Virus record (IMG/VR): IMGVR_UViG_3300005289_000016
Location: 124,001 to 188,000 of that record
Reading direction: 5' to 3' (one strand)
DNA: 64,000 nucleotides
In this document: positions 1 through 64,000 of the stretch, piece after piece
How the letters are laid out: each line of letters begins with the position of its first letter
How positions within the stretch are numbered: position 1 is the stretch's first letter
Notes under the pieces: generated by a model
The model's database searches: none
What the model was told of the DNA's origin: nothing
The model's input: the letters and a program-made list of their open reading frames with translations, nothing else
Position numbers and translations under genes: made by a program

Positions 1-78
1 ACATCAGCAATGATTGGGGTCACGTACGTGACACTGTCGGTCAACACGTAAGCTTAGCCATTAACTAAGGGAATCATC

Positions 79-1539
79 ATGCATACTTCTCAAACGACCC
101 ATCACCGCATCTTCTTCGCCAACGTTACCAAACCAGACTACCTTGAAGGTCTGTGTCTGGACCTTGGCTTCGAGAAGGTGAGCGACACCATCTACGACCT
201 CGTTCTGGACGAAGGCCACTCGATGAGCGTGGAAGGCGCCTGCCGTATCGCCGTCAAGGTAGCTGCACTGGGCAACGCCGAAGGCGATCCGGAAGACCTG
301 CAATTCATGCTGGGTGCGCTGGCACGCTTGCTCGCTGAACGTGGCTACACGCCTCACAGCACCACCTTCGACGCTGACGTCGATCTGGAACTGTTGGTCG
401 ATCAAGACATCTCGTGCCTGGAACTGTTCGACCTGCTGTCGGCATTGTCTTACGGGTACGAAGTGCGCGGCATCTACTCTCAATGGGCCATGAACAGCAG
501 CAAGGCAGAGTTCGGTGCTCATGCTGGCGGAACCCGCATCACCATGCGCGATTTCTCCATCCCGTGCCAAGTGTATCCGAACGATGCAGAAGGTCTGATC
601 CACCTGCTCGCTCAGCACAGTCCTGAGAACATCGGCGACATCTACCTCATGAAGCTGATCCTGCCTCTGATCGAGATGCCGGGTATCTTGAACAAGACCA
701 TGGAGCTGTCTGTCCATGCTGCCCTAGCCCGTTTCTTGGGCGGTGTGCCTCAGATAAAGTTGTACCACGAACGCCCCAACGCACCGGTCCCGGATATTGG
801 ACCCGACCCACTGGCTCGTGAGTACACCCCACCGATCGCTCCAGCGTTGATCGCTCAGACGTTTGCGAGTATGCAGCGTCAAGGCATCGACCCGAAAGAC
901 ATCGAGATCAAGGGTGTAAAGTTCCGTGATTCCAAGCCTCTTACTCCGAACGACTTCCGCAACTTCCAGCCGGCACCATTGAGCGGTATTCCGGTCGACC
1001 TGCAATTCTACCTGCTGTGGTACGGCTACTCACCACTGAGCTACATCCGCGGTGAGCTGGAGATCGCTTGCGACATGGAGAAGATCTCTGCTCAGGTGCA
1101 GGCAATTCGTGAAAGTCTGGAATGTGGCGATGATTCGAAGATCCCGCCGATGGGCCGGTTCAACGAGCAGTACATCTCCTCGCCGAAAGACCCGGTCCTG
1201 CGTCCTGACGACGTTCTGGAACGCGGTCGTTCGACCATGCTGTCTCAGACTGGTTTCGAGCAGGATGCGGTGCCGTTTGACCGTGGAGTTTTGCAAGACA
1301 TCCACAATGAAGCCGCAGGCATGGCACGCAGCAGTCAACGTGACGTGATCGACCGTGAAACCCATCGCCCTACCTCGCAGAGTGAGCCGGGTATTCCAAG
1401 TGTCATGGTTCTAGAGAAGACCGGCCCAGACTATTCGGAAGTGTCTTCTTCACGCCAGTCGTTTGCTGAACCTTCCCCGTCACCGTCTCCAGACAACAGC
1501 CCAAGCAGCAGCGACAACAGCACTTCGTCGTTCGACTAA
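79..1539 (+). CDS. hypothetical protein (486 aa), Ser/Pro-rich C-terminal tail
   Basis: Long ORF with phage-typical codon usage, AAGGGA RBS upstream, followed by a hairpin; no family recognised. Confidence 0.85.
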   Translation: MHTSQTTHHRIFFANVTKPDYLEGLCLDLGFEKVSDTIYDLVLDEGHSMSVEGACRIAVKVAALGNAEGDPEDLQFMLGALARLLAERGYTPHSTTFDADVDLELLVDQDISCLELFDLLSALSYGYEVRGIYSQWAMNSSKAEFGAHAGGTRITMRDFSIPCQVYPNDAEGLIHLLAQHSPENIGDIYLMKLILPLIEMPGILNKTMELSVHAALARFLGGVPQIKLYHERPNAPVPDIGPDPLAREYTPPIAPALIAQTFASMQRQGIDPKDIEIKGVKFRDSKPLTPNDFRNFQPAPLSGIPVDLQFYLLWYGYSPLSYIRGELEIACDMEKISAQVQAIRESLECGDDSKIPPMGRFNEQYISSPKDPVLRPDDVLERGRSTMLSQTGFEQDAVPFDRGVLQDIHNEAAGMARSSQRDVIDRETHRPTSQSEPGIPSVMVLEKTGPDYSEVSSSRQSFAEPSPSPSPDNSPSSSDNSTSSFD

Positions 1540-1551
1540 CCAAACATAACC

Positions 1552-1571
1552 GGAGGGGCGTGTGCCCCTCC
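1552..1571 (+). terminator. hairpin terminator-like element
   Basis: GGAGGGGC-GTGT-GCCCCTCC just after stop; weak U-tract. Confidence 0.55.
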
Positions 1572-1605
1572 ACCTTAACCGTATAGACAACTAGGAGTTT
1601 CACCC

Positions 1606-2289
1606 GTGGACGAAACCACCAAAGCAGTTGACAATATCGAATTCGATACTCTGAAACAAGAGTCGGCCATCTTGGACATGTTCGAGGCGATCAAGAACCC
1701 GAACTACAAGAAGGTCAAGAAGTTTGCTGCTCGCATGTACAACGAGTGCACCCTCGAGATCCAGAAGCGTCTGTGCCGGGACATCTACCGCGCTGACGAT
1801 CCGGTCAAGTACATGCGTTCGTGCATCAACAAGATTCGTGACTGTGCCATTCTCGTGGAACAGTTCATCGAAGACGGTTGCCACGGCATGATCTTCACCG
1901 GCGCCAACGGTACTGACGTGTGGCCTGTCCAACTGACCACTCGCATTGCCGTGAGCTGGTTGGAAGACGGCAAGCGTTGGGACGAAGAGCAGGAAATGAT
2001 CATTGCTCACGACGCAGCAAACTCGTGGATGAAGGAGCACGACAAAGGCTACTTCTTCGGCAAGGTGGTCCTGTTCCCTAAATTCGGCTTCTCCGGTGAA
2101 CCACGTATCATCGAGATGGCCTGCGGGGATACTGAAGGCATGGTGAAATACCCAGGCACCAACTACTACGTCAAACCTGAGGCGACTCACGCCATGCGTG
2201 TGTTGAACGAAGAGATGGCGGCTCAGATCAAATCGGGTAATGGGACTGCGGCTGTACGTCAGTTGTTCCACCTCACCCACAACGCGTAA
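1606..2289 (+). CDS. hypothetical protein
   Basis: GTG start with AGGAG RBS; 227 aa. Confidence 0.85.
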   Translation: MDETTKAVDNIEFDTLKQESAILDMFEAIKNPNYKKVKKFAARMYNECTLEIQKRLCRDIYRADDPVKYMRSCINKIRDCAILVEQFIEDGCHGMIFTGANGTDVWPVQLTTRIAVSWLEDGKRWDEEQEMIIAHDAANSWMKEHDKGYFFGKVVLFPKFGFSGEPRIIEMACGDTEGMVKYPGTNYYVKPEATHAMRVLNEEMAAQIKSGNGTAAVRQLFHLTHNA

Positions 2290-2298
2290 GGAAGTCTT

Positions 2299-2895
2299 AT
2301 GGCACACCGTCTCTTTGTCCGCGACACCCCCAAGGTAGCCAAGCAGATGGGCCGTCTGGCATTTCGCCAGACCCCTAAAGGCGTGTACCAGCTTGACGCG
2401 TTCATTATGCAGCACTTGGACATTCAAGAAGAGTGTCCTCAAGGCTATCGTCCGGTGGCCGTGCACATCCTGCCGTACACTATGGTCGAGGATGAGCACG
2501 TCTATTACGCGTTTAACAGCCTTGGGGCACCTACGCTGTATGTGAGCTTCCAAATCGGCCCAGAGGACTTCGTAGCGGCCTCTGAGACCGATCCGTACAT
2601 GTCTCTGCCACGTAGCATTGTTGGCAAGATTGTACGGACCTTGGATGCCCCGCACATCGACATTGCACTGGACATGGAACGCTTCATGTACCCGTCGGTG
2701 GTAAACGGGGAATTCATATGGGCGATGGAAGTCAAAGGCGATGACAACCACACCGTCGATGAACTTGTCGCTCAACTGGGAACTGTTCTCGGACGGATCA
2801 CCAAAGCACAAGTCCTCAACAAAGACATCGAAGTCAACACCCTGTCGTTGGCCGCGATCAACTATAAAGCACCTGCATCAGACCTAACCATCTAG
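2299..2895 (+). CDS. hypothetical protein
   Basis: AAGGA RBS, 198 aa, operon-like spacing. Confidence 0.85.
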   Translation: MAHRLFVRDTPKVAKQMGRLAFRQTPKGVYQLDAFIMQHLDIQEECPQGYRPVAVHILPYTMVEDEHVYYAFNSLGAPTLYVSFQIGPEDFVAASETDPYMSLPRSIVGKIVRTLDAPHIDIALDMERFMYPSVVNGEFIWAMEVKGDDNHTVDELVAQLGTVLGRITKAQVLNKDIEVNTLSLAAINYKAPASDLTI

Positions 2896-2909
2896 GAGTA
2901 AGCGGCATC

Positions 2910-3272
2910 ATGGGAGCCCAATTGGCCATCCAGATTCACCTGTTCACAATGTCACTAACGATCGTGTTGACCGTGGCGTACATCGTACACGGACTGATTT
3001 ACCCGAGGGTCAGTGGAGAAATTCCACTGGGGCCTCATCAGGTGGATTACAAGGTAGGTCGGATTCCCTTCGTCAACTCGGGCAAGTTCTTCATCAATCT
3101 TTACCGGCACTGGTGGTGGGTAGAGAACGTTGATGAATTCCTGTCAACCACTGGTAAGCAACTGCGCTACGAGACGAAGTCGTACTGGGCACACATCCTT
3201 GATTGTGGCCTGTTGTACCCGGCGTTGTTCGTGTATGTGTGGAACGGCTATCACTGGATGTTGTTCAAATAA
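2910..3272 (+). CDS. putative membrane protein
   Basis: AGGAG RBS; hydrophobic N- and C-terminal segments. Confidence 0.75.
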   Translation: MGAQLAIQIHLFTMSLTIVLTVAYIVHGLIYPRVSGEIPLGPHQVDYKVGRIPFVNSGKFFINLYRHWWWVENVDEFLSTTGKQLRYETKSYWAHILDCGLLYPALFVYVWNGYHWMLFK

Positions 3273-3277
3273 CACAA

Positions 3278-3320
3278 AGGTCCAGAGCGGGGCTACCGCT
3301 CTGGACCTGCTATTTCTTTT
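3278..3320 (+). terminator. rho-independent terminator
   Basis: 13-bp stem AGGTCCAGAGCGG/CCGCTCTGGACCT followed by TATTTCTTTT. Confidence 0.8.
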
Positions 3321-3416
3321 GTCGTGGTTAAATAAAACGCATGCTTCATCCACTATGGGACAACCCACCGGCCAGGAGACACATTCTCTTGGCCCTTATA
3401 CCGGAGAGTCAAAATC

Positions 3417-3824
3417 ATGTTTAAAGGCGCTATCAAATCGGAGTTCGTAGCTCTGCCAGCCGCTACAGGTTACATCATCGTCTGTGTACCGACCAGACGC
3501 CACGTCAAGGCCCTTCAGACGCTACTGGGGCCACGTATCTCCCAAGAGGAGGCGGTAGACTGGGATACCTTCAACGCCAACCCTGAGGCGTATCCAGACA
3601 AGAGCCGTCTGATCTTCATGGAAGCGCACACTACCTCGGAGACCATCGCCAAGATGCCTCCAAGGATGACCTTCTTGGCTGCGGAGGTCTTCGTTCTGGC
3701 AGGCAGTGTTCAGTTGATGGCCTTGCGTGACCAGACTGGTTGCAAGTGGGGTGATCTCGAGAAGCGCATCAGTAGTGACAGTGTGTTCGAGGGGTTCGCA
3801 GCGGCGTTAGCCAAGACTGAGTGA
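3417..3824 (+). CDS. hypothetical protein
   Basis: GGAGAG RBS, 135 aa. Confidence 0.8.
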   Translation: MFKGAIKSEFVALPAATGYIIVCVPTRRHVKALQTLLGPRISQEEAVDWDTFNANPEAYPDKSRLIFMEAHTTSETIAKMPPRMTFLAAEVFVLAGSVQLMALRDQTGCKWGDLEKRISSDSVFEGFAAALAKTE

Positions 3825-3878
3825 GAAATAAAACCTCATTCTCTTCACCTATGACTAACCTGATAGCTCGAGGCTACA

Positions 3879-4295
3879 ATGCGGTTGAAACCCTTAGTGT
3901 TGGCCATTGCTAACCTGCACCAGTCCCACCATGACAGTTCGTTGGAAGTGGGTGAGATCAAATCTCTCTACAAACCAAAAGGCGGACTGACAGTTGTCAA
4001 ACCTGAGTTTGTGCCTGCTCGTCATGCTGTCGAGCTCGTACGCATCGAAGGCGAAGACTTCGTCCTCAGGCCGGGACTGACCATTGTCGATGGGATTGCC
4101 AGACGGGTCATTGAGACCCCTGACTACATCCATGTCTTCTCAGTGAAGGCTAACTTTGCCACAGGTGACGTTGTCGGTCACCTTCAATCCTTTGAGTACG
4201 GGTCGCACGAATACGTCTACATGAAAGGCGAATGGGCGATCACCACGTACACCACCAATCTTAACCGGGGAACCCGTCATGTACAATCGCTCTAA
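3879..4295 (+). CDS. hypothetical protein
   Basis: GAGG RBS, 138 aa. Confidence 0.75.
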   Translation: MRLKPLVLAIANLHQSHHDSSLEVGEIKSLYKPKGGLTVVKPEFVPARHAVELVRIEGEDFVLRPGLTIVDGIARRVIETPDYIHVFSVKANFATGDVVGHLQSFEYGSHEYVYMKGEWAITTYTTNLNRGTRHVQSL

Positions 4296-5016
4296 CACGT
4301 TGGGCTTTGCGGCCCTGCTGGATGCACTGGTCATTGATTTGGCTACGGAGCTGGAGATCCTCGTGGATCAAGCCCCGACTGTCCGTGACCACTTCGCCAC
4401 CCTCGCCGCTGCTAAGACCCTCGTGAAGCATGAGGTGGATGTGCACGGCGTACAAATGAAGGAAGAGCTGCTTGAGGTCCGTGAGTGGTTCGAACTGAAA
4501 GGTTGCCCTGGTGTTTCTTTTACCGTCATCATGTCCTTCAACGACGACCTGGCCTTGATCAAGTCCGACGTTGAAGTGCGTGGCGTGACTGCTGCTAAAG
4601 TCGGTGGGGACCGATTTATGCAGTGGGGCTCGATGGAGAAGAAATGTCTGGTGTTCGAGAACATCGACCTGTGCCAGTTCGTGGCCACTCCTAAATTACT
4701 CGGCCCATTGGCTGCGGTAATCTTCTCGATGCTGTTCAACAGTCAGTACTCTGATGACTTCGTCGAGATGGCAGAGCTGTCGCTGGACTTCGCTCAAGGG
4801 CATCACCAGATCTTCATCAATAACGAGCACTATGGTTCCGTCCACGACCATCAGAACTTCACCTTCTATCCGAAGAAGGGGTATCACGACCTGATCGAGT
4901 TGGCTGCGCTGTCGTTCTTGGGCACTTGTCCTCAGCACCGTGACATCTACTTCGTCCCTGAACCGACCGGTTCCAAAGGCACGGATCTGTTTCTGGCAGT
5001 CGAGCCCGAAGAGTAA
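4279..5016 (+). CDS. hypothetical protein
   Basis: 245 aa, short overlap with the previous gene. Confidence 0.8.
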   Translation: MYNRSNTLGFAALLDALVIDLATELEILVDQAPTVRDHFATLAAAKTLVKHEVDVHGVQMKEELLEVREWFELKGCPGVSFTVIMSFNDDLALIKSDVEVRGVTAAKVGGDRFMQWGSMEKKCLVFENIDLCQFVATPKLLGPLAAVIFSMLFNSQYSDDFVEMAELSLDFAQGHHQIFINNEHYGSVHDHQNFTFYPKKGYHDLIELAALSFLGTCPQHRDIYFVPEPTGSKGTDLFLAVEPEE

Positions 5017-5073
5017 GGAGCGAGTGTGATCTTATGGCAATAATCCGAATAAAGCAACCTTAGGTATTTGTCT

Positions 5074-5559
5074 ATGGATCGCACTCCCTTGTCCCTTTGG
5101 GCCAAGCACCTGATCCGCGCGGCCATTGACTACTTCAATGAACGTTCGGTTCAGGCTTGCCTGATTGTGGACAACACCGTTCTGAAGGACGGAGTCCTCG
5201 CTTCAATGAAACAGGACGGCGGTGACTTCATCGTGTGCGTTGCACCTGGCTTCACTACGCAATTGGATTTCGATGAAGCCGACCTCACGATCGCCGTGAA
5301 GTTCGACAACCTAGCCCACGTCATGTGTATCCCGTATAACGCCATTAGAGCAGTGATTGCCGCTAATGCGGGCGGGGTACTCACTGAAGATGGTCACATG
5401 AACGTAATCAGCATACCGCCGGTGGTCTACCCACCTGCGTCACGTTACCGCACCGAGCGCGAGTTGGCAGAGAAGGCCCAAGCGGCTATCGAAGTCGAGA
5501 TGCATGCTCAGCCTAAACAGGAAGAGTTGCAGCTTGTCGCTAAAAAGAAAAGGTCATGA
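5074..5559 (+). CDS. sspB: SspB-like ClpXP adaptor (stringent starvation protein B homologue)
   Basis: HLIRAAIDYF..LIVD..FIVCVAPGFTTQLDFDEADLTIAVKFDNLAHVMCIPYNAIRAVIA aligns by eye with the SspB pattern YLLRAFYEW..LVVD..IVLNIAPRAV.NL....F.ARFGG....V.VP..AV.AIYA. Confidence 0.75.
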   Translation: MDRTPLSLWAKHLIRAAIDYFNERSVQACLIVDNTVLKDGVLASMKQDGGDFIVCVAPGFTTQLDFDEADLTIAVKFDNLAHVMCIPYNAIRAVIAANAGGVLTEDGHMNVISIPPVVYPPASRYRTERELAEKAQAAIEVEMHAQPKQEELQLVAKKKRS

Positions 5560-5566
5560 GGACAAA

Positions 5567-5872
5567 ATGATCGAACAAGTCTGGTACGACACCTTCAACA
5601 AGCTGGAGCAATTCACCCACGAGCTGGAGAAGGTCAAGTCCTATGTGGCATTGAGTGAACTCAAGCCCCTCTGGCGGATCATGAAGTCTGTCCAGTTGCG
5701 TTACATCCCCATAGTCACCGAAGAAGTGAGCAACCGCTTGCATCAAGTGGTCACTCGCCTTGAGATCCGTGATGTGGGTGCCAGTGCTTGGGACGCAGAC
5801 GCGGCCATCAGGTTCATGCGCAACATCAACATGTCCTGTTCTCTTGATCCAGTTTCTCTGGGTGACGAATAA
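5567..5872 (+). CDS. hypothetical protein
   Basis: GAGGA RBS before ATG at 5567. Confidence 0.75.
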   Translation: MIEQVWYDTFNKLEQFTHELEKVKSYVALSELKPLWRIMKSVQLRYIPIVTEEVSNRLHQVVTRLEIRDVGASAWDADAAIRFMRNINMSCSLDPVSLGDE

Positions 5873-5918
5873 CGTTACTTATCATCATTGAACTTCACCA
5901 GTAGTAAAGGGATAGACC

Positions 5919-6581
5919 ATGAAAACTCAAGATAACGCCAACCCGAAAACCCTTCTCGGTCACGCCATCGTGTTCGTTGCATCCTACGAGGCTGCTGCGG
6001 AACTGATCAAGCGTCTTCCGGATGTGAAGGAGTTCTTCGTCATCGGCGACAATGTGCGGAAAGTGCCAACACCGGTCCAGACGCTCTTCAAAGAGCGCAA
6101 CGCAAGACCGTTCCGCATCCGGACTTCCGGTACATGGAATCCCTTGTTCAAAGCAATGGGCGAAGTAGATGACGTGCGTAATGAAGGCGTCAAATACGGT
6201 AAGGTAGGAGATCTGATGTTCATCTCCATCCTCAGTGCCCATGAGATCTCTTCGGCCCTCAACCGCCATCGTGCGGTGAGCCAGATCTCGTGCCGCGAAA
6301 TGTATTGGCTCGACACTCTCAGCCTAGGAGAGGAGGCAGACGAGTCCATCGACCTTGCATTGCGCAGCATGCCGTCCGTACTGACCCCGATCGCTTACAA
6401 GGACCTGACCGCACAACAACGGTTTGACTTGACAGCGTTCGAGTTTGCCCGGTTTACCCGTCCGATCCATTGCGTGGACTCAGTTGAGAACTCGTACAAC
6501 GGCGTGGCGTTCTACACGAACTTCAAACTGGGCGAGTCGTTTCACGGCACGCGTGCTGGCATCAGTACTCGTGCAGCGTAA
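5919..6581 (+). CDS. hypothetical protein
   Basis: AAGGGA RBS, 220 aa. Confidence 0.8.
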   Translation: MKTQDNANPKTLLGHAIVFVASYEAAAELIKRLPDVKEFFVIGDNVRKVPTPVQTLFKERNARPFRIRTSGTWNPLFKAMGEVDDVRNEGVKYGKVGDLMFISILSAHEISSALNRHRAVSQISCREMYWLDTLSLGEEADESIDLALRSMPSVLTPIAYKDLTAQQRFDLTAFEFARFTRPIHCVDSVENSYNGVAFYTNFKLGESFHGTRAGISTRAA

Positions 6582-6586
6582 TACCC

Positions 6587-6616
6587 GGGGAGGGCTTCGG
6601 CCCTCCCCTTATGCCG
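6587..6616 (+). terminator. UUCG-loop terminator followed by TATGCCG
   Basis: GGGGAGGGC-TTCG-GCCCTCCCC then TTATGCCG. Confidence 0.75.
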
Positions 6617-6676
6617 TGTGACATGTGTTTTTGAACAAACCCGACCTATCAAATAGGTAACCAAGAGGAAGCCATC

Positions 6677-6964
6677 ATGGAACGCACGTTTATCAGTAAA
6701 CAGGAGGGTCCGACTCAGGTCTGGATCACAGATGATCCTGAGAAGATCGCAATGTTGACCCGTCCTGGTGTCTTTCCGCTGCAACGTCACACCGTCGTAC
6801 TGAAAGGTCATCAGTTTGAACTCTTCTTGTCGGGTCCTGATACTGATCAATACATGCACGATACCCACGGTGCTACGGAGTTCGCTAAGAACTTCATGAC
6901 CAACGATTCGAGCGAGCTGATGGACTGGGCTCGCGTACTGTTGCTTCACGAGGATGGACGATGA
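6677..6964 (+). CDS. hypothetical protein
   Basis: GAGGA RBS, 95 aa. Confidence 0.8.
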   Translation: MERTFISKQEGPTQVWITDDPEKIAMLTRPGVFPLQRHTVVLKGHQFELFLSGPDTDQYMHDTHGATEFAKNFMTNDSSELMDWARVLLLHEDGR

Positions 6965-7371
6965 GTGTATTTGAATCGGCTCTGGATGCATTCAAGGAGC
7001 AGGCACGTAACGACACACAGAGCTACTTGAGCGTCGAGCAGCTTAAACTCCGAGTGCGCATGTACAAGGACTTCGATCCGTCCTATGACGACACGTGGCC
7101 TGAGGATGTACATGCACTCTTCGCAACCGGTGCACTGCACATGGTCTTTGCGCCTAAGTTGGCTTGCATCCAGCGCCGTGACTTTGTAAATCACCCAGGG
7201 CATCGAGTGGGCAATTATGCTATCTACCTTCTTCAGTCAGCAATGAACCGGCAAGGGGGTATCAGGGGAGAGGGCTTCTGCATTGCACGGATCAGTGCCA
7301 CTCATCCATTGTTCGACCCTGTCACAATCGCAATCATTAAACCGTTTTGGTACAACCTGCATGTCGACTAA
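6961..7371 (+). CDS. hypothetical protein
   Basis: ATGA overlap with the previous gene. Confidence 0.75.
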   Translation: MSVFESALDAFKEQARNDTQSYLSVEQLKLRVRMYKDFDPSYDDTWPEDVHALFATGALHMVFAPKLACIQRRDFVNHPGHRVGNYAIYLLQSAMNRQGGIRGEGFCIARISATHPLFDPVTIAIIKPFWYNLHVD

Positions 7372-7945
7372 ACACCGGAAGAAAATGAAGAAGGAGCGCA
7401 AGATGCGCCGTCAACAACTCAATGTGTTCAAGGGTATTGGGTTTCTGATCGTACTGGCAATTGGCCTTGCTGTCTTCCAGCCTGCCAAAGCTGCTTCGGT
7501 CGCGATCACGGCCAGACCAGTGGTTATCTCAAGGCCGGCAGTATCGACCCCGACTGTGCGGGTCTCTACACCAACGCCTCCTCCGGCACGAGTGTCTCCG
7601 CCACCTATGCGATCATCAGGTTCCTACCGGAGCATGAATGAAAGCGCACCAGCATCGACTCCCATGCCAATGCCGTTGTACGTACCCATGTTCATCGGTG
7701 GCAGTGGGGCCAGTGCTAGTGAGGCGACTGAGGTAGCGACTCCTCTACTGACCAAGTGCACGGTCAAGGAGTTCGAACAGGCCAGGCTTTGGCAGGAAGA
7801 CTGCAAGAACCTGAAAGAAGTGCAGTCGGGATACTGTCCTCTGCTGTCTTATTTCCGCTACTGTAAAGAAACCACCCCGGAAGAAGCGCAAGACCTCAAG
7901 CCAGCCGGTGAGAAGTACAAGCACGTCTTCCTAACTGGGAGCTGA
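7361..7945 (+). CDS. putative membrane-anchored/secreted Pro-Ser-rich protein
   Basis: Basic N-terminus, hydrophobic helix GIGFLIVLAIGLAVF, AKA cleavage-like site, Pro/Ser linker, 4-Cys C-terminal domain. Confidence 0.7.
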   Translation: MSTKHRKKMKKERKMRRQQLNVFKGIGFLIVLAIGLAVFQPAKAASVAITARPVVISRPAVSTPTVRVSTPTPPPARVSPPPMRSSGSYRSMNESAPASTPMPMPLYVPMFIGGSGASASEATEVATPLLTKCTVKEFEQARLWQEDCKNLKEVQSGYCPLLSYFRYCKETTPEEAQDLKPAGEKYKHVFLTGS

Positions 7946-7947
7946 AC

Positions 7948-8271
7948 ATGAACGCAGACACCGATCACGCGTTGAAGAACTGGAAATCCTCCAAGCTGCT
8001 GAAGAAACAAGCACGGCACTTGAAGGAAGAACCACTCTACGCGAAAGAGGACCCTGAGGCTAAGGCAGAGCTGTTCAAGTTCTGCTACGCCGTACGGGCA
8101 AAGCTGCGTGACATTCAGGAGAAGCCGCTTGAAGAAAGACCGGCCCTTCTTGAAGAGTTCCGCAAGGATTATAAACTGGCTGTCTCAACGCAAGACTTCA
8201 AGCGTTATGACGTCGACGTCCATGGGTATTCCTTAGGGATGATCATGGAGATTTCTGAGGAGGTGACATGA
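7948..8271 (+). CDS. hypothetical protein
   Basis: 107 aa, tight spacing. Confidence 0.8.
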   Translation: MNADTDHALKNWKSSKLLKKQARHLKEEPLYAKEDPEAKAELFKFCYAVRAKLRDIQEKPLEERPALLEEFRKDYKLAVSTQDFKRYDVDVHGYSLGMIMEISEEVT

Positions 8272-8489
8272 GCATTACTGAAGAACCAATCGGCGCTATC
8301 CTGTTGGATAACTACGAGGCCATTGAAGAGGCTATCTTTGACGGTACTGGGTTCCATGCTTCCGAGACAGCTCCCACTGATCTTGCGGATATGATCCATC
8401 GCTTTACCGAGCATGGTGACAACGTAGCCTTCGTGAATCCGACTCATGAAGAGTACGTGGAGCTCATCATCCGCATCCCGAGGGTCTAG
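8268..8489 (+). CDS. hypothetical acidic protein
   Basis: GGAGG RBS, ATGA overlap. Confidence 0.75.
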   Translation: MSITEEPIGAILLDNYEAIEEAIFDGTGFHASETAPTDLADMIHRFTEHGDNVAFVNPTHEEYVELIIRIPRV

Positions 8490-8491
8490 TC

Positions 8492-8968
8492 GTGATCGAA
8501 TCTGTAACGGACAACGTCTACCTGCTCGGTGGCAAGCTTCGCGATCAATACGGTGAGCACTGCTGTTTGCACGTACACGATCAAGAGCTGGCTGAGTACA
8601 TGAAACAGTTCAGGGGCAAGTACGTCACGATGCGCTACTGGGTCAATGATCGTGAACTCACGTCCGTTGAACACGCCACTGAGTTGACGCTCGAGCAAGT
8701 CATGGGCGCTGGTGCTGTATCGGCCAAGTGTGATCATCACTGGTCAGAGGCGACGGGCTATCTATACACCACAGAAGATGCTCAGGTCGGTGGTCATGAT
8801 CTGTTGGCTGAACTGGAAAGCTGGGTGGGCAAGTTCCTGCTGCTGGAGATTGAGGTGCACGACGAAGCACCAGCCAATGCTCAAGTCAATGAGGTGGCCA
8901 AGAAGATCACCCATGACACGCCAGCGATCGATGCACTGCTGCACACGCTCATGGGCAGGCCTCTATGA
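8492..8968 (+). CDS. hypothetical protein
   Basis: GTG start, 158 aa. Confidence 0.8.
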   Translation: MIESVTDNVYLLGGKLRDQYGEHCCLHVHDQELAEYMKQFRGKYVTMRYWVNDRELTSVEHATELTLEQVMGAGAVSAKCDHHWSEATGYLYTTEDAQVGGHDLLAELESWVGKFLLLEIEVHDEAPANAQVNEVAKKITHDTPAIDALLHTLMGRPL

Positions 8969-9177
8969 TCCATCATGAAACGCGGACCATTGACCTGATG
9001 GCTCACGTCAAGGGCATGTATCCGCCACCCAATAACAACTGGTCGATGAAACGTAAAGTCAAGCATCGCAAGTTCATTGCGGCAAAGATGAAACGTCACC
9101 AGAACACCATTCTCTCCGTAATCAAGGAAGTCGCACATGACACCATTCGTTCTGAACACCCGTCTGACACCAACTGA
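8965..9177 (+). CDS. hypothetical basic protein
   Basis: ATGA overlap; overlaps thyA start by 41 nt. Confidence 0.55.
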   Translation: MIHHETRTIDLMAHVKGMYPPPNNNWSMKRKVKHRKFIAAKMKRHQNTILSVIKEVAHDTIRSEHPSDTN

Positions 9178-10759
9178 TGATGCGTACCACAACCTCATCG
9201 AGGATGTGTTGCACAACGGCAACTTCAAGGGTGACCGTACTGGCACTGGCACCTACGCAGTAGTTGGTCGTCTGGCCCGCTACAACCTGATGAACAAGCG
9301 TTCGCCTCGCCTGACTACCAAAGGCATGCAGGATACTGCTGAGCGCGAGATGCTCTGGTTCTGCGGCGGTAGCTCCAGCATCAAGGAACTGCGTGATCAG
9401 AAGATCGGTATCTGGAACAGTTGGTTGATCCCGGGCACGGCCAAGTACCGCACCCGCACCAATGATGAACTCATTGGGCTGTTGGCGCGGAAGTACGATA
9501 ACGATACCGCCACGATAAACTTCTGCACCAATGATCACCTTCTCGAAATACAGAAGGGTCGCGGCATCAACATCTTCGACAAGTTCACCGTCAAGATCAC
9601 GGTCAAAGAAAGCCTGTCGAGGACAGTCGAGATCTACGGCAGTGACGCATACTTCACTTCTGTTGAAGGCGTGCTTCATCACGCGGCTCAGTACCACAAC
9701 ATCGCAGTGGAAATCCTGACCGACGGCAGCATTGGTCCAGGCGCTTACGGTCCACAATGGCGTCACTGGCAGGACACCCAGATCATCACTCAAGCTGACT
9801 TGGTCCAGTACCAACAGCAAGGCTACACTCTGCGCGGCGAGATCGCTCCAGTGGGCCTGCCGGACACTGAAGAAGCTCTGCTGGCAGAACTGGATCGTGT
9901 GGCCGAAGCGAAAGGCTACGTCCGTACCGACGTCGTGAAGGTGCAGTTCGACGAAGTGGGCGATAAAGGTTACGACGTCTACAACAACGGCGGTACGCTG
10001 TGGGCTCGTTACACTGACGACAACGGCCTGCGTAAGATCTTCACTGCCATCGCTGACCTGCCACGTTTTGTGGTGCATCGTGAAGTCGACCAGTTGGTCA
10101 ATGCGATCCAGTTGCTTAACCATGAGCCGAACAGCCGTCGTATCATCGTTTCGGCCTGGAACCCAGCGCTGACGTGGAAGGCTGCTCTGCCGCCATGTCA
10201 CCTGTACTTCCAGTTCATCTCGCATGAGTTGACTCTGGAGCAGCGCTACATGATCGCCCGCGACCGTATGGCTCTTCAGAAGTACGACCTGAAGAAAGAA
10301 GCGGACAAGGGTTTCATGGACATGGCTCTGCGTACGTGGATGCAGTACGACCTCGAGGCAGATCGTAAAGACTGCACCGATGAAGAACTGCACGGCAACA
10401 TGGACGCAGTCGGCATCAAGCGTCGTGGCCTGTACTGCTTCCTCCTGCTGCGTTCCAACGACCTCGGTCTCGGACAACCGTTCAACGTGGCTCAGTACGC
10501 AACGCTGACTCACATGGTGGCTCAGTGTGTCGGTATGGAAGCATTGGAGCTGGTGTGGGCTGCGGTAGACGCTCACGTGTACTCCAACCACGTACAAGCG
10601 CTGGAACATCAGCTGACTCTGGAATCGAAGGACTGTATCCCTCGGTTGAAACTGAACCCTAACGTCACGTCGATCGACGGCTTCAAGATCAGTGACATCC
10701 AGATCATCGACTACGATAGTCACCCGGCACTCACCAAAGAAATGCCTGTAGCCGTATAA
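9137..10759 (+). CDS. thyA: thymidylate synthase with large insertions
   Basis: DRTGTGT, GAYGPQWR, SRRIIVSAWNP, catalytic LPPCH, RSND..G.PFN..QYA, D.HVY.NH; 540 aa versus about 264 aa canonical. Confidence 0.95.
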   Translation: MTPFVLNTRLTPTDDAYHNLIEDVLHNGNFKGDRTGTGTYAVVGRLARYNLMNKRSPRLTTKGMQDTAEREMLWFCGGSSSIKELRDQKIGIWNSWLIPGTAKYRTRTNDELIGLLARKYDNDTATINFCTNDHLLEIQKGRGINIFDKFTVKITVKESLSRTVEIYGSDAYFTSVEGVLHHAAQYHNIAVEILTDGSIGPGAYGPQWRHWQDTQIITQADLVQYQQQGYTLRGEIAPVGLPDTEEALLAELDRVAEAKGYVRTDVVKVQFDEVGDKGYDVYNNGGTLWARYTDDNGLRKIFTAIADLPRFVVHREVDQLVNAIQLLNHEPNSRRIIVSAWNPALTWKAALPPCHLYFQFISHELTLEQRYMIARDRMALQKYDLKKEADKGFMDMALRTWMQYDLEADRKDCTDEELHGNMDAVGIKRRGLYCFLLLRSNDLGLGQPFNVAQYATLTHMVAQCVGMEALELVWAAVDAHVYSNHVQALEHQLTLESKDCIPRLKLNPNVTSIDGFKISDIQIIDYDSHPALTKEMPVAV

Positions 10760-10769
10760 GGAAAACGGA

Positions 10770-10979
10770 ATGAAATCTATCAACCATACTCGCAACGCAG
10801 TGCGGTTTGCTATTGTGGTCTTCTGGGTTGTCGTCCTCGGACTGACATACACCGCGTTTCAGAACTCCGGCAACGCATTCGCGCTGGGTTGGGGAACGTG
10901 GCTGTTTTACGCAGTCGTGGCAATCGTTGTGTTCTACGCCGGTGTCGTTTACACCATCAAACTCTGGAGCTTCAAATGA
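10770..10979 (+). CDS. small two-helix membrane protein
   Basis: Two hydrophobic segments; AAGGA RBS. Confidence 0.75.
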   Translation: MKSINHTRNAVRFAIVVFWVVVLGLTYTAFQNSGNAFALGWGTWLFYAVVAIVVFYAGVVYTIKLWSFK

Positions 10980-11677
10980 AAAATGTAGTAGTAGCTGTTC
11001 TTCTCCTGCTGGCGATTGCTGGCTGTAGCCGTACCCCGTCGAACGTCCACGTGATCGCGACGTCCAACTGCGGCGCTAAATGGGAGAAGCTCTCCGTTGG
11101 CTCCACTGTGCCTAAACACACCGGCAATCCATGTGGCTACAACGTGGCCCTGCCGAACTGGCCGATGGCTGGCGACACTCAGTTCAAGACCCAATTCTCC
11201 AAGAAGGTCCTGAGCAATGCCAAGATGTCGTACACCTACACCATCACCGATCCGCTTCTGTTCATCAACGAAGCACGCTACCTCGGCAAGATGGGCGGTT
11301 CCCTCGAACTCTCCTCTGACACTGTTGGCAGCCGTTACGAGATGGCCGAGAACATCATCATCGACAAGATGCTGCGTGAGGTGACGACTGAGCTGACCCG
11401 TGATCTGGACGTCGTTGATGCCAACCCGGCAGAGATCGAAGACGCGATCCTGAAGCAGGCCAAAGATACCCTAGAGAAGAAAGGCATCGTCCTCAGCGAC
11501 CTTGCTTTGGTCATCGAGAACGACGACCTGACCCGTCTGGCTATCGACGCTGCTACTGCGATCCGCGTGTACGAAGCTGCTGGCATCCGTACCGTTGGTG
11601 AAAGCGTGATGACGGCTCGTGCCGGTGCCACCAAGATCCAGGTCATCACTGCGTCCGAGCACAACTCGGAACAATAA
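10976..11677 (+). CDS. SPFH/band-7-like lipoprotein
   Basis: Lipobox IAGC after MKNVVVAVLLLL; SYTYTITDP..MLREVT..EIEDAI...LEKKGIVLSDL matches the SPFH-domain pattern. Confidence 0.6.
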   Translation: MKNVVVAVLLLLAIAGCSRTPSNVHVIATSNCGAKWEKLSVGSTVPKHTGNPCGYNVALPNWPMAGDTQFKTQFSKKVLSNAKMSYTYTITDPLLFINEARYLGKMGGSLELSSDTVGSRYEMAENIIIDKMLREVTTELTRDLDVVDANPAEIEDAILKQAKDTLEKKGIVLSDLALVIENDDLTRLAIDAATAIRVYEAAGIRTVGESVMTARAGATKIQVITASEHNSEQ

Positions 11678-11687
11678 GGAGCAGTCC

Positions 11688-11966
11688 ATGCCCCAGCCTC
11701 GGTTGCAGGAAGGTAAGCAGCCGAACATGACTCACTTGGGTGGTGCGATGTTTATCGTGCGTACCCAAGCGGGTCTTCGTAAAGCCATCAAGCAACAGTT
11801 TGACGACTGGAAGGAGATGGAAGTTTACGGTCGGCCTAAGAAGTACCCAGCCATTGTCGCGATCATGAGTGGTCGGTCTTGCGGCATTGATCATATCCAG
11901 ATTGCCAGCACGCACCTGAACGTCGTTAAGGACGCATTGGCCCAACAAGGTGAAATCGCACCATGA
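11688..11966 (+). CDS. hypothetical protein
   Basis: AAGGAG RBS before ATG at 11688. Confidence 0.75.
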   Translation: MPQPRLQEGKQPNMTHLGGAMFIVRTQAGLRKAIKQQFDDWKEMEVYGRPKKYPAIVAIMSGRSCGIDHIQIASTHLNVVKDALAQQGEIAP

Positions 11967-12478
11967 AGACAGACCGTGGATCATTAGCAATAATGGCACC
12001 GCTCCTTGACCAGATCAAGTCGGATGAAAACGGGGACTATGAGTTCCATCCGACTGAGAAGGTCTATCCACTGATCGTCATTGATCGGGTGATTGACTTG
12101 TATGCTCGGGTGTCTCATCTGGGCCTGCAAGATGCAATCAAGGACATCAGTCGGGTCTTTGAACTGACGTACATTCCGGAAGAGGAACGCACCATTCGTG
12201 GAGTGGGGGCGTTCATGTTCAAGGTCGTGGGTCAGCGTGTGGATGTAACACTCGAATACCTGCTGCGCAATCCCGACCACACAGATCACCCCGAGCGTGT
12301 CTCAGTCGACAGTGTGATCGAACTGGCCAACGCAGCAGAGCGGGTTTACCTGTGCCGTGCGTTGGGCGGGATCAACGTGAATGTTGCCGTTCATCGTTGG
12401 CGCACACGGGACTTCACTTTTGCCTTCGATGGGGAAATGCTGAATCTGCTCCCTGTCGAATCTGACACTCAGGTATAA
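11963..12478 (+). CDS. hypothetical protein
   Basis: ATGA overlap, 171 aa. Confidence 0.75.
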   Translation: MKTDRGSLAIMAPLLDQIKSDENGDYEFHPTEKVYPLIVIDRVIDLYARVSHLGLQDAIKDISRVFELTYIPEEERTIRGVGAFMFKVVGQRVDVTLEYLLRNPDHTDHPERVSVDSVIELANAAERVYLCRALGGINVNVAVHRWRTRDFTFAFDGEMLNLLPVESDTQV

Positions 12479-12487
12479 GGACTTGCC

Positions 12488-12733
12488 ATGACGGCACCAT
12501 CTGCCACTATCACCGTTCCTGAAGTTGCCGAACGCTTCAGAGAGTACTGGCTGGACAATCCAGCCTGGGGTTCTCTGCACATCGTTCTTGATGACTTCAA
12601 TGTCGACAACCACCACGTAGAACACTGCATCGAGTACGCCATCCAGAATGGCGACAAAGAAGGTGAGGCACTGGCCCGCATTCTGTTGCAGATGTCCAAA
12701 TCACAGCGCCTGAAACTCTCGCGCATCGGTTAA
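12488..12733 (+). CDS. hypothetical protein
   Basis: AAGGA RBS; WGSLHIVLDD motif. Confidence 0.8.
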   Translation: MTAPSATITVPEVAERFREYWLDNPAWGSLHIVLDDFNVDNHHVEHCIEYAIQNGDKEGEALARILLQMSKSQRLKLSRIG

Positions 12734-12743
12734 AGGAATCGCC

Positions 12744-12956
12744 GTGAAGAATGTACCAATCCTGCTGCTCATGTTGTTTGCTGTGGTGAGTTGCGGTCCT
12801 CAACAAGCCCAGTCCAGTAATCGAGCCTCCACCCTTAGTTACGTGGGAGAGACTCCTGGCTGCACGATCTATTCGGGGTTTGAGCATGGCGTTCGTTTCT
12901 TCGTAGCCGACGCCAAAGCAACCCACGATGTCTGCTCTATCTCCACTGCCCAGTAA
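12744..12956 (+). CDS. small putative lipoprotein
   Basis: MKNVPILLLMLFAVVSC lipobox-like signal; AAGGA RBS. Confidence 0.7.
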   Translation: MKNVPILLLMLFAVVSCGPQQAQSSNRASTLSYVGETPGCTIYSGFEHGVRFFVADAKATHDVCSISTAQ

Positions 12957-12965
12957 GGAATCGAC

Positions 12966-14138
12966 ATGTGCTTTGAACGTCTTTACAATGTACCGTTCGT
13001 TGAAGAACCGGACTTCACTCGCGAGATCAAGGTCCTCAAAGGCATCGCTGACATCCCGTTTAAGGACGCGGTGGAACAGATCGGCACTACCGCCAAGATC
13101 ATCCTGGACGGCGCTATCATTGATGCTGTCATGCGCGAAGCCAATAGTCGTTTCGCACACGTCAACGTCATCGGTGCTGATGACACACTGCAAGAGCTGG
13201 AAGACCGCTCTGTCGTGTTCTCGTCCCCAGTCATGAGCAGCCGGTTCCTTAACGGCAGCGTGCATCCTGAAGTACTGACAGTCAGTCATCACAAAGACCT
13301 CCAAGGCACTGTGGTTGTACTGAAGTTGAAGGACTTCTCGTTCGTCGCCATGTACAGCTTGGTTGTTGCTCCGCCGACTGGGCTGCCAGAAGACACGATC
13401 GCCTTGGCTGAGCTGCGCATCAAGTTCGGCCTTGAATCCGAGTCAGTCCGAATCTATCGCGACTATGCCAGAGAGGTAGAGTTGCTGACCCCAGCACCAC
13501 AAGTTCTCTCCACGTTCCGCAAGCTGTGGAACCACAGTCCGATGAACTTCCCACCGTTCTCGGACACTCGCATCATGATGATGCCGGTGAAGATCGGTCA
13601 TCTGGACGGTATCCCTGAGCACTACTGGCGCTTCATGGAACAACTCTTCGGCATGACTGAGGAACGTTTCCACGGTGAGATCGGGTATCTGACCATCGAC
13701 GAGCGTGAGCTACAACCAGGTGAGACTCTGCGCCGTTCGGGTCTGCACGTGGACGGCTACTACCAAGGCCGTTGCGGTGCATGGGGTGGCGGTGGCGGTT
13801 GGGGCAGCGTGGGCAATGGCATGCTGGCGGTTTCCAGTACTCCTCACTGCAAAGCGTGGCTGGGCATCGCTCGTGGTGAGATCGGTAGCGAAGGTGAAGC
13901 CGATCAGATGGACCTCAGCTCCTGCGGTTCGATCATCTTCGGCGCTGGTGATGTTTACTGGGTCGACGGCGCGTGCATTCACGAATCGCTGCCGGTGGAA
14001 GAAACCACCAAGCGTCAGTTCGTGCGTCTGTCCATGCCGAACAACGGTCCTTGGTTTGAAGGCTACACCGAGAACCCGACTGGCATCAAACCGTCGAACG
14101 ACATCCTGCCTACTCGTGACAAGTTCATGAAGGGCTAA
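12966..14138 (+). CDS. two-domain protein with C-terminal 2OG-Fe(II)-oxygenase-like domain
   Basis: RRSGLHVDG ... IHESLP ... RQFVRLS gives an HxD..H..R facial-triad pattern. Confidence 0.6.
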   Translation: MCFERLYNVPFVEEPDFTREIKVLKGIADIPFKDAVEQIGTTAKIILDGAIIDAVMREANSRFAHVNVIGADDTLQELEDRSVVFSSPVMSSRFLNGSVHPEVLTVSHHKDLQGTVVVLKLKDFSFVAMYSLVVAPPTGLPEDTIALAELRIKFGLESESVRIYRDYAREVELLTPAPQVLSTFRKLWNHSPMNFPPFSDTRIMMMPVKIGHLDGIPEHYWRFMEQLFGMTEERFHGEIGYLTIDERELQPGETLRRSGLHVDGYYQGRCGAWGGGGGWGSVGNGMLAVSSTPHCKAWLGIARGEIGSEGEADQMDLSSCGSIIFGAGDVYWVDGACIHESLPVEETTKRQFVRLSMPNNGPWFEGYTENPTGIKPSNDILPTRDKFMKG

Positions 14139-14281
14139 TGGCCACGGCAAAGAAGCCGCCCACTGCTGAAGAGCGGTGGGCACGGTGGAGGGAGGATAAT
14201 CGGCCTATCCTCCCTGACATCGAAAAAGCTAAAGACCAGATTACTGCTATCCAGCTCAAGAAGGCTGGTAAGCTTCATTAA
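14138..14281 (+). CDS. small protein (47 aa, not in ORF track)
   Basis: TAATG coupling; translates MATAKKPPTAEERWARWREDNRPILPDIEKAKDQITAIQLKKAGKLH. Confidence 0.6.
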   Translation: MATAKKPPTAEERWARWREDNRPILPDIEKAKDQITAIQLKKAGKLH

Positions 14282-14290
14282 GGAAGATTC

Positions 14291-14497
14291 ATGAAAGCTC
14301 AAGCCACTCCGACTCAGATCAACCCATCTAAGCGCGACTTCATGTTGCAGTTCATTCTGAACGCTCGCTTGAGTGGTCGTGGCCAGGACATCGGTTCTGG
14401 CGGTGAACGTGGTCGTCGTGAAATTGTTGAGGCCGCTGAAGACCTCTACAACCTGACCATGAAGAAGTGCGAAGAACCTATCCCCGAGGAGAAGTAG
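14291..14497 (+). CDS. hypothetical protein
   Basis: AAGGA RBS, 68 aa. Confidence 0.75.
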   Translation: MKAQATPTQINPSKRDFMLQFILNARLSGRGQDIGSGGERGRREIVEAAEDLYNLTMKKCEEPIPEEK

Positions 14498-14986
14498 ATG
14501 GGTACGTATACGACGTTTGTATGTCAGCGCAAGATCGGGGACAAGTGGTTCATCGTTCTGCCTGAGGGTCATGGATATAACCCTGAGATTCCTCATTCGT
14601 ACGGCAAGCTGGACATGATGGATGACATCGACAAGTCGATGGGGTTCAACCTGAAGTCTGACCAGCGCATCTACGCCAAGCGTCAGGACTTCCAGTCTCC
14701 TGGCGAGTACAGCGAGTTGACTTCTCGGGCACCGTGGGCCAACCGGGGTTATCCTGACGACATCGACGATGAAGTCAAGGAGATCTTCGAAGGCGCTTAC
14801 CATGGCGACGCATCATGGGTCATGCTCGATGAGCTGTTGGCGTATGACTTCGACAAGGAACTCGTCCACACGGGCTACGGCGACGATATGGTCACCTGGA
14901 CCGAGCACTTGAAGCCTGCGTACCGCATGTGGTTCGAGCGGCTGAAAGCCATCGGCGTTGAGCGGGTCATCTACACCAATCACTGA
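14498..14986 (+). CDS. hypothetical phage protein
   Basis: GGAG RBS; RGYPDD...SW..LDELL.YDF pattern seen in phage hypotheticals. Confidence 0.8.
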   Translation: MGTYTTFVCQRKIGDKWFIVLPEGHGYNPEIPHSYGKLDMMDDIDKSMGFNLKSDQRIYAKRQDFQSPGEYSELTSRAPWANRGYPDDIDDEVKEIFEGAYHGDASWVMLDELLAYDFDKELVHTGYGDDMVTWTEHLKPAYRMWFERLKAIGVERVIYTNH

Positions 14987-14996
14987 GGGGGTAAAC

Positions 14997-15230
14997 ATGT
15001 TGCCATATGGTCATATCCTGAGCGACATCCACATCGGCAATTATCGTGAAGGTAAGTCGCGCAGTACTGATGAACTCCTTCGTTTGATGGAGGACCTCGG
15101 TCCCGATCCATGCCAAGATGATCGCTTCCATGGCGATCATCCTAATGACCAAGGCGAACGCACCAACAAGAAGCTCCGCGTTCAGCCATTCTATCACCGC
15201 GGCCGCGATGGAAAGATGAAGAGGTTCTGA
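14997..15230 (+). CDS. hypothetical protein
   Basis: GAGGGGG RBS. Confidence 0.65.
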   Translation: MLPYGHILSDIHIGNYREGKSRSTDELLRLMEDLGPDPCQDDRFHGDHPNDQGERTNKKLRVQPFYHRGRDGKMKRF

Positions 15231-15955
15231 TGAAAGCTACATTCCCCTTGGAGACCATCTTGGCGAGCATGCGGCAACACGAAGCCGTCTGTGTCAAGAT
15301 GCCTGCTCTGAACCATTTCCAGCAGCGACTCGAGGATAAGTTGCTGGACGTGTTGAAGCGTAACCCATCGGCCGACGTACCTTACCACAACAACAACCAC
15401 ATGAGGGGCGTGTGGGACATTGCTCAGGTTGTGTGGGAGGCTGAGAAGGAAGACATCGGTCTCGGTGGTGACTGGGCGTTCATCGCGCTTATGTTTGTCT
15501 GTCTGCTGCATGACTACGGTCATTCGGCTGGACATGACAACGACCACTACAATGTCCTGAGTACCCGGGAGTTCGTCTCGGAGTTAATTGCACAGAACGG
15601 TTATAGTTTGCCTGGTCGCGTCATCGAAGCCATCGATAAGGCCATCGAGTGCACCGAGTTCCCATTTGTGATCCCTCCACGCAACAAGCTGGAGATGGTC
15701 ATGCGGGACTGCGATGTGCTCTATGCCACCGTGAGCCTCGACCCTACTCTCGTCATGGAAGACCTCCGTGCTGAGATTCAAGTAGCGGCCAAACGTGACG
15801 TGACCTATGAGGAGATGCTGGTCGGACAATCCAAGTTCATGGAGTCCGCAGAGCTCTTCACCGAAACCGGTCGTGCTATCTGGGAGATCTACTCTCCTCG
15901 TTACCTTGTGCGGCTTCAAGAATACGCGAAAGAAAAGGGAACATCCGATGTCTGA
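15230..15955 (+). CDS. HD-domain metal-dependent phosphohydrolase
   Basis: PYHNNNH ... CLLHDYGH ... RDCD metal-ligand pattern. Confidence 0.8.
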   Translation: MKATFPLETILASMRQHEAVCVKMPALNHFQQRLEDKLLDVLKRNPSADVPYHNNNHMRGVWDIAQVVWEAEKEDIGLGGDWAFIALMFVCLLHDYGHSAGHDNDHYNVLSTREFVSELIAQNGYSLPGRVIEAIDKAIECTEFPFVIPPRNKLEMVMRDCDVLYATVSLDPTLVMEDLRAEIQVAAKRDVTYEEMLVGQSKFMESAELFTETGRAIWEIYSPRYLVRLQEYAKEKGTSDV

Positions 15956-16346
15956 TAACAAAATGCGCAACTTCCTGCTCTCCAATGAAGCGCTGGAAGT
16001 GTTTGCCCTGCTGTACAACAAAGGCCCTAAGGAAGACGAAGACCTTCCGAGCAAGGCAGGCATGGCTGATCTGATCACTGCTGGTCTGGCCAAGAAAGAT
16101 CCGCAGGACCCGAACCGCAACATGCTGACCAAATTGGGCAACCATGAAGCGGGCATCTACTTCACCTTGCTGGCCGTCAACGCAACCAAGACCGGCACGC
16201 CTGTCGAGCTGGAAGTGGCAGGCAAAACCCTCAACATCGACATCGATCCGGATGATCAAGATCCAGTCGGAACTGTCGAGTTCATTCAGGCTGAAGTTCT
16301 GAAGGCCAATGGCGGAGATGTCCAGGATGAAGCCGAGTCGGCGTAG
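15948..16346 (+). CDS. hypothetical protein
   Basis: AAGGGA RBS; GP..D.DLPSKAG motif. Confidence 0.75.
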   Translation: MSDNKMRNFLLSNEALEVFALLYNKGPKEDEDLPSKAGMADLITAGLAKKDPQDPNRNMLTKLGNHEAGIYFTLLAVNATKTGTPVELEVAGKTLNIDIDPDDQDPVGTVEFIQAEVLKANGGDVQDEAESA

Positions 16347-16611
16347 TTTCCTTCGGCTAGTCGGCATCGGTACAGGGGCGGTTATCGCTGCTCCTGTTCT
16401 GGCACGCATTCCTGAAACCACTCTGACGTTGCCTCCCGTGGAACCACTGGCAGCAATTGCAGAGATCTCTGATGACAGGGTGGTGAATTGGGAAGAGATC
16501 ATCAACCCGCCGGAGCAGTTCCTGCCGAATGAATACAGTAACCCGTACCTCATCACCAAGGCAGACCTCGGACTCTGTTCCAAAGGGCAGCTTCTCCGAG
16601 TAGTCCGCTGA
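16327..16611 (+). CDS. small protein with twin-arginine (Tat) signal peptide
   Basis: MKPSRRSFLRLVGIGTGAVIAAPVLA: S-R-R-x-F-L, hydrophobic region and VLA cleavage-like site; GGAG RBS. Confidence 0.65.
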   Translation: MKPSRRSFLRLVGIGTGAVIAAPVLARIPETTLTLPPVEPLAAIAEISDDRVVNWEEIINPPEQFLPNEYSNPYLITKADLGLCSKGQLLRVVR

Positions 16612-16619
16612 CACCAATT

Positions 16620-16647
16620 GCTCCGGGGTAATCCCCGGGGCTTATAT
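16620..16647 (+). terminator. terminator-like hairpin
   Basis: GCTCCGGGG-TAAT-CCCCGGGGC then TTATAT. Confidence 0.65.
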
Positions 16648-16663
16648 CCCGATAGGAGGCTGT

Positions 16664-17128
16664 ATGGCTTTCAATATCACGATCGTGACATTCGACAAAG
16701 AACCCGACACGTCAGAAGAGAAGCTCCTCGATTACCGAGGCTTTGACCCTGTACTGGTTGGCCAGACAACCCAAGGCGGCATGTACTTCTACGTCGTCAA
16801 GACCGAAGTGCCGGGTGCCAACATCCATCACGTTCAGATTCGGGATGAGTTGATTGACTCACCTAACATGGTGTTGGTGTTCGAGAACCTCTTCCCGCAA
16901 GGAGGCAATGAGAACGACCCGCTCCCTGAGCTGTTCAATGAACGACTGAGCGGGATCATCAAGGAAACTGTCCATCGGTTAGGCATTACTGACGTTAAGC
17001 AATTGGAAGGTCCGTGGTTCGCATGTGGAGTCATGGCCTACACTGTCCTCAATGTCGGCAAGGCTTTGTCAGACGACTTGGCCAAAGCTGAACGTAGTGC
17101 AATCTTTAAGGGGAACAAACATGATTAA
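16664..17128 (+). CDS. hypothetical protein
   Basis: AGGAGG RBS. Confidence 0.85.
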   Translation: MAFNITIVTFDKEPDTSEEKLLDYRGFDPVLVGQTTQGGMYFYVVKTEVPGANIHHVQIRDELIDSPNMVLVFENLFPQGGNENDPLPELFNERLSGIIKETVHRLGITDVKQLEGPWFACGVMAYTVLNVGKALSDDLAKAERSAIFKGNKHD

Positions 17129-17399
17129 TGCGCCCGAGGAGTCAGGTCCACTGACTCCTGAGCAGCACGATGAGATGCTGCGCCACCCACTGAAAGGTCA
17201 ATCTTTTTTTGACCTTGAGGAAGACCTGAAGTACTACGACAACATTCTGCGCAGTACTACCGAAGGCGATCCTGTATATAGCCGCTTCACTCAACAGAAG
17301 GAGATCACTGAGCGTTACCTGCATCTGCTACGTCGTTTTACCACTGATGGCGTGAGCGACATCATCACGCTGGATCAAGTGCACGACACCCGCCGATAA
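17121..17399 (+). CDS. hypothetical protein
   Basis: AAGGGG RBS. Confidence 0.75.
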   Translation: MINAPEESGPLTPEQHDEMLRHPLKGQSFFDLEEDLKYYDNILRSTTEGDPVYSRFTQQKEITERYLHLLRRFTTDGVSDIITLDQVHDTRR

Positions 17400-17405
17400 T
17401 CAACT

Positions 17406-17426
17406 TTATTTCAGCGATACATTATT
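17406..17426 (+). promoter_or_regulatory. recurrent promoter-like motif (T-rich..TACATTAT)
   Basis: TACATTAT at 17418; similar motifs at 28145, 40880, 41325, 50070, 56807, 58054 and 62219, all intergenic upstream of + strand units. Confidence 0.55.
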
Positions 17427-17456
17427 GCGTTGAATCCCTAACCATTAGGAACACCC

Positions 17457-18227
17457 ATGAATTGGTTTACCGACCAGATGCAGAAGTTCGGCATCCTTAA
17501 AGCTCCATTGCCTGCTGTAGAGATGGCGCCAGTGGTTGAACAGCCTGCCCCACCGCCACCGTTTGATCTGGACGCCATCATGAAGCGCGTTCGTGAATGC
17601 AAACGTGACCAGTACGTCGTGCTGTGTGGCAAGCTGTTCATGTACGTTGATGATCGCACCACGCATTACTCGCCATTTGACGGGCGTGGCAAGCCTATTC
17701 CATTGCTGACCTACATGCCGGAGAACTTCCACGTTCACATGGACTACATGCCGGTAGAGCCTGAGTTCTATCCGAAGTCTCCAGAAGACATCCAGCGCCC
17801 TGATGACTGGATCGAGTGGATCGATCAGTGCGAGACCCATTACGGTCGGATGCGTGACTTGGTGGAACAGATGGACTGGGCGTTCCGCCTCATCAGTAAA
17901 GACGACCCACTGCTTTTCGTCAAGTCTCGTGGATGGCATGTCCCAGTTATCAAGCTGTACACCGACTTGAGCTGGATCGATGCCGGCTGGGAAGGACCTG
18001 CTATTGCCGTGGGTTGTCAGGGGGATCGTCGTTACCCAGTCGCCATGGGGTTGATTCCAGATGACACCAAACTGCACAGTCTGAAGGAAGTGGTGGATGA
18101 GTTCACCAAGTTCCGCGATGGGCCGTTGCAAGAAATGTTCACCAATCACGAATCGGTCATCAAGTTCAACGACACCTACGATTCGTTCATCAAGTATCTG
18201 GACGAGAAGTCCATCAACTACCGCTGA
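17457..18227 (+). CDS. hypothetical protein
   Basis: AGGA RBS, 256 aa. Confidence 0.85.
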   Translation: MNWFTDQMQKFGILKAPLPAVEMAPVVEQPAPPPPFDLDAIMKRVRECKRDQYVVLCGKLFMYVDDRTTHYSPFDGRGKPIPLLTYMPENFHVHMDYMPVEPEFYPKSPEDIQRPDDWIEWIDQCETHYGRMRDLVEQMDWAFRLISKDDPLLFVKSRGWHVPVIKLYTDLSWIDAGWEGPAIAVGCQGDRRYPVAMGLIPDDTKLHSLKEVVDEFTKFRDGPLQEMFTNHESVIKFNDTYDSFIKYLDEKSINYR

Positions 18228-18235
18228 GGTCCATC

Positions 18236-19183
18236 ATGGAAAAGAACGCCTACATCTCGATCTGGGGTTACCTCGTCTTCGTCGTCGATTCCTCGTTGGA
18301 TATCTACGAAAAGTGGGAGACCTTCCAGCGTCACGGCATTGCTCGCAAGGAAACCTTGGATGAGCGCAAGGAGATCTTCATTGAAGTGCTCATGCGTGAA
18401 GGTCTGGTCAACGAAGTCAGCGATGCCGAAGTCATCCCGGACAACATCGACAGATACTTCGACTGGTTCTTCATGAAAGCCGATCCGAAGGCTGAATTGG
18501 TCCCAAGTCCGGACTGTCTGTTGCGATTGCAGCAGGCGATTGGCGATGAGCAGTTCGATGCAATGTCCGTGTACGAACGTGAGCTGTTCGCCACGGGTTA
18601 CCGCTGTCCACTCATCACGGATGCTAACTTTGATCGGCAGACGTATTTCCGTTGGGTCGGCGACCACAAGGCCGGTAGCTTCGAAACGAAGAAGATGGCG
18701 TTGTTCAATAGCTGGTTCAAGCGCAATCAGGACATGGCCACTGAAGCGCAAGGCTTCGCTGTCCAGAACGTCTACTCCAATGACCCGAAAGACAAGTGGG
18801 CCTCGTACTCCTACACGTACGGCGCACAAGGCAAACTCGGGTACGAGGTGTTGATTGTCAACGCTGGTCAGACCTCTGGCGGCATGTTGGCGAAGATCAC
18901 CAAATGGGCCATCGAAACGGGTGGGTTCATCGAGAACGTGCCGTTCACGGTACCGGGTTACACCGTTGGGGCTGCTGGTGAGCTGCTGAAGGCTGTCGCT
19001 ACTGAACAGGTCATGGGTGATGTTGCCCGGACGCGCATGTTGGGGGCTATGAACATCGGCATGACGCGCTACATGCAGGTCTTCATTGGCGACAAGAATA
19101 ACATCTTACCCGGTGAAGAAGGTTACGACACCACCTTCGTGCAAGAACTCACCCCGGAGACGGAAGATGAGCAACGTAACTGA
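18236..19183 (+). CDS. hypothetical protein (C-terminus weakly DUF4262-like)
   Basis: 315 aa; YSYTYG...YEVLIV resembles FAYTVGL..HPELIV. Confidence 0.8.
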   Translation: MEKNAYISIWGYLVFVVDSSLDIYEKWETFQRHGIARKETLDERKEIFIEVLMREGLVNEVSDAEVIPDNIDRYFDWFFMKADPKAELVPSPDCLLRLQQAIGDEQFDAMSVYERELFATGYRCPLITDANFDRQTYFRWVGDHKAGSFETKKMALFNSWFKRNQDMATEAQGFAVQNVYSNDPKDKWASYSYTYGAQGKLGYEVLIVNAGQTSGGMLAKITKWAIETGGFIENVPFTVPGYTVGAAGELLKAVATEQVMGDVARTRMLGAMNIGMTRYMQVFIGDKNNILPGEEGYDTTFVQELTPETEDEQRN

Positions 19184-19838
19184 CTTCGTTGCGTTCAACG
19201 AGCGCAAGGCTGAAGAAGCGGCTGCTGCACGGCGGACTTACCTCATGGGGTTCGCCAAGAAGATCGCAGACATGACCTTTGTCCCGGGCTTCTTGTATCC
19301 CTTGGCTGGCCAGAGCATCTGTGCTGGCTGGAAGGGGTATCTTGACATGCCTCAATGCACTGACTGGTGGTTGTCTGCGGTGGTACCCGTACTCCTCGAT
19401 AATGGAAACATGTCGTGGGAGTTCGAGTTCTACAACTGTCGCATCCAACAGAAGGGCACTGACTTCCCTAAGGTTGGCAAGATCGAAGTAGTAAGCAGCC
19501 GACAACCTGTCCCCAACACCACGGTGGATTGTCTGACCGTGTTGGAGGAGTTCACGAACGGACTTGGCGACGGAGCAAGCAACCCTGCGTTGCCGTTCCA
19601 CTGCATCATGTTCTTTGCACAGAAGGACATGGGCTTCAAGTACGTCAACCACGTTGTCGACGGTACCGTCATCACAATCACCCTTCAATCGCTCACAGAG
19701 CGCATGACAGTGACGTTCTACGCAGACCAATGCATCGCCCTGCTGGAACACCTGAAACAGACTGTCGAGCGTTACAACCGCCGTGATGGTAAGTCCATTG
19801 ATGTCGAATGGGCTGACCAAAACAAACCCGCCGAATAA
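19167..19838 (+). CDS. hypothetical protein
   Basis: Start MSNVTD after GGAG. Confidence 0.8.
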   Translation: MSNVTDFVAFNERKAEEAAAARRTYLMGFAKKIADMTFVPGFLYPLAGQSICAGWKGYLDMPQCTDWWLSAVVPVLLDNGNMSWEFEFYNCRIQQKGTDFPKVGKIEVVSSRQPVPNTTVDCLTVLEEFTNGLGDGASNPALPFHCIMFFAQKDMGFKYVNHVVDGTVITITLQSLTERMTVTFYADQCIALLEHLKQTVERYNRRDGKSIDVEWADQNKPAE

Positions 19839-19856
19839 ACACCAGGAAACTCACCC

Positions 19857-20504
19857 ATGTCGTACGGTATCTACCTACTCAAAGCTCACCATCCAAGTGC
19901 CCTCGGTCTGGATGAATTCCCCATGCAGTCGCATACGTCCCTTGCATCGGCAGTACATGACACTCGCTTCCTGACGTTCGGCAAGACGACGCTGGAAGTC
20001 AAGGTCGACCTCTTCAAGTTCCTCGCTGAGCAACTTCAAGATAAAATGGACCGTCGTGTTCCGGATGACTTGGAATTGATGTACACCACGGAAATGAAAC
20101 CGATCGAAGGCCACGATCCTGACATGGAAGTGGTCCGTTCGTTCCGTGAACTGGACCTTGATCACAAGCACCGTGAACTGGACTCCATGTTCTCCGGGTG
20201 TTCGCTGGAATGCGTGGCTATGTTGCCTCCGTCGATGTGCGACCTCATTGATGAGGCGCGTGAGATCGTGCGGGATGGCGAGGTTACTCGTGCACTGGCG
20301 TTGGCAAGTAATCCGCGTGGTCGTGTCACTGAGCTTAATGGGCTGATCCATGACATTGATCGCAAGTCAAAGCGGTGCGTGTCGTATAGCGCCATGAGCG
20401 ATCAAGACTTTTCCGCGCAAGAACTGCAAGCCGCAGTCACTGCGTACACCAACTTCTTGGCAACGATGCGAATCATTGCTCACCCATCTCAGAAGGAGTC
20501 CTGA
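19857..20504 (+). CDS. hypothetical protein
   Basis: AGGA RBS, 215 aa. Confidence 0.85.
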   Translation: MSYGIYLLKAHHPSALGLDEFPMQSHTSLASAVHDTRFLTFGKTTLEVKVDLFKFLAEQLQDKMDRRVPDDLELMYTTEMKPIEGHDPDMEVVRSFRELDLDHKHRELDSMFSGCSLECVAMLPPSMCDLIDEAREIVRDGEVTRALALASNPRGRVTELNGLIHDIDRKSKRCVSYSAMSDQDFSAQELQAAVTAYTNFLATMRIIAHPSQKES

Positions 20505-20505
20505 T

Positions 20506-21438
20506 ATGTCGTACGCCATTTACGCCCTGAACTGGAAACAGCAAGAACTCCATCATGAGTTCGTCAGCCGTAAGAAAGATGCGTTCCATGTCTGGGGCGA
20601 TGTGATTGCGTTCATCACTGAATACAATCGCGGACTGGTAACGGACCGTACTGACGATGTGACCGCATTGCAGAAGCAGCACGACGATCTCAACGCGTTC
20701 ATCCTCGAAGAACTGCCCAACTGGACTCTGGTGACATTGGAGATCATGGACAAGGACACCGAAGAACGGCTCGACGAAATCTTCGACTTCCTCAATCGCT
20801 ACCGTGAATATTGCGACGAGTTCTCCTTCGTCGACAATCGTGATGCACTGGTCCTGATGAGTCGTCTGGACTTCGGCCTGCGGCGGTTGGTGGATCGTCG
20901 CTTCCATGCTAACTGGTTGGAAGGTACGCAGGAAGCCAAGGACAAACAGCAAGCCGAGTTCCTTTGGTACTCCAATCAAGTGAAGGTGTTCAAGGCGCTT
21001 CTGCGTATGGACATCGATATGGAGAAATATAACCAGTTGATCGAGCAAGGGCTCGGACACCACTCTATCATCCGTGATGCTGAGAAAGTTAAGGATGTCG
21101 ATCCTAACGGCGAGTACATCTGGTGGACCAATCAAGGCGACTGTGAAGGCGTCATGGCGTATCACGAGAAGGCTCGTTTCGAAGGCATGATTCCGTGGGG
21201 CGGACCACTTCGTGACCACGTATTCAAAGAGCTGTCTTCTCGCAATGGGCGTCATGCGGCGGGCTGCGTCTGGGGGTTGAAAGATCAGCCGACGTTCGAT
21301 CGGAGTAACGACTTCCATCGTTACATCATCAAGTACTGTGGCGGGGTGCTCATTACCTACGAGGACCTGATGACTGTCCGCCATAACCAAGGGTTCGTCA
21401 CGGACCTTAAACTCAAACCGCTTTGGGAATTAAAATGA
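20506..21438 (+). CDS. hypothetical protein
   Basis: AAGGAG RBS before ATG at 20506. Confidence 0.85.
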   Translation: MSYAIYALNWKQQELHHEFVSRKKDAFHVWGDVIAFITEYNRGLVTDRTDDVTALQKQHDDLNAFILEELPNWTLVTLEIMDKDTEERLDEIFDFLNRYREYCDEFSFVDNRDALVLMSRLDFGLRRLVDRRFHANWLEGTQEAKDKQQAEFLWYSNQVKVFKALLRMDIDMEKYNQLIEQGLGHHSIIRDAEKVKDVDPNGEYIWWTNQGDCEGVMAYHEKARFEGMIPWGGPLRDHVFKELSSRNGRHAAGCVWGLKDQPTFDRSNDFHRYIIKYCGGVLITYEDLMTVRHNQGFVTDLKLKPLWELK

Positions 21439-21782
21439 GCAGTATTCCGGGGTACACGCTCGAGGACTACGTCGCATGGCAATGGAACCTCGTTGTCGAC
21501 GAAGCGCCTGAAAACAACATCAGCCTCGGATTTGCGGAGGCGTTGGGTAATGTTACCCCGCGCCCTCGTTTGACCAAGGAGCAGTTCGCTCCGATCGTGG
21601 CTATCTATGAACCGTTCCGTGAAGACATCGAACGTCGGCTGGATGACTTCGATGAAGACCGGCAGTCTTGGCGTGACTACGCGAGTTATGTTGATTGTGA
21701 CATGACAGACGAGATGAACGCCGAAGCAGAACGACTTGTCAAGGAGTTAAAATGCGCATTGTTAACCGTGCCGAGTTCTTAG
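21435..21782 (+). CDS. hypothetical acidic protein
   Basis: Overlaps the previous stop. Confidence 0.75.
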   Translation: MSSIPGYTLEDYVAWQWNLVVDEAPENNISLGFAEALGNVTPRPRLTKEQFAPIVAIYEPFREDIERRLDDFDEDRQSWRDYASYVDCDMTDEMNAEAERLVKELKCALLTVPSS

Positions 21783-22120
21783 CCCTTCCAGGCCAAGTGC
21801 TCTACTCGAAAGTCCACAAGGGTTCACCCGAGGAAGGCATCTGCATCAAGTACCCTCATAACGAGGGTGAGGCCCGCAACGACTGGAACTACGACGCTAT
21901 CAGTGGTTGTGGTGCCATGGAATGTGGTGGCTCGGACGAGCTGTGGGACAACATCCACAAGATGGAACGCGATCCGACCATGTCGGTACCCACTGACTTC
22001 CATTATACCGGTCGAGATGGCTGCTACGATGGAGACGAAGTCCAATTCCTCATCTTCGAGAAGGAGGACATCGTCAAACTGAACAGTCGTTTCGCCGAAC
22101 TGCTGGAGAACATGGCGTGA
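21752..22120 (+). CDS. hypothetical phage protein
   Basis: AAGGAG RBS; MRIVNRAEFLALP start. Confidence 0.8.
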   Translation: MRIVNRAEFLALPGQVLYSKVHKGSPEEGICIKYPHNEGEARNDWNYDAISGCGAMECGGSDELWDNIHKMERDPTMSVPTDFHYTGRDGCYDGDEVQFLIFEKEDIVKLNSRFAELLENMA

Positions 22121-22380
22121 ACCAGATCAAACGGCTCCTTGTTAACCCTGTAGAGTTCCATTACCCGAACCATGTACCGGATAACGAGAAACACTACTAC
22201 GCAACGGCCGATGAGCACGGCCATGTTCACATGCCTGCCGGGGTTGAACCCGGCGATCGGGTGACGGTGTCGTACGAAGTACCGAATCCCATTTATCAAC
22301 GCATCCCCACGCTGGAACCCAAGCGCATTCCGCGCAACCAGCGTATCCCTCACCTGCAACGCGGCGGCTATCGTCGCTAA
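22117..22380 (+). CDS. hypothetical protein
   Basis: GTGA overlap, GGAG RBS. Confidence 0.65.
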   Translation: MNQIKRLLVNPVEFHYPNHVPDNEKHYYATADEHGHVHMPAGVEPGDRVTVSYEVPNPIYQRIPTLEPKRIPRNQRIPHLQRGGYRR

Positions 22381-22389
22381 GGAAATGAA

Positions 22390-22623
22390 ATGACCGAACG
22401 TCAATCCGCTGTAGACTTCATCCTGGATCAGGGTGAACAGTTTGACCCTACCACTGTTCCTGGCTTCGAGGAACGCGATCAGAAAGGCGAGTTCAAGGGC
22501 CTCGACAATGCAGCTATCCGCACCAAGCTTCTCTCCGAGGCTGAAATGCAAGACTACAACGACGAAGAAGCTGCTACCATGGCTGAAGAAGATCGTCGTG
22601 CTGAGGACCGTGAAGATGACTGA
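22390..22623 (+). CDS. small acidic protein
   Basis: AAGGA RBS; D/E-rich. Confidence 0.75.
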   Translation: MTERQSAVDFILDQGEQFDPTTVPGFEERDQKGEFKGLDNAAIRTKLLSEAEMQDYNDEEAATMAEEDRRAEDREDD

Positions 22624-22945
22624 CGTCCCAGGCGCTCCAGTCGTCGATGAATCCGAACTGGACGATGCGGTCATTGACCTGCGTCAAGCCAGCTTCGGTA
22701 AAGGCACGCGCATCAAGGTACAGCTCAAGAAAGCCAAAGAACTCAGTCTGACCAAAGTCGACAAGTTCAAGGCTGGCAAAGCGTACCGCGTCAAAGAACA
22801 GCCAGAAACGGCGTTCTACATCAATGCAATCGGTTACCATCCTGTGTCGGCTCTGCCTGCTGGGTTTGGTTTCCTGTGCACCGAGACTGAGTTCAAGCCG
22901 ATGTACTTCTGCTTGCACGAACTCGGTGGAGAAGTGTTCTTCTAA
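22616..22945 (+). CDS. hypothetical protein
   Basis: GAGGA RBS before MTDVPG. Confidence 0.75.
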   Translation: MTDVPGAPVVDESELDDAVIDLRQASFGKGTRIKVQLKKAKELSLTKVDKFKAGKAYRVKEQPETAFYINAIGYHPVSALPAGFGFLCTETEFKPMYFCLHELGGEVFF

Positions 22946-22954
22946 GGGGGCAAC

Positions 22955-23191
22955 ATGGGCGATCTTAAACTGATCGTACCGGTAGCCAATGCTCGACCTG
23001 ACTTCACTGTGCGTAGCGATACGCACATTCTGTCGATCCAGGCCAGTTTCTGGTTCAAGGTACGGGCCGGCGTCTCTAAGGACTGGGCAATTGCTCAGCT
23101 CAAGGAGTACGCTCGTAAAGAACACGGTGTCGATCCCAAGTCGATCTACTCGATCATGGCTAACGGTCGCTATCCGATATACACCAAGTAA
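22955..23191 (+). CDS. hypothetical protein
   Basis: AAGGGGG RBS. Confidence 0.75.
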   Translation: MGDLKLIVPVANARPDFTVRSDTHILSIQASFWFKVRAGVSKDWAIAQLKEYARKEHGVDPKSIYSIMANGRYPIYTK

Positions 23192-23227
23192 CAGGAGGGA
23201 GGACCTACGTCCTCCTTACCTCACCAC

Positions 23228-24043
23228 GTGAGAATCATCATGAATGTAAAAGCCACCCCGGGCATCTTGCAATTCAACGCAGTGAACAACCGTGTGGAAG
23301 TCATCCGTACGGTAGTCCCTGTTGAGAGAGGCAAGGAAACGATGTACCAACTGGAAGAGTTCTTAACAGGGAATGCCTTGGCGTTGGTTCCTGCTGAAAA
23401 ACTCGACTCTATCCGTCAACACGAACACCTGCACCTGTGGAGCAAGGAACTGTTCATGATGGAGGTCTACACCAACATGGTCCGTGACGTCCACCGTGTG
23501 GTCGAACACCATGGCGCTAACGATGAGATCTTCGGGCCTCGTAACCAACACCAGCTGGTGATCTTTCACGGCAACGGCGGCATGAAGGTCGGTCTTCGGA
23601 TTGACAATGAAGCCATGCTGCTAGCGATCGATTGTCAGACGGCGGGTGTAACTCCAGATGGTCACATCCTGCGTCAAGGTACCGTGACTCGCTTCAAGAG
23701 CATTCTGGAGATGGTTGTGGGTAAAGCTCGTCATTTCATTGACAGCCTGCCCAAGAATGTTCATGACGCTATGAACCGTCAGTGGTCCGAATCCATCAAC
23801 GACGAAGTCGATGCAGTGGATCGGTTCTATTCTCGGTCGTTCAACGAAGGATGGCAGGACTTCCTGAACATCAATGCGGTGTGCGATAGGCTCAACGTCT
23901 CTCCGACAACCCTCAATCGTTATCGCGATGGTCGGGTTCCAGGTGACGCTCCAGTGTTCCCAGCTCCTGATCGTTTCAAAGGTCGTTCCCCGTATTGGCA
24001 CAAGACTTCACTCGTCCGTTGGGAAGAGAGTCGTCATCATTAA
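23228..24043 (+). CDS. protein with C-terminal AlpA/excisionase-like winged-HTH
   Basis: FLNINAVCDRLNVSPTTLNRY...FPAP....GRSPYW....LVRW matches the AlpA family. Confidence 0.7.
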   Translation: MRIIMNVKATPGILQFNAVNNRVEVIRTVVPVERGKETMYQLEEFLTGNALALVPAEKLDSIRQHEHLHLWSKELFMMEVYTNMVRDVHRVVEHHGANDEIFGPRNQHQLVIFHGNGGMKVGLRIDNEAMLLAIDCQTAGVTPDGHILRQGTVTRFKSILEMVVGKARHFIDSLPKNVHDAMNRQWSESINDEVDAVDRFYSRSFNEGWQDFLNINAVCDRLNVSPTTLNRYRDGRVPGDAPVFPAPDRFKGRSPYWHKTSLVRWEESRHH

Positions 24044-24045
24044 TA

Positions 24046-24075
24046 AGAGGCGGGCCTAGGCCCGCCTCTATGCCG
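24046..24075 (+). terminator. palindromic terminator-like hairpin plus TATGCCG
   Basis: AGAGGCGGGCCTAGGCCCGCCTCT is a perfect palindrome. Confidence 0.7.
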
Positions 24076-24158
24076 TCTCACCGTTTATTTTTTCCAAGGT
24101 ATCCCTATGTACAGATTCTTTTTAACGGCCAGCACTGGCTCAACCAAGGTAGTAAATC

Positions 24159-25073
24159 ATGCCGCCCAGCCTCGACACACTGAAAACGAAACTCGCAGGC
24201 TTGCTGTCTGCCATTGCCTTGCGTGTGGACAGCAAACTGGATAAGACCGCTGCGTCTGTAAGTGCCGCACGTCTCACCAATCCCTTCACCCTCAGCCTGA
24301 CCAACGATGTACTCGGTTCTGCCAGCATCCATGGTGGAACTAACGTCGGTATCGCTGTAACCCTGCCGAACATTTCTTCGGCTGGAGTGTATCCAAAGGT
24401 CACCATCAACGCCAAGGGCCAAGTGATCGACGGTGAGTTGCTGATCGCCGCAGACATCCCTACGCTCGACGCTGCGAAGATCGGGACCGGTGCCTTTGAT
24501 ACCGCGCGCATTCCTGCGCTTGACGCCTCTAAGGTCACCACAGGCGTCTTCAACGCTGCACGTATCCCACTGCCTGCCCGTCTGGCCACTGCGCGTTCCA
24601 TCTCCCTGACAGGTGATGGCTCGTGGACTGTAAACTTCGACGGTAACGCCAACGTCACAGCGGCATTCACCTTGAGTGCATCGGGAGTTGCTGCTGGTAC
24701 ATACGGCGGAGCTACTCAGATCCCTCAGGTGACCGTGGATGCTAAAGGGCGTATCACTGGCGTCACGCTGATCGACATCAAAGCTCAGACCGCCATTGCA
24801 GTCAACGAGTACGTAACCGTGGCAGTCGATGGGGTTAAGCAATACGACTTGCAGACCCTGCTGGGTGCTGGCCATGCTGCCTTCGACAAGAAGACGGCCG
24901 AGATCTCGGTACGGGCTAAAGAGACCAACGGCGCTTCGCCAATGTTCAACGCTTACGCGAATGCTGAAGCCCTGATCAGTTACGGCATCAAGGACGAGCG
25001 CTACGTGATGATCGCCAACCAATCCGGCGGGGCTATCGACCTCTACGTCAAAGTCCTCGTGCACCCACTGTAA
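24159..25073 (+). CDS. tail fibre-like protein
   Basis: IP.LDA.K..TG repeats; GVYPKVTINAKG and YGG...IPQVTVDAKGRIT fibre motifs. Confidence 0.8.
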   Translation: MPPSLDTLKTKLAGLLSAIALRVDSKLDKTAASVSAARLTNPFTLSLTNDVLGSASIHGGTNVGIAVTLPNISSAGVYPKVTINAKGQVIDGELLIAADIPTLDAAKIGTGAFDTARIPALDASKVTTGVFNAARIPLPARLATARSISLTGDGSWTVNFDGNANVTAAFTLSASGVAAGTYGGATQIPQVTVDAKGRITGVTLIDIKAQTAIAVNEYVTVAVDGVKQYDLQTLLGAGHAAFDKKTAEISVRAKETNGASPMFNAYANAEALISYGIKDERYVMIANQSGGAIDLYVKVLVHPL

Positions 25074-25083
25074 GGACTGAGTC

Positions 25084-27645
25084 ATGGCCGATATTTCTTT
25101 TGACGTCGCAGAGGGTTACTACCTCTCGCCGTTCACTGCGAATATGATCCTGAGCGGCAACGTTCAGAGTTTGCAGTTCAGCGTCAATGGGGCGCCTCCA
25201 TCCATTTCCAAGTATGTAGCGTACGACCAACTCGTTCCACCGAACCCGTTCATTGCGGTGACGCAGGACGGTAACGGTAACGTGGTGTACGATGGAGGGT
25301 TCCCGAAGTTCTATAACAACGTAGCTCCGATCCAAGGCATCAACGCTTCGATCTCGATGGAGTTCCGAGCGACTTGTACCGGTGTAGCACAGGGCGTCAA
25401 TGCCTACTACTACAACGCGTTCACCAACAAGAATGTGACCATTGCCATTGGTGACAAGTTGGTGTTCGACATGGCTCAGAACAGTGCCGATGCTCGAGTA
25501 GGTCTGGATGCAATCACGGCCAACGATCCGGCCCAATTCCCAGGTCAGTACTCGTTGCGGGATTGGGGTGCTCCCGGTGCGCCGTTGGTCAATGACCAGA
25601 ATGGTATCCGCATTCACCCAGCGCAAGACCTCGGTAACCGAGCAGTCAACCAATGGTACCACCGTGAGTTTGACCTTTCGCCTTGTGCAGGTCAGACGTT
25701 CATTAAGTGGTCGATGGCCTATGAGGGCGAAGTAGCCGGTGACTTCTACACACGGTTCCGTGACATCTACATTTTGGATCGCAATGGCAATATCAAGGCA
25801 ACGCTCTTTAAGGACGTCATAGACCTCCCTAACAGCTCGTCTGCTGAAGCCGGTGCGTCTGGTTACACCAACCTGCAAAAGACGCTGTACGATCCTCGTA
25901 GCCAGCTCACCGCCTCGTTCAAGTACCTGTACAATGCTATTCTCTGGACAGCGAATCCGAAGAAGGTCACAGCAGGTAACCGTAACATCTTGATCTTGGG
26001 CGATGCATTGGCTGCGGCCAACTACTCGGTTAAGGGTACTTCGGCCAACGCATTCAACACCAGTTTCATTCGGTTGTGCGCAGCCGTGGGCTTCACCCCC
26101 ACGTTCAAGGATGTCTCAGATTACACTGGCACCCAGCTAAACTGCACTCCTGCTGAGTTGGATCAGTACGCATGCGTACTGATGATGTCATCTGCATTTT
26201 CTACGTTCGCAGCCATCACTGATTCTGCTGTGCAGGCATTGGCGGCGTATCGTGAGGCGGGGAATGGTCTGATATTCGTCACTGACCACGGGCCAGTACT
26301 CACCAATATCTCCCAAGCCTATCCATTGGCGGCCGGTGCGTTCTTTGCTACGGCCAACAAAGTGATTGTGCAGTTTGGTGCGTACTTCAGCGGTGACTAC
26401 AACCGGACACCTGTGAACGTTGGTTTCCTTCGTTCCACGTACGGTGACCATCCGCTGTATGCAGGCATGACCAATGACGAGTATATCTCGGCGGGTGGTT
26501 CTGAGAGTCGGGTACAGGTGGCTACATTCACCTCATTGACTCCTGGGCAGGTGCAGCCGTTTGCCATTGGTAACGGAAAGACCACCATTCGGGTGGCTGC
26601 TATCTTGAACAGTGGCGAGATCGTCCCGTACAAGATCGAGTACAACGTAGTATCGTTCAAAGTCACCTTCTCTGATGGAACACAGGTCAGGGACAACGGT
26701 CAGCAATTGGACGTAGGTGCCAAGAACCAATCGTTGATTCAAGCGGCTGTGGCCGGTAGCTTGGCTGAGAACGCCGCAGGCATCGTCTACAAGAACGGTA
26801 CACGTGTAGGGACGTTGTCGTACACCCAAGCTGGCGGTTCGGTGCAGACGTGGGATGGTGCCGGAACGGGACCTGTGAAGGTTCAAAACGGAGACACGTT
26901 CAGCGTAGGTCTGACCACACCGTTGACCATGACCAGCACGATCACCATCAAGCGTTTCCAACCCGCGATCAAGGCCAAGCGTGACTTGTCCGAGATCATG
27001 AAGATCCTGCGTGGTTACAAACCTGCATTGACTGATGTCAAGCGTGTCGGCGCGATGATCGCTGAGATCTCCGCGGGCGTTCCTTGGTTGGGTATCAAAC
27101 AGCAGCTCAACATGCCCATCAACTTGAAGCTCTTGGGGGAGTACTTCAACAATGAAGGTCTGGCCTCGTTGGTCTTGCCCAACGCAGCGTCTAAGCCCTA
27201 CACCGTGAATGCTCGTCCGTGGGCAGCATCAGGCACGTTTGCCTTCTGGCAACCGCCAAACCCAATTACCGGTCAGCCGATTGATTTCGGTAACTTGTTG
27301 TTCTCGCCAGTATACGGTTCTGAATCGGTACCTGCGAACTTCAAGTTGGACTATTACGCCAATGTGTTCTTGCCGGCTGGGACCTATCAGGTGTTCAGTC
27401 AGGCAGATGACATCTTCGAGTTCTACATCGATGGGGAGTTGAGGGTCAATGCTCCTGGTCGTGGTCAGACAGCTATCATTACGCTCACTCAGAGCCGCTA
27501 CTATGCTCTGAAGGTGTCCAACATTAACACCCCCGCAAACACTCCGTCGTACTGGACCTTTGCGATGGTCGATACAACCTCAGGGGCTGTCGTGCTGAGG
27601 CCAGAGGCTGGAGTGTGGAAGACTCAAGAATACAGCGCTGGCTAG
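25084..27645 (+). CDS. large virion/tail protein with C-terminal PA14-like beta domain
   Basis: 853 aa beta-rich; YYANVF.PAGTY....ADD....YIDG resembles PA14; internal duplicated block (YDGGFPKFYN; FVTDHG..GAYFSG). Confidence 0.7.
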   Translation: MADISFDVAEGYYLSPFTANMILSGNVQSLQFSVNGAPPSISKYVAYDQLVPPNPFIAVTQDGNGNVVYDGGFPKFYNNVAPIQGINASISMEFRATCTGVAQGVNAYYYNAFTNKNVTIAIGDKLVFDMAQNSADARVGLDAITANDPAQFPGQYSLRDWGAPGAPLVNDQNGIRIHPAQDLGNRAVNQWYHREFDLSPCAGQTFIKWSMAYEGEVAGDFYTRFRDIYILDRNGNIKATLFKDVIDLPNSSSAEAGASGYTNLQKTLYDPRSQLTASFKYLYNAILWTANPKKVTAGNRNILILGDALAAANYSVKGTSANAFNTSFIRLCAAVGFTPTFKDVSDYTGTQLNCTPAELDQYACVLMMSSAFSTFAAITDSAVQALAAYREAGNGLIFVTDHGPVLTNISQAYPLAAGAFFATANKVIVQFGAYFSGDYNRTPVNVGFLRSTYGDHPLYAGMTNDEYISAGGSESRVQVATFTSLTPGQVQPFAIGNGKTTIRVAAILNSGEIVPYKIEYNVVSFKVTFSDGTQVRDNGQQLDVGAKNQSLIQAAVAGSLAENAAGIVYKNGTRVGTLSYTQAGGSVQTWDGAGTGPVKVQNGDTFSVGLTTPLTMTSTITIKRFQPAIKAKRDLSEIMKILRGYKPALTDVKRVGAMIAEISAGVPWLGIKQQLNMPINLKLLGEYFNNEGLASLVLPNAASKPYTVNARPWAASGTFAFWQPPNPITGQPIDFGNLLFSPVYGSESVPANFKLDYYANVFLPAGTYQVFSQADDIFEFYIDGELRVNAPGRGQTAIITLTQSRYYALKVSNINTPANTPSYWTFAMVDTTSGAVVLRPEAGVWKTQEYSAG

Positions 27646-27656
27646 AGGAGCGCATT

Positions 27657-28094
27657 ATGGACATTGCTTTGCCGCAGTACTCGTCGAGTTTGGACCTTAC
27701 TCCTAAGTTCTCCAACTTCGACACCCGGGAAGTCGGTAAACGTCAGTACCTCATGCTGGCTGACTTCTCGTACAATGATGAAGTCTACGGGTTGATCACT
27801 GCACCCAAGGACTTCGTCACCAACTACGCCTCCTTGGATGCGTTGCGTAACATCGTCTTGTTTCCTGTGTACGCGTTGCTTGCGGACTATGGTGACAAGT
27901 CAGCAACCATCCATGACTGGCTCTACAGTGGCGGCACCATCGTCGTTAACGGCGAGCGTGTTAAGCCTACTCGTGAGCAAGCGGATGAGATCTTCTACCG
28001 TGCTCTGCGCAGTGAAGGGATTGCCCGTTGGCGTGCTGGGATGTTCTACTACGGAGTGCGGGCTTTCGCAGCCAGTCACTTTGAAGCAGCATAA
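27657..28094 (+). CDS. DUF1353-family protein
   Basis: DFVTNYAS ... ATIHDWLY ... REQADEIFYRAL..EG..RWR...YYGVR. Confidence 0.75.
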   Translation: MDIALPQYSSSLDLTPKFSNFDTREVGKRQYLMLADFSYNDEVYGLITAPKDFVTNYASLDALRNIVLFPVYALLADYGDKSATIHDWLYSGGTIVVNGERVKPTREQADEIFYRALRSEGIARWRAGMFYYGVRAFAASHFEAA

Positions 28095-28120
28095 GGGGAG
28101 GGCTTCGGCCCTCCTTTTAT
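28093..28120 (+). terminator. UUCG terminator
   Basis: GGAGGGC-TTCG-GCCCTCC-TTTTATT. Confidence 0.85.
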
Positions 28121-28202
28121 TCCGATTCGAATTTATTTCAACCCTACATTGTAGCGGTGAGTAAGGAGTTCCTTATTCATTAACCAATGTAGGAGATTCA
28201 CC

Positions 28203-28412
28203 ATGTATACTCTTAAACACATCCGCATGATCGATAACTATGCTGAGCTGGTCAAAGCTGGCCTGTCGAAACTGCATGCTCGTCTGATCACCCGCAAGAT
28301 GGCTACTCGTGTCATCCTGGAAGTCGCTGTCAGTGACGTAGGCGTTCACGTAGAGTTCTATGACACCAGTGTGCATGCCGAGAAGACCTGTGTCTTCCGG
28401 TTTGTGGCTTAA
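28203..28412 (+). CDS. small hypothetical protein
   Basis: AGGAG RBS, own upstream TACATT motif, followed by a T-tract. Confidence 0.75.
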   Translation: MYTLKHIRMIDNYAELVKAGLSKLHARLITRKMATRVILEVAVSDVGVHVEFYDTSVHAEKTCVFRFVA

Positions 28413-28505
28413 TAGAAAAGGGTAACACCTTTTCTTTTTTTTGTTTTCCACCGTACGTGTATTTTATGTGGCTTCTTCTATCCAGTGCCCTGAAGGTATC
28501 TTTTA

Positions 28506-28757
28506 ATGAACATCACAGCTATTAAAGCGTCCGTCAGTCGTTATGCAGGTCTTGTCCTGCAAGCACTGGGCGGTAAGGTCGACAAGGTCGAGGGCAAACA
28601 ACTCTCCACTGAAGACTACACCACTGAAGAGAAAGACAAGCTCGGTGGCGTCAAATCCATGGCCATGCGTGACCTGCATGTCAGCACCCAACAACCTGAC
28701 AACGCTGTTGGCAATGATGGTGACATCTGGCTGGTCATTCAGCCGCCTCAGCAATAA
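28506..28757 (+). CDS. mini tail-fibre-like module
   Basis: KVDKVEGKQLSTEDYTTEEKDKLGG fibre repeat; HVST.QP....G.DGDIW motif. Confidence 0.7.
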   Translation: MNITAIKASVSRYAGLVLQALGGKVDKVEGKQLSTEDYTTEEKDKLGGVKSMAMRDLHVSTQQPDNAVGNDGDIWLVIQPPQQ

Positions 28758-28769
28758 GCGAGGTGCGCC

Positions 28770-28976
28770 ATGCGTATTAAACAAGGAACGTATCCCGAAT
28801 CCACTGGCATTGCCGTTCGGGTTGAGGGTACTTACCAGAACGTACTCCAAGGTTACAACAAGATCAACGGCGTGTGGGTTCCGTGGGAAATGCCTTCGGA
28901 CAACGGTGACGTCGATCTGAACAGTGCTGTCAGCAACAAAACGCTGGATGGGTTGATTCTCAATCTTCTTGGCTAA
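28770..28976 (+). CDS. mini tail-fibre-associated protein
   Basis: GAGGT RBS; KINGVWVPW fibre-type motif. Confidence 0.65.
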   Translation: MRIKQGTYPESTGIAVRVEGTYQNVLQGYNKINGVWVPWEMPSDNGDVDLNSAVSNKTLDGLILNLLG

Positions 28977-28984
28977 CGGCATAA

Positions 28985-29011
28985 AGAGCAGGGGCCAATG
29001 GCCCCTGCTCT
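28985..29011. terminator. bidirectional terminator between convergent units
   Basis: AGAGCAGGGGCC-AAT-GGCCCCTGCTCT. Confidence 0.8.
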
Positions 29012-29033
29012 ATCACGCGTCGAACTAAGCCGA

Positions 29034-29582
29034 TTACTCTGCTGGAGGCAGATCGAAACCGGTCAGGTCTTGGTTGCTGTACACGGTGCTCATGCGCTCA
29101 CGGCCGTCCACAGGCTCAACCACAGTCACGGTGATCTGGCCGGTGTACAGGTACGAGCCGTTGATGGCACGCAGGGTCAGTGGAGCGGTTTCGCCGTCGA
29201 CGGTGCCGTCGTCCCAGGTTGGCATTTCGCTCTCGACGATTTCCACGTCGGAAGCAGCCAGACCCAGAGCAGCAACAGCGAATGCCTTCACGTCAGCGAT
29301 GGTCGAATCAACATCCGACTGGAACTCGCCGAGGGTCAGGATGCCTTCGATGGCAGCCAGGGTGTTACGGGTGTAGCGCAGGGTCTGAGAACCCTTGTAG
29401 GTAACACTGCCAGCTTTGGCACTGAAGGTCACCTGGGAGTTGCGAGTGTTGAGGCCTTCCGGGTCAACCCAGGCGGTCACAGCACTGATGTCCACTTCAG
29501 CAGCAGTCAGCGCTTTGCTGTTGGTGGTGTTTGCCAGCAGGAGAATGTTCTCCTGACCAGTTTTTGCTACGTCGATTTGCAT
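29034..29582 (-). CDS. virion structural protein (phiKZ-type paralogue domain)
   Basis: GGAG RBS before MQIDVAK; LLLAN..N...RNSQV....YKGSQTLRYTR pattern shared with the array. Confidence 0.75.
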   Translation of the reverse strand: MQIDVAKTGQENILLLANTTNSKALTAAEVDISAVTAWVDPEGLNTRNSQVTFSAKAGSVTYKGSQTLRYTRNTLAAIEGILTLGEFQSDVDSTIADVKAFAVAALGLAASDVEIVESEMPTWDDGTVDGETAPLTLRAINGSYLYTGQITVTVVEPVDGRERMSTVYSNQDLTGFDLPPAE

Positions 29583-29675
29583 GGTGATCTCCAATGCAGG
29601 GGTACGAAAAGAGGTCGATTCTTCCGGCCTCATAGGATACGTCGTAAATAATTCCCGCCCAATCAAGCGAAAATA

Positions 29676-29697
29676 AGGAGGGGCACGTGCCCCTCCT
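29676..29697 (-). terminator. terminator-like hairpin
   Basis: AGGAGGGGC-ACGT-GCCCCTCCT after the stop at 29709. Confidence 0.7.
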
Positions 29698-29708
29698 CTA
29701 TGGCCGAA

Positions 29709-31244
29709 TTACGGCTTGTAGTTTGTTGCACGAACGTAAAGGCGCTTGTTGTACGTGTAGTCACAGTGCGCTCCCCAGTTCCCGGCAAAGTCGGAAATTG
29801 GGCACATCCGGTTACTGCCTGCGGTACCTGCACCACCGCACGGACCACCTGGGCCTACCGTGGTGAAGAAGCCGAAGTTATCGGTTACTAAGGTATTGAG
29901 GTACCACCCATCACGTTGACCGTAGAGGTTCTTATTGCCGAGAGGGGTCCTGACTGGAACTGGCGTCCCTGATGTCCACAACGGGGTAGCTTGTGGAACC
30001 GTCTTACCGATCTGATACGCACCGTACAGCCCGATCCAACTTGGATTGTCGTGTTGCAGCATCCATTCGTCGGCGATGTTTTTCAGATGGCCTGACTTGA
30101 CGACAGGTCGATTCGTAGGGTCGGTGGTGAAACCTTGGATGTCGAGCCCTTTGACGATACACTCGCCGTAGAGCATCTGATCCGCCGATGACGGCACGGT
30201 CCCTGTCCAGTGGCCAATCTGAATCCAGTAGCCGCCATCCGTAACCATGTCGCAGTACGCTTTGAAGGTCGAGCCATCATCGCCGTAAACGTCGTAGATA
30301 CCGCTAACGCCAGCAACAGCGTTCTTGATACCACCGGTGGTAGGCGGCAAATCCCAACCTAACAGGTCGACTGTAGGGTAGATGTCCCGCATGTCGTAGA
30401 TGTTCTGGAAGTTAAACGTCGAACCTTCCAAGAAGAACCACGATCCAGCTTTTGCCCGCAACGTGAACGACTTGTTGACCTGATCGATCGGCCCGTCTTC
30501 GACATCAGCAGACGTCAGCGCCAAACCGTAGTTCGTGTTGAGCTGAGGAAGCACGTCGTAGATGGTATTCTTGCCAGTCAAGTCTAGCAGGGGTGCCAGC
30601 TTGCTGAACGGTTCACTGATCGGGAAGCGCTGGTAGTAGACGTACATCGACCCAGAGAAACCTGAGAGCGGTGTAGCAGTCACGCGCAGCTTGGTGTTCC
30701 AGTACAGCGGGTTGGTATTGACCTCAGGCAAGCCTGGAATCAACATGGCTGATGTGAAAGCAAACCCGTTCATCTGGTTGATGATCTGGAGCAATGTTGG
30801 CCAAGCAACGAGACGGTAATCTGGAGCCGAGTTATCGATCTCCAGATATTGCAGCCGCACAGTGGAGAGGTTGATGGAGTCGCGTGGACGCACCAAGACC
30901 TGTGTGGTCATCCGACGCAAACTGGTCGGACTTGCAGCGTCTTCAATGAACTGTGCTCGAACGCCGCGCAGGTTGGCCGGATTCTTTTCGATCACCAGGA
31001 ACTGTGTAGTGACTCGCCGCAACGAAGTTGGGTTACGGTAGTCTTCTGTAAACTGTGCACGCACAGATTTCAGGCTCACAGGGTCCCTGGCGATCGTCAG
31101 GATCTGGCCAGTCAGCCTACGGACACCCGTAGGACTTGCAGCATCTTCCAGTGTTTGAAGACGTACGTCTCGCAGCCGAGCCGGCGAATCATCGGGGACC
31201 AGGTATTGAACCCGGACGGACCTCAGGTTAGCGGCATCGGCCAT
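29709..31244 (-). CDS. tail-associated protein: 17-aa repeats, paralogue domain, fibrinogen-like C-terminal domain
   Basis: SGIYDVY....FKAYCDMVTDGGYWIQI matches the fibrinogen_C/FReD start motif. Confidence 0.75.
   Translation of the reverse strand: MADAANLRSVRVQYLVPDDSPARLRDVRLQTLEDAASPTGVRRLTGQILTIARDPVSLKSVRAQFTEDYRNPTSLRRVTTQFLVIEKNPANLRGVRAQFIEDAASPTSLRRMTTQVLVRPRDSINLSTVRLQYLEIDNSAPDYRLVAWPTLLQIINQMNGFAFTSAMLIPGLPEVNTNPLYWNTKLRVTATPLSGFSGSMYVYYQRFPISEPFSKLAPLLDLTGKNTIYDVLPQLNTNYGLALTSADVEDGPIDQVNKSFTLRAKAGSWFFLEGSTFNFQNIYDMRDIYPTVDLLGWDLPPTTGGIKNAVAGVSGIYDVYGDDGSTFKAYCDMVTDGGYWIQIGHWTGTVPSSADQMLYGECIVKGLDIQGFTTDPTNRPVVKSGHLKNIADEWMLQHDNPSWIGLYGAYQIGKTVPQATPLWTSGTPVPVRTPLGNKNLYGQRDGWYLNTLVTDNFGFFTTVGPGGPCGGAGTAGSNRMCPISDFAGNWGAHCDYTYNKRLYVRATNYKP
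30828..31235 (-). repeat. eight tandem 17-aa (51-nt) repeats
   Basis: AANLRSVRVQYLVPDDS/PARLRDVRLQTLEDAAS/PTGVRRLTGQILTIARD/PVSLKSVRAQFTEDYRN/PTSLRRVTTQFLVIEKN/PANLRGVRAQFIEDAAS/PTSLRRMTTQVLVRPRD/SINLSTVRLQYLEIDNS. Confidence 0.85.
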
Positions 31245-31246
31245 GA

Positions 31247-32305
31247 TTAGGCTCCAGTTTTGGAATTGATGAGAACTTCCAGAGCATCAATGGAATCGTT
31301 GGTCCAAGGCTGACCAGCCAGGTCGGTGTTGAAGCAACCCAGACGGTCAGACGCTGCACCGCGGTTGAAGTCCAGTGTCGGAACGGTCAAGGTCTTCTTG
31401 GTGCTGAGGTTGGCACCTTGTTTAACCTGAGCCTGCACGGTTGGAGCGGTACCGGTATCACGGTAAGCAAATACTTCTACCGACACCGCCTTGATGGACA
31501 GTTCAGCAGTAGGCTTCGCGAAGCCCACCGAGGAGACGGTTTCATCTGGCGAGGTGCGGATAGTCGGAGTCAGCTCGGTGTTCGGAGCCAATCCCAGCGT
31601 GTCCAGTACGACGTCAGGGTTGGAGCCGTCAGATACAGTCCACCCAGCCGCCAGTACAGTGCCTGCCACTTTCGCAGACTTGACCTTGACAGGGCCCAGA
31701 CGACCAGCAACGACACCGTCGGTATCGAAGGTATCGACTTCCCAGTAGAAGTCCTGATAGCAGTGGGTTTCAGACGCCACAGCACCGGACAACTGACCGT
31801 AGATCAGGTTGATATCGGTCATGACACTGATGCCAGCAGCCAATGCCACAGTGCGGATCAGGGTCCCGTCAATCCAGACCGTGGCTTGCAGGTTCACGGC
31901 ATCGATCAGGTACTTGATGTACACTTCGTCCGTACTGCGCTGAAGATCGTTCTCCGTTAGCAGGTTGTAGACCGTTGCAAAGCCAACGAAGGTCAGTCGC
32001 AAGATCGGGTCGGCAGTTTTGGTTACAGCGTTGTTAGGCACAACGTAACGGAACCCGCCGTAGATCTTCTTGGTCTTCATCTCGTCCAGCGTGATCTTCG
32101 CAGCCGAGAGGTTGCTGGTCAGGCTGGCGTTGACGCTACCGGTGATGCGCAACCAGTTACGACCATTGACCGCAGCGATCGAGGTGTTCGCAGAGGTCAC
32201 ACCCTGTGCAACACCAGGCAGAACACCCTTGCCCAGAAGCTGGAACGTTGGGTAGCGGGTGCCTGCTGGGAAGTCATCAGCACCCAAGATTTCTCTGATA
32301 GCCAT
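31247..32305 (-). CDS. virion/tail protein, paralogue of 32308-33900
   Basis: Shared GRQW/GRNWL, D.Y....GRLGPVKV and ..W..ESL..L.V..K motifs. Confidence 0.8.
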   Translation of the reverse strand: MAIREILGADDFPAGTRYPTFQLLGKGVLPGVAQGVTSANTSIAAVNGRNWLRITGSVNASLTSNLSAAKITLDEMKTKKIYGGFRYVVPNNAVTKTADPILRLTFVGFATVYNLLTENDLQRSTDEVYIKYLIDAVNLQATVWIDGTLIRTVALAAGISVMTDINLIYGQLSGAVASETHCYQDFYWEVDTFDTDGVVAGRLGPVKVKSAKVAGTVLAAGWTVSDGSNPDVVLDTLGLAPNTELTPTIRTSPDETVSSVGFAKPTAELSIKAVSVEVFAYRDTGTAPTVQAQVKQGANLSTKKTLTVPTLDFNRGAASDRLGCFNTDLAGQPWTNDSIDALEVLINSKTGA

Positions 32306-32307
32306 GA

Positions 32308-33900
32308 TCAGTTGGCTCCACGTTTGGTTTTCAGTACAACCCGGAGAGATTCCAGGGATTCTTTGGTCCAGGCTGCACCGCCCGGCGTCTTCTGGAGAAG
32401 AGCGAGTGGCTTGACGTCTTCGGTGTGAGGCTTCAGCTCGTAGTCGACAGGGTTCGTCGAATCATTACCGACCTTCACCTTACCGATCAAGTGCTCAGAG
32501 CTACCTTGATCACGACGTGCCGCGATACCAACTTTGACAGCCAGTACATCGGCGGTGCCGAACGTGGGGATCTTAAACCCAACGCTACCCTCAGACTCAT
32601 CGATTGGCGGACGCAGGACGGGAGAGTCGAGGTCGGAGAAGCCGTAGTTAGCCGGACGATTGAGTGCGGCTTTAACGTTATTCTCGATGATGTCGGCTGG
32701 ATCGGACAACAGGTTGAAGTGGTAGAATTCAATCCGCGCCGAAGTTGCCACGCTGTTGCTCACAGCCAGACGGTAGTACCGGTAAGAACCGATCTTATCC
32801 GGAGCAAGCTTGAATGCGCCCACGCGGTCTGCTTGAGCCATGAACCATGCCGCTTGACCATTGGCGCGAACGTCCAAGTCCACCCACGTAGTCCCATCAT
32901 TACTGGCTTGGAACTTCCAGCCGTCGAAGGCACTCAACGTACTATAGCCTTGGATCACGTAACCGCTGACTTTCTTCGGTTCAGTGAATACCACGTTCAA
33001 GGCGATAGCTGTGGCGGCTCCACCAGACCAATAGCACCGGAAGGTGGTTGGGGAGATGCATTGTGCCGGAGTACCGGAGGTCATGGCTGGAACGGTGGTA
33101 AACGAGAACTGACCCGGTTGATCAGATTCAGTGGCGCCCTTCGGCATGATCACCGCGGCATCCCAGGTCCCACCGTCTTTCAGGTTATAGGTCTGAGTCG
33201 CGTCATCCAGTCCTTTCCAATTGACTGGGACCTCGATCTTGTCGACAGGGGTGGCGTAGACCTTGACAGGGCCGAGACGGCCAGAGGCAGTGCCATCCTG
33301 ATTGTCGTAGTTCAGATAGACGTCGGTAACGTGGAACGCAATACCTGTCGAACGCGGTGAGAAAGTCGACGAGATACCCCAGCGGAATATGCTGTCGAGT
33401 GTGAGTGTCGGAACGGAACGTTCGTGCACTACGACACCATTGAGAACGCTGCGGACCACTTTGTTCACCAAGTCGATCTCGAACTCAATGAAATGCTCAC
33501 CGACTGGGATACTGCTGAGGAAGTTGTTATCCACCGGAATGCCGTCGATGAAGAACAGGGAGTTCGTGGTCGACAAGGATAACAGAGCGGCACCCGCCGT
33601 AGGCAAGTCCATACGGAAACCGATACATGCTTTGGTGGTCACCGCTGGGTTATCGAACAACGAGCGAATCGTGCGGTTCCAGAATGCGTAGGTGTGGCCA
33701 GCAGCACCCAGCTGATCGAGGAAGGTGAAGCTGAGCGATAACCACTGCCGACCGCGAATAGTGTTGATGCCGACGGTGCTCAGCACTGCGTTGTTCAGAT
33801 CAAACACCGTGTGACCGTCGTAGGTCAGGTGCTGGAGCGAGATGAACGTCCGCGAAGGGATCTGGTCGAAACACGCCATGTTAGTAACAGTCATGGTCAA
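32308..33900 (-). CDS. virion/tail protein with inserted F5/8-C (discoidin)-like domain
   Basis: FTEPKKVSGYVIQ....WKFQASNDGTTWVDLD...YRYYRL. Confidence 0.8.
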   Translation of the reverse strand: MTMTVTNMACFDQIPSRTFISLQHLTYDGHTVFDLNNAVLSTVGINTIRGRQWLSLSFTFLDQLGAAGHTYAFWNRTIRSLFDNPAVTTKACIGFRMDLPTAGAALLSLSTTNSLFFIDGIPVDNNFLSSIPVGEHFIEFEIDLVNKVVRSVLNGVVVHERSVPTLTLDSIFRWGISSTFSPRSTGIAFHVTDVYLNYDNQDGTASGRLGPVKVYATPVDKIEVPVNWKGLDDATQTYNLKDGGTWDAAVIMPKGATESDQPGQFSFTTVPAMTSGTPAQCISPTTFRCYWSGGAATAIALNVVFTEPKKVSGYVIQGYSTLSAFDGWKFQASNDGTTWVDLDVRANGQAAWFMAQADRVGAFKLAPDKIGSYRYYRLAVSNSVATSARIEFYHFNLLSDPADIIENNVKAALNRPANYGFSDLDSPVLRPPIDESEGSVGFKIPTFGTADVLAVKVGIAARRDQGSSEHLIGKVKVGNDSTNPVDYELKPHTEDVKPLALLQKTPGGAAWTKESLESLRVVLKTKRGAN

Positions 33901-34241
33901 CCCTCCACGCGGTTGTATTGCAGGTACAGACGACCAGTCGGGGTGACTGAATCACTGTTGAACTTCAGGACCAGCACGTGGCTGTACTTGGAGTTGGTAG
34001 CGAAGTCACGACTGTTCTTGCCGTTGTATACCACGGAAGCAGTGGAGAGGTTCCACTCTTTGTCACTGCCTTCCACGATCCAGCGGTCTTTGCCCTCGCC
34101 GGTGTCGGTTGCAGACAGGATGCTGACCAGAGCCATGCGCTGGTCCAGGGTCATCTCTGCTGCCACTTCGATTCCAGCCAAGCTCTCGGCACTTTCCGAG
34201 AAGTCGGTGTGGAAGAAGTAGTTGGTCCAGTTGGGTTTCAT
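33897..34241 (-). CDS. putative virion protein
   Basis: GGAG RBS; sits in the structural operon. Confidence 0.7.
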   Translation of the reverse strand: MKPNWTNYFFHTDFSESAESLAGIEVAAEMTLDQRMALVSILSATDTGEGKDRWIVEGSDKEWNLSTASVVYNGKNSRDFATNSKYSHVLVLKFNSDSVTPTGRLYLQYNRVEG

Positions 34242-34244
34242 CTG

Positions 34245-34715
34245 TCAACTCCAGGTAAGGTTGAATTCCTTGATCGCCAAGGAAATAGGAGGCAGGTTTT
34301 GAAAGATCAACTTACCTGTACCGAACCACGCGAGTGATTCTGGCTTAGCGGTAAGCTGGACTTCAAAATTGCCGTCCTCACGAGTGACCACAGGTGCATC
34401 AACCAGGTCAGCCGTAGTGAATAACACCCCCGAATCTCGCAAGGAGGTCAGCATCTCGTAAAGAGTAGGCTTCGGGTCCATGCGAGGATAAACGGGGAAC
34501 ATACCAGGCAGTGTGGCAAGATCGCGTCGGTGATACTGGATCACCTTGGTCCCCCGGAACGTGTAATCGTTCAGGGCGGTCAGACGGACTTGTGCCAGAT
34601 TACCGACACCGGGAGACACGACACTGAAAGTCAGGCCGGTCTCCGACAGCGCGGTCGCACTTTCCCGGTTCAGGGCCAACACGAAGTCGACTTTATTGTC
34701 CTGTACCAGAGCCAT
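34245..34715 (-). CDS. virion structural paralogue (N-terminal domain only)
   Basis: LALNRE....YTFRGTKVIQYHRRDL. Confidence 0.8.
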   Translation of the reverse strand: MALVQDNKVDFVLALNRESATALSETGLTFSVVSPGVGNLAQVRLTALNDYTFRGTKVIQYHRRDLATLPGMFPVYPRMDPKPTLYEMLTSLRDSGVLFTTADLVDAPVVTREDGNFEVQLTAKPESLAWFGTGKLIFQNLPPISLAIKEFNLTWS

Positions 34716-34727
34716 GTGGCGTCCTCA

Positions 34728-35588
34728 TCATGCGTTGTAGTGCCAAATGATTTTACCGCAGAACCAACTACCGGCCTGAGGTGTGATCACCAGTGCACGG
34801 TTGAACTTCGCCGCATTGGCTTCTGGCAGGTTGACACTTGGCAATGTGAAGCGAGTGATGGTCAGACCACCGATCCCGCCTTCTTGAGTGTGACTGATCC
34901 GTGGGTCGATAGTCTTGCCGGTATAACCGGAGAACCATTCTGCCATGGCCCGCACGTCACTCGAGGTCGAGGTGATGGCAGAGCCTGTCACGATAGACGT
35001 AGCACCACCGAACCGACTGAAGTCAATCGACATCCCTACCAAGTTCATCAAGGGTTTGCCCTCGACGTAGTTGGCATCCCAGTACAACCCGGACATGCTA
35101 GAGACTGAGACGATCTGGTCAAGTGAACGTTTGCCTCGAGTCCAGCGAAGTCTGAAGTTACCCGAATACCCTACGGACGACGGATCGACTGACAGAGTGT
35201 ACAGATCACCACTGGCAGCCGCGCCGTATCCGGCTAGGACATCCGAGACATTCAACTTCAAACCGTACTTGGTGTTGATCAGTCGAATCCAGTCTTCTTT
35301 CGGCAAGTTGCCGACTGCCCACTCGTCGATCTCGAAGATCACGTTAGCAAACAACCGGTTCAACTGAAGCCGGCGGTAATGGATGACACGCTTACCGATG
35401 TAGAACGACCCGGGCAGAGCATACAACTCGATCGACGTGTCTTGGATCTCACCCGGTCCCGGAGTACGGACATACGGTACACCCAAGCGAGAGTTGACCA
35501 GATCTCGCATTTCAAGGAGACCGGGGTTGCTCTCATTGATGAGATTCAGTAGCAGCTCAAGCTGAGGCTTAGAGTAGTAAATAGACAT
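34728..35588 (-). CDS. virion structural paralogue
   Basis: LLNLINESN..FYIGKRVIHYRRLQL; C-terminal GKIIWHYN. Confidence 0.85.
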   Translation of the reverse strand: MSIYYSKPQLELLLNLINESNPGLLEMRDLVNSRLGVPYVRTPGPGEIQDTSIELYALPGSFYIGKRVIHYRRLQLNRLFANVIFEIDEWAVGNLPKEDWIRLINTKYGLKLNVSDVLAGYGAAASGDLYTLSVDPSSVGYSGNFRLRWTRGKRSLDQIVSVSSMSGLYWDANYVEGKPLMNLVGMSIDFSRFGGATSIVTGSAITSTSSDVRAMAEWFSGYTGKTIDPRISHTQEGGIGGLTITRFTLPSVNLPEANAAKFNRALVITPQAGSWFCGKIIWHYNA

Positions 35589-35633
35589 GCGTCTCTACCT
35601 TTGTGGAGACCCCGGTTGCCCGGGGTCGATTAC

Positions 35634-36509
35634 TCAGACCTCGTTCGGATCGACCGGGTCGTCGTAATGGAGGTAGAACACGCCCGGTGGAGTGGTCACG
35701 TCGGCACGCATCAACAGACCCAGTACGTACTTGTACGAACTGTTGGTCGGCAGTACGCCGCTGTTGATACCGCTGTAAACCACCTCAGCACCTGCCAGCG
35801 ACCAGGTCAGTTGCGCAGGGTCAAGGTTCCACAGAGACTTACCAGCGTTGGTGTCCACTGCCTTGATGGCGTTGAGCAGCGCAGTGTCGCCAGCGCCCAA
35901 GAAGGTACCGACCTGATAAGTCTCGAGCACGGCCTTCTGAGACGTGAAGTCCAGACCGTACATGTAGGTCAATGCCGAACCCGCGGAGCCATCGCCAGGC
36001 ACTGCGTAATCCAGACCTGGAAGCTGCACGGTCGTCAAGTGCTGGCTCAGTACTGCCTGACCGCTTTGCACGGTCACAGCCAGCGTACCAGTCCAACCAA
36101 TAGCTTCCGGTTTAGCCACCAGTGCGATCTCTTCGGCGTTCTCACCCACGTAACTGAACGGTGCGTCGACGAAGTCTTCAGGCGACAGTACCAGACCGTA
36201 ACGACGGAAAAGAGCTGGGAAGAAGTCAGACAATTTGGTAGGACCGTAAACCTTGACCGACAGTGGGCAGAGTTTCGGGAAGTCATTGAGGTTCAGGCGG
36301 TCGTACGTGACTACCCGCGCCCCTTGGAACAGTGACTCAGGTTTGGCGGTGATCTTGATGGCAGTGTTACCTGCCACCAGACCTTCTCGCCATGTGCCTT
36401 CGGTCTCCTGAGGAGTACCGAAGTTCAGCTCAGCAACCGTGAGGCTGGAGCCGTTAGCAGTGTTGATGTAATTCACCAAACTCTGCTTGGAATCGTAATG
36501 GATCGACAT
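35634..36509 (-). CDS. virion structural paralogue
   Basis: LVNYINTAN..NTAIKI..FQGARVVTYDRLNL; LPGLDY; GVFYLHYD. Confidence 0.85.
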   Translation of the reverse strand: MSIHYDSKQSLVNYINTANGSSLTVAELNFGTPQETEGTWREGLVAGNTAIKITAKPESLFQGARVVTYDRLNLNDFPKLCPLSVKVYGPTKLSDFFPALFRRYGLVLSPEDFVDAPFSYVGENAEEIALVAKPEAIGWTGTLAVTVQSGQAVLSQHLTTVQLPGLDYAVPGDGSAGSALTYMYGLDFTSQKAVLETYQVGTFLGAGDTALLNAIKAVDTNAGKSLWNLDPAQLTWSLAGAEVVYSGINSGVLPTNSSYKYVLGLLMRADVTTPPGVFYLHYDDPVDPNEV

Positions 36510-36521
36510 GGCTCAGTCCTA

Positions 36522-37544
36522 TTACACGTTGTAGTGGAGGTAAATCTTGCCCGTAGCCCACGCACGTTGCGTCGATGCACCGAAACCGGAGCCTGCGTAG
36601 CTTTCCGCCGTGCTGTAGATAACCACACGGTTGTAGAACTCGGAGTTGGCTTCTGGAACGTCGGGGTGAGGCAGGGAGTACCGCCGGGCCATGAGGCCAG
36701 TCAGGTCGTACTTGGTATTGATGCCGTTCACGACATCTTGCGGGCCGGCCGGTTGCACCAGAGTGTAGCTCGACCCATCGCGGGCTTTGAGCGTACGCAG
36801 CAGGTTGTCTTCGATCCACCGGCGCACTGTCTGACCACCGTCGTTATAGTTATCGCCGACGTAAACGTTGTTTCGTACACCGCCGACGTATCCGTTGGCC
36901 ACGTACATGTTTTCCAAGTAGGCGGCAGCGAAGGTGTAATCGACGTCGAAGCCGTCTGGTAGCACCCAGTACCGATGGTTGGCTTCAACGCTGAAGTCGT
37001 TACCGCCTGGGAAACGACGACCCAGCAATTGGTCAACAGGCAGAAGAGACTCGAGAGTCCGCTCACCGATTTCCCAACGGCAAGGCACCGTGCCCACAAA
37101 GGCAAGGTTGGTTGCCAGAGGCGTCAGGTTCCACAGGTCCCCACGAACGCCGTTGTAACCGGTCAGGTTGACGTCGGTCCATTCTGCTGGGTTGAAGTTG
37201 AACCCGTACTTCTCACCGTACAGCGGCAACAGGTTACGCGCTGTGGTCAGAACGGTACTGTTGGCGCCGGTGTTGGCAATCCAGTTCTGGACATGCGGCG
37301 TCACGTTCTTGAAGATACGTGCGATGTCCAGACGACGGTAAGTCAACAGCACGTTACCGGTGTAGTTGGTGTTCGGCTTGGCCATCACTCGAATGCGGGT
37401 GTTGTGACCATTGCCCGGGTCCGTGATGACTTCAGGGATACTGAAATCAAAGTCGGTTTCGTTGATCGGGAACGGCAACTGAGGGTTGCCGGCATTGATC
37501 AGAGCGACGACCATTTGCTTGGTCGTTTTGCTATAAATAGCCAT
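36522..37544 (-). CDS. virion structural paralogue
   Basis: VALINAGN..NTRIRV..YTGNVLLTYRRLDI; GKIYLHYN. Confidence 0.85.
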   Translation of the reverse strand: MAIYSKTTKQMVVALINAGNPQLPFPINETDFDFSIPEVITDPGNGHNTRIRVMAKPNTNYTGNVLLTYRRLDIARIFKNVTPHVQNWIANTGANSTVLTTARNLLPLYGEKYGFNFNPAEWTDVNLTGYNGVRGDLWNLTPLATNLAFVGTVPCRWEIGERTLESLLPVDQLLGRRFPGGNDFSVEANHRYWVLPDGFDVDYTFAAAYLENMYVANGYVGGVRNNVYVGDNYNDGGQTVRRWIEDNLLRTLKARDGSSYTLVQPAGPQDVVNGINTKYDLTGLMARRYSLPHPDVPEANSEFYNRVVIYSTAESYAGSGFGASTQRAWATGKIYLHYNV

Positions 37545-37576
37545 GGATTAAAACCTTCTCAGGAAAAGGGACGAAG

Positions 37577-38380
37577 TCACCAGTTCAGATCATAATGGAA
37601 ATAGATCGGACCCATCACACCACCACCGGCGTAAGTCTGAATCATGACCCGCTCGAACGTTTGATTCGCTGTAGGAACAGCGCTGGTGGGCATGTCGACT
37701 ACGGCGCTGTTGTACCACGCGGGCATCCCGGCTTTTAGACCTACCGCCATGACCTGATCGAAGTTAGCCCAGCGGCCGGTCTTCGGATCAATCTTCAGTT
37801 GGTCTTTGTAAGCGGTGAAATCGAAGTTGTAAGCACTGACGTAGCCAGACTTACGTCCGCCGAGTTCAACCAAGTCAACCGGGTGGGTCAATACAGGCAG
37901 CAACTGAACAATGACCACGGTTTCCAGCAACGGGTTGCCGAAGGTCATCTCAAGGGTGATGGTGCCAGCCCAGTTCCATGACTGTTCCTTGACCACGATC
38001 TCGATAGGCTTGGTTTCTTCCAAGTTCTCGAAGATTGGAACGTTGATCGCATTCAGGTCGGTGGCTTCGAGATAGAAACCGTACTTCGCATTGAGCTGAG
38101 CAATGATCCACGCCGGAGTGATCTCGCCATTGGTCCGAAGGTTAGGCGTCAGGCCTGCATCCTCGAACAACTTAGGTAAGTCGTGACGGTTGTAGAAGAT
38201 CTCGATCTGGCCCTTGTAGCCCTTTCCGTGGATACCGGCGACTTGGACACCCGTGTTACGGACATCGGTCTCCTGCTTTGCCACAGGCAGCGAGAGGGAC
38301 ACGTTCTCCAACGTGAGGGGCCGACGTAACGAGCTGTTCGCTTCGTTAATCAGCTGGAGGATAGTTAGACGACCGTCCAT
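37577..38380 (-). CDS. virion structural paralogue
   Basis: ILQLINEAN..RNTGV..YKGQIEIFYNRHDL; GPIYFHYD. Confidence 0.85.
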   Translation of the reverse strand: MDGRLTILQLINEANSSLRRPLTLENVSLSLPVAKQETDVRNTGVQVAGIHGKGYKGQIEIFYNRHDLPKLFEDAGLTPNLRTNGEITPAWIIAQLNAKYGFYLEATDLNAINVPIFENLEETKPIEIVVKEQSWNWAGTITLEMTFGNPLLETVVIVQLLPVLTHPVDLVELGGRKSGYVSAYNFDFTAYKDQLKIDPKTGRWANFDQVMAVGLKAGMPAWYNSAVVDMPTSAVPTANQTFERVMIQTYAGGGVMGPIYFHYDLNW

Positions 38381-38388
38381 GTATCACC

Positions 38389-39240
38389 TCACTGTGGTTC
38401 GGCGAACGGATCGACCGGCTCGCTGAAGTGGATGATCAGATCGCCCGTGATGCCGTAGGCGTTGTCATGATCCAAACGCACTTGCAGGCCGTAGTCGTAG
38501 CTGCTGTTGAACAGCCCGTTGTCCGCTGTGGAACCCGCCGCCAAGATCTGAGCACCTTGCAGGCTGTACTCGGCATAACCAGTGAATGCCCAAGCATCAC
38601 CCGTCACATCGGTCAAGATCGTGGCCAGTTCCTGAGGAATGGCTTGACCGACCGTCAAGGTCTTCAGGTACGCCACGTGCTCGGAGAAGTTACGCCAGTA
38701 GCTGTACATCTGCGCAAATGGCAGCGTTGCATATGGCGTTGGATAATCCAGACCAGGCAATGCCGTAACAGTCAGGTAGTTCTCCAGTGGGATCTCGCCT
38801 TGGGACACGGACACCGACACAGTGCCGATCCAACCCAAGCTACTTGGTTCAGCAGTCAGCTGTACGGTCTTGTAGTCAGAAAGGTCTTCAGCATCCACCA
38901 GCACCACATCTGTGGTTTCGAGGTTGGTACCGAACCGCGCATTCAGGAAAGGCAGCAGGTCGTGTGAGTTCGTCACACTCGGTGCTTTCAACGTCAGCGT
39001 GACCAGCTTGGCCAAGTCGTCCAGCTTCAGGCGGTTGTAGAAGATGTCCACATCGCCTTGGTACGGAGCCGCTGTGTTATTCGCCCGGATGGTTACGTGC
39101 GAGTTGTGATTGGGGTGTTGACCGGTCTGGTTCAACTGGGGATTGATGAAATCATAATCCTCAGGGTCCAGTACGATCCCGCCGTTATTGCTCCCCACGA
39201 CATTCAAGAGTGTCGTGACGGGGTCTTTATAAAGAGACAT
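38389..39240 (-). CDS. virion structural paralogue
   Basis: HNSHV..YQGDVDIFYNRLKL; LPGLDYP; GDLIIHF. Confidence 0.85.
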   Translation of the reverse strand: MSLYKDPVTTLLNVVGSNNGGIVLDPEDYDFINPQLNQTGQHPNHNSHVTIRANNTAAPYQGDVDIFYNRLKLDDLAKLVTLTLKAPSVTNSHDLLPFLNARFGTNLETTDVVLVDAEDLSDYKTVQLTAEPSSLGWIGTVSVSVSQGEIPLENYLTVTALPGLDYPTPYATLPFAQMYSYWRNFSEHVAYLKTLTVGQAIPQELATILTDVTGDAWAFTGYAEYSLQGAQILAAGSTADNGLFNSSYDYGLQVRLDHDNAYGITGDLIIHFSEPVDPFAEPQ

Positions 39241-39253
39241 GGATCATCTCCGA

Positions 39254-40093
39254 TCAAGGATTGTAGTGGAAGAAGGCTGTCCCGGAATACCCGTTCGAGC
39301 GCAAGAGAGTCTGGACCACTACACGTGAGTACTCTCGGCTGGCGTCCGGATGATCCTTAGTAGCATAATCACGGAGCGTCATCTTGGACGTCGAGGAGAA
39401 GTCAATCCCCGGGAAGTTCTCGATGCCGTAGTATTCACTGAGTGCAGCCTGAAAGGCGGCCTGATCTACCCAGCTACCTTTGTAGTTGTTGCCGTACCGG
39501 TTCACTTTCAACTGTGGCGCAATGAACGAGAAGTCCTGTCCCCATGTGAGTAGACCGACACTGACGTACCCTTCCAGTACTGGATCGGGGTGTTTCAGTT
39601 CAGCGTATTCGCGAGTCGTTACCACACTCGTCAGCATGAGCTGTTCACGGTTGAACAACACTCGGGTGAAGCCGGTGTACGCCAGACTACCCGGCTTAGC
39701 CGTCAGTTCCAACGTGACCTGATCACCACCCGACAACAGCTTCAGGTCGATGTCGACGACATCTTTCTGGGTGAGGTTGATCCCCAGTGCCTTGTTCAGC
39801 TCAGGCAAGAGGCGGTACAGCGTGGATTGACCCAACGCCGAGAACTCAGGACGGTACGTGCCTCGATAGAGGACACCTAGGTCCAGACGGTCATAAAGAA
39901 GAGCCACCTTACCAGCATAGTCTTCAGCGTACACCCCACGAGCCATCACCGTAGTGTTGGAGTCAGGGTTGTCGAGGACGGTGCTGGCTTGACCGAAGAT
40001 GAGGTTGGTCGAATCAAACGCGATGATCGGTGTATTGGCGCGGTTGATCAGATCACGCACCATCTCATCTGGCGAGAGACTGTAGATTGACAT
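39254..40093 (-). CDS. virion structural paralogue
   Basis: RDLINRAN..NTTV..YAGKVALLYDRLDL; GTAFFHYN. Confidence 0.85.
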   Translation of the reverse strand: MSIYSLSPDEMVRDLINRANTPIIAFDSTNLIFGQASTVLDNPDSNTTVMARGVYAEDYAGKVALLYDRLDLGVLYRGTYRPEFSALGQSTLYRLLPELNKALGINLTQKDVVDIDLKLLSGGDQVTLELTAKPGSLAYTGFTRVLFNREQLMLTSVVTTREYAELKHPDPVLEGYVSVGLLTWGQDFSFIAPQLKVNRYGNNYKGSWVDQAAFQAALSEYYGIENFPGIDFSSTSKMTLRDYATKDHPDASREYSRVVVQTLLRSNGYSGTAFFHYNP

Positions 40094-40169
40094 GGTTGGT
40101 TCTCTCTAAGCGACTAGGATCGCCGAGGCCCGTAGACCCCGACGAGTGTTCTGCTCAACCAGCCAGCAC

Positions 40170-40685
40170 TTAGGACAGGCTGAGGGTGAGACCGTCGAGG
40201 ACCTTGGTGGTCACGGCGGTGTTCAGATCCTGGTCAGCCTGCTGGATGGTGATGACTACTTGACCACGGTAAGCGAACGAGCCCGCTGCGGCGATCAGGG
40301 TGAACTGCTGAGGAGTGCTGGTCAGATCGCCCGGCAGGGTCAGGTCCGAACGCACGTCGTCCAGTTGCAGGTTGGAGCCGTAGAACGTGTTGAAGCCGTC
40401 CAGGATGTGCTGGATGGTGACGTCACCTTCTACCTGAATCTGAGAAGGGATCTGGATCTCGAAGTCTGCCAAGTTGATCCGGTTGTAGAGGATCGTGGCA
40501 GTGTTCTTGAAGCCTTTACCCGGGATACCGGTCATCACCAATTCGGTGTTACGCTGTGGGGTTTCGCCCGATGCAGCGACTGGTTCACCGAAGCTGACCT
40601 TCTCGAAAGTCAGGTTAAGACCTGGGTTCTTCTCGTTGACCAGGGCGAGTACCTGGTCCTTTGAAAGCAGGGAAATGTCAGACAT
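40170..40685 (-). CDS. virion structural paralogue (short)
   Basis: LALVNEKN..RNTEL..FKNTATILYNRINL; start assigned to MSDISLL. Confidence 0.8.
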   Translation of the reverse strand: MSDISLLSKDQVLALVNEKNPGLNLTFEKVSFGEPVAASGETPQRNTELVMTGIPGKGFKNTATILYNRINLADFEIQIPSQIQVEGDVTIQHILDGFNTFYGSNLQLDDVRSDLTLPGDLTSTPQQFTLIAAAGSFAYRGQVVITIQQADQDLNTAVTTKVLDGLTLSLS

Positions 40686-40820
40686 GTCTTGATACCCGAA
40701 GTGGATTTGAAGAGCGGCTGACACTCGATAAATCGAGATGAGTTAAAGAGAGCAGCTACACATCATTTGACCACTCAAGATCCCGTAGATCTCTATAAAA
40801 GATATAAAGCAAATAAGGAA

Positions 40821-40846
40821 GGGATACAGGCCTTGGCCTGTATCCC
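40821..40846. terminator. strong hairpin in the divergent intergenic region
   Basis: GGGATACAGGCC-TT-GGCCTGTATCCC. Confidence 0.5.
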
Positions 40847-40926
40847 CTGTTTATAGTGGATTTGATTTTACTCAAACCATACATTACTCTCGTAACCAAA
40901 AACCAATAATCGAAATCCTATTGTAT

Positions 40927-41070
40927 GTACAGGCAGTAGATACTGTCAGGTGAGGGGGTGATCCAGCACGAGCGTTTAACCCGAAACGGTTGAGCATCGA
41001 CGGGAGTCCGAAGCATACGTTTCAACGGCGCCTGTACCGGGCAGCATGGGCTCAAACTCATGCTGCCCAT
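40927..41070 (+). ncRNA. candidate small structured RNA of unknown class
   Basis: TATG at 40924-40927; GTACAGGC (40927-34) pairs with GCCTGTAC (41030-37); then 10-bp terminator stem GGGCAGCATG/CATGCTGCCC. Confidence 0.5.
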
Positions 41071-41103
41071 TTATGCCGACACACATTTTGAAGGAGTATC
41101 CAA

Positions 41104-41259
41104 ATGGGCAGTGAAGTAGGTATCACAGGTAATCTGTTCGACACTCAGGAGAAAGAAGCTGAACCGAACACTCCTCAACCGGTCCGCCAACTCAGCGAGG
41201 GTTTTGCCCAACCGGAAGAGAAGGACGATCCGTATGAAGACCTAGGTTATCGGCGTTAA
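41104..41259 (+). CDS. small acidic protein (51 aa, not in ORF track)
   Basis: AAGGAG RBS; MGSEVGITGNLFDTQEKEAEPNTPQPVRQLSEGFAQPEEKDDPYEDLGYRR. Confidence 0.7.
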   Translation: MGSEVGITGNLFDTQEKEAEPNTPQPVRQLSEGFAQPEEKDDPYEDLGYRR

Positions 41260-41262
41260 CAC

Positions 41263-41291
41263 AGGGCGGGGATGTCCCCGCCCTTATGCCG
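41263..41291 (+). terminator. terminator-like hairpin plus TATGCCG
   Basis: AGGGCGGGG-ATGT-CCCCGCCCT then TATGCCG. Confidence 0.7.
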
Positions 41292-41375
41292 CTTCGCCAA
41301 TTGTAATTAAAAATTATAGGGCGATACATTATATCCATGGAATGACAACCATAACTCAAGTAAGGGGTAAGTAAC

Positions 41376-42125
41376 ATGCGGACCAATCTTCACGATTCTA
41401 ACCCAGGCGATGCTTTGGACATGACCGAACGTCGTCCTGTGGTGGAAACACTGAAAGATGAACACGGCGAGCTGATTGAGATCTACAGCTACCACGAGGC
41501 GACTGGCGATTGCCCAGCCACCGCCCAGACCAACTCGGGAGCTATCCTGATGTCTCGAGTAGAAGAGCTGCGTTTACTTGCGACTCTTCCGCAAGAGCAG
41601 CGCGAAGGCACTGACTCCGTTGATTTGCGCCGACTCATGGTTCGTCGCGATCCAGGCGCCAGTGCTCGCGAGAAGGTGCTCACTCGTGGGCAGAAGGTAA
41701 AGCGTGCTGTGGTCCGGACTTACATCCTGATCATCACGTGTGCCGTACTACTCGTGGCGGGGGCTGCGGGGTACGTGTATTACGAATTTACCAAGCCGGG
41801 TAAACGTATGGTGGACTTCCGCACCTGCCAGTTTGTCGATGAGAAGTTGGGCATCGAGATCACAGGCAAGCGCGAATACTCCTACCTCGAGCGGTCACTG
41901 TTCGGTGTTCACTTCCGTCTGGACAAGGACATCGAAGAGAAGACTCAGATCGACATCAAGGGCGAGTCCATCACCGTCGTAGGTATCAACAAAGACGGTA
42001 GCTGGTGGAACAAGTTCGCTGATGTTGGCGAGCGTGGGATCATGATCTTGAACCATGCTGATCAGTATGTGTTCGCCACCAAGAAGAAAGCGCCAGTGGT
42101 TGGTTACGACCAATTCTGTCGTTAA
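41376..42125 (+). CDS. single-pass membrane protein
   Basis: TM helix TYILIITCAVLLVAGAAGYVYY after a basic stretch. Confidence 0.8.
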   Translation: MRTNLHDSNPGDALDMTERRPVVETLKDEHGELIEIYSYHEATGDCPATAQTNSGAILMSRVEELRLLATLPQEQREGTDSVDLRRLMVRRDPGASAREKVLTRGQKVKRAVVRTYILIITCAVLLVAGAAGYVYYEFTKPGKRMVDFRTCQFVDEKLGIEITGKREYSYLERSLFGVHFRLDKDIEEKTQIDIKGESITVVGINKDGSWWNKFADVGERGIMILNHADQYVFATKKKAPVVGYDQFCR

Positions 42126-42197
42126 GCAAAGACACCAAGAACAGGGAGACAAGGTGTCTCCCGCACTATCTATCTGTACGCAATCATCGAGAACATC

Positions 42198-42407
42198 ATG
42201 GCAGACATCGACGCAAACATCATCAACATCCAGCAAAGCCTGAACAATCTGCTGGAGCGCGTCAGTAAAGGGGAAGTTCTGTCCACGGAAGAAGCCCGTA
42301 CGCTCTTGGAGTGTCGTAAGGGGTTCGATCAGCTCAAGCAGGTCGACACGTACAAGGAAGTGATGAAGGGCGCCAAACTGAAAGCTATCACCGACAAGTG
42401 GGCTTAG
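42198..42407 (+). CDS. small coiled-coil protein
   Basis: GAGA RBS, 69 aa. Confidence 0.7.
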   Translation: MADIDANIINIQQSLNNLLERVSKGEVLSTEEARTLLECRKGFDQLKQVDTYKEVMKGAKLKAITDKWA

Positions 42408-42416
42408 GAGTTCACC

Positions 42417-42785
42417 ATGACGCAACGCAATCTGCCTGCTTGCTACAACTCTCGCGTGGGCTTTCAAGCCAAAGGCGAAGAGAAGAAATACATGAAGACC
42501 TTCGGCTATGGTGACAGAGGTCAACAGATGCTGGAGTACACCACCGATGTGAACGAGGCCAAACTGTTCCGCTCCCATGTAGGCTGGACGAGCCTTGATC
42601 CTGACTTCGACAACTACCACGTAGCGATGGACTTCTTTCGCACGTTCTTCTGTATGAACGGCGCCTATCGTACGGCAGTTGGCTGTGAGAACTTTGCCGA
42701 GCCAGATGGCAGTGTACAGTTCATTACCGAATCCCTAGAAGGCAAGCCCCGGCTGACCTTCGTCCTTATGAAGACCGAGACCTGA
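42417..42785 (+). CDS. hypothetical protein
   Basis: AGGAG RBS. Confidence 0.8.
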   Translation: MTQRNLPACYNSRVGFQAKGEEKKYMKTFGYGDRGQQMLEYTTDVNEAKLFRSHVGWTSLDPDFDNYHVAMDFFRTFFCMNGAYRTAVGCENFAEPDGSVQFITESLEGKPRLTFVLMKTET

Positions 42786-42786
42786 A

Positions 42787-43137
42787 ATGACTGACGCCCT
42801 GGTGAATGTTGTCAAATGGCTACACTCCTCCTCGGGCCGCAGTAAACGAAGCGATACCACTAACCAAGGTTGCTACATGTTAGAGCATGTAGCGACTGGG
42901 CGTTTCTATCTGGGCCAAAGCGAGACCGTTTCATCTGAAGTAGATAAACAACTTTCCCTGCTCGCCATCGGTAAGCATCCCTGTAAGCTCCTTAACAAGC
43001 TTTACGAACGGGATGCTGAGATCCGGTTGTTCGAGTATCCGATCAAAGCTAAGAAGGCCCGTCAGGCGCTCCTGAAAGAGATTAAGGAGACTTGCCTGAC
43101 GGACTACCTGTGCCTCAACCCCAGAGACATCAAATGA
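42787..43137 (+). CDS. GIY-YIG-like protein, probably degenerate
   Basis: GCYMLEH..TGRFYLGQS..; the usual catalytic Arg after YIG is replaced; GKH...L...Y. Confidence 0.6.
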   Translation: MTDALVNVVKWLHSSSGRSKRSDTTNQGCYMLEHVATGRFYLGQSETVSSEVDKQLSLLAIGKHPCKLLNKLYERDAEIRLFEYPIKAKKARQALLKEIKETCLTDYLCLNPRDIK

Positions 43138-43586
43138 CGGGACAAATCAAACTGTTTGAGGAGTTGACCATCTTCGATGCAGCCGATCCATTCACGGATG
43201 CGCCACGTCACAATGGCGTAACGTGGGTTACCCTGCCTAACAGCGCAGGCATCATCGACAATGAAGTGACTTCTCTTGTCCCTGACGACTTTGTGCCGAT
43301 TTACATGAACTGGCCAAAGCGTGACTGGGGTGATGAACCTATTGGCGAGTTCTATAACAAGCTCAAGGTCCGTCAGATCGGCGTCATGCGAGTCACGGCG
43401 CTGGTGAAAGAAAAAGAAAACTGGGTATTACATGGGAAGGTCAGCTACAACGCCGGCGATGCCGTGGACAGTACGTTGCTGACCCATCCATACCCCATTA
43501 TTCAAAGTGTCGACATCGAACGAGGCGATCCTACAAAAGGCCGTCGAGCAATTCGACTTGACCGCTTGATGGTAAACCTAAAGTGA
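43134..43586 (+). CDS. hypothetical protein
   Basis: ATGA overlap. Confidence 0.75.
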   Translation: MTGQIKLFEELTIFDAADPFTDAPRHNGVTWVTLPNSAGIIDNEVTSLVPDDFVPIYMNWPKRDWGDEPIGEFYNKLKVRQIGVMRVTALVKEKENWVLHGKVSYNAGDAVDSTLLTHPYPIIQSVDIERGDPTKGRRAIRLDRLMVNLK

Positions 43587-43600
43587 GTTAGGAGCGCACC

Positions 43601-45640
43601 ATGGACAACCGCATCGAAGCTCTGCGAGCAGAGATCAGTCGTCTGAACCACCTCTATTACAACGAGGGGGAATCAGACGTTGATGATGACGTATACGACT
43701 CCCTCAAAGCTGAGTTGCGCGAGCTTGAAGGGGTAAGTGATGATCCGCTGTCGCCCTTGAACCAAGTGGGTGCGACGGCAGTAGGGGGCTTTGATAAAAT
43801 CAAGCACCTAACACCGATGTTGAGCTTGGGCAACGTCTACAACGAAGAAGAACTGACAGACTGGTGTCTTGGTTTGGGCTACGCTGCCTTTGCGCAGATG
43901 GAACTCAAGCACGACGGTCTGGCGATTGGCCTTCTGTACGACAAAACCAAGCTGAAGTACGCTGCTACCCGTGGCGATGGTGATATTGGTGATGACATCA
44001 CCGAGAATGCCGTGTATTTCGAAGGTGTTCCGGAAGAACTGCCTGAGTTCCCGGGTAAAGTCGAGATCCGGGGTGAAGCCGTCGTACCGCACAAGCACTT
44101 CAAGCGTGTTTGTGAGCTGCGTGAGGCTCAAGGCAAGAAGGTTTACGCCAACCCACGTAACATGGTGGCCGGATTGGCCCGCAAGAAGGAAGGTGCCGAC
44201 CTGATAGGCATGGGGATTCGCTTCATTGCCTACGATGCAGTGGTTCATACCCCTGTCGGACCGATTTCAGTGCCCATGTCGTACTTCAGTCCTGAAGTTC
44301 AGGCTCGGTTCCACATCTCCCTGCCAGTTTGGGAAGGGTTGACCAGCGATATTGGCAACATCATCGAGACAATCGAGGATGTCACCGAGGATCGCCCCAA
44401 CTTAGGACACGACATCGACGGCTTGGTGATCAAACTGGTCAAACCAGCTGAGCGTCAGACCCTCGGACAGCGCTCTACGTCTCCTCGGTGGGCTACAGCG
44501 TTCAAGTTTGAGGCTCAGACTGCCACAACGATCCTGGAAAGTGTCGAAGTGCAGGTCGGTCGGACTGGTGTATTGACTCCGGTGGCTAAAATCCGTCCAG
44601 TGAAGCTTTGTGGCGTGACGATCTCGTCTGTCACCCTGCACAACTTCGAGGAAATCGAGCGTCTTGACTTGCGGATTGGCGATACCGTGGTGGTTTCTCG
44701 TCGTGGTGACGTGATTCCGAAGATCGAGAGCGTGGTGATTGCGCTGCGGGTCGATGAACACGGTGTAGTTCGCACTCCAGTTGAGTGTCCGTGCTGTGGA
44801 TCGAAGGTGACCAAGCGGGATGTGGGCAAAGAGGAGGGGGTGAAGCTGTTCTGCACCAACTTGATCAACTGTCCAGCCCAGCTTATCAACCGGATGGCGT
44901 ACTTCGTCAGCCGCGATGGCATCGACGTGAAGAACTTAGGACCTGCTGCGGTTGAATCGCTGATCGCCACCGGGGTTCTGGGCTCGTTCAGCTCGTTGTT
45001 CTACCTGTCCGAGCAGGATTTCTACGCTGCGGGTATAGGTGAGGCCATGACGGACAAGATCATTGCTGGTCTGAACCGTTGCAAGAAGCTGCCGTTCTAC
45101 AAAGCACTGCGGGCTGTGGGGATTCCCGACGTCGGAGACAGCACTGCACGTGCCTTGGCTCAACGTTTCCCAAGCTTCCGTGATCTTGGCAAGGCCAGCT
45201 TCAAGACCTTGCAGGAAGTAGACGACGTAGGTCCTGCCGTAGCGACCAGCATCATGCTGACGTACATCGCCAACGACAGTGATCTGCATGCGCTCGACAG
45301 TATCTTCACATACACCGACGTGGCTATTCCGAAAGCAGCAGTTCAGGACCTTGCCGGTAAGACGGTCGTGGTCAGTGGCTCTGACTTCGATGGCATGACT
45401 CGTCGGGCGATGGAAGACGATGTGTTCTCACGGGGCGGTAAGCTGACCAAGAGCGTGAGCAAGAACACTGACATCCTCTATGCAGGGATTGGTGCTGGAC
45501 CTGACAAAGTCAGGAAGGCCAAGGAGCTGGGTTTCATCGAAGATGGGATCAAGTTCACCAACCCTAACTCTCTTACCACGCTGTCCTCAACCGACAACGG
45601 ACTTACACCTATCGCAACAGGAGATACCGATGAGCAATGA
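43601..45640 (+). CDS. ligA: NAD+-dependent DNA ligase
   Basis: YY..G.S.V.D..YD, PMLSL, ELKHDG (KxDG), EIRGE, NPRN..AG, DIDGLVIK, QVGRTG..TPVA, CPCCGS..C....CPAQ zinc finger, BRCT-like SVSKNTD. Confidence 0.95.
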   Translation: MDNRIEALRAEISRLNHLYYNEGESDVDDDVYDSLKAELRELEGVSDDPLSPLNQVGATAVGGFDKIKHLTPMLSLGNVYNEEELTDWCLGLGYAAFAQMELKHDGLAIGLLYDKTKLKYAATRGDGDIGDDITENAVYFEGVPEELPEFPGKVEIRGEAVVPHKHFKRVCELREAQGKKVYANPRNMVAGLARKKEGADLIGMGIRFIAYDAVVHTPVGPISVPMSYFSPEVQARFHISLPVWEGLTSDIGNIIETIEDVTEDRPNLGHDIDGLVIKLVKPAERQTLGQRSTSPRWATAFKFEAQTATTILESVEVQVGRTGVLTPVAKIRPVKLCGVTISSVTLHNFEEIERLDLRIGDTVVVSRRGDVIPKIESVVIALRVDEHGVVRTPVECPCCGSKVTKRDVGKEEGVKLFCTNLINCPAQLINRMAYFVSRDGIDVKNLGPAAVESLIATGVLGSFSSLFYLSEQDFYAAGIGEAMTDKIIAGLNRCKKLPFYKALRAVGIPDVGDSTARALAQRFPSFRDLGKASFKTLQEVDDVGPAVATSIMLTYIANDSDLHALDSIFTYTDVAIPKAAVQDLAGKTVVVSGSDFDGMTRRAMEDDVFSRGGKLTKSVSKNTDILYAGIGAGPDKVRKAKELGFIEDGIKFTNPNSLTTLSSTDNGLTPIATGDTDEQ

Positions 45641-46085
45641 ACTGATCATGTTTGATCGCCCCTTGACCGTGGCAGAGGCCGTAGCCAAGGCGCCTGACCA
45701 CAACAATGCATTGGGCTGGGGTATCCAGTCCATGGTGGTCGACACGGTTCGCTCGATGGTGTTGCTGGCCGCTGCACGCTCGGAGCATTTCCGTTATGCT
45801 CTGGGCGTCACGCCTGGCATCGCGCAGTATCTGTACGATCTGCCGGACGGGGCCATCACCAACCCAGATCACTTCAAGCGTACCGAGCAAGTCGGTAGCC
45901 TGATCGGCCACTTCGATAACCAAGAAGTGCATGCCATTCAGGAACTCACCCCCGAAGAGGACCAAGGGCTCATGCTCCTGGTTCTCAACGACGACAAACT
46001 CGCCGTGGGCTACCTCTACACGCAGTTGCGTGAATACGGCGACCACATCAACGTCAACAACATCCTGCCGAAGAAGACCAACTAA
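45630..46085 (+). CDS. hypothetical protein
   Basis: AGGAG RBS before MSNEL. Confidence 0.8.
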   Translation: MSNELIMFDRPLTVAEAVAKAPDHNNALGWGIQSMVVDTVRSMVLLAAARSEHFRYALGVTPGIAQYLYDLPDGAITNPDHFKRTEQVGSLIGHFDNQEVHAIQELTPEEDQGLMLLVLNDDKLAVGYLYTQLREYGDHINVNNILPKKTN

Positions 46086-46678
46086 TGACCATCTTCAACA
46101 CCATCGTAGAAGCCCTGAAACCCCTGTCCAGCGACGACGTCCAACTGACTGTCGCTGGTAAAGAAGGCCATGGCAACCAGAACGTGCGCGTGCATTACAA
46201 GCGCGACAACCTGCTGTCGAAAGTCCTGTACCGTGCTGACCTGTCGGCGCTGGGTGCTGACTCCGAAGAAATGAAGCTGTACATCGGTGGGCTGACTCGT
46301 CCTCAGCAATCGCCATGGACCTCGCTGCCGGGCAAGGCACAAGTCCAGTTGACCGCTATCCTGAAAGCGGCCAGCATCGACAAGGACATGTTCCTGGACG
46401 CGTCGAACGACGTGGCCATGGCCGTGCTGGAAGCCTACGAGAAGTTCGACCGTACTCACGCGTTCGTTCGTCAGTGGCAAGCAGCAGGCAAGGGCATCGG
46501 CCTGGAAGTGATCGTGGTGTTCAAAGATGGCGAACAATTCGCTGTGTTCGAATCCTCGCTGAACTTCTACATCGAGCCGGATGCGGAGAAACTGATCCGT
46601 GTCCTGCGCGAGCGTAAGGAAGGCACCAAGGCACCTGAAGTCAAGGTCGTCGACGCTGGTGTCGTAACCACCGTTTAA
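46085..46678 (+). CDS. hypothetical protein
   Basis: TAATG coupling; strong codon bias. Confidence 0.85.
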   Translation: MTIFNTIVEALKPLSSDDVQLTVAGKEGHGNQNVRVHYKRDNLLSKVLYRADLSALGADSEEMKLYIGGLTRPQQSPWTSLPGKAQVQLTAILKAASIDKDMFLDASNDVAMAVLEAYEKFDRTHAFVRQWQAAGKGIGLEVIVVFKDGEQFAVFESSLNFYIEPDAEKLIRVLRERKEGTKAPEVKVVDAGVVTTV

Positions 46679-46693
46679 GGAGCATCATTCGGC

Positions 46694-47215
46694 ATGAGGA
46701 TCAGTCTGATCTATGCCCAGAACGAAGATGGGGCGATCGGCTTAGCCGGCCCCCATCCACTTCCGTGGCACCACCCTGAAGACCTGGCACGGTTTAAGGA
46801 ACTGACGATGGGCAAGCCGCTACTCATGGGCATGAACACCTTCGACAGCCTCCCTAGACTGTTACCAGGTCGCTTCCATTTTGTGCTGACTCGCGGGAAA
46901 GGTCTCCCTCGACTCGGTCGATTGGCAAGTGTACAATTTCTGAACAGTATCGCCGCATCGTTGTTGGCATGCCGTGACCTTGACATGAAGGAACTCTTCG
47001 TGATCGGAGGCTCGTCTATCCTGAACACCATGATCGGTAGAGCTGACACCATTTATCGGACTATGGTCCTCAACACTCCGCTCGAAGGCGATCTTGCCAA
47101 GGTGCACATGCCAGAGCATGAACATCCGGCATGGAAACAGTACGAGTGCGTCAAGACTGAATACGTCGAAGATCGCCTTGTATTCCAGACCTTCGAGCTA
47201 AAACACCAAGGGTAA
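46694..47215 (+). CDS. folA: dihydrofolate reductase
   Basis: AIG....LPW..EDL..FK..T.GK...MG..T..SLP..LPGR...VLT; FVIGG. Confidence 0.92.
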   Translation: MRISLIYAQNEDGAIGLAGPHPLPWHHPEDLARFKELTMGKPLLMGMNTFDSLPRLLPGRFHFVLTRGKGLPRLGRLASVQFLNSIAASLLACRDLDMKELFVIGGSSILNTMIGRADTIYRTMVLNTPLEGDLAKVHMPEHEHPAWKQYECVKTEYVEDRLVFQTFELKHQG

Positions 47216-47222
47216 CTCAATC

Positions 47223-47567
47223 ATGAAATGGATGCTGGTATTGTTGTCGCTGTTCGTCTTCTCTGCCCACGCTGAAGAGAAGCCTGAGTTCATCATGAGC
47301 GAAGCTCATTGCGCTGTACTGAAGCAGCACGCCGTCATGGCAATCACTGCGAAGACTGCTGGGGTTGATTATAACCAGTACGTGCGCGAACGAGTTGAGG
47401 GTTATTCCAAACTCACTGGAATGGAGCGGGTGATCTATCTGGACATCCTTCCATTCACCTTTGAGATGGCGTACGAGTACTTCAACTCCGACTTCAATTC
47501 CAACACGCCATACGAAGAAGTGATTGAGATGCACTGCCTGGAACGAGTGGGTTCTGGAGCACGCTGA
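47223..47567 (+). CDS. putative secreted protein
   Basis: Sec signal MKWMLVLLSLFVFSAHA. Confidence 0.75.
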   Translation: MKWMLVLLSLFVFSAHAEEKPEFIMSEAHCAVLKQHAVMAITAKTAGVDYNQYVRERVEGYSKLTGMERVIYLDILPFTFEMAYEYFNSDFNSNTPYEEVIEMHCLERVGSGAR

Positions 47568-47570
47568 ATA

Positions 47571-47600
47571 AGAGAGGGCTTCGGCCCTCTTTTTATTTTG
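47571..47600 (+). terminator. UUCG terminator
   Basis: AGAGGGC-TTCG-GCCCTCT-TTTTATTTT. Confidence 0.85.
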
Positions 47601-47642
47601 TCATCCTATGACTCTGTCTTCTTTTATTTGGGAGCTTCATAG

Positions 47643-48800
47643 ATGGCTACTCCAGCTCAGTTGGCTGCAAAGCTGAGTACCCTGTTGGTTTCGATCAAGA
47701 ACAAGATCAATGGGAAACTCGATAGTGGAGCACGAGCAGCGGACTCCTCCAAGCTGGAGGGCCTCACTCTTGCTCAGGTCATGGCTAAGACCGTCACTGA
47801 TAACCTTGCCCAAGTCAACGGCCGTAGAGGCGAATCCGCATTCTTCAGTCAAGACGGTACACCGGGCGCACTGGTCGGAGCAGAGATGCTCACCTCAATG
47901 CGCATGGCATCTGACGACACCGCAATCGCTAACTTGAAAAGCGGTACGGTGTCGTTCTCAGACGTGTTCACCAAATGGAGCCGTATCAGTCACGGCACAA
48001 ACGGTCTGTTCCCAAGCATCCCTGCTGAACTGGATGGATGGTCCTACGACAGTGCCACCGACAGCATTGCCTCCACCATCAATAGCGTCAGCATGATCGG
48101 TATCATCAGTACCGACCGTTTCGACAGCTACGAGTTCGAGACAATCATGTCGTCGACTTCCAACGACGACGATGCCATCGGCATGTGCTTGGCCTTCAAG
48201 AAGGTCGGCGATAAAGAGCACAGTCTGACAGTCTTTGTCAGCACCGGCGGGATGAACGCACTTGGTCAGATTGCCAATGGTCAGACGCCTAAGTTGGTGG
48301 TTGTTGTCAACGCGGGTCAGACTGGCGCACAAGGGCAGCAGGTATTGGCGGTGCGGGAACTTGGCTCACCGGCCTCTGGGTTCAGTGGGATCAACTACTC
48401 TGCTGGCATTCGGGTTGTAGCCAAGCGCAGCATCACCGGCCTGATCGAAATCACTTGCACCAAAGCAGACGGTTCTGCATGGCCCAATCCAGTGTCGTGG
48501 TCGGGTTCTCTGCCAGCAATCTTCCAGAGCAAGTGCGCAATCGGTTATGTATCGATCTCCCAACCGTCGTCGACGTGGAAGAACATCAAGCTTCCCGTCT
48601 CCAAACGGGACATCATCGACACTCGTGATCTCACCGTGTGGCGGTTTACCAATAACGCTTGGGTCAATGCCGGTAAGGCGAACAACCCCGATGTCCTGCC
48701 TCCTGGTCGGATGTACAAGAACACCGAAGGTAACATGGGCTCGTACTACCTTGACTTTGAGGGTAACTTCGTGACGCTGGGGTTATCGGCGGTACCGTAA
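47643..48800 (+). CDS. tail-fibre-like virion protein, paralogue A
   Basis: MATP.QL..KL..L..SI..K...KLD..A.AADSSKLEG; high similarity to the next gene. Confidence 0.75.
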   Translation: MATPAQLAAKLSTLLVSIKNKINGKLDSGARAADSSKLEGLTLAQVMAKTVTDNLAQVNGRRGESAFFSQDGTPGALVGAEMLTSMRMASDDTAIANLKSGTVSFSDVFTKWSRISHGTNGLFPSIPAELDGWSYDSATDSIASTINSVSMIGIISTDRFDSYEFETIMSSTSNDDDAIGMCLAFKKVGDKEHSLTVFVSTGGMNALGQIANGQTPKLVVVVNAGQTGAQGQQVLAVRELGSPASGFSGINYSAGIRVVAKRSITGLIEITCTKADGSAWPNPVSWSGSLPAIFQSKCAIGYVSISQPSSTWKNIKLPVSKRDIIDTRDLTVWRFTNNAWVNAGKANNPDVLPPGRMYKNTEGNMGSYYLDFEGNFVTLGLSAVP

Positions 48801-48825
48801 ATCGAGTTTATAACAGGGACCGGAA

Positions 48826-49992
48826 ATGGCCACTCCTACGCAATTGTCCGTCAAACTGGACACACTCTTTAAATCGATCAGCACCAAGCTTTCCAGTAAA
48901 CTGGATCTAGCCTCTGTTGCTGCCGATTCGTCTAAACTCGAAGGCATGACCTTGGCACAGGTCGGGGCCCTGACTGTCACCGACCAACTCGCTCAAGTCA
49001 ATGGACGTAAGGGTGAGATGGCATTCTTCAGTCAAGACGGTACGCCCATGGCACTGGAAGGCGGTGAAATGGTCGTCCAGTTGCGCATGGCTTCGGACGA
49101 TGCCGCCATCGATGCATTGAAAAGTGCTACGGTATCATTCGAGGACATCTTCAACAAGTGGGGACGAATCAGCCACAGTAACCAGCTCATCTTTCCACAC
49201 AACGTGACGGAGATGAACAGTTGGTCTTACGATCAGCCAACCGATTCTGTCCTGTCGACCGTGAATAGCGGAACAATGATTGGATTGATCAGTCCTGATC
49301 GGTTTGACCAATACACCTTCGAGACTAGCTTCAAGTCCACCAACGGGGATGATGACGCCATCGGCATGTGTGCTGCCTTTAAAAAGGTAGGAGACCGTGA
49401 GTACACGGTCTCGGTGTTGGTCAGTCCTCGTGGAATGAACCCTGACGGTAGTTACAACACCGCAGGCACTCCTCGAATCTGGTGCACCGTCAACTACAAC
49501 CAAGGTGCTGCTAACGGGATGGTGGTACTGTGGACCCAAGAGTTGGGCATTGCAGCATCGCCGTGGAACTCTGGTGAAATCGCAGCAGGTATTCGGGTTA
49601 AGGTAGTGCGTCGAGCTGGCGGTCTGTTGGAGATCACCTCTACCAGACCAGACGGCTCTCCGTGGCCTAACCCGGTATTCACTACGGTGCAGCTACCTAC
49701 CATGTTCCTCTCCAAATGCTCCATCGGGTACTTGGCCACTTCTCAACCAGCCTCCACCTGGCAGAACTTCCAAGTACCAACCGCCAAGACCGACATCGTG
49801 GACAAACGCGACATGACAGTCTGGCGATGGAACAACACCACAGGCACTTGGGTCAATGCCGGCAAGATGAGTAACCCGGCAGTCATGACTCCCGGACGCA
49901 TCTACAAGGATACCCAGCCCCCGTATTACGGGGCGTACTACCTTGATTTCGACGGCAACCTCGTGACAATTGGGCAGCCTTCTCAGTTGTAA
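48826..49992 (+). CDS. tail-fibre-like virion protein, paralogue B
   Basis: Collinear with 47643-48800 (DDDAIGMC.AFKKVGD, YYLDF.GN.VT). Confidence 0.75.
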   Translation: MATPTQLSVKLDTLFKSISTKLSSKLDLASVAADSSKLEGMTLAQVGALTVTDQLAQVNGRKGEMAFFSQDGTPMALEGGEMVVQLRMASDDAAIDALKSATVSFEDIFNKWGRISHSNQLIFPHNVTEMNSWSYDQPTDSVLSTVNSGTMIGLISPDRFDQYTFETSFKSTNGDDDAIGMCAAFKKVGDREYTVSVLVSPRGMNPDGSYNTAGTPRIWCTVNYNQGAANGMVVLWTQELGIAASPWNSGEIAAGIRVKVVRRAGGLLEITSTRPDGSPWPNPVFTTVQLPTMFLSKCSIGYLATSQPASTWQNFQVPTAKTDIVDKRDMTVWRWNNTTGTWVNAGKMSNPAVMTPGRIYKDTQPPYYGAYYLDFDGNLVTIGQPSQL

Positions 49993-49997
49993 TAAGT

Positions 49998-50026
49998 GGA
50001 GGGCTTCGGCCCTCCCTTTATTTTGT
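49998..50026 (+). terminator. UUCG terminator
   Basis: GGAGGGC-TTCG-GCCCTCC-CTTTATTTT. Confidence 0.85.
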
Positions 50027-50149
50027 CTCATCGTATGATTGGGTATTCCACTCGATCGATTCATGACCCTACATTATTCACGAGAATACTGCCAACACAT
50101 AACCGTGAATAGGAAGAGTCGCTGTTGAGTTTTAAAGGAATAGCTCTCC

Positions 50150-50629
50150 ATGTCGAAAGGCAAATATGTAGTACCGGTGATTTTGGGGCAACCGGGTAGT
50201 GAATTGTTTTTGGTCAAGGGAGAAGTTCCGGCTAAGCAAGGGATGGCACTCGTTCGATTCAGTGTGGAGCGGGGGCTCTGCATTAAAGACGAGAAGGCGT
50301 TGGAGCGCCTGTGGGAAAAGACGGGAACACCAAAGAACCGTCCAACCCGGGTAAAGGAACTTCACGTACTCGACACCAGCCTTGATGGTGTGACTCAGCG
50401 CGAAGCAACATTGGTGCAGGGCTACATCAACAACACATTGCCAGGGGCGTTCCGCGCTGTGGAACTGAACAACTGGTACATCTTCGAAAAGCAGGGTGAC
50501 CTCACTCCGCTTAAACTTGCACGTTTCGCCATTAACCTGCTGGAACGCAAGGAGCGAACGGAACTGTTAGGTAGTCTGGCACGTAAGGCTGTGTCCTTCA
50601 CGCATCCCAGCTATGACACTTACCGTTAA
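50150..50629 (+). CDS. hypothetical protein
   Basis: AAGGA RBS. Confidence 0.8.
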   Translation: MSKGKYVVPVILGQPGSELFLVKGEVPAKQGMALVRFSVERGLCIKDEKALERLWEKTGTPKNRPTRVKELHVLDTSLDGVTQREATLVQGYINNTLPGAFRAVELNNWYIFEKQGDLTPLKLARFAINLLERKERTELLGSLARKAVSFTHPSYDTYR

Positions 50630-50633
50630 TTCG

Positions 50634-50663
50634 ACGCCGTCCTTCGGGGCGGCGTTTATGCCG
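50634..50663 (+). terminator. UUCG terminator plus TATGCCG
   Basis: ACGCCGTCC-TTCG-GGGCGGCGT-TTATGCCG. Confidence 0.75.
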
Positions 50664-50717
50664 CATGTCAAAAGAAACAAACCTTCCAACAAGTATGTCA
50701 ACCAGCGAGATCTCACC

Positions 50718-51812
50718 ATGTCGTTACAGAACCTGTTTTATCCTGCCATCTCGGTAGGTGACACCCAAGCCTCGTTTGGCCAGCCCATCAAGCTTGAGAC
50801 TAACACCATCGAGTCTTTGCTCGTGGTTGTGCAGAAAAGCGAAAACATGAGCGTGCTGCCAGAGCGCAGTAAGCTCGAAGTCCTTATGCATGCCGATGGC
50901 CGCGGGTCCAAGCAACTGATCCGTTACAACAAGGTGTTGGTCGGCATGGCGTTGTATCCTTTCGAGGATCATCTGTACGACACCACCGGCGGTATTGAAG
51001 TCGAAGCAGCAATGACCATGGCGGCTAAGCTGTGTGAGGAAATCCCTCAACCACCGCTGACCGCCGATGACTGGCTCGACCGTCTCAAGTACGCCGCGAA
51101 CGACAATCCAGAGATCCTGGCTGTGATTGATTCCGTTCCTTCGTGTCTGCGTGATCTGGACAAAGTCGGCCAGACTCATGTGATCGTGCCTGACTCGTAC
51201 AACATGACCGAAGAGATGGAAGATGCCTCTCGCCGATTGCTGTTGTTCACCGACACCTACGGCAACCACCGTGCCGAAGAGATCCGTGATCAGATCGCTC
51301 TGCATCCGTGGGTGAAACGTGTCCTGCCCAAGTGGTTCAACGAGCAGCAAGGGCACCTGACCAAAGCAGGTCGTGCTGATCTGGCGTACCACTTGACCAT
51401 CTCGGCCTATATCGACCCAATGACCGATGAAGAACGTATCTTCGGCAAAGGGCGTCGTCCGTCGAACGTGGCTGACTTCTATTACGGGATGGAGCTGGTG
51501 CTCACCAACACCAGCGAAAACGAACTGCTGATCCAAAAGGCATTCGAGTCGTTCTGGGACAAGGTCAAGGATGGTGACACCTTCGACCTGCGCATCAACC
51601 GTCACGAATTGCCTGATGCATGGCGCAAGTACTTCAAGAAGCAAGCAATTGAAGTCAGCGGCCTCATCAGCAAGAACAGCGATGGTTCCCTGTGCCTGAT
51701 CAACGAGAAGATCCGCATGGGGCTGAAGAACGACTACGTCAGCTTCGTTGGCTGGAAGTTCCAACCGTCTGTCAAGGTCCCAAAGAAACAAGTCCGCAAC
51801 GTAGTCGAGTAA
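50718..51812 (+). CDS. hypothetical protein
   Basis: Start MSLQNLF after GAGA. Confidence 0.85.
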   Translation: MSLQNLFYPAISVGDTQASFGQPIKLETNTIESLLVVVQKSENMSVLPERSKLEVLMHADGRGSKQLIRYNKVLVGMALYPFEDHLYDTTGGIEVEAAMTMAAKLCEEIPQPPLTADDWLDRLKYAANDNPEILAVIDSVPSCLRDLDKVGQTHVIVPDSYNMTEEMEDASRRLLLFTDTYGNHRAEEIRDQIALHPWVKRVLPKWFNEQQGHLTKAGRADLAYHLTISAYIDPMTDEERIFGKGRRPSNVADFYYGMELVLTNTSENELLIQKAFESFWDKVKDGDTFDLRINRHELPDAWRKYFKKQAIEVSGLISKNSDGSLCLINEKIRMGLKNDYVSFVGWKFQPSVKVPKKQVRNVVE

Positions 51813-51818
51813 GTAAGC

Positions 51819-52109
51819 ATGAGCAGAAGAAGTAAAAGTCGCGTCGGCCTAGTGGAACTGATTTCCACGTTGACAGTTTGTGCTGGCGTCATTCTCGGTA
51901 ACGTGGGTTATGCCGATCCCGTGGGGACCAAGAAGATCTTGGAAGAAGACGGTTACACCGACATCCAAGTCGGCGGTCGCCAGTTCTTTGGCTGTGATCG
52001 TAATTTCTACCGCACCACCTTCACGGCCAAGAACTCCCGTGGCATCAAGACTCATGGCTTGGTGTGCAAAAGCTTTCTTGACGAAGCAGCGTATATCAAA
52101 AGGATGTAA
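51819..52109 (+). CDS. small exported/membrane phage protein
   Basis: Hydrophobic N-terminus; GYTDIQVGG..FFGC...T.F.A...G.VC. Confidence 0.75.
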   Translation: MSRRSKSRVGLVELISTLTVCAGVILGNVGYADPVGTKKILEEDGYTDIQVGGRQFFGCDRNFYRTTFTAKNSRGIKTHGLVCKSFLDEAAYIKRM

Positions 52110-52111
52110 CG

Positions 52112-52585
52112 ATGGTTGAGAAGTCGGATGTAGGCGTTGCAGACGTGTCCCAGCACGTTCGTGTGGGTGTCGGTGTGATCATCATGCGTGGCACCAAGAT
52201 CCTCATGGGTAAGCGCAAGGGCAGCCATGGAGCTGGCACCTACTCTGTCCCGGGTGGTCATCTGGAGTTCGGTGAAACTGTTGGCACCTGCGCCAAACGT
52301 GAAGTGTTGGAAGAGACTGGTATCGTCCTGCACGACCCGTTGTTCCAGGCCGGGTTCACCAACGATCACTTCAAAGAGGAAAGCAAGCATTATGCTACCC
52401 TCTTTGTGGCGTCTCGTTTCAACGAAGGTGAGCCGCAGAATCTCGAGCCCGAGAAGTGCGAAGGCTGGGACTGGTACGATCTGGCTGAACTGCCAGAGCC
52501 TCTGTTCCTGCCGTTCAAGAACTACATGGAAAAGGTCTACGTGAGCCTCAAGGTAAACGAAGGCATGACCCGACTGGGGGCTTGA
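52112..52585 (+). CDS. Nudix hydrolase (MutT/NUDT15-like)
   Basis: Nudix box GHLEFGETVGTCAKREVLEETG; VGVGV; NLEPEKCEGW. Confidence 0.92.
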   Translation: MVEKSDVGVADVSQHVRVGVGVIIMRGTKILMGKRKGSHGAGTYSVPGGHLEFGETVGTCAKREVLEETGIVLHDPLFQAGFTNDHFKEESKHYATLFVASRFNEGEPQNLEPEKCEGWDWYDLAELPEPLFLPFKNYMEKVYVSLKVNEGMTRLGA

Positions 52586-52588
52586 CCG

Positions 52589-52861
52589 ATGTGCAGACGA
52601 CTTGGTAAGAAACACCCTGACTACATCGGTCCTGAGGGACTGGAACGTCAGAAGCACGAACGCTCGCATTGGAACCCCAAGCGCCGTTTGTCCGATACGT
52701 ACATGGTGCGGATCTTGAATGATCACACCTTCCTGCGCGATACCTTCTGGAATCCGCAGTGCAATAACCCGCAAGGGATCAGTAAAGGGCTGTCTCGCCG
52801 GAAAGCCTCGTTGTACGACAAACTTCAACGCTACTACGACCGTGCCGGAAACGGCAAATAG
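52589..52861 (+). CDS. hypothetical basic protein
   Basis: GGGG RBS. Confidence 0.65.
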   Translation: MCRRLGKKHPDYIGPEGLERQKHERSHWNPKRRLSDTYMVRILNDHTFLRDTFWNPQCNNPQGISKGLSRRKASLYDKLQRYYDRAGNGK

Positions 52862-52871
52862 GAGTGTCACC

Positions 52872-53117
52872 ATGGCAACTGCTCACAAAGTGAAAGCAGC
52901 AACCACCGATGAAGAACTGCGTCAGCAAGCCTACAACCTGATCGCTGGTCGTGATCTGTCTGCTGACAAAGACATCAAGAAAGACGGTAAGTACTGGAGC
53001 GAGATCAAGAAGCGCGCCATCACTGTACTGACCGAACGTGGCACTCCCGAGAACCTCGGCATAGTCGAGACGGTAGAAGCTGTCATGAAGTCTTACCGCG
53101 CAACTCTAGGGAAATGA
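52872..53117 (+). CDS. hypothetical protein
   Basis: AGGAG RBS before MATAH. Confidence 0.8.
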   Translation: MATAHKVKAATTDEELRQQAYNLIAGRDLSADKDIKKDGKYWSEIKKRAITVLTERGTPENLGIVETVEAVMKSYRATLGK

Positions 53118-53118
53118 C

Positions 53119-53346
53119 ATGCAATTTCGATCTGTGTTGAATCCAAACCAACCTGTAACATTGGCAGCGACCAAGGCAGCGATTTGTCACTGGTATGACA
53201 ACAATGACGCCGCGTTAGACGTCTCCGCCACTGACCCCGAAAAACTCAAGGTGGAGCAACGGGGCAATGCTTGGGAGATCTCCTATTCGTTCTGGAGCAA
53301 TGGCAAGTACAGTGTCATTGGTCACTGCGACGAAGCTCCGCTGTAA
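53119..53346 (+). CDS. hypothetical protein
   Basis: AGGGA RBS. Confidence 0.65.
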   Translation: MQFRSVLNPNQPVTLAATKAAICHWYDNNDAALDVSATDPEKLKVEQRGNAWEISYSFWSNGKYSVIGHCDEAPL

Positions 53347-53400
53347 TGCTCCTACCACTCTCGTTTATTAACCCCATTTCGAAACAGTAAGGAAGTCTCC

Positions 53401-55284
53401 ATGTCCCAAGTTGCTGAAGCTTTCAAATACCACGAATCCCTCGACGAACTGCAAATGGCGGCGCAATCGAAACTGGCTCCTGGCGCCGGTGCGATCTTCG
53501 CTACCCAGCAGCGCAAGAAGATGATGAACCACTACCTGCTCTCCATCGAGAAGGTAGCCAAAGACGCTTACCCGGACCACATCCGTGAAATCGTGCAGCA
53601 TTACAACTGCTCGCAGTGCGCTCGCTTCATGTCCCGCGTTGGCCATCTGGTGGTTGAAGGCGAGCAAGGCCTGGAATCGGTGTTCTGGAACCCGAACGCC
53701 GTAACCGACCCTTTCTTCAAGGAAGTGGTCAAGCTGATGAAGATGTTCGTCGAGCAGGGCCGCATCACCACCCTGTTCAACCCGAACGGGCCGTACGCCA
53801 ACTACCAGAACATCACCAAGGCGGAAGACGGTGAGCAGACCTGGCAGCACTACTTCATCCAGCCGCAGTTCCTGCGTCACCGCTACGCCGGCCTGGATCG
53901 CGAGATCGACTTCGACGAGTTCCACAAGACCGCCGACCGTGTCAACTCGCTGATCAAGATCACCAAGGAAGTCGACCTTCCAACCGTGATGTGGGTTGAG
54001 CAGATGTTCCAAGCCCGTACCCTCGAGCACCTGGAACACAGCGAAGCGACCATCAAGTCGTTTGCTGACATGCTGGCTCAGCTGCAAGTGGCGCAGTCGT
54101 TGGTGTCGTACACCTCGGCCAACGAATACCAGCAAGAAACCATCCTGGTCAACCGCATCTGGGTCTTCGCCATGAAGCACCGTGCGCTGGCTGCTCTGCG
54201 TGGTTCGATGTTGGGTACGTTGCTTCTGGAAGCGGCCAAGCTGATGAAACAGCCGAACCGTTCGAAGGCGCAGGAATTGGGTCTCCAGTCTTTTTGGAAG
54301 TCTCAGACATCTACTTTGAACTACCGCCGCACTACCGCTGCGGCCTCCTCGGGCCAACTGGAACGCACCGCCAACTTCTTGCAAGAGAACAACTGGCTGC
54401 CGTCGCTCCAACAGCGTGAAGCGGCTGAACTCGATGTGCCTGCCCTGTGGGAAGCCAAGTCGCGTTGGACCTGGATCGAAGGCAAGCCTGTGTCCGCACA
54501 AGCTGACTTCGCCGAGTTCGCATCGCGTAAAGGCGCCGACATCGAGCAAGTCAAAGCACCGATCACCATGGACGTCGGCTACTTCTTCAACGAAGTGCTG
54601 AAACACGTGGTGGCACTGGGCGTGGACATGACCGACCTGTCGTGGAAACCTGCACTGTTGAACGTCATGGCAGATATGACTGCCAAGCCGATCTTCAAGT
54701 GGGACTCTGACGAGCGTCGTGCTCCGTTCATCCCGTGGACCTATAACGAGAACTTCCGTGCAGCCCAACTGGTCACTGACAAGTCGGTTGTGCAGAATGG
54801 TCGCGTGGTCCTGCCAGTACTGTCCATCACCTCGTCCTCGGTCATCGGTTACCATGGCCGTAACCCTGAGAACGAAGCGCTGATGTTCTTGTTCGCCGGT
54901 GTCGGCATGCCGTACGCTCCTCACCCAGCCCTGTTCGCAGAAGCTGTCAAAGACGAGCTGTACCAGCACCGTCGTGCCATCGAAGACTACAGCAAGTCGA
55001 CCCAACTGCCTCGTGCAGAAGGTCAACAGTCGCTGGGTCTTACCTTCGGTCCTCGTCACCCGCTGCAACAAGGTGAAGTGAAGATCACCCTGCACGCTCG
55101 CCTGAGCGATGAAGGCCAGGTCCTGTTCGGTGCCCGTGACATCCGCTTCGTAGTGGACGGTTGCGGTTACAAGATCAAGCCTGTGATTGAAGGTCGTCCA
55201 GTACTGCGTGATCGCCTGTCGGTCGACGCCGCTGCGCCAGTAGCACCTGAAGCCCCTTCGGCCTCGGCCTCCCTGCTGGTCTGA
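53401..55284 (+). CDS. large conserved phage protein with CxxC motif
   Basis: HYNCSQCARFMSRVGHLV...G..SVFW; strong codon bias. Confidence 0.88.
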   Translation: MSQVAEAFKYHESLDELQMAAQSKLAPGAGAIFATQQRKKMMNHYLLSIEKVAKDAYPDHIREIVQHYNCSQCARFMSRVGHLVVEGEQGLESVFWNPNAVTDPFFKEVVKLMKMFVEQGRITTLFNPNGPYANYQNITKAEDGEQTWQHYFIQPQFLRHRYAGLDREIDFDEFHKTADRVNSLIKITKEVDLPTVMWVEQMFQARTLEHLEHSEATIKSFADMLAQLQVAQSLVSYTSANEYQQETILVNRIWVFAMKHRALAALRGSMLGTLLLEAAKLMKQPNRSKAQELGLQSFWKSQTSTLNYRRTTAAASSGQLERTANFLQENNWLPSLQQREAAELDVPALWEAKSRWTWIEGKPVSAQADFAEFASRKGADIEQVKAPITMDVGYFFNEVLKHVVALGVDMTDLSWKPALLNVMADMTAKPIFKWDSDERRAPFIPWTYNENFRAAQLVTDKSVVQNGRVVLPVLSITSSSVIGYHGRNPENEALMFLFAGVGMPYAPHPALFAEAVKDELYQHRRAIEDYSKSTQLPRAEGQQSLGLTFGPRHPLQQGEVKITLHARLSDEGQVLFGARDIRFVVDGCGYKIKPVIEGRPVLRDRLSVDAAAPVAPEAPSASASLLV

Positions 55285-55345
55285 TCCATTCGGGGTGAGT
55301 TCGCTCACCCCATCCACCCTTTCGCTGTCCATTAGGAGTTACACC

Positions 55346-56470
55346 ATGTCTCAAGCACAAATGCCGAAACTGTACGAGCGCACCAAGCGTGACGAAATGA
55401 CCTTCGGCATCCTGCCTGATTTCGTACCGAACGACCTGGTCGGCAACATGAAGGGCGATGCTCGCCTGTACGCCCCCAATGAAGTCCACGACCTGATGAT
55501 GGAAATGGATGCTGGTTTCGCTGGCATGCGCCGTTCCACCGTCGACAAGCTGGAAAACCTGCGTCAGTTGATCCTCTACACACTGGCCGGCAAGGTTGTC
55601 GGTGACACCGCTTACTGGGCCATGTACCAGCGCGCGGCAGGTGCTGAAGCTCAACTGAAAGACGGCTTCTCCATCGGCTTCGGTGGTCACCTGGAACGTC
55701 TGGATCTGGCATCGCACTACGTGGCCGGTCCTCAGGAAGGTCAACTGATGGAAGTGCCGGAAGTTCCTTCGAGCTTCTACACCACCCTGACCTCGGGCAT
55801 CCGTGAGCTGTCTGAAGAAGTGCGTTTCACTTCGCCAGAAGGCAAAGCGCGTCCACTGACCGAAGAAGAACAGCTGAAAGTCCTGGGCGCTGGCATGGGC
55901 CTGCCGGCAGGCCTCACTCACGAGAAGGTGGAAGCATTCACTGACGAACTGAAGCAAGATGCCATGATCGCCACCGATCTGTTCATCCTGCGTCGTGATG
56001 CAACCAACCCACAAGTCGGCACCTTCTTCACCGTGGGCGAAACCACCACCGAGCAACTGTTCACCGAAATCACCGGCAAGCCGCCGATCAGCCCTGAAAC
56101 TGCGGCTGAACTGAACAGCAACGTCGTGCCTTGCGGTTTCATCTCTGACCGCGACATGGACAAGCCTGGCTTCGTCGGCAACACCCACCTGGGCGTCATC
56201 GCCGTGTTCCGTGTCAAAGAAGACATGGACTTCAAGGTGATGGAAGAGAAATACACCACCATCGGCTGGAAGACCACCGCCGAAGTGATCGAAATGATCG
56301 GTCGTTGCGAGCCGTGGACTCAGTTCCTCTGCGAGCACTTCGAAGGCCTGGAAAAGGTACTGCGCGAACAGTGCCATACCGAACAGCCTCGCATGGATCA
56401 GCCAGAGGGTAACCTCGCTGACCAATTGGCTGCTCTGGCTGCCAACAACGACACCCAATTCCCACAATAA
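55346..56470 (+). CDS. Nudix-family phosphoesterase (COG4112-like) with insertion
   Basis: RQLILY...YQR..GAE..L...SIGFGGH...GIRELSEEV...GFISD...VG.THLG. Confidence 0.7.
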   Translation: MSQAQMPKLYERTKRDEMTFGILPDFVPNDLVGNMKGDARLYAPNEVHDLMMEMDAGFAGMRRSTVDKLENLRQLILYTLAGKVVGDTAYWAMYQRAAGAEAQLKDGFSIGFGGHLERLDLASHYVAGPQEGQLMEVPEVPSSFYTTLTSGIRELSEEVRFTSPEGKARPLTEEEQLKVLGAGMGLPAGLTHEKVEAFTDELKQDAMIATDLFILRRDATNPQVGTFFTVGETTTEQLFTEITGKPPISPETAAELNSNVVPCGFISDRDMDKPGFVGNTHLGVIAVFRVKEDMDFKVMEEKYTTIGWKTTAEVIEMIGRCEPWTQFLCEHFEGLEKVLREQCHTEQPRMDQPEGNLADQLAALAANNDTQFPQ

Positions 56471-56496
56471 CGCTGTACCCATTAGGAGCGACTCTG

Positions 56497-56745
56497 ATGT
56501 CCACTACTGTATCCGCTGAACAAGCACGTGCTGACGCTGTGACCTGCCTGACCGACGTCCGTCGCGATGCCAACGCTATCGAAGACAAGGCTCAGGCCAT
56601 CGACTTCGCTATCCAAGGTACCCTGACCATCGTCGACACCGCGATCGAAACCGTGTACGGCGAGCCGAACACCGTGACCCGCGATCTGGCCAAGCAACTG
56701 GCCGAAAGCTGGTCGTTCGAACCGACTGCTGAAGCAGCCGAGTAA
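56497..56745 (+). CDS. small acidic Ala-rich protein
   Basis: AGGAG RBS. Confidence 0.8.
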   Translation: MSTTVSAEQARADAVTCLTDVRRDANAIEDKAQAIDFAIQGTLTIVDTAIETVYGEPNTVTRDLAKQLAESWSFEPTAEAAE

Positions 56746-56756
56746 GCAAGTCTGGT

Positions 56757-56786
56757 GAGGGGCTTCGGCCCCTTGCCTTTATGCCG
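56757..56786 (+). terminator. UUCG terminator plus TATGCCG
   Basis: GAGGGGC-TTCG-GCCCCTT-GCCTTTATGCCG. Confidence 0.7.
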
Positions 56787-56844
56787 ATTCGAAACTTATC
56801 TGACGCTACATCATTCACGTGTATACACCTACCTAGGGGACACT

Positions 56845-57270
56845 ATGAAGTTGAAGAAGATTGCTTCGCAGCTTGCTCAGCTCATTGAGCGTGAACTCAA
56901 CAAGCAGATCGATCGCACTCCGGGTCAAGAACCGAATGCGTCCGTTCTGACCAATGACTCATTCGTTACTCTGTTTCGTGAATGGAAGATCACTTCGGGT
57001 AAACCGGTGATCCGTTACGAGACAGAGATGATGGGAGCAGGGCCATCACTGTACGTCCGACTGGACCGTGTGGTGTTTGCCGTCCTCCACAACTACGATG
57101 CCAACCCAGATGGGATGAATCGTTTCGTGATGGCTGTGCCACTCTACGTCGATGTAGAGAAAGGCGGGTTCATCGTCCTAGGGGTACAAGAAGCCCCGAT
57201 GGAATTCATTGCTAACGCTTACGAGAAGCTTGTAGAGATCCTCGCCGATCTGCACAACGCTTCCCTCTAA
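56845..57270 (+). CDS. hypothetical protein
   Basis: AGGGGA RBS before MKLKK. Confidence 0.8.
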   Translation: MKLKKIASQLAQLIERELNKQIDRTPGQEPNASVLTNDSFVTLFREWKITSGKPVIRYETEMMGAGPSLYVRLDRVVFAVLHNYDANPDGMNRFVMAVPLYVDVEKGGFIVLGVQEAPMEFIANAYEKLVEILADLHNASL

Positions 57271-57295
57271 CCGCACATACACCAGGAAACTCACC

Positions 57296-58036
57296 ATGCA
57301 AACCGTACCTGCAACCGTATTTGGCATCGCACGTAACGACGAAGTCGTCCAGATGTCGAGCCCAGATAACTACACGTTTCTTCCACTGCCCGGCGACTGG
57401 AAGCTGGCTGTGCTGAATGAAGCTGTGTTTTCCATGCTGGTCGAAAACGGCCATACCGAATTCGGCGTCATGTACAGCCCCGAAGCCGAGAAAGCATTCG
57501 GTTACATCGAACCCGACTTGACCAAGATCTCCCTCGATAAGGTCAAGCGGTTCTACGTCGATCCAACCACAGCTCACTTCTTGGGCTTGATGCTGGATTG
57601 GTCCACCGTTGGCATTGACGGCGGGACTTACGATGACCGAGATGGCAGGAACTGGACTCCGGTTGAAGACGAATGCTGGCACGGCGACATTGACTCCGTG
57701 ATCCTCAACCTCGTCATGCCGAAAGACGGCGGTGGCGCTTGCGGTTGTGGTGACAATGCCGGTGCGGTTGAAGCACTGGGCAAGTTCATCGAAACGCAGC
57801 GCAATCACCCGATCATCGTCACCGATGAAGCCCGTGACAAAGCCCGCAATGAAACCCTGTACGACAAAGGGATCAAGGGCAATGCTTTCCTCTTCATCGG
57901 CTACGTCCTGGACGCAGCTGGCTTCACCGAACACGGCGGTTCCGTCTACCACGGTTGGCTCGAACTCAAGGGCGTGTACCTCGCGTTCCTGATTGCCGAG
58001 TCCATCGCAGAAACCGCCCGCGTAAACGCCGAGTAA
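57296..58036 (+). CDS. hypothetical protein
   Basis: AGGA RBS; YVLD..GFTEHG.SVY..W. Confidence 0.85.
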   Translation: MQTVPATVFGIARNDEVVQMSSPDNYTFLPLPGDWKLAVLNEAVFSMLVENGHTEFGVMYSPEAEKAFGYIEPDLTKISLDKVKRFYVDPTTAHFLGLMLDWSTVGIDGGTYDDRDGRNWTPVEDECWHGDIDSVILNLVMPKDGGGACGCGDNAGAVEALGKFIETQRNHPIIVTDEARDKARNETLYDKGIKGNAFLFIGYVLDAAGFTEHGGSVYHGWLELKGVYLAFLIAESIAETARVNAE

Positions 58037-58087
58037 TCGGCGCTTTACCTTCGTACATTCATTCTGAAATTCATCAAGGAACTACCC

Positions 58088-59341
58088 ATGGATCGCAAGG
58101 CTTCTATCAGCATCAACAACTTCGACAACCACATGGTCATCCGCATGAACGATGAGTCCAACCTCATCGACCACGTGCCGGCCATGGTGTACAAGGCTTC
58201 CATAGGTCGTCCTGGCATCATCATGGTCAAGGACCGTCCGAACTTCACCTTGCCTCAACTGCGTTTTGGCAAGCACAATGCCCGCGTCAAGCAGATCACC
58301 GCCAGCTACGACCGTTTCGGTAAAAGCAACGGCGTCCTGCTGCACGGTCTGAAGGGGTCGGGCAAGAGCCTGTTGGCAGAAGAACTGGGTAACTGGATGA
58401 TCGCGCAAGATCTGCCGGTCATCATGGTCACTGAACCCATGGGTGCTGAAGAACTGGGTATCATCATCAAGGCCATCGGTCCTTGCATGGTGTACTTCGA
58501 CGAGTTCGGCAAGACCTACAACGAGAAGGTCGAACGTGAGCGTCTGCTGCCGCTGTTCAGCGACACGTCGTTCCTGGGTGTGATGTTCGTCATCACTGGC
58601 AACGAAGCGGAAGAGTTCTCCGACTACCTGGTCAACCGTCCGCAGCGTTTCCGTTACAACATCGGTTTCGGCACGAGCATCGACCTCGAAACCCTCCACG
58701 ACATCATGTCCAAGATGCAGGTCTCCGAGCATCTGCACAAGGCGTTCGAAGCGTACGTGAAGCGCGAAAGCGGCAAGTTGAACTTCGACTCACTGCTCTG
58801 CGTCATCCGTGAATCGGCTGGCTGCAAAGACGCCATCGAAGTCGCCGACATGTGCGAAATCCTCAACGTGCCAGATTTCCCACGGATGCAGTGGTTCATC
58901 TCGCATGTTGAGGTTGTTGACACTCCGGAAGACTACGTGGGCTTCGGCTACATGATGCACGGTATCCGCCACGGCCGCGGCGACATGTCGATCAAGATCC
59001 AGGAATCTCGCCGTAATGCGGACGTCTCGTTCCTGAGCTTCGGCAACGCTAAGTCCGACCCGCTCCTTAAAGACGCGATGCTGCACATCGAGAACCTCGA
59101 AGAGTCGGAAGGCACTCGCGTGGTCGAGTACAAGGGGCTTCGTACGTTCCGCATCACGCTGACCTACGGCTTTGAGTACAACAGCTCTACGCTCAACCTG
59201 TCCGCTGTTGACTCGTTCAACGAGAAGGACGAAAACAAACTTCCTGGCATCGGGCGCATGCACAGCGAGTCGGTTGTCGTTGACAGCGGTGAACAGGCTG
59301 CCATGTCGGGTAAGCACATCCACGGCCAACGCATCAATTAA
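58088..59341 (+). CDS. AAA+ ATPase
   Basis: Walker A GVLLHGLKGSGKS, Walker B MVYFDE, sensor/SRH FVITGN...NRPQRF. Confidence 0.88.
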   Translation: MDRKASISINNFDNHMVIRMNDESNLIDHVPAMVYKASIGRPGIIMVKDRPNFTLPQLRFGKHNARVKQITASYDRFGKSNGVLLHGLKGSGKSLLAEELGNWMIAQDLPVIMVTEPMGAEELGIIIKAIGPCMVYFDEFGKTYNEKVERERLLPLFSDTSFLGVMFVITGNEAEEFSDYLVNRPQRFRYNIGFGTSIDLETLHDIMSKMQVSEHLHKAFEAYVKRESGKLNFDSLLCVIRESAGCKDAIEVADMCEILNVPDFPRMQWFISHVEVVDTPEDYVGFGYMMHGIRHGRGDMSIKIQESRRNADVSFLSFGNAKSDPLLKDAMLHIENLEESEGTRVVEYKGLRTFRITLTYGFEYNSSTLNLSAVDSFNEKDENKLPGIGRMHSESVVVDSGEQAAMSGKHIHGQRIN

Positions 59342-59381
59342 TCCAACCCGCAACACCAACCCAAAGACTGAGGAGTCTTGC

Positions 59382-59705
59382 ATGAAAATCAAAGATATCG
59401 AGAAGCACCAAGCGATCCTGGCTTTCCTGGCCAAGGACAAGAAACCCTTCGAAGCCTTTGTAGCCAAGGCTGACAAGAAAGAGCTGGTGTTCCAAGTCGA
59501 CAAGACCATCCAGATGTCCGTGGAAGTCGAAGACTACGACAAAACCATCAAGGCCGGCTCCACCATCGCCATCGACGTCGAAACCGGCATCGTGACTCTG
59601 GTAGCCGAAACCGGCGTGGCTCCACAAGCCGAACTGCCGAAGTCCAGCCCTCGCAAATCCTGCTCCTCGCATGCCGAGTTGCAAGAATCCCGCGGCGGCT
59701 ACTAA
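59382..59705 (+). CDS. hypothetical protein
   Basis: GAGGAG RBS. Confidence 0.8.
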   Translation: MKIKDIEKHQAILAFLAKDKKPFEAFVAKADKKELVFQVDKTIQMSVEVEDYDKTIKAGSTIAIDVETGIVTLVAETGVAPQAELPKSSPRKSCSSHAELQESRGGY

Positions 59706-59713
59706 GCCTGCAT

Positions 59714-59748
59714 AGAGAGGACCTTCGGGTCCTCTCTTTATTTTTGGA
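59714..59748 (+). terminator. UUCG terminator
   Basis: AGAGAGGACC-TTCG-GGTCCTCTCT-TTATTTTT. Confidence 0.88.
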
Positions 59749-59754
59749 GTTCGT

Positions 59755-60279
59755 ATGACTGCTATTGTGTACCATGATGGGAAGTTGATCGGCGACCGCA
59801 AGCAGGTGGCCTTAACGATACCTACAGCATTCGAAGACGGTCCTAAGGTCTTCATCAGCCGCGATAAGCAATTCGCTTACGGTGCCACTGGCTCCGCCAT
59901 CCATGATTCCATTCGTGACGAATTGGAAGCACAACTCCGTATGGTTCTTGAACGTCTGGTCCTGGACAAACGAGACGTTGTTCCTCTTGCTGACATCATG
60001 GGTGACGACAAGATTGAATGCTTCACCCACGGCACCGTGATGACGCGTGACCATCAATGGGGCATCATGTCCTACGGTTCTCGCTTTCGTCGCTTAGAAG
60101 GCCATACACACGGCGTAGGGACGGGTGGGACACTGCTGGCCTCCATGTTGGTCTGCGGTATGTCGCTCAAAGACGCCATGCCTGTTGTAGAACGTCTGGA
60201 TCACTTGACCGGCACGAAGGTTGATGTGATTTACGCAAGCCGACTCAAGCCATTTGTTATCAAAGGGACGCCACTGTGA
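59755..60279 (+). CDS. HslV/proteasome-beta-like Ntn hydrolase
   Basis: M-T start (Thr1), ..DG..IGD, downstream K (GPKVF), GVGTGG (GSG motif), D..TG. Confidence 0.6.
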   Translation: MTAIVYHDGKLIGDRKQVALTIPTAFEDGPKVFISRDKQFAYGATGSAIHDSIRDELEAQLRMVLERLVLDKRDVVPLADIMGDDKIECFTHGTVMTRDHQWGIMSYGSRFRRLEGHTHGVGTGGTLLASMLVCGMSLKDAMPVVERLDHLTGTKVDVIYASRLKPFVIKGTPL

Positions 60280-60869
60280 ACTTCCTAATCTATCGCCGCG
60301 GCAAGATCGGTTTCCCTGAAACTCACCATGCCAACGAAGGGGTGCATTTCAAAGTGCTCGAGGCCGACCCTGACACCTACTTCAGTGATCAGGGCTTCAT
60401 CTATCCGCTGTCGGGCACCGGACCTAACATTGCGGACGTTGTCAGCGGACGTCTGCGCATGGCCAACCACCCTCGTGTCTCGATGAGCATGATGGCTTTC
60501 ATGATCACCAAGCAAGGGGCGATCACGCAAGTCGACATCTTCAAGAACAACACTCATCCGGATGAGAAACGCTGGACGTTGGACTTCCATGGGTTGCCTA
60601 AGGGCAATTCCACGTACGTCATGTGCTCAGACACCATGACTCGTGACTCGTTGTTGGGTGCACTGGCCGCGTGGAAGGATGAGGAGAAGTTCCAGAAGGA
60701 CACCAACGCCATGTCGGTCGCTTCAAATTATCCGATCGTGTGGTTTACTGTGGAAGAGATCATTGAACGTCTCAATAAACTCTACCCAGAGACCAACACC
60801 AAAGATGACGAAGACAACACTGCCTCCGGTCACCGCCGTCCCCGTAATCGGCCTCTCCCCCGACGGTAA
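60276..60869 (+). CDS. hypothetical protein (possible degenerate Ntn paralogue)
   Basis: GTGA-coupled to the Ntn gene; MNFLIYRRGK start echoes MTAIVYHDGK. Confidence 0.75.
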   Translation: MNFLIYRRGKIGFPETHHANEGVHFKVLEADPDTYFSDQGFIYPLSGTGPNIADVVSGRLRMANHPRVSMSMMAFMITKQGAITQVDIFKNNTHPDEKRWTLDFHGLPKGNSTYVMCSDTMTRDSLLGALAAWKDEEKFQKDTNAMSVASNYPIVWFTVEEIIERLNKLYPETNTKDDEDNTASGHRRPRNRPLPRR

Positions 60870-60934
60870 AATCACCATCACTTACAGGCCCATAAGCACA
60901 CCGGGTAAATAAATACGTTTTGCTCGTGATCTAT

Positions 60935-61810
60935 GTAGTAGCACTGTGACATCATCCAAGGATAGTGCCATTGTTCGGATCGTTCTTAGGTTCCGTGCGC
61001 CGCATCTGGTCGTCACTACAACGTCTTCTAAAGGCCGTGTCACTCGTGACGCCGCCGAATGAGACGGACGACCCGCCGCGCATTACCGGGACCGTTACAT
61101 CCGTTTCAGTGACTTCGGTGCCCTACCTCACGCATAAGGCGCGTGGAACGGTAGGTGCACCGTAGCACTGGAGACCTAAAATTACTGAGCGCCCATACCC
61201 TGCCCTCTAAGGAGCTACACGATCAGATCCCTTCGCGGCGCCGCCGTGTTGGCTTTGCTTACCTTGTCAGTCGCCCTGTCGGTACAGGCGGAACCTCAAA
61301 AGGACCGCTACCAGGACAAGGCCGTTACTGCGACGTCCGATAAGTCATTTCCTCACCACTCGACACTAGGTCTGTTGAGGGCTGTGCCATCCGTGGCGCG
61401 GTTAGAGGGAGTGCTCTTCATGGCACGTGAGTCGCAGCGACGGATAGCGACAGCTACGACCGGGAAGCCCAGCACGGGCACTGATAGGACTATCCAGCGC
61501 GTGCCTAAGGTGCACGTCGGCTGATCAATAGTCTGAGTTCAGTGAACTACATTGATGACTATTGATTCCGATTGAGTTCGGTTAAATTGGATGGCAATGG
61601 CCTCCAGTCTGATACTGACCTACGACTAAGTAACACAAGGCCTCGCACAATGCGAAGACGCGCTTGGTGAAAGGCCTCGGGGGATGAGGACGACAAGCGC
61701 TACACAGGGTTACGGGGCATCGTCGATAGTCGTTCCTATGGTGGGGTTGATCTCCCATTGAGGTGCGTCCGAACGATTGCCCCAAGACTTCTCTTTCTTT
61801 TTTTTGTTTT
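60935..61810 (+). ncRNA. candidate large structured non-coding RNA (about 870 nt)
   Basis: About 980-nt gap without a credible gene; starts at TATG; many nested helices; ends in a stem plus long U-tract. Confidence 0.6.
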
Positions 61811-61850
61811 GCCGGGGTACCAATCCTATAGTTACCATTTGAGGTGTCCC

Positions 61851-62153
61851 ATGTCTCTTGTTCAGATCTCTACCGCTTACGCCAATTCAAGTCCTCCAGG
61901 GCACCGGGATAACCCAGAACGCTGGATGGCTGCCCGTATCACCGCTAGTCACATGAACACCATGTTGCAGCTTATCAAGAAGTCATCCTTCGATAAGCTC
62001 TCTGGTGAAGAGTTCGACTCTGCCAAGCACCTGATGAAAACCATCCAAGGGGCTGCTGGCATCTTCATTGACGCACTGCATACCGCAGATAGCATTGACC
62101 AGCTCATTGACATCAACAATGAGTTCTACAAGATGGCCTGCACCAAATGCTGA
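61851..62153 (+). CDS. hypothetical protein
   Basis: GAGGT RBS before MSLVQ. Confidence 0.75.
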   Translation: MSLVQISTAYANSSPPGHRDNPERWMAARITASHMNTMLQLIKKSSFDKLSGEEFDSAKHLMKTIQGAAGIFIDALHTADSIDQLIDINNEFYKMACTKC

Positions 62154-62156
62154 CAT

Positions 62157-62185
62157 AGAGCCCGGGGAATCCCCGGGCTCTTTTG
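62157..62185 (+). terminator. rho-independent terminator
   Basis: AGAGCCCGGGG-AAT-CCCCGGGCTCT-TTT. Confidence 0.85.
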
Positions 62186-62264
62186 CCGTCTCGATTCGAT
62201 TCGAAATATTTTCAACAATACATGATTCCGATGAATAACCTACCCTGATCATTGGAGATCAAAC

Positions 62265-62591
62265 ATGAACCTGCTCGCTAAAGCTGTAGAATTGAAAGCC
62301 GCTCAAGAAGCTGCTAAACCAGTTGAGAAAGTATCTCTGCTGGCCCGTATCAAAGCTTACTTCCGTAAGCGTGCTGGCAAGAAAGCATACGAGGCTCTGA
62401 AACAAGCCAAGCGTGAAGAGAAAGCCCAACTGGCTCTCACCAACGCTGAACGTGCTGACTTGCTGGACAAAGAATCCGATGAGCTGATCATGCAGTCCAT
62501 CGGCGTGAAAGACAAAGCCAAGGTTGACGAACTGATTGAACTGGCTACTGCCAAGTCGATCGAAGCCGCTTCCCTGCGCGTAGCATTTTAA
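62265..62591 (+). CDS. Lys/Ala-rich helical protein
   Basis: GGAG RBS; highly biased codons. Confidence 0.85.
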   Translation: MNLLAKAVELKAAQEAAKPVEKVSLLARIKAYFRKRAGKKAYEALKQAKREEKAQLALTNAERADLLDKESDELIMQSIGVKDKAKVDELIELATAKSIEAASLRVAF

Positions 62592-62617
62592 TCCCCCGGA
62601 ACTGAAGGAGTTTCATC

Positions 62618-63337
62618 ATGGAAAAGCAAGTAGCCGTAATCGTTGGTGTTGGTGCTGTAGCCGCTGCTCTGGTTGGCGGTCTGGGTTGGAAGACTCTGAA
62701 GAACCGCACTGGCAGTGACAAACTGTCCCAAGAGGCCATGGACCAGCGCAAAGAAGAACTGCGTGCTCGTCTGGCAAACAAGATCACCCAGCCTGTAGAA
62801 GTACAGGTAGTTCACAAGGAAGCTGACCTCAGCACTCTGCGTGAAAGCGGTGTTCCAGTGTTGGCAAACATTGCCAGCCTGTTGGTCGAGACCACCGAAG
62901 CACCAACCATGGATCAGGTGGTGCAAACCATCCTCCATGCAGAAACACCTAAGGACATCGTCGAGGTGATCGAAGGTGCTCACGGTGAGAAGGTCGTCAG
63001 CATCTCCCGTCCTCGGGCGGTGACTGCTCCTGTACAACCCGATCAGACTCCGATGTTCTGGAGTTCGTTCGTGACCAAATTGCGTCGTCCCGATGTCATC
63101 GAGATGTCTTCGAAGGACTTCGATACGCGCAATGGAGACTTGGCTCGTGGGTACCACAAATGCCGCGTGGATGGCGTTGATGGTGTTCTGCACGTGACCA
63201 AGTCCAACGTCTCTGCCGTGCTGCACATGGGCGGAGATGAGTTCACCGGCATCAGTACTTCGGGTAGTCGCTTCAATGGCAAAGGGTTGGTTAACCTGAA
63301 CCATGAGCAAGCGAAGAACTTCTTGACCGGTCGTTGA
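62618..63337 (+). CDS. N-terminally membrane-anchored protein
   Basis: VAVIVGVGAVAAALVGGLGW TM segment; AAGGAG RBS. Confidence 0.85.
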   Translation: MEKQVAVIVGVGAVAAALVGGLGWKTLKNRTGSDKLSQEAMDQRKEELRARLANKITQPVEVQVVHKEADLSTLRESGVPVLANIASLLVETTEAPTMDQVVQTILHAETPKDIVEVIEGAHGEKVVSISRPRAVTAPVQPDQTPMFWSSFVTKLRRPDVIEMSSKDFDTRNGDLARGYHKCRVDGVDGVLHVTKSNVSAVLHMGGDEFTGISTSGSRFNGKGLVNLNHEQAKNFLTGR

Positions 63338-63405
63338 TATACCGCCATAATGGCACTTCACCATAACCCGGGACTCTGAGGGTCCCACTTGCAAGAGGCT
63401 TTACC

Positions 63406-63777
63406 ATGCGTCCTTTGAAACAAGCAATCTACTCCAGCCGTACTGCTGACAAGTTCGTTGTTCGTCTGCCTGATGGCATGCGTGAACGTATCGCAGAGGT
63501 TGCTAGGGATCACCATCGCTCAATGAACAGCGAGATCATTGCTCGCTTAGAGAAGAGCCTGGACCTGCCGGACGCTGAAGTGTTTGAAGTAGAAGCCCCG
63601 GAGGGTTCCATCTGGAATCCTTCCCTTCACAACTTGGTTCGTACCAAGGGTGGACAAATGGGCACTATCACGGAGTTCCGTGAAGTGTACAACAAGACAG
63701 CCGTCATCCAGGCTAAATTGGATCATCTGCATTGGCATGATCTCGGTGACTTGAAGCCGGTGTTTGTCAAAGCGTAA
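63406..63777 (+). CDS. amrZ: AmrZ (AlgZ)-like Arc/ribbon-helix-helix transcription regulator
   Basis: [52 protein letters not shown] is near-identical to the Pseudomonas AmrZ N-terminal domain as I recall it; C-terminal half unrelated. Confidence 0.9.
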
Positions 63778-63783
63778 CGGAAT

Positions 63784-63830
63784 AGATCAGGGACCTTCGG
63801 GTCCCTGATCTTTAGTTCCTTTTTTCTTTG
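63784..63830. terminator. bidirectional UUCG terminator
   Basis: AGATCAGGGACC-TTCG-GGTCCCTGATCT plus T-tract, between convergent genes. Confidence 0.88.
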
Positions 63831-64000
63831 TTACCAACGCATGGTCGCTGACTTTCCTTTGACCGTGACCTTCTTGCCTTTGAGCCAGTCTTTCAGATCC
63901 ACCAACTCACAGCTATCAATCATCTTCGAGCCAATGACCGACTTGGTCTTGTACTCGTTGCTCATGCCGTTGTGCAGGTTGTCCACCTTGACCCACATGG
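63831..64000 (-). CDS. partial CDS (3' end), runs off the window
   Basis: ...MWVKVDNLHNGMSNEYKTKSVIGSKMIDSCELVDLKDWLKGKKVTVKGKSATMRW-stop. Confidence 0.65.
   Translation of the reverse strand, partial: MWVKVDNLHNGMSNEYKTKSVIGSKMIDSCELVDLKDWLKGKKVTVKGKSATMRW

What the first reader, a model, noticed from the sequence alone, without database searches (positions are those of the whole stretch)
40924..41078. Candidate small RNA starting exactly at a TATG and closed by an 8-bp terminal stem
Seen: TATG at 40924-27, whose G begins GTACAGGC, pairing with GCCTGTAC (41030-37). Internal hairpins include CAGTA/TACTG, AACC..GAAA..GGTT and GAC-GGGA-GTC. A 10-bp terminator stem follows immediately, and there is no ORF. 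Established: in phiKZ late promoters the G of TATG is +1, and loop GGA motifs bind RsmA/CsrA. Inference: a discrete, about 145-nt late phage sRNA of unknown class.
Basis: partly seen in the sequence, partly recalled or inferred. Interest (0 to 1): 0.7.

Follow-up and report, generated by a model that had tools for sequence, protein, structure and literature searches.

The report
Phage small RNA mimicking ribosome-binding site
The candidate is a real, structured small RNA gene conserved in phiKZ-like giant Pseudomonas phages (phiKZ itself included), and its most conserved part is a 14-20-base perfect partner for the very 3' end of the host's 16S ribosomal RNA, which suggests that the phage uses it to grip the small ribosomal subunit.

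Summary
Observation confirmed. TATG (40924-27), the 8-bp closing stem (40927-34 with 41030-37) and a 12-bp terminator hairpin (41039-68, tail CAUUUAUGCC) are all present, with no conserved ORF. The window belongs to a 276-kb phiKZ-like jumbo phage related to pPa_SNUABM_DT01.

The element is one member of an RNA family with no Rfam match. I found homologues in phiKZ (between gp203 and gp204), PhiPA3, PA1C, 201phi2-1, D6, Psa21, Phabio, Noxifer, DT01 and IMG/VR contigs.

Covariation is strong: 26 of 33 pairs carry double changes, and 89.6% of cells pair against 32-41% in slid controls.

In 201phi2-1 the homologue's terminator coincides with a published, experimentally validated transcript end.

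New finding: the invariant core (window 40951-67) pairs with the Pseudomonas 16S rRNA 3' tail over 17 contiguous bases, and 14-20 across the family (-27 to -38 kcal/mol; the phage's own SDs have a median of -9.6). No start codon follows. Substitutions keep this pairing even where they break the RNA's own hairpin.

Best reading: an RBS-mimic sRNA that binds the anti-SD tail of 30S subunits. This is inferred, not shown. The RsmA idea is not supported.

The parts
40860..40894 (+). Early-type phage promoter copy (ATTTGA, 14 nt, TACATTAC, TCTC, GTA). It would give a 5'-extended transcript starting near 40892.
   Evidence: The motif class aTTCGA-N13/14-TACATTAT-N4-GTG is found 18 times in the genome, nearly all 23-80 nt upstream of + strand gene starts. 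It is absent or degenerate upstream of the RNA in DT01, L012 and L014.
40898..40927 (+). Proximal promoter: AAAAAC (40898-903), 15 nt, TATTG (40919-23), TATG (40924-27). Inferred start at G40927 or G40923.
   Evidence: The AAAAC-N15 spacing is conserved in the window-clade relatives L011, L013 and L014. About 8 AAAAC-N15-YTATG sites lie upstream of genes in the genome. phiKZ-group homologues have the phiKZ middle-promoter motif at about -24 and TATA|G at the start of the closing helix. The TSS was not measured.
40927..41078 (+). The small RNA itself (about 152 nt including the terminator).
   Evidence: Covariance model hits at 108.7-134.2 bits, single copy in the genome. The family alignment shows covariation. 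The 3' end is placed by analogy with the mapped 201phi2-1 end within UUUAUGC|C.
40927..40934 (+). P1 5' strand (pairs with 41030-41037).
   Evidence: 8 pairs, 98.4% of cells paired, 6 of 8 pairs with double changes. Examples: GUACAGGC/GCCUGUAC, GUCAAGGC/GCCUUGAC, GACAAGG/CCUUGUC.
40935..40944 (+). P2 hairpin (AGU, loop AGAU, ACU); longer in phiKZ-group relatives.
   Evidence: U-A changes to A-U in L012. All 3 pairs show double changes across the family.
40951..40967 (+). 16S rRNA 3'-tail complement (UGAGGGGGUGAUCCAGC): an RBS-like block with no start codon. It can also form a local hairpin (GGG, loop GUGA, UCC).
   Evidence: 17 contiguous pairs (15 Watson-Crick, 2 G-U) with GCUGGAUCACCUCCUUA-3', the end of Pseudomonas 16S. 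Duplex energy is -34.5 kcal/mol. The block is invariant or changed only by pairing-preserving transitions in 16 members.
40980..41029 (+). Long arm. P4 is 40983-88 with 41019-24 (plus 40980-81 with 41028-29). It encloses P5, 40999-41001 with 41006-08, capped by GGGA.
   Evidence: P4 variants: GAAACG/CGUUUC, GGAACG/CGUUCC (DT01), GAUAC/GUAUC (PA1C), GGUAC/GUACC (201phi2-1), GGGGU/ACCCC (phiKZ), AUGAGC/GCUCAU (D6). P5: GAC/GUC versus GGC/GCC.
41030..41037 (+). P1 3' strand.
   Evidence: See P1 5' strand.
41039..41078 (+). Intrinsic terminator: 12-bp stem, 6-nt loop, tail CAUUUAUGCC.
   Evidence: Fold. DT01 has a different hairpin sequence at the same place. The hairpin + UUUAUGCC form recurs after genes in this genome. 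The homologous terminator of 201phi2-1 (TTS 229,201) was validated in vivo (PMC11512511).

Best explanation
Window 40927-41078 (+) encodes a roughly 150-nt non-coding RNA.

How it is made: the phage's own RNA polymerase transcribes it from a TATG-type promoter, and an upstream early-type promoter may add a longer form. An intrinsic terminator ends it.

How it folds: a closing helix P1, a short hairpin P2, a long arm (P4/P5) capped by a GNRA loop, and between them a weakly structured 17-nt block.

What the block is: that block is the near-perfect complement of the last 17 nucleotides of host 16S rRNA, which include the anti-Shine-Dalgarno sequence. It therefore looks to a 30S subunit like an exceptionally strong ribosome-binding site with no start codon behind it.

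Most likely action: after export from the phage nucleus, the RNA base-pairs with the free 3' tail of 16S rRNA on 30S subunits. It thereby occupies or masks the anti-SD. The probable consequence is re-programming or inhibition of SD-dependent initiation. Alternatively, or in addition, it may shield the 16S 3' end or stabilise the RNA itself.

What is shown: the gene, its fold, the family and the complementarity. What is inferred: binding to ribosomes and its effect.
For: (1) Real structured RNA. Fold z = -3.6. A model built from the window clade alone recovers full-length matches in PA1C, PhiPA3, phiKZ, Noxifer, D6 and 201phi2-1. In 16 members, 89.6% of cells pair against 32-41% in slid controls. 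26 of 33 pairs carry double changes, and 0 of 500 shuffles reach this. G-U pairs fit only the + strand.

(2) Independent gene. Its flanks differ between phages, with three unrelated downstream genes in the window clade and DT01. In PA1C both neighbours are on the other strand.

(3) Expression in a relative. The terminator of the 201phi2-1 homologue ends at the published TTS 229,201, a validated strong terminator.

(4) 16S complement. The Pseudomonas 16S ends in GCGGCUGGAUCACCUCCUUA. The block gives 17 contiguous pairs here and 14-20 in the family, at -26.6 to -38.2 kcal/mol. The 325 crudely called gene starts of this phage have a median of -9.6 and a best of -21.4.

Genome-wide, run lengths decay 382, 145, 46, 12, 4, 1 for lengths 9-14. 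They then jump to this site at 17, where about 0.05 is expected. Across a whole 6.6-kb rrn operon, the 16S 3' end is the best duplex site for 15 of 16 members.

(5) Selection is on intermolecular pairing. All substitutions in the core are A/G opposite a 16S U. In 6 members GGGGG is GGAGG, which turns a G-C pair of the RNA's own hairpin into A.C but a G.U with 16S into A-U. The stem flanking the hairpin is not conserved (helix 3, 76.9% paired).

(6) No start codon lies 4-10 nt downstream in any member, and an indel breaks any frame.
Against: No RNA-seq evidence exists for this phage. The public runs gave only low-depth contigs, probably DNA. No binding data exist.

The block can fold into its own hairpin (GGG/UCC with a GNRA loop), so it may be partly masked.

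The phage's own mRNAs use SD sequences, so a global anti-SD blocker would also hit phage translation unless dosage or timing limits it. Ribosomes are far more numerous than most sRNAs.

The phiKZ Grad-seq study reported only two other ncRNA candidates and did not flag this locus.

The distant homologues were first found by searching for the block itself, which biases the impression that it is the best-conserved part. The rest of the RNA and the model scores do confirm homology.

The family was not found in non-Pseudomonas chimalliviruses. So co-variation with different host 16S tails could not be tested.
Confidence: 0.55

Rival explanations
1. 3'-end cap. The RNA pairs with the 16S tail not to block initiation but to make the 3' end double-stranded. 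This would protect idle 30S subunits from 3'-to-5' exonucleases (RNase R starts 30S decay at the anti-SD tail) or from tail-cutting toxins during infection.
For: Pairing reaches the terminal nucleotides: U stands opposite A1542 in 11 of 16 members, A or G opposite U1541 in 15 of 16, and A opposite U1540 in all 16. This is more than an SD needs. RNase R begins 30S degradation at the anti-SD (abstract of PMC10901742).
Against: No data show ribosome decay in these infections. The terminal pair is missing in 201phi2-1, Viktualia, Psa21 and Phabio. It is the same physical interaction as the main explanation, so sequence alone cannot separate the two.
Confidence: 0.15
2. Self-serving stabiliser or standby site. 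The SD-like block recruits a 30S subunit only to protect this RNA (or read-through mRNA into the downstream gene) from RNases, or to pre-load ribosomes. This would resemble the STAB-SD 5' stabilisers of Bacillus and phage SP82 (from my own knowledge).
For: An untranslated SD-like element sits near the 5' end. Many phiKZ and 201phi2-1 small RNAs are 5'-UTR products with partial terminator read-through (PMC10914365; PMC11512511).
Against: In PA1C and HPP-Temi no co-oriented gene follows. Downstream genes differ between phages and carry their own SD. Complementarity of 14-20 nt is far beyond what stabilisers need. It does not explain why a conserved multi-helix fold surrounds the block.
Confidence: 0.12
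3. Ribosome-unrelated structured RNA. The G-rich block exists for the RNA's own hairpin, or for binding a phage or host protein such as RsmA/CsrA or Hfq. Its likeness to an RBS would then be incidental.
For: The block can form a hairpin with tandem A-G/A-G and a GNRA loop.
Against: The hairpin's middle pair is broken in 6 members while 16S pairing improves. The GGA of the P5 loop is lost (GAGA) in several genera. A 17-20-nt match to one specific cellular RNA end is not expected from hairpin constraints.
Confidence: 0.1
4. Antisense regulator of a phage mRNA that happens to resemble the 16S tail. In this genome the sense strand of a conserved gene holds AGCUGGAUCACCUCCCUG at G000:C1:57838-57857.
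For: This is the only other long match in the genome, a run of 19. The gene is on the + strand by third-position substitution and GC3, so the mRNA could pair with the block over about 14 bp.
Against: In DT01 a synonymous TCC-to-AGC change removes the CCUCC part. phiKZ and Noxifer have no such second site, yet they keep the block.
Confidence: 0.04

Closest known systems
Small-RNA candidates of phiKZ and 201phi2-1 from ONT-cappable-seq (Putzeys et al. 2024, PMC10914365; 201phi2-1 study, PMC11512511)
   Same: Same phage group and same architecture: phage promoter, structured RNA under 250 nt, strong terminator. The 201phi2-1 homologue ends at one of their mapped and validated terminators (229,201). 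It may be one of their three 'intergenic' sRNAs. The phiKZ homologue may be among their 17 candidates.
   Different: Their lists are in supplementary tables that I could not read, so identity is unconfirmed. The one conserved sRNA they describe (upstream of tail gene gp182/gp277) is at another locus. Neither paper's main text, nor the 2026 jumbo-phage review, mentions a 16S or anti-SD complement or any function.
STAB-SD / polypurine 5' stabilisers (Bacillus cryIIIA, phage SP82 early RNA; from my own knowledge)
   Same: An untranslated Shine-Dalgarno-like sequence that is thought to bind the 16S 3' end without starting translation.
   Different: Those are short (about 9 nt) cis elements of mRNAs in Gram-positives. 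This is a 14-20-nt complement displayed by a discrete, folded, terminated sRNA in phages of a Gram-negative.
6S RNA
   Same: The concept is the same: a stable non-coding RNA that mimics the nucleic-acid substrate of a core machine in order to occupy it. 6S mimics an open promoter for RNA polymerase; this RNA mimics an RBS for the 30S subunit.
   Different: No sequence or structure relation (no Rfam hit). The target machine is different, and binding is not shown here.
RsmY/RsmZ/CsrB protein sponges
   Same: Structured sRNAs that present SD-like GGA motifs in loops.
   Different: They carry many repeated GGA hairpins. Here there is one G-rich block, and the loop GGA is not conserved.
Ribosome-associated ncRNAs such as the Haloferax Val-tRNA fragment (PMC11009984, listed)
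   Same: A small RNA that binds the small subunit in trans and competes with mRNA.
   Different: The tRF binds near the decoding site and does not pair with the anti-SD. The domain of life and the origin of the RNA are different.

Membership tests
Any curated Rfam family | Score at or near a family's gathering threshold | tested here: not met
   No hit overlapping the element at E up to 10 in the window. None for the phiKZ and 201phi2-1 homologues at E up to 1.
The chimallivirus sRNA family defined here (models R1, R2) | Full-length covariance-model match with P1, P2, the 16S-complement block, P4/P5 and a terminator | tested here: met
   Window scores 108.7 bits (E 9e-22) with R2 and 134.2 bits with R1.
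phiKZ-type nvRNAP promoter (TATG, G = +1) | TATG at the transcript start | tested here: met
   TATG lies at 40924-27, directly before P1. All relatives have TAT(A)G or TATG at the same place. The rule itself comes from PMC4666361.
phiKZ-type nvRNAP promoter (TATG, G = +1) | Measured 5' end at that G during infection | not testable with these tools
   The public runs held only contigs of low depth. The TATTG 4 nt upstream fits the AAAAC-N15 spacing equally well.
phiKZ middle promoter | AAanTTACc centred near -24 | tested here: inconclusive
   A clear match in phiKZ, PA1C, PhiPA3 and 201phi2-1 homologues. In the window only AAAAACCAA is present (5 of 9), though the AAAAC-N15 spacing is conserved in the clade.
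Intrinsic terminator of the phiKZ group | G+C-rich hairpin followed by UUUAUGCC-like tail | tested here: met
   41039-41078. The same form follows the homologues, and the 201phi2-1 one was validated. The generic T-run scan misses it.
Functional ribosome-binding site of an ORF | Start codon 4-10 nt after the SD core and a conserved reading frame | tested here: not met
   UGAUCCAGC follows the core, with no AUG, GUG or UUG in range. A 2-nt indel occurs in L011 and L013. By contrast, unrelated phage contigs with the same GGAGGUGAUCCA string have ATG right after it.
RsmA/CsrA-sequestering sRNA | Several conserved GGA motifs exposed in hairpin loops | tested here: not met
   The only loop GGA besides the block is the GGGA of P5. 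It is GAGA in 201phi2-1, Viktualia, D6, Psa21 and Noxifer.
Anti-SD-binding (RBS-mimic) RNA | Extended contiguous complementarity to the 16S 3' tail, conserved through pairing-preserving changes | tested here: met
Anti-SD-binding (RBS-mimic) RNA | Physical association with 30S subunits | not testable with these tools
   Needs Grad-seq re-analysis, binding assays or chimeric-read methods.

The most novel reading that the evidence does not exclude
phiKZ-like nucleus-forming phages make a dedicated 'ribosome-tail' RNA. It would be a trans-acting RBS mimic that clamps the anti-Shine-Dalgarno 3' end of host 16S rRNA with 14-20 bp. This would be a previously unrecognised way for a virus to take hold of, silence or protect the host's small ribosomal subunits: the translational counterpart of 6S RNA.
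Probability: 0.4. Interest if true: 0.9.

Novelty: new variant of a known kind. Interest (0 to 1): 0.8.

Why it matters
How giant nucleus-forming phages win the competition for host ribosomes is an open question. Phage mRNAs are known to be favoured on ribosomes, and one ribosome-binding protein (gp014) is known, but the phage's non-coding RNAs are still uncharacterised (2026 review).

This RNA family is present in the model phage phiKZ, where it is 100% identical in 42 of the 59 matching phage records over the 221 bases compared. It is also present in at least eight further lineages of Pseudomonas chimalliviruses.

Its conserved core points at one precise target, the anti-SD tail. The hypothesis can therefore be tested at once with existing tools: phiKZ Grad-seq and ONT data, antisense-oligomer knock-down, and 30S binding assays.

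If true, it adds a new principle of viral control of translation. It would also offer a compact natural module for tuning or blocking SD-dependent initiation.

If false, it is still a well-supported new structured RNA family, with a defined promoter and terminator, useful for phage annotation.

Tried and rejected
- Rfam: no match. tRNA/tmRNA: none.
- Public RNA runs: two searches and two layings gave only Logan contigs of low depth, most probably DNA. One peat metatranscriptome contig from a relative starts inside the RNA and runs 6.9 kb. No transcript ends can be read from these.
- TATTGTATG as a repeated promoter word: it is unique in the genome.
- Sigma-70 promoter: only a minus-strand consensus match (40949-40920) that is not conserved in relatives, so chance.
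- MAFFT plus RNAalifold on the 15 diverse members failed to align P1. Model-guided alignment was used instead, and it leans towards the model's structure.
- Degenerate pattern scans of IMG/VR mostly returned chance or ordinary RBS matches. They did yield 201phi2-1, which opened the family, and one more member (L343).
- Search for the family in Elvirus EL, Erwinia Desertfox, Ralstonia RP12 and Xanthomonas RTH11: none by model or motif. So the planned test, whether the block tracks differences in host 16S tails, could not be done.
- Synteny with the gp203-type helicase holds for phiKZ, PhiPA3, PA1C, HPP-Temi, D6, Psa21, RVTF4 and Phabio (and 201phi2-1, a few genes away). It does not hold for this phage, where the helicase is 30 kb away.
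- A second 19-nt match in the genome turned out to lie on the sense strand of a protein gene and is not kept in DT01.
- Supplementary tables listing the phiKZ and 201phi2-1 sRNA candidates are not held.
- No complex prediction was run, since it gives no verdict for RNA.

Full report
**1. The observation**

- TATG lies at 40924-27.
- GTACAGGC (40927-34) is exactly complementary to GCCTGTAC (41030-37).
- CAGTA/TACTG and GAC-GGGA-GTC are present.
- Directly after the closing stem comes a hairpin of 12 pairs (41039-50 with 41057-68), followed by CATTTATGCC.

The 152-nt stretch folds at -62.3 kcal/mol, z = -3.6 against dinucleotide shuffles. Only short frames cross it. There are no tRNA or tmRNA genes and no Rfam match.

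**2. Where it sits**

The window is bases 124,001-188,000 of a complete 276-kb virus record. Its only GenBank relative at the DNA level is Pseudomonas phage pPa_SNUABM_DT01. DT01 is a phiKZ-like jumbo phage with virion and non-virion multisubunit RNA polymerases (PMC8541153).

To the left lie three tandem minus-strand paralogues of a virion structural protein family, DUF7941. To the right are a 51-codon ORF with its own GAAGGAG site and further unknown genes.

**3. It is conserved as an RNA, not as part of its neighbours**

In DT01 only the stretch from CCCTATTGTATG to the end of the closing stem is alignable (88% identity). The flanking genes are unrelated. The hairpin that follows has a different sequence but the same position.

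Five IMG/VR contigs carry variants with three different downstream genes. Among these close relatives, the few substitutions include double changes that keep pairs:
- GAC/GUC to GGC/GCC
- U-A to A-U in the CAGU hairpin
- GAAACG/CGUUUC to GGAACG/CGUUCC

**4. A family across Pseudomonas chimalliviruses**

A motif scan turned up 201phi2-1. BLAST from there and from phiKZ found homologues in these phages:
- Viktualia, PhiPA3, PA1C and its relatives, and HPP-Temi
- D6, RVTF4 and Psa21
- phiKZ (between gp203 and gp204), where the match is 100% identical over 221 bases in 42 of the 59 matching records
- Noxifer, Phabio and one more IMG/VR contig

A covariance model built only from the window clade finds most of these over their full length.

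On the model-guided alignment of 16 members:
- 89.6% of cells form standard pairs, against 32-41% when partners are slid.
- 26 of 33 pairs show changes on both sides.
- No shuffle out of 500 reaches the observed values.

The alignment is fitted to the model, which favours it. But P1, P4 and P5 covary plainly by eye: for example GUACAGGC, GUCAAGGC, GCCAAGGC and GACAAGG each have a matching 3' strand. G-U pairs fix the strand as +. The RNA is single-copy in this genome.

The family was not detected in EL, or in Erwinia, Ralstonia and Xanthomonas chimalliviruses.

**5. Ends of the transcript**

In every member the closing helix begins right after TAT(A)G or TATG.

In the phiKZ-group members the upstream sequence matches the phiKZ middle-promoter motif (AAanTTACc near -24). 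The start of nvRNAP transcripts is the G of TATG (PMC4666361).

In the window clade the conserved upstream element is AAAAC, 15 nt, TATTG-TATG. About eight AAAAC-N15-YTATG sites precede genes in this genome. The 5' end is therefore inferred at G40927, or at G40923 by the spacing rule.

Forty bases further upstream is a copy of what looks like this phage's early promoter class (aTTCGA-N13/14-TACATTAT-N4-GTG). There are 18 copies, mostly just upstream of genes. It could give a longer early form.

For the 3' end, the homologue in 201phi2-1 runs from 229,020 to a terminator whose UUUAUGC|C tail contains the published transcript end 229,201. That is one of the strongest terminators validated in vivo (PMC11512511). 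By analogy the window RNA ends near 41078.

Public sequencing runs gave no usable transcript evidence for this phage.

**6.

The most conserved stretch of the family is (U)(A/G)AGG(G/A)GGUGAUCCA(G)(C/U)(C/A).

I verified with tools that Pseudomonas 16S rRNA ends in GCGGCUGGAUCACCUCCUUA. The string occurs in many Pseudomonas genomes. In P. putida PSE7 the Rfam SSU model ends exactly there.

The window block (40951-67) pairs with the last 17 nucleotides without a gap (15 Watson-Crick, 2 G-U).
- In this 276-kb genome the lengths of such runs fall off smoothly: 382, 145, 46, 12, 4, 1 for 9 to 14. They then jump to this site.
- Across the family the duplex is 14-20 bp and -26.6 to -38.2 kcal/mol. 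The best pairing upstream of the phage's own genes has a median of -9.6 and a maximum of -21.4.
- Scanning a whole rrn operon, the 16S 3' end is the best partner for 15 of 16 members.
- No start codon follows at a usable distance, and indels break any frame. In unrelated phage contigs the same GGAGGUGAUCCA string is followed at once by ATG.

**7. What is selected**

The block can fold on itself (GGG, GUGA, UCC, with tandem A-G). But three observations point to the partner outside the RNA.
- Every substitution in the core is a purine exchange opposite a U of 16S, so pairing is kept as A-U or G-U.
- Six members have GGAGG instead of GGGGG. This breaks the central G-C of the internal hairpin (A.C) while improving the pairing with 16S.
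- The stem flanking the hairpin is poorly conserved.

The GGGA loop of P5, on which the RsmA idea rests, is GAGA in several genera. It therefore behaves as a GNRA loop.

**8. Mechanism**

Shown:
- a conserved, folded, terminated non-coding RNA gene of phiKZ-like phages
- a conserved extended complement to the anti-SD tail

Inferred: the RNA, once outside the phage nucleus, binds the 3' tail of 16S rRNA on 30S subunits as an RBS mimic.

What follows from that is open.
- Occupation of the anti-SD would disfavour SD-dependent initiation. This is my leading reading.
- Making the 3' end double-stranded could protect it from 3' exonucleases. RNase R starts 30S decay at this tail (PMC10901742).
- The bound subunit might merely stabilise the RNA or a read-through mRNA, like Bacillus STAB-SD elements.

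Arguments against a simple global block are that phage genes also use SD sequences, and that ribosomes are very abundant.

**9. Known or new**

The 201phi2-1 and phiKZ transcriptome papers list small-RNA candidates in supplementary tables that I could not read. The homologues may be among them.

The one conserved sRNA those papers discuss lies at another locus, the tail gene 5' UTR. The main text of these papers does not mention a 16S or anti-SD complement. The Grad-seq paper reports two other ncRNA candidates and does not mention this locus, and the 2026 review says only that phiKZ expresses non-coding RNAs of undefined role.

I therefore rate the gene as a new, well-supported RNA family. Its proposed mode of action would be new if confirmed.

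**10. Verdict**

It needs correcting on the internal fold and on the RsmA idea.
- The element's real interest is the conserved RBS-mimic block aimed at the 16S 3' end.

Noticed in passing
window 17418, 40880, 41325, 50070 (and 14 more in G000:C1): A bipartite promoter-like motif, aTTCGA-N13/14-(G)ATACATTAT-N4-GTG, recurs 18 times, nearly always on the + strand and 23-80 nt before a gene start. It resembles the TCTATATTAC early-promoter word seen downstream of the phiKZ and D6 homologues, so it is probably this phage's early (virion RNAP) promoter.
   Followed up: partly
window 40819-40848: A perfect 11-13-bp hairpin (GGGATACAGGCC/GGCCTGTATCCC) with T-rich tails on both strands lies between the start of the minus-strand DUF7941 gene and the sRNA promoters. 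It is conserved in the window clade. A minus-strand TATG at 40881-40878 could start a leader that runs into it. Its role (bidirectional insulator or 5' leader hairpin) is unknown.
   Followed up: no
G000:C1:38130-38457 (L327), outside the window: A 330-nt intergenic stretch is very rich in GGA/GGGAAGG repeats. It is preceded by AAAAC-N14-TATAGTATG and GCAAGGC, reminiscent of the start of the sRNA family. It is a candidate second non-coding RNA, and a better RsmA-sponge candidate than the element studied. No Rfam hit.
   Followed up: partly
G000:C1:57838-57857 (L326:1539-1558), outside the window: The sense strand of a conserved 644-codon gene (homologue of DT01 PA10_00147) contains AGCTGGATCACCTCCCTG, a 19-nt look-alike of the 16S 3' tail that could pair with the sRNA block. 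In DT01 a synonymous TCC-to-AGC change removes part of it, so it is probably chance.
   Followed up: yes
G000:C1:56451-58394 minus strand: A 647-codon open frame antisense to that gene is also open in DT01 (66% identity by tblastn). Third-position substitutions and GC3 show that the + strand is the coding one. This is a warning about long shadow ORFs in this 54% G+C genome.
   Followed up: yes
window 40974-40995 versus 40983-41024: The minimum-energy hairpin (GUUUAACC / GGUUGAGC) and the covarying long-range helix P4 exclude each other. In PA1C versus PhiPA3 the equivalent local hairpin (CUUUAAC/GUUAAAG versus CUUAAC/GUUAAG) also shows a compensating change. The RNA may switch between two folds.
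   Followed up: no
L183:1585-1650, L175:2663-2723, L178:522-590 (phiKZ, 201phi2-1, PA1C): phiKZ-group homologues carry an extra hairpin between the closing helix and the terminator. The window clade, DT01 and Noxifer lack it.
   Followed up: no
window 41021-41029; L178, L183 equivalents: The segment after P4 (CUACGG in the phiKZ group, CAACGG here) is complementary to GCCGUAG, the 5' strand of 16S helix 45 next to the tail. Duplex scans extend to it in PA1C, PhiPA3 and phiKZ. It could be a second contact or chance.
   Followed up: partly
window 38389-40685, minus strand: Three tandem paralogues of DUF7941 (PHROG 'virion structural protein').
   Followed up: partly
after terminator hairpins throughout G000, e.g. 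window 41069-41078: Terminator hairpins in this phage group are followed by UUUAUGCC-like tails that contain TATG. Overall, TATG is under-represented in the genome (616 found against about 1790 expected from base composition).
   Followed up: no

What the first reader, a model, noticed from the sequence alone, without database searches (positions are those of the whole stretch)
58088..60279. AAA+ ATPase near an HslV/proteasome-like Thr-nucleophile hydrolase: possible phage protease machine
Seen: intact Walker A/B ATPase; two genes later a protein with Thr at position 2, G.D, a downstream Lys and G-T-G-G. A terminator (59714) separates them. Established: Ntn Thr1/Asp/Lys plus GSG define HslV and proteasome beta subunits, which partner AAA+ unfoldases. 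Inference: a phage HslUV-like protease that could destroy host defence proteins. With the SspB gene, this suggests a proteolysis-control theme.
Basis: partly seen in the sequence, partly recalled or inferred. Interest (0 to 1): 0.6.

Follow-up and report, generated by a model that had tools for sequence, protein, structure and literature searches.

The report
Phage HslV-like protease cassette beside AAA ATPase
A jumbo phage encodes a real but very divergent HslV/proteasome-type threonine protease whose constant companions are two small unknown genes, while the neighbouring AAA+ ATPase is a Cdc48-like (not HslU-like) enzyme that is an optional partner at most.

Summary
ORF 58088-59341 is an intact AAA+ ATPase. 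ORF 59755-60279 is an HslV-type N-terminal-threonine hydrolase: a pLDDT 96.9 model matches HslV at Z 12.7, and Thr2, Asp14, Lys31, Gly46 and G-T-G-G 122-125 are conserved. A strong hairpin at 59714 lies between them.

The protease belongs to a large, mostly phage family (at least 262 clusters) that Pfam does not detect. It sits in a conserved cassette: a small tailed protein (g107), the hairpin, the HslV-like gene, and an overlapping 197-aa gene (g197). That cassette recurs in distant phages, often without this ATPase.

The ATPase is a classic-clade AAA, closest to the Cdc48/p97/VAT D2 domain. It lacks the aromatic pore-loop residue and HslU's hallmarks, and its family occurs in hundreds of phages with no HslV-like gene. 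Complete sister genomes keep the ATPase but have no protease.

Within one ATPase subclade, however, the cassette lies within 10 kb of the ATPase whenever both were found, in at least four gene orders. A facultative ATPase-protease link is therefore plausible (about 0.4). An HslUV-like machine is unproven, and I found no evidence for any role against host defences.

The parts
58088..59341 (+). AAA+ ATPase, 417 aa. It has an N-terminal domain (about residues 1-75), a classic-clade AAA core (about 78-195), a lid, a clade-specific beta-rich C-terminal part, and a disordered tail.
   Evidence: PHROG 2376 at 6e-51 and Pfam PF00004 at 21.5 bits. A 40-sequence profile matches Cdc48/p97/VAT D2 in the PDB at 7e-12. 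The invariant motifs are listed.
58346..58369 (+). Walker A (P-loop), residues 87-94
   Evidence: G87, G90, G92, K93 and S94 are invariant in alignment A4.
58487..58504 (+). Walker B, residues 134-139, ending D138-E139
   Evidence: D138 and E139 are invariant in A4.
58637..58651 (+). Second region of homology, R184-P185-Q-R187-F188 (arginine fingers). This is typical of the classic AAA clade.
   Evidence: R184, P185, R187 and F188 are invariant. They align with the RPGR motif of Cdc48 D2.
59382..59705 (+). g107: a small protein with a beta-rich N-terminal part and a Pro/Ala/Lys-rich C-terminal tail. The tail carries a short conserved S-P-x-R-x-C/A-like motif.
   Evidence: A homologue lies immediately upstream of the HslV-like gene in nearly every locus examined. 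It also persists after the ATPase in genomes that lack the protease.
59714..59747 (+). Strong stem-loop (10 bp, UUCG loop) followed by a T-run. It looks like a terminator or attenuator between g107 and the HslV-like gene.
   Evidence: A hairpin sits at the same position, with unrelated stem sequences, in DT01, L007, L013 and L025. Contigs of a relative in an RNA library break here (this is weak evidence).
59755..60279 (+). HslV-like N-terminal-nucleophile (Thr) hydrolase, 174 aa. Key residues: Thr2 (59758-59760), Asp14 (59794-59796), Lys31 (59845-59847), G-T-G-G 122-125 (60118-60129).
   Evidence: PHROG 1040 'peptidase HslV family' at 2e-10, and 8e-12 in the six-frame search. The AF2 model has pLDDT 96.9. 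Foldseek gives HslV at 2.7e-6 with TM 0.6. VIA gives Z 12.7, with model residue 2 on HslV Thr1. The profile matches PDB HslV sequences at 1.7e-6.
60276..60869 (+). g197: a 197-aa protein of unknown fold. Its GTG start overlaps the protease stop by 4 nt, which suggests translational coupling. It is possibly a degenerate paralogue or regulatory subunit of the protease.
   Evidence: Family HMMs hit the gene directly downstream of the HslV-like gene in L001, L002, L004-L008, L013, L014, L024, L039, L045-L056, L115 and L116. The complex prediction gave weak support. Collinear hhalign gives E 0.013, which is not significant.

Best explanation
The functional unit is a three-gene phage cassette: g107, a hairpin, the HslV-like Thr protease, and g197.

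Shown:
- The 174-aa protein has the HslV fold.
- Thr is exposed by simple removal of Met1.
- The Asp/Lys/Gly/G-T-G catalytic set is conserved.
- The cassette and the intergenic hairpin are conserved in phages whose protease is only 20-35% identical.

Inferred:
- The protein is an active peptidase, probably ring-forming like HslV.
- g197, which appears translationally coupled, binds it as a regulator or a catalytically dead subunit.
- The hairpin lets g107 be made in excess, as an adaptor or as a substrate whose conserved C-terminal tail enters the protease.

The upstream ATPase is a classic-clade AAA (Cdc48/VAT-like core, non-canonical pore loop) from a broad phage family that has a job of its own. 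In this jumbo-phage lineage it probably also cooperates with the cassette, by remodelling or delivering clients. I see it as a facultative partner, not as a dedicated HslU equivalent.
For: Fold and active site.

N-terminus: 113 of the 150 best relatives begin MT and 31 begin MS.

Cassette: the g197 and g107 family HMMs hit the flanking genes in distant loci. A 4-nt start/stop overlap links the protease and g197. The hairpin is conserved in position but not in sequence.

HslV-like plus g197 complex prediction:
- Score 0.54 against a best control of 0.00.
- That mark was reached by 58 of 80 solved complexes and 2 of 110 mismatched pairs.
- At 0.60 or under, only 7 of the 80 solved complexes passed, and so did both passing mismatches.
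- The runs agree in at least 89% of contacts, and the partner's pLDDT is at least 74.

ATPase link:
- All ATPases next to an HslV-like gene fall in one well-supported clade of the ATPase tree (SH-aLRT 99; 19 of its 38 rows). None of the 46 rows in the other clade has an HslV-like gene nearby. The label needs 5 changes on the tree against a shuffled mean of 16.6.
- At least four gene orders keep the genes within 0.5-9 kb, while the other flanking genes differ.
- Non-orthologous PF00004 AAAs flank the cassette in L116 (three) and L025 (one).
Against: - No activity, assembly or interaction has been measured.
- The complex prediction gives only weak support, and it was run with my own alignments.
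- Pfam PF00227 does not recognise the protein. Only 1 of 147 relatives hits it.
- The ATPase persists without the protease in complete sister genomes G004 and G005, in the syntenic L114, and in G007-G009, EFDG1 and vB_BceM_WH1.
- The cassette persists without this ATPase in PCH45 (whole genome) and in L013, L014, L022, L117 and L118.
- Pore-loop 1 has no aromatic residue. That argues against a processive unfoldase.
- Clustering on the tree partly reflects shared ancestry.
Confidence: 0.5

Rival explanations
1. The ATPase hexamer caps an HslV-like double ring to form a dedicated ATP-dependent, HslUV-like protease that degrades host (defence) proteins.
For: The genes are adjacent in the window and its relatives. 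Proximity recurs in several gene orders within one ATPase subclade. The ATPase's nearest solved relatives, Cdc48 and VAT, are unfoldases, and from my own knowledge they can feed 20S proteasomes.
Against: The ATPase has no HslU hallmarks and no aromatic pore loop. Each gene occurs without the other in complete genomes. A hairpin and the g107 gene separate them. I have no evidence about substrates. I did not test the ATPase-protease pair by complex prediction.
Confidence: 0.2
2. The cassette is self-sufficient and the ATPase is functionally unrelated. Its neighbourhood is then only inherited synteny or clustering of early genes. The protease would work alone or with g197, as the stand-alone proteasome homologues BPH and Anbu are thought to, or as a dedicated processing enzyme for the g107 tail.
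For: The cassette occurs without the ATPase in six lineages. The ATPase is a backbone gene in syntenic DT01-like genomes, where the cassette behaves as an indel. The ATPase family is in 350 phage records, against 3 records for the HslV-like protein by tblastn.
Against: Wherever both genes were found in one genome they lie within 10 kb, in at least four arrangements with otherwise different flanks. Other AAA ATPases sit next to the cassette in L116 and L025.
Confidence: 0.2
3. The phage HslV-like protein works with, or poisons, the host's own HslU. It would replace host HslV to redirect or block host proteolysis.
For: It has HslV's size and fold and an unprocessed Met-Thr start. Other jumbo phages are reported to carry HslV homologues but no HslU (PMC7823757).
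Against: It is only about 15% identical to bacterial HslV. I did not test whether the HslU-tail pocket is conserved. The conserved phage-encoded partners g107 and g197 point to a self-contained system.
Confidence: 0.07
4. The protein is not a degradative protease. It would instead be a Thr-nucleophile transpeptidase or ligase, as the archaeal proteasome relative Connectase is (my own knowledge), acting on the conserved tail of g107.
For: g107 is always upstream and has a disordered tail with a short conserved motif. The hairpin suggests that g107 is made in excess.
Against: No similarity to Connectase emerged. The top structural matches are HslV, then proteasome beta, BPH and Anbu.
Confidence: 0.05

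Closest known systems
Bacterial HslV (ClpQ), e.g. E. coli 1e94/4g4e, T. maritima 1m4y, T. brucei 4hnz
   Same: Same Ntn fold: Z 12.4-12.7, rmsd 3.3-3.6 A over about 150 of 174 residues. Same size. Thr follows Met1 directly, with no propeptide. The Asp, Lys, Gly and G-S/T-G-G positions align.
   Different: Only about 15% identity. Pfam PF00227 does not detect it. There is no hslU next to it. It always sits between g107 and g197. Ring assembly is untested.
HslU, the ATPase partner of HslV
   Same: Both are P-loop AAA+ proteins with Walker A, Walker B and arginine fingers.
   Different: The phage ATPase belongs to the classic AAA clade, with an RPxRF second region of homology. It has no AAA_2 or ClpB_D2-small match, no I-domain and no GYVG pore loop.
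Cdc48/p97/VAT D2 domains (classic AAA unfoldases; VAT and Cdc48 can partner archaeal 20S proteasomes, from my own knowledge)
   Same: These are the best solved sequence relatives of the ATPase core, at 7e-12 to 1e-10 over residues 77-192.
   Different: The phage protein has a single AAA domain and an unrelated N-terminal domain. The segment between Walker A and Walker B is short. E-P-M-G sits where Cdc48 has its aromatic pore loop.
HslV homologues already annotated in phages: pPa_SNUABM_DT01 gp290 'putative protease HslV', Salmonella phage pSal-SNUABM-04 ORF1/116, Erwinia phage RAY gp116, Serratia phage Moabite
   Same: DT01 gp290 is the 38%-identical orthologue in the same gene order. These are phage HslV-fold proteins, and none has been tested functionally (PMC7823757; bioRxiv 10.1101/2023.02.24.529968).
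   Different: None of these papers describes the g107/g197 cassette, the hairpin or the link to the AAA ATPase. The DT01 paper does not mention the protease at all.
BPH and Anbu (stand-alone bacterial proteasome homologues)
   Same: Same fold at Z 10.8-11.0. Neither has a known dedicated AAA partner (my own knowledge).
   Different: They score lower than HslV, are longer, and sit in different operon contexts.

Membership tests
HslV / proteasome-beta Ntn hydrolases | alpha-beta-beta-alpha Ntn fold | tested here: met
   The model has pLDDT 96.9. Foldseek gives 250 hits with E<1e-3, and every listed match is HslV, proteasome or BPH. VIA gives Z 12.7 to HslV.
HslV / proteasome-beta Ntn hydrolases | N-terminal Thr nucleophile (Thr1 after removal of Met or a propeptide) | tested here: met
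   Thr2 aligns with HslV Thr1. 144 of 150 relatives start MT or MS.
HslV / proteasome-beta Ntn hydrolases | Asp17, Lys33, Gly45/47 and Gly-Ser-Gly equivalents | tested here: met
   D14, K31 and G122 are invariant and G46 is nearly invariant in 147 sequences. They align to D, K, G and GSGG of T. brucei HslV. Here the motif reads G-T-G-G.
HslV / proteasome-beta Ntn hydrolases | Recognised by the curated family model (Pfam PF00227) | tested here: not met
   The window protein gives no Pfam hit, and only 1 of 147 relatives hits PF00227, at 0.0037. PHROG 1040 does recognise it, at 2e-10.
HslV / proteasome-beta Ntn hydrolases | Self-compartmentalising ring assembly (two stacked hexamers in HslV) | not tested
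   The single complex job went to the HslV-like/g197 pair, and six copies exceed the size limit.
HslV / proteasome-beta Ntn hydrolases | Peptidase activity that depends on Thr1 | not testable with these tools
   This needs an enzyme assay with a Thr2Ala control.
HslUV two-component protease | Partner ATPase of the HslU type (HCLR clade, I-domain, GYVG pore loop, C-terminal tail docking) | tested here: not met
   The Pfam hits are AAA (PF00004) and generic P-loop families only. The nearest solved relatives are Cdc48/p97/VAT. The pore-loop position reads E-P-M-G.
HslUV two-component protease | Consistent co-occurrence of the protease and ATPase genes | tested here: inconclusive
   The genes are linked within one ATPase subclade, in at least four gene orders. 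Each is also found alone in complete genomes.
Classic-clade AAA ATPases (Cdc48/FtsH/katanin type) | Walker A, Walker B, sensor-1 and a second region of homology with two arginines | tested here: met
   G87-S94, D138-E139, N172 and R184/R187 are invariant. The profile matches Cdc48 D2 at 7e-12.
Classic-clade AAA ATPases (Cdc48/FtsH/katanin type) | Aromatic-hydrophobic-Gly pore loop 1 for polypeptide translocation | tested here: not met
   The aligned position is E-P-M-G. Across the family only the hydrophobic residue is conserved, and an aromatic residue appears in 2 of 40 sequences.

The most novel reading that the evidence does not exclude
Jumbo phages carry their own minimal proteasome-like system. 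It would consist of a catalytic HslV-like subunit, a degenerate tandem paralogue (g197) acting as a non-catalytic subunit, and a small abundantly made protein (g107) whose conserved C-terminal tail acts as a tag, adaptor or gate. A recruitable Cdc48-like AAA ATPase would be replaced by non-orthologous AAAs in other lineages. This would be a viral, modular analogue of AAA-proteasome machines, used to remodel the host or phage proteome.
Probability: 0.15. Interest if true: 0.8.

Novelty: new variant of a known kind. Interest (0 to 1): 0.5.

Why it matters
HslV-like genes in jumbo phages have been annotated in passing but never studied. This analysis shows three things.
- They form a large, mostly viral family that Pfam does not detect, with an intact catalytic set.
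- They travel in a fixed three-gene cassette with a conserved hairpin.
- In one phage group the cassette is repeatedly placed next to a Cdc48-like AAA ATPase.

If the parts work together, this would be a phage-encoded compartmentalised protease that is built differently from HslUV, ClpXP or Lon. It could act on host proteins, including defence proteins, or on phage proteins. The system can be tested directly, because culturable relatives exist: pPa_SNUABM_DT01 on P. aeruginosa, and JPTI55 on P. fluorescens SBW25.

Tried and rejected
- Megablast of the region against the phage collection found nothing.
- Neither the single sequence nor the shallow 14-sequence profile found HslV in the PDB.
- The first AF2 model, from 14 sequences, had a poor N-terminus. 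It gave only E >= 0.065 and Z 6.3 to HslV. I replaced it with the 147-sequence model.
- The search for related loci with the 147-sequence alignment failed because no block was conserved enough. The 23-sequence version added only two loci.
- The idea that g197 is a paralogue of the protease is not significant. BLASTP gives E 0.30. hhalign gives probabilities of 0.7% and 3%. The end-to-end collinear alignment gives E 0.013, against 0.22 for a reversed control. I keep it only as a hypothesis.
- A BFVD hit, A0A5P8D542 (200 aa, probability 0.95), may be PCH45's g197 homologue. I could not verify this.
- The ESM Atlas gave nothing usable for g197 (its own model has pLDDT 0.35) or for the ATPase C-terminus.
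- A conserved tail motif in the ATPase (M/L-L-S-x-K-H) does not track presence of the cassette. L114 has the motif but no cassette.
- Pfam's SspB model found no match in the genome.
- No public run holds more than 18% of the region's sampled words. The one RNA library holds only a relative, as contigs, so I could not map transcript ends.
- The ATPase/HslV-like pair, and homo-oligomers of either protein, were not sent to complex prediction. Only one job was allowed, and I used it for the pair I judged likeliest to bind.
Full report
CONTEXT

The window is bases 124001-188000 of a 276,032-bp IMG/VR phage record that CheckV rates as complete. It is a jumbo phage related to Pseudomonas phage pPa_SNUABM_DT01 (265.5 kb). 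DT01 has the same local gene order: a DUF8224-like 627-aa gene, a Nudix-like gene, a 246-aa gene, the ATPase, a small gene, a 'putative protease HslV', and a roughly 190-aa gene. Close relatives come from compost, soil and rhizosphere metagenomes. A DT01-like jumbo phage, JPTI55, has been isolated on P. fluorescens SBW25 from compost (bioRxiv 10.1101/2024.08.29.610337).

OBSERVATION

- The 417-aa ORF 58088-59341 has Walker A (residues 87-94), Walker B (134-139), sensor-1 N172 and an R-P-x-R-F arginine-finger motif (184-188). All are invariant in 40 homologues.
- It matches PHROG 2376 'ATPase' at 6e-51 and just passes Pfam AAA.
- The next real gene is g107 (59382-59705). It has its own Shine-Dalgarno sequence.
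- Then comes a 10-bp UUCG hairpin with a T-run at 59714-59747.
- The 174-aa ORF 59755-60279 follows.
- A 197-aa ORF (60276-60869) comes last. Its GTG start overlaps the previous stop by 4 nt.

THE 174-AA PROTEIN IS AN HSLV-TYPE NTN HYDROLASE

- Pfam sees nothing, but PHROG 1040 'peptidase HslV family' matches at 2e-10. The same model in a six-frame search of the genome gives 8e-12. In the control genomes it matches those that have HslV or a proteasome.
- A word-based search found only 15 close relatives. A model built from them was poor at the N-terminus.
- Pfam and the PDB profile had left the protein open, so I ran the exhaustive profile search. It found 262 clusters at E <= 1e-3.
- Of the best 150, 113 begin Met-Thr and 31 begin Met-Ser.
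- In an alignment of 147 of them, the invariant columns are M1, D14, K31 and G122, with G46 nearly invariant.
- That profile matches PDB HslV sequences (T. brucei 1.7e-6, B. subtilis 6.9e-5). The Asp, Lys, Gly and G-S/T-G-G positions are in register.
- Refolding with this alignment gave pLDDT 96.9 and pTM 0.91.
- Foldseek then returned HslV of T. maritima at 2.7e-6 (TM 0.6) and 250 matches below 1e-3. Every listed match is HslV, proteasome or BPH.
- VIA-align gave Z 12.4-12.7 to HslV (rmsd 3.3-3.6 A, about 150 residues), with model residue 2 on Thr1. Proteasome beta, Anbu and BPH score 10.6-11.5.
- The nearest ESM Atlas and BFVD structures are mostly phage proteins. A few are annotated as HslV or proteasome subunits.

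The fold and the catalytic residues are therefore established. Enzymatic activity and ring assembly are inferred.

THE ATPASE IS NOT HSLU-LIKE

- The family profile's best solved relatives are the D2 domains of Cdc48/p97 and the archaeal VAT (7e-12 to 1e-10).
- The R-P-x-R-F motif places the protein in the classic AAA clade.
- There are no AAA_2 or ClpB_D2-small hits.
- In the alignment to Cdc48 D2, the aromatic-hydrophobic-Gly pore loop corresponds to E-P-M-G. Across 40 homologues only the hydrophobic residue is kept.
- The family is widespread. 350 phage records carry it, including Enterococcus, Bacillus, Staphylococcus, Lactococcus and E. coli phages of 90-150 kb and several jumbo phages. 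All are annotated simply as 'ATPase'.
- By contrast, only three records carry the HslV-like protein at tblastn sensitivity.

WHAT TRAVELS WITH THE PROTEASE

HMMs built from the window's genes were run over every fetched locus.
- The gene directly downstream of the HslV-like gene belongs to the g197 family. This holds in DT01, PCH45 and the IMG/VR relatives, and in distant metagenomic loci: L013 at 8.9e-9 before it was added to the model, L024 at 1.6e-26, and L116 at 2.8e-7.
- The gene directly upstream belongs to the g107 family in almost all of them.
- g107 has a small beta-rich domain and a disordered tail with a short conserved motif.
- Between g107 and the protease there is a strong hairpin in the window, L004-L006, DT01, L007, L013 and L025. 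Its stem sequences are unrelated between lineages (z-scores -1.5 to -7.3).
- In a peat metatranscriptome library, contigs of a roughly 90%-similar relative cover 58001-59702 and 59685-61000 and break at the hairpin. Contigs cannot prove transcript ends, so this is only a hint.
- Complex prediction for the HslV-like protein and g197 gave weak support. The score was 0.54 against a best control of 0.00. That mark was reached by 58 of 80 solved complexes and 2 of 110 mismatched pairs. At 0.60 or under, only 7 of the 80 solved complexes passed, as did both passing mismatches. The runs agree in at least 89% of contacts, and the partner's pLDDT is at least 74.
- g197 may be a degenerate duplicate of the protease. 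Its N-terminus and a C-terminal segment align collinearly with it. The statistics are not significant, with E 0.013 against 0.22 for a reversed control.

IS THE ATPASE A PARTNER?

Evidence for:
- Among the 80 best ATPase loci in IMG/VR, 18 have cassette genes within 10 kb.
- On an ATPase tree, every HslV-linked ATPase falls in one well-supported clade (SH-aLRT 99) of 38 rows. The other 46 rows have none.
- Four gene orders occur: (a) ATPase-g107-protease-g197; (b) protease-g197, then 1-2 kb, then the ATPase; (c) protease, then 0.5 kb, then the ATPase; (d) protease-g197, then about 8.5 kb, then the ATPase.
- Between orders (a) and (b), only these genes are shared among the 13 window genes tested. 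This is therefore not general synteny.
- Non-orthologous PF00004 AAA genes also flank the cassette in L116 (three within 5 kb) and L025 (one).

Evidence against an obligate pair:
- Complete genomes G004 and G005 are the sister lineage of the window's clade. They keep the ATPase and a g107-like gene but have no HslV-like gene anywhere.
- G007, G008 and G009 likewise have no HslV-like gene.
- The syntenic 267-kb contig behind L114 has the ATPase but no cassette and no remnant of one.
- EFDG1 and vB_BceM_WH1 have the ATPase family but no HslV-like gene. DT01 and PCH45 served as positive controls in the same search.
- Conversely, the complete PCH45 genome has the cassette but no ATPase of this family.
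- L013, L014, L022/23, L117 and L118 show none within 6-10 kb.

VERDICT

The 'HslUV-like machine' is not established. The ATPase is a different kind of AAA protein, it has a role of its own, and the protease's constant partners are g107 and g197.

A facultative functional link between the cassette and AAA ATPases is plausible. I put it at about 0.4, and a direct capped complex at about 0.2. I found no evidence about substrates or host defence. Pfam's SspB model finds no SspB in this genome.

Phage HslV homologues have been noted before without functional work (PMC7823757; bioRxiv 10.1101/2023.02.24.529968; the DT01 GenBank annotation). I found no paper in the held library that describes the cassette, its hairpin or its association with an AAA ATPase.

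Noticed in passing
window 63406-63777 (+): This 123-aa protein has an Arc-like ribbon-helix-helix DNA-binding domain (PF03869, 3.6e-22), about 2.5 kb downstream of the cassette. The distant cassette locus L014 also has an Arc-domain gene about 3.6 kb downstream (L014 10190-10558).
   Followed up: partly
window 43601-47215 and 52112-52585 (+): A nucleotide-metabolism block: NAD-dependent DNA ligase (43601-45640), DHFR (46694-47215) and a Nudix hydrolase (52112-52585). It is syntenic with DT01-like jumbo phages (L114, L115).
   Followed up: partly
window 47643-48800 and 48826-49992 (+): Two tandem paralogous genes (385 and 388 aa) match PHROG families annotated as virion structural or tail-fibre proteins (1e-27 to 1e-31), inside an otherwise metabolic region.
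   Followed up: no
window 61246-61524 (+): A small ORF with a signal-peptide-like N-terminus and a conserved C-terminal end has conserved counterparts in L004-L006 (about 90 aa each). It gives no Pfam hit.
   Followed up: no
L116 2086-10902 (Logan contig): In a distant relative, the g107/HslV-like/g197 cassette is flanked by three PF00004 AAA ATPases (507, 471 and 424 aa). Their segments between Walker A and Walker B are short, with no canonical pore loop. A Hint-domain protein (476 aa) lies there too.
   Followed up: partly
L022/L023 3755-4399: A second, weak HslV-like paralogue (E 1.6e-7 to the family profile) lies about 6 kb upstream of the main HslV-like gene in two IMG/VR phage contigs.
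   Followed up: no
L028 (Enterococcus phage EFDG1, NC_029009.1 46639-55418): In this Herelleviridae phage, the homologous ATPase gene sits in the middle of the phage's tRNA gene cluster, with no protease nearby.
   Followed up: no
G001 (genome of L007): L010 and L011; contig IMGVR_UViG_3300046665_000434: L041 and L049: Two jumbo-phage genomes each carry two paralogues of the ATPase. In each, only one copy lies next to the HslV-like cassette.
   Followed up: partly
window 59150-59341 (ATPase C-terminal tail) and the tails of g107 (59630-59705) and g197 (60800-60869): All three neighbours of the protease end in disordered tails rich in basic or Ser/Gly residues. Each tail has a short motif conserved among close relatives: M/L-L-S-x-K-H in the ATPase, S-P-x-R-x-C in g107, and S-G-H-R-R in g197. 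Their meaning is unknown.
   Followed up: partly

What the first reader, a model, noticed from the sequence alone, without database searches (positions are those of the whole stretch)
60932..61810. About 870-nt densely base-paired non-coding region: candidate novel large phage RNA
Seen: the only gap of nearly 1 kb in a gene-dense genome. It begins at TATG (60932-35) and ends with GGGGCA(61714)/TGCCCC(61778) plus a roughly 20-nt U-tract. Helices found by eye: nested GGTGC-CCTACC-CACGC (61117-33) with GCGTG-GGTAGG-GCACC (61141-61), inside TCAGTGA/TTACTGA; CCTTGTC(61262)/GACAAGG(61315) enclosing CCTGT/ACAGG; CTGCGAC(61328)/GTCGCAG(61431) enclosing CCTCA/TGAGG and GTGCCAT/ATGGCAC; perfect 10-bp ATCAATAGTC(61524)/GACTATTGAT(61557); GCGCTTG(61660)/CAAGCGC(61694); and an alternative 12-bp GTTCCGTGCGCC(60990)/GGCGCGTGGAAC(61138). 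Established: large ornate ncRNAs (GOLLD, ROOL) occur in phages, and TATG is the phiKZ late start motif. Inference: a late-expressed multi-domain RNA (scaffold, decoy, ribozyme or packaged RNA). I do not recognise it as any known class.
Basis: partly seen in the sequence, partly recalled or inferred. Interest (0 to 1): 0.85.

Follow-up and report, generated by a model that had tools for sequence, protein, structure and literature searches.

The report
Structured phage RNA hiding two small genes
The "empty" 870-base gap in this giant Pseudomonas-type phage is one separate, very tightly folded RNA. It is not purely non-coding: it carries two tiny conserved genes, one starting at the rare codon AUC, followed by a 285-base folded tail whose function is unknown.

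Summary
The dense base-pairing is real. The + strand folds far better than shuffles (z -7.7 and -6.0, against -0.3 to -4.2 for nine control windows). Across 11-15 homologous copies the helices are kept by compensatory changes in every part of the RNA. No Rfam family matches.

The "non-coding" reading is only partly right. All 15 copies keep two small ORFs. ORF-A (window 60971-61165, 64 aa) has an AAGGA Shine-Dalgarno and a TTG or ATG start. ORF-B (61222-61524, 100 aa) has UAAGGAG, 6-8 nt, then an invariant ATC start and a signal-peptide-like N-terminus. Both frames stay open through heavy divergence, and the indels seen in them are multiples of three. The amino-acid sequences are weakly constrained (dN/dS about 0.5-1) and have no homologues outside this element. 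Only the last ~285 nt (61525-61809) is truly untranslated; it is a covarying multi-hairpin domain that ends in a long-stem terminator.

Best reading: a self-contained, phage-RNAP-transcribed, heavily structured bicistronic small-ORF RNA. Structure and the AUC start probably throttle and couple translation. A separate trans-acting RNA function is not excluded.

The family is new and so far confined to pPa_SNUABM_DT01-like jumbo phages.

The parts
60903..60917 (+). AT-rich upstream promoter box GGGTAAATAAATACG, centred about -24 from the start site. It overlaps the stop codon of the upstream gene.
   Evidence: Kept as GGTA(A/T)(A/T)TA(A/T)(A/T)TACG or GGAATTAA(A/T)TACA in all copies. This holds even in L009 and L017, where the upstream gene is different. 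It resembles the phiKZ middle-promoter motif AAanTTACc at -24 (PMC4666361). Function is inferred.
60932..60935 (+). TATG; putative transcription start at G 60935.
   Evidence: Invariant in 14 copies. The phiKZ nvRNAP starts at the G of TATG (PMC4666361). DT01 encodes both vRNAP and nvRNAP (PMC8541153). No transcript data are available.
60935..60957 (+). Invariant 5' leader GUAGUAGCACUGUGACAUC. It is predicted to pair with 61696-61705, closing the RNA 5' to 3'.
   Evidence: Identical in the window, all close copies and DT01; 15 of 19 bases are kept in L017. The pairing is predicted by RNAalifold and is backed only by one-sided G-U-compatible changes. Duplex energies give z -2.7 to +0.4, so support is weak.
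60971..61165 (+). ORF-A, 64 aa. SD AAGGA at 60958-62, then TTG at 60971; an alternative GTG lies at 60965. Stop TAG at 61163-65.
   Evidence: Open in all 13 copies examined, each with AAGGA plus 5-8 nt plus a start codon. The start is ATG in L019, L016, DT01 and L017. The frame stays open across the length differences between copies. dN/dS is 0.2-1.2. It is annotated in DT01 as PA10_00292. AlphaFold2 gives an N-terminal helix followed by disorder, pLDDT 58.
60969..61111 (+). P1, a long irregular hairpin with apex at 61033-61056.
   Evidence: RNAalifold plus pair counts. For the 5' domain as a whole: 93% of cells paired, and 27 pairs changed on both sides against 10 +/- 2 in shuffles and 6-12 in slid controls.
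61122..61155 (+). P2 hairpin, CCUACCUCACGC / GCGUGG..GGUAGG, with the conserved loop AUAAGGC.
   Evidence: Compensatory changes are seen in L010, DT01 and L017; for example CACGC/GCGUG becomes CGACC/GGUCG.
61162..61218 (+). Helix pairing the ORF-A stop codon region (GUAGCACUGGAG) with the ORF-B ribosome-binding site (CUCUAAGGAGCUAC).
   Evidence: RNAalifold gives 11 bp. It is the local MFE structure in the L005, L009, L011 and L019 types, but not in the window, L010, L016, L024, L026, DT01 or L017, so conservation is partial.
61222..61524 (+). ORF-B, 100 aa. SD UAAGGAG at 61207-14, 7 nt, ATC start at 61222, TGA stop at 61522-24. The first ~23 aa look like a Sec signal peptide (IRSLRGAAVLALLTLSVALSVQA|EP).
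   Evidence: All 15 copies have ATC, with no in-frame canonical start upstream. The next canonical start is at codon 6-11 and has no SD. The ORF-B frame has 0 stops in all 12 copies tested; the other five frames have 0-9 (a minus-strand frame reaches 0 in one copy, L011). P(open | shuffle) is 0.01-0.03 per copy. The indels seen in the nucleotide and protein alignments are multiples of three. dN/dS is 0.55-0.9. There are no homologues outside the element among 1.84 billion representatives.
61230..61488 (+). Folded domain inside ORF-B. Nested long-range helices include 61245-54 with 61470-79 and 61322-32 with 61433-43.
   Evidence: 23 of 65 predicted pairs change on both sides, against 2-9 in slid controls. 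Consensus folding energy is -16 kcal per 100 nt, against -0.5 to -7 for flanking genes aligned from the same loci.
61496..61706 (+). Untranslated 3' domain. It comprises hairpin 61496-61522 (overlapping the ORF-B end), the 10-bp hairpin 61524-61566, CCGAUUGAGUUCGG at 61569-82, hairpin 61588-61606, and a branched helix set at 61607-61694.
   Evidence: 94.3% of cells paired, and 20 pairs changed on both sides against 8.5 +/- 1.6 in shuffles and 1-8 in slid controls. No frame is conserved: the longest stop-free run varies from 38 to 69 aa between copies.
61707..61815 (+). Intrinsic terminator: a long bulged stem (61707-23 with 61773-90, with inner helices) followed by a T-rich tract.
   Evidence: The stem covaries; GGGGCAUCG/CGAUUGCCCC becomes GGGACACUG/CAGUGUCCC in L006, L008 and L016. 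The T-tract is conserved in all copies.

Best explanation
The stretch is one self-contained transcription unit of a pPa_SNUABM_DT01-like, phiKZ-related jumbo phage. It consists of:
- a phage-RNA-polymerase-type promoter: an AT-rich ...TAC box near -24, plus TATG with the G at 60935 as +1;
- an RNA of about 875 nt;
- a long-stem intrinsic terminator.

The RNA is a heavily structured bicistronic messenger for two orphan micro-proteins. ORF-A is 64-77 aa. ORF-B is 99-108 aa, looks exported or membrane-anchored, and always starts at AUC. A 285-nt untranslated multi-hairpin tail follows.

Proposed working (inferred):
- Structure and the weak AUC start keep ORF-B output very low.
- That output depends on ribosomes translating ORF-A. 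Those ribosomes melt hairpins P1 and P2 and terminate inside the helix that masks ORF-B's Shine-Dalgarno.
- The 3' domain, the terminator and the 5'-3' pairing stabilise the RNA.

Shown here: the unit's boundaries by conservation, the RNA structure by covariation, and the maintenance of both reading frames and of the AUC start.

Inferred: promoter use, translation itself, export, the coupling, and any phenotype.
For: **Family and boundaries**
- 15 copies of 823-901 nt share the same layout: the window, 3 IMG/VR or metagenome contigs, Logan, ENA and NCBI contigs, DT01, and the distant L017 at 46% identity.
- In L009 and L017 the copy sits in a different gene context but keeps the promoter block and the terminator.

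**Structure**
- Folding z-scores and genome controls.
- Covariation in every region, against shuffled, slid and flanking-gene controls.
- The many G-U pairs and the strand asymmetry in z mark the + strand RNA.

**Coding**
- ORF-B evidence.
- ORF-A evidence.
- Each ORF has a conserved Shine-Dalgarno at correct spacing.
- The signal-peptide features (basic N-end, hydrophobic core with KD about 2.0-2.4, small-x-small site) persist while the sequence diverges.

**Throttling and coupling**
- AUC initiates at about 1-2% of AUG in E. coli (10.1101/063800).
- The ORF-A stop / ORF-B SD helix is predicted in the consensus and in most sequence types.
Against: - There is no expression, ribosome-profiling or proteomic evidence.
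- dN/dS is high: 0.5-0.9 for ORF-B and up to 1.2 for ORF-A.
- AlphaFold2 sees only an N-terminal helix plus disorder in both proteins (pLDDT 56 and 58).
- Neither ORF has relatives elsewhere.
- The SD-masking helix is not the local optimum in the window, L010, L016, L024, L026, DT01 or L017.
- The 5'-3' closure has no compensatory support.
- A cis-only role does not obviously explain a 285-nt conserved, covarying untranslated domain.
- Part of the high nucleotide identity may come from recombination: the 5' domain and ORF-B occur in shuffled combinations between phages.
Confidence: 0.5

Rival explanations
1. Dual-function RNA. The same transcript encodes the two micro-proteins and also acts in trans as an RNA, for example as a base-pairing regulator, a protein sponge or scaffold, or a ribosome or RNase decoy. 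The 3' domain and the SD-like UAAGG motifs shown in hairpin loops (61133, 61505) would be the active surfaces.
For: - Covariation is as strong inside the ORFs as in the untranslated tail, so the fold is selected beyond what a messenger usually needs.
- 285 nt of conserved untranslated hairpins.
- Stretches that are invariant at the nucleotide level even at synonymous sites, for example 61485-61516.
- The amino-acid sequences are weakly constrained.
Against: - No target, partner or processing site can be named.
- There is no resemblance to any curated RNA family.
- The conserved loops are short.
- Recombination may inflate apparent nucleotide conservation.
Confidence: 0.28
2. Pure large non-coding RNA. 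The two ORFs would be untranslated by-products of a GC-rich structured sequence.
For: - High dN/dS, disordered predictions and no protein homologues.
- A non-canonical start on ORF-B.
- Structure throughout the RNA.
Against: - The chance that a 100-codon frame stays open is 0.01-0.03 per independent copy. It stays open in at least five diverged lineages, while the other frames carry stops (3-9 in the other + strand frames, 0-7 in the minus-strand frames).
- The indels seen in both ORFs are multiples of three.
- Both ORFs keep a Shine-Dalgarno at 5-8 nt from the start in every copy.
- The signal-peptide architecture is kept while the sequence changes.
Confidence: 0.08
3. Remnant of something else: a decayed larger gene read through stops or frameshifts, an intron or mobile element, or DNA-level inverted repeats such as an origin or packaging site.
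For: - The region is a gap in the gene calls.
- It has many inverted repeats.
- Its neighbourhood differs in L009 and L017.
Against: - Length and layout are conserved in 15 copies.
- ORF-A and ORF-B stand in different relative frames in different copies, and each has its own SD, so they are not pieces of one gene.
- The pieces hit no Pfam or PHROG family.
- There is no group I or II intron, tmRNA or RNase P signal.
- The G-U pairs and the strand asymmetry argue for RNA, not DNA.
Confidence: 0.04

Closest known systems
Dual-function (coding) regulatory RNAs such as Staphylococcus aureus RNAIII/hld and SgrS/SgrT (own knowledge)
   Same: A discrete, highly structured transcript with its own promoter and terminator, many hairpins and predicted long-range end pairing. 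It carries a small ORF for an exported or membrane-active peptide.
   Different: This one is nearly twice as long as RNAIII and has two ORFs covering 57% of the RNA. No trans target is known. It is phage-encoded. There is no sequence or Rfam relationship.
GOLLD and ROOL large ornate phage-associated ncRNAs (Rfam)
   Same: Large size, phage location, many covarying helices, unknown function.
   Different: The covariance models do not match, even at E<=10. Those RNAs are non-coding, whereas this one keeps two reading frames open.
Structure-controlled and coupled translation in phage messengers (MS2 coat/lysis/replicase coupling; lambda S sdi stem-loop) (own knowledge)
   Same: RNA helices mask ribosome-binding sites. 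Translation or termination of an upstream cistron would open the downstream site. The downstream products are small membrane-directed proteins made at low level.
   Different: The coupling here is only predicted, and the masking helix is not universal among copies. The structure is far more extensive and reaches into a 285-nt 3' tail.
Non-canonical AUU start genes infC and pcnB of E. coli (10.1101/063800)
   Same: A conserved near-cognate AUH start codon behind a good Shine-Dalgarno, which implies deliberately low or regulated initiation.
   Different: The codon here is AUC, not AUU. The gene is a phage orphan with a signal peptide. No IF3-type feedback is known.
sRNAs and 5'UTR-derived RNAs mapped in phiKZ and 201phi2-1 (PMC11512511, PMC10914365)
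   Same: Structured RNAs in Chimalliviridae-type jumbo phages, transcribed from phage promoters.
   Different: Those are under 250 nt and lie at other loci, for example upstream of the gp182-family tail gene. This element is about 875 nt and was found only in DT01-like phages.

Membership tests
GOLLD / ROOL / OLE / HEARO / raiA large ncRNAs (Rfam 15) | Match to the family covariance model at or near the gathering score | tested here: not met
   The whole window gives no hit at gathering thresholds. Positions 60700-62000 at E<=10 give only a 15-nt chance hit, SpR20 at 14.6 bits. Four homologous loci show no hit inside the element.
Group I / group II intron, RNase P, tmRNA, tRNA | Covariance-model or ARAGORN detection of the catalytic core or the tRNA-like domain | tested here: not met
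   for Rfam; for ARAGORN, which finds 0 genes in the window.
Conserved structured RNA (generic) | Helices maintained by compensatory substitutions beyond shuffled, slid and flanking-gene controls | tested here: met
   - 5' domain: 27 pairs changed on both sides against 10 +/- 2 in shuffles.
- 3' domain: 20 against 8.5 +/- 1.6.
- ORF-B region: 23 of 65 pairs, against 2-9 in slid controls.
- Flanking genes: 1-13 such pairs, with 2.5-3 times weaker consensus energy.
Protein-coding small ORF | Reading frame kept open across diverged copies, indels in threes, Shine-Dalgarno plus start codon at correct spacing | tested here: met
   ORF-B. ORF-A.
Protein-coding small ORF | Purifying selection on the amino-acid sequence, a foldable domain, or homologues elsewhere | tested here: inconclusive
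   dN/dS is 0.2-1.2. AlphaFold2 gives pLDDT 56 and 58, with only an N-terminal helix. There is no relative outside the element. The signal-peptide pattern and the C-terminal ERTIQRVPKVH motif are conserved.
Sec-type signal peptide (ORF-B N-terminus) | Basic n-region, hydrophobic h-region of 10-15 residues, small-x-small cleavage site | tested here: met
   Judged by inspection and Kyte-Doolittle windows in all 15 copies. No dedicated predictor was available. Cleavage as opposed to membrane anchoring is untested.
phiKZ-type nvRNAP promoter | TATG with the transcription start at the G; middle class adds AAanTTACc near -24 (PMC4666361) | tested here: inconclusive
   Both motifs are present and conserved. 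However, the combined motif occurs only once in the 64-kb window, and there are no transcript data.
Intrinsic terminator | GC-rich stem-loop followed directly by a U-tract | tested here: met
   Stem 61707-61790 with covariation, followed by a T-rich run. The simple scanner missed it because the loop and stem exceed its limits.
Dual-function RNA | A demonstrated trans-acting RNA activity in addition to coding | not testable with these tools
   Needs genetics or biochemistry.

The most novel reading that the evidence does not exclude
The ~875-nt RNA is a new class of large, ornate, phage-encoded functional RNA whose fold does work in its own right, for example as a scaffold, a decoy, or a signal for mRNA handling in a nucleus-forming phage. 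Translation of its two embedded ORFs, one from an obligatory AUC start, would serve mainly to remodel or license that fold rather than to make useful proteins.
Probability: 0.2. Interest if true: 0.85.

Novelty: new variant of a known kind. Interest (0 to 1): 0.6.

Why it matters
If confirmed, this would be an unusually clear natural case of three things at once:
- pervasive, covariation-supported RNA structure running straight through coding sequence in a DNA phage;
- a conserved AUC initiation codon, when only two non-canonical (AUU) starts are confirmed in E. coli (10.1101/063800);
- a large untranslated 3' domain in a jumbo phage related to phiKZ.

It also shows that gaps in jumbo-phage annotation can hide micro-protein genes that gene callers miss. 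ORF-B is unannotated in DT01.

DT01 is a cultured phage of P. aeruginosa, so every prediction can be tested directly.

Tried and rejected
**Searches and tests that found nothing or did not support the idea**
- Rfam at gathering and at permissive thresholds, on the window and on homologues: nothing.
- ARAGORN: nothing.
- Pfam and PHROGs on both ORFs: nothing.
- tblastn of ORF-B against phage genomes: no hit, not even DT01.
- ESM Atlas: best score 0.61, uninformative.
- Exhaustive HMM search with the ORF-B profile: only fragments of the same element.
- AlphaFold2 on both ORFs: low confidence, so no fold search was run.
- Genome-contig scans with two patterns: no bacterial or prophage copy.
- Looking for the promoter motif elsewhere in the window: TATGTAGTA recurs once, inside a gene, and the box+TATG combination is unique.
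- 5'-3' closing helix tested by duplex energies: not significant.
- Translational-coupling helix: present only in some sequence types.

**Readings rejected**
- One broken gene read through stops. The relative frame of the two ORFs differs between copies, and each has its own SD.

That row was dropped and was not sent to any other remote tool.
- Covariance models were not built, because the domains exceed the practical calibration length.

Full report
**What the window is**

The window is 100% identical to IMG/VR contig UViG_3300005289_000016, which is Ga0065704_10000187, 276 kb. The only related cultured phage in the phage collection is Pseudomonas phage pPa_SNUABM_DT01, 265 kb. DT01 encodes phiKZ-type virion and non-virion RNA polymerases (PMC8541153).

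The stretch lies between a 197-aa gene that ends at 60869 and a 100-aa gene that starts at 61851. All neighbouring genes are on the + strand. Further upstream are an AAA ATPase gene and an HslV-like peptidase gene.

**Checking the observation**

- The + strand of 60915-61810 folds at -355 kcal/mol, against -311 +/- 6 for dinucleotide shuffles (z -7.7). The - strand gives only z -3.2.
- From the putative +1, the element gives z -6.0. Nine other 875-nt windows of the same genome give -0.3 to -4.2. The element is the most structured window tested, but energy alone is not decisive.
- No Rfam family matches at gathering thresholds anywhere in the window. None matches at E<=10 in the region or inside four homologous loci.
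- ARAGORN finds no tRNA or tmRNA.

**Homologues**

I collected 15 copies by four routes:
- DNA patterns;
- the upstream protein;
- the downstream protein;
- ORF-A.

The copies are the window, L005, L006, L008, L009, L010, L011-14, L019, L020, L022, L024, L026, partial L016 and L018, DT01 (L001), and a distant copy in a JGI metagenome, L017, at 46% identity.

All copies are 823-901 nt long and share the same layout. In L009 and L020 the two upstream genes are missing. In L017 the unit sits two genes away from the usual downstream gene. In both cases the promoter block and the terminator travel with the unit. No copy was found in 185,579 bacterial and archaeal genomes.

**Structure**

RNAalifold on 11 full-length copies predicts 219 pairs, 70 of them with compensatory double changes.

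| Region | Pairs changed on both sides | Slid controls | Source |
|---|---|---|---|
| 5' domain | 24 of 65 | 2-9 | |
| ORF-B region | 23 of 65 | 2-9 | |
| 3' domain | 17 of 48 | 0-4 | |
| Terminator | 6 of 26 | 0-3 | |

The pair-counting tool gives:
- 5' domain: 93% of cells paired, and 27 double-changed pairs against 10 +/- 2 in shuffles (0 of 500 shuffles reach the observed value) and 6-12 when slid.
- 3' domain: 94.3% paired, and 20 against 8.5 +/- 1.6 in shuffles and 1-8 when slid.

The structure was derived from the same alignments, which could bias these counts. As a check I ran the same procedure on flanking genes from the same loci. They give 1-13 double-changed pairs and -0.5 to -7 kcal per 100 nt, against 19-23 pairs and -16 to -20 kcal per 100 nt for the three element regions.

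Frequent G-U pairs, together with the strand asymmetry in z, show that the folded molecule is the + strand RNA.

- Supported: the nested P2 hairpin, CTGCGAC/GTCGCAG, the 10-bp helix and the terminator stem.
- Not supported: CCTTGTC/GACAAGG, GCGCTTG/CAAGCGC, TCAGTGA/TTACTGA and the alternative 12-bp pairing.

**The region is not purely non-coding**

The three-way alignment showed a perfect Shine-Dalgarno, CUCUAAGGAG, followed after 6-8 nt by ATC and an open frame.

ORF-B, window 61222-61524:
- All 15 copies have ATC. None has an in-frame canonical start upstream, and the next canonical start (codon 6-11) has no SD.
- The frame has no stop in any of the 12 copies tested, while the other frames have 0-9 (3-9 in the other + strand frames). 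A shuffled sequence stays open with probability 0.01-0.03 per copy.
- The indels seen in the nucleotide and protein alignments are multiples of three.
- The product is 99-108 aa. It begins with a basic residue or two, a 12-15-residue hydrophobic core and a small-x-small site, like a Sec signal peptide. It ends in a conserved ERTIQRVPKVH motif.
- dN/dS is 0.55-0.9.

ORF-A, window 60971-61165, inside the 5' domain:
- It is open in all 13 copies examined.
- AAGGA plus 5-8 nt plus TTG occurs in the window type. AAGGA plus ATG occurs in L019, L016, DT01 and L017.
- dN/dS ranges from 0.2 to 1.2.
- In DT01 this ORF is the annotated hypothetical protein PA10_00292. ORF-B is annotated nowhere except as truncated fragments.

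The two ORFs stand in different relative frames in different copies, and each has its own SD. They are therefore not pieces of one broken gene.

Neither ORF has a Pfam or PHROG match. ORF-B also has no relative among 1.84 billion representatives and no informative Atlas neighbour.

AlphaFold2 models both ORFs as an N-terminal helix followed by disorder, with pLDDT 56 and 58.

The overall pattern is strong selection to keep the frames and start signals, but weak selection on most residues.

**Ends of the unit**

Upstream, an AT-rich box ending in TAC is centred about 24 nt before a TATG whose G is 60935. Both are kept in all copies, including those with a different upstream gene. In phiKZ the non-virion polymerase starts at the G of TATG, and middle promoters carry AAanTTACc near -24 (PMC4666361). 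The match is suggestive only: the combined motif occurs once in this 64-kb window, and no transcript data exist.

The first 19 nt of the putative RNA are invariant, even in DT01.

Downstream, a long bulged stem (61707-61790) with covariation is followed by a conserved T-tract.

**How it most likely works**

Shown:
- a conserved stand-alone unit;
- a conserved fold on the + strand RNA;
- two maintained ORFs with ribosome-binding sites;
- an invariant AUC start;
- a 285-nt untranslated structured tail.

Inferred:
- The RNA is a structured bicistronic messenger.
- AUC initiates at about 1-2% of AUG in E. coli (10.1101/063800). Together with the surrounding helices it would keep ORF-B output low.
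- The consensus fold pairs the ORF-A stop-codon region (61162-73) with ORF-B's ribosome-binding site (61205-18). Ribosomes finishing ORF-A would then unmask it. This helix is the local optimum in only some sequence types, so the coupling is a hypothesis.
- The predicted pairing of the 5' end with 61696-705, and of the ORF-A SD with 61489-95, rests on invariant or one-sided changes and on non-significant duplex energies.

What the two proteins do is unknown. One is small and basic with an amphipathic or hydrophobic N-terminus. The other is exported or anchored, made at low level, and comes from a middle or late type promoter. That would fit lysis timing, envelope modification or superinfection exclusion, but no evidence here supports any of these specifically.

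**Why a trans-acting RNA role stays open**

The fold is as well supported inside the ORFs as outside them. Several stretches are invariant even at synonymous positions. The untranslated tail is long and covaries. A messenger rarely needs all this.

Against over-reading the identity values: the 5' domain and ORF-B occur in shuffled combinations among phages. L010 has a window-like ORF-B with a divergent 5' domain, and L019 has an L016-like 5' domain with an L011-like ORF-B. Recombination therefore contributes to local identity.

**Verdict**

The "non-coding" part does not hold for 57% of the stretch.

This is a new RNA and micro-protein cassette family, confined so far to DT01-like jumbo phages from soil, compost and sewage. 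It is best described as a new variant of structured or dual-function small-ORF RNAs. Interest is moderate to high, and every prediction is testable in the cultured phage DT01.

Noticed in passing
window 40725-41375: A second gene-free gap of 651 nt. The + strand folds with z -5.0 and shows several strong terminator-like hairpins. A 51-aa ORF with a good Shine-Dalgarno lies at 41104-41259. The last ~150 nt are 78% identical to DT01.
   Followed up: partly
window 58088-60279: An AAA+ ATPase gene (417 aa) and, after a small gene, an HslV-family peptidase gene (174 aa). This looks like an HslUV-like protease pair encoded by the phage (DT01 annotation).
   Followed up: partly
L009 1866-2070 and L020, compared with window 59755-60869: These relatives lack the HslV-like and 197-aa genes, so the RNA unit directly follows the ATPase gene. 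It is preceded there by its own terminator-like T-run and the variant promoter box GGTATTTATTTACG.
   Followed up: partly
L011 3263-3973, compared with L012: A GIY-YIG endonuclease gene (236 aa) is inserted right after the downstream 98-aa gene in L011. It is absent from L012, which is otherwise identical across the element and encodes the same 98-aa protein. This looks like a homing endonuclease presence/absence polymorphism.
   Followed up: no
L010, L016, L019 compared with the window (alignments A5, A8): The parts of the unit are mosaic between phages: 5' domain types and ORF-B/3' types occur in different combinations. This points to recombination within the cassette.
   Followed up: partly
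window 61805-61850: The sequence after the terminator, TTTTGCCGGGRTACCAATCCTATAG, is conserved in all copies including DT01, just upstream of the next gene's SD (GAGGTG) and ATG at 61851. It may be that gene's promoter or part of the termination signal. The motif does not recur in the window.
   Followed up: partly
window 63406-63777 and homologous loci: The 123-aa gene three genes downstream of the unit carries an Arc-repressor-like domain (PF03869) in the precomputed annotation of several homologous loci.
   Followed up: no
L019, L020, L022, L024, L025 (RCUO/RCUT/RCUN/RCUU records): At least two relatives (RCUU and RCUN records) carry proteins that NCBI names as 'compost metagenome', and the other RCU* contigs appear to belong to the same series. 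A preprint reports a DT01-like jumbo phage (JPTI55) from compost that transduces genomic islands in P. fluorescens SBW25 (10.1101/2024.08.29.610337). The window's phage may belong to that group.
   Followed up: no
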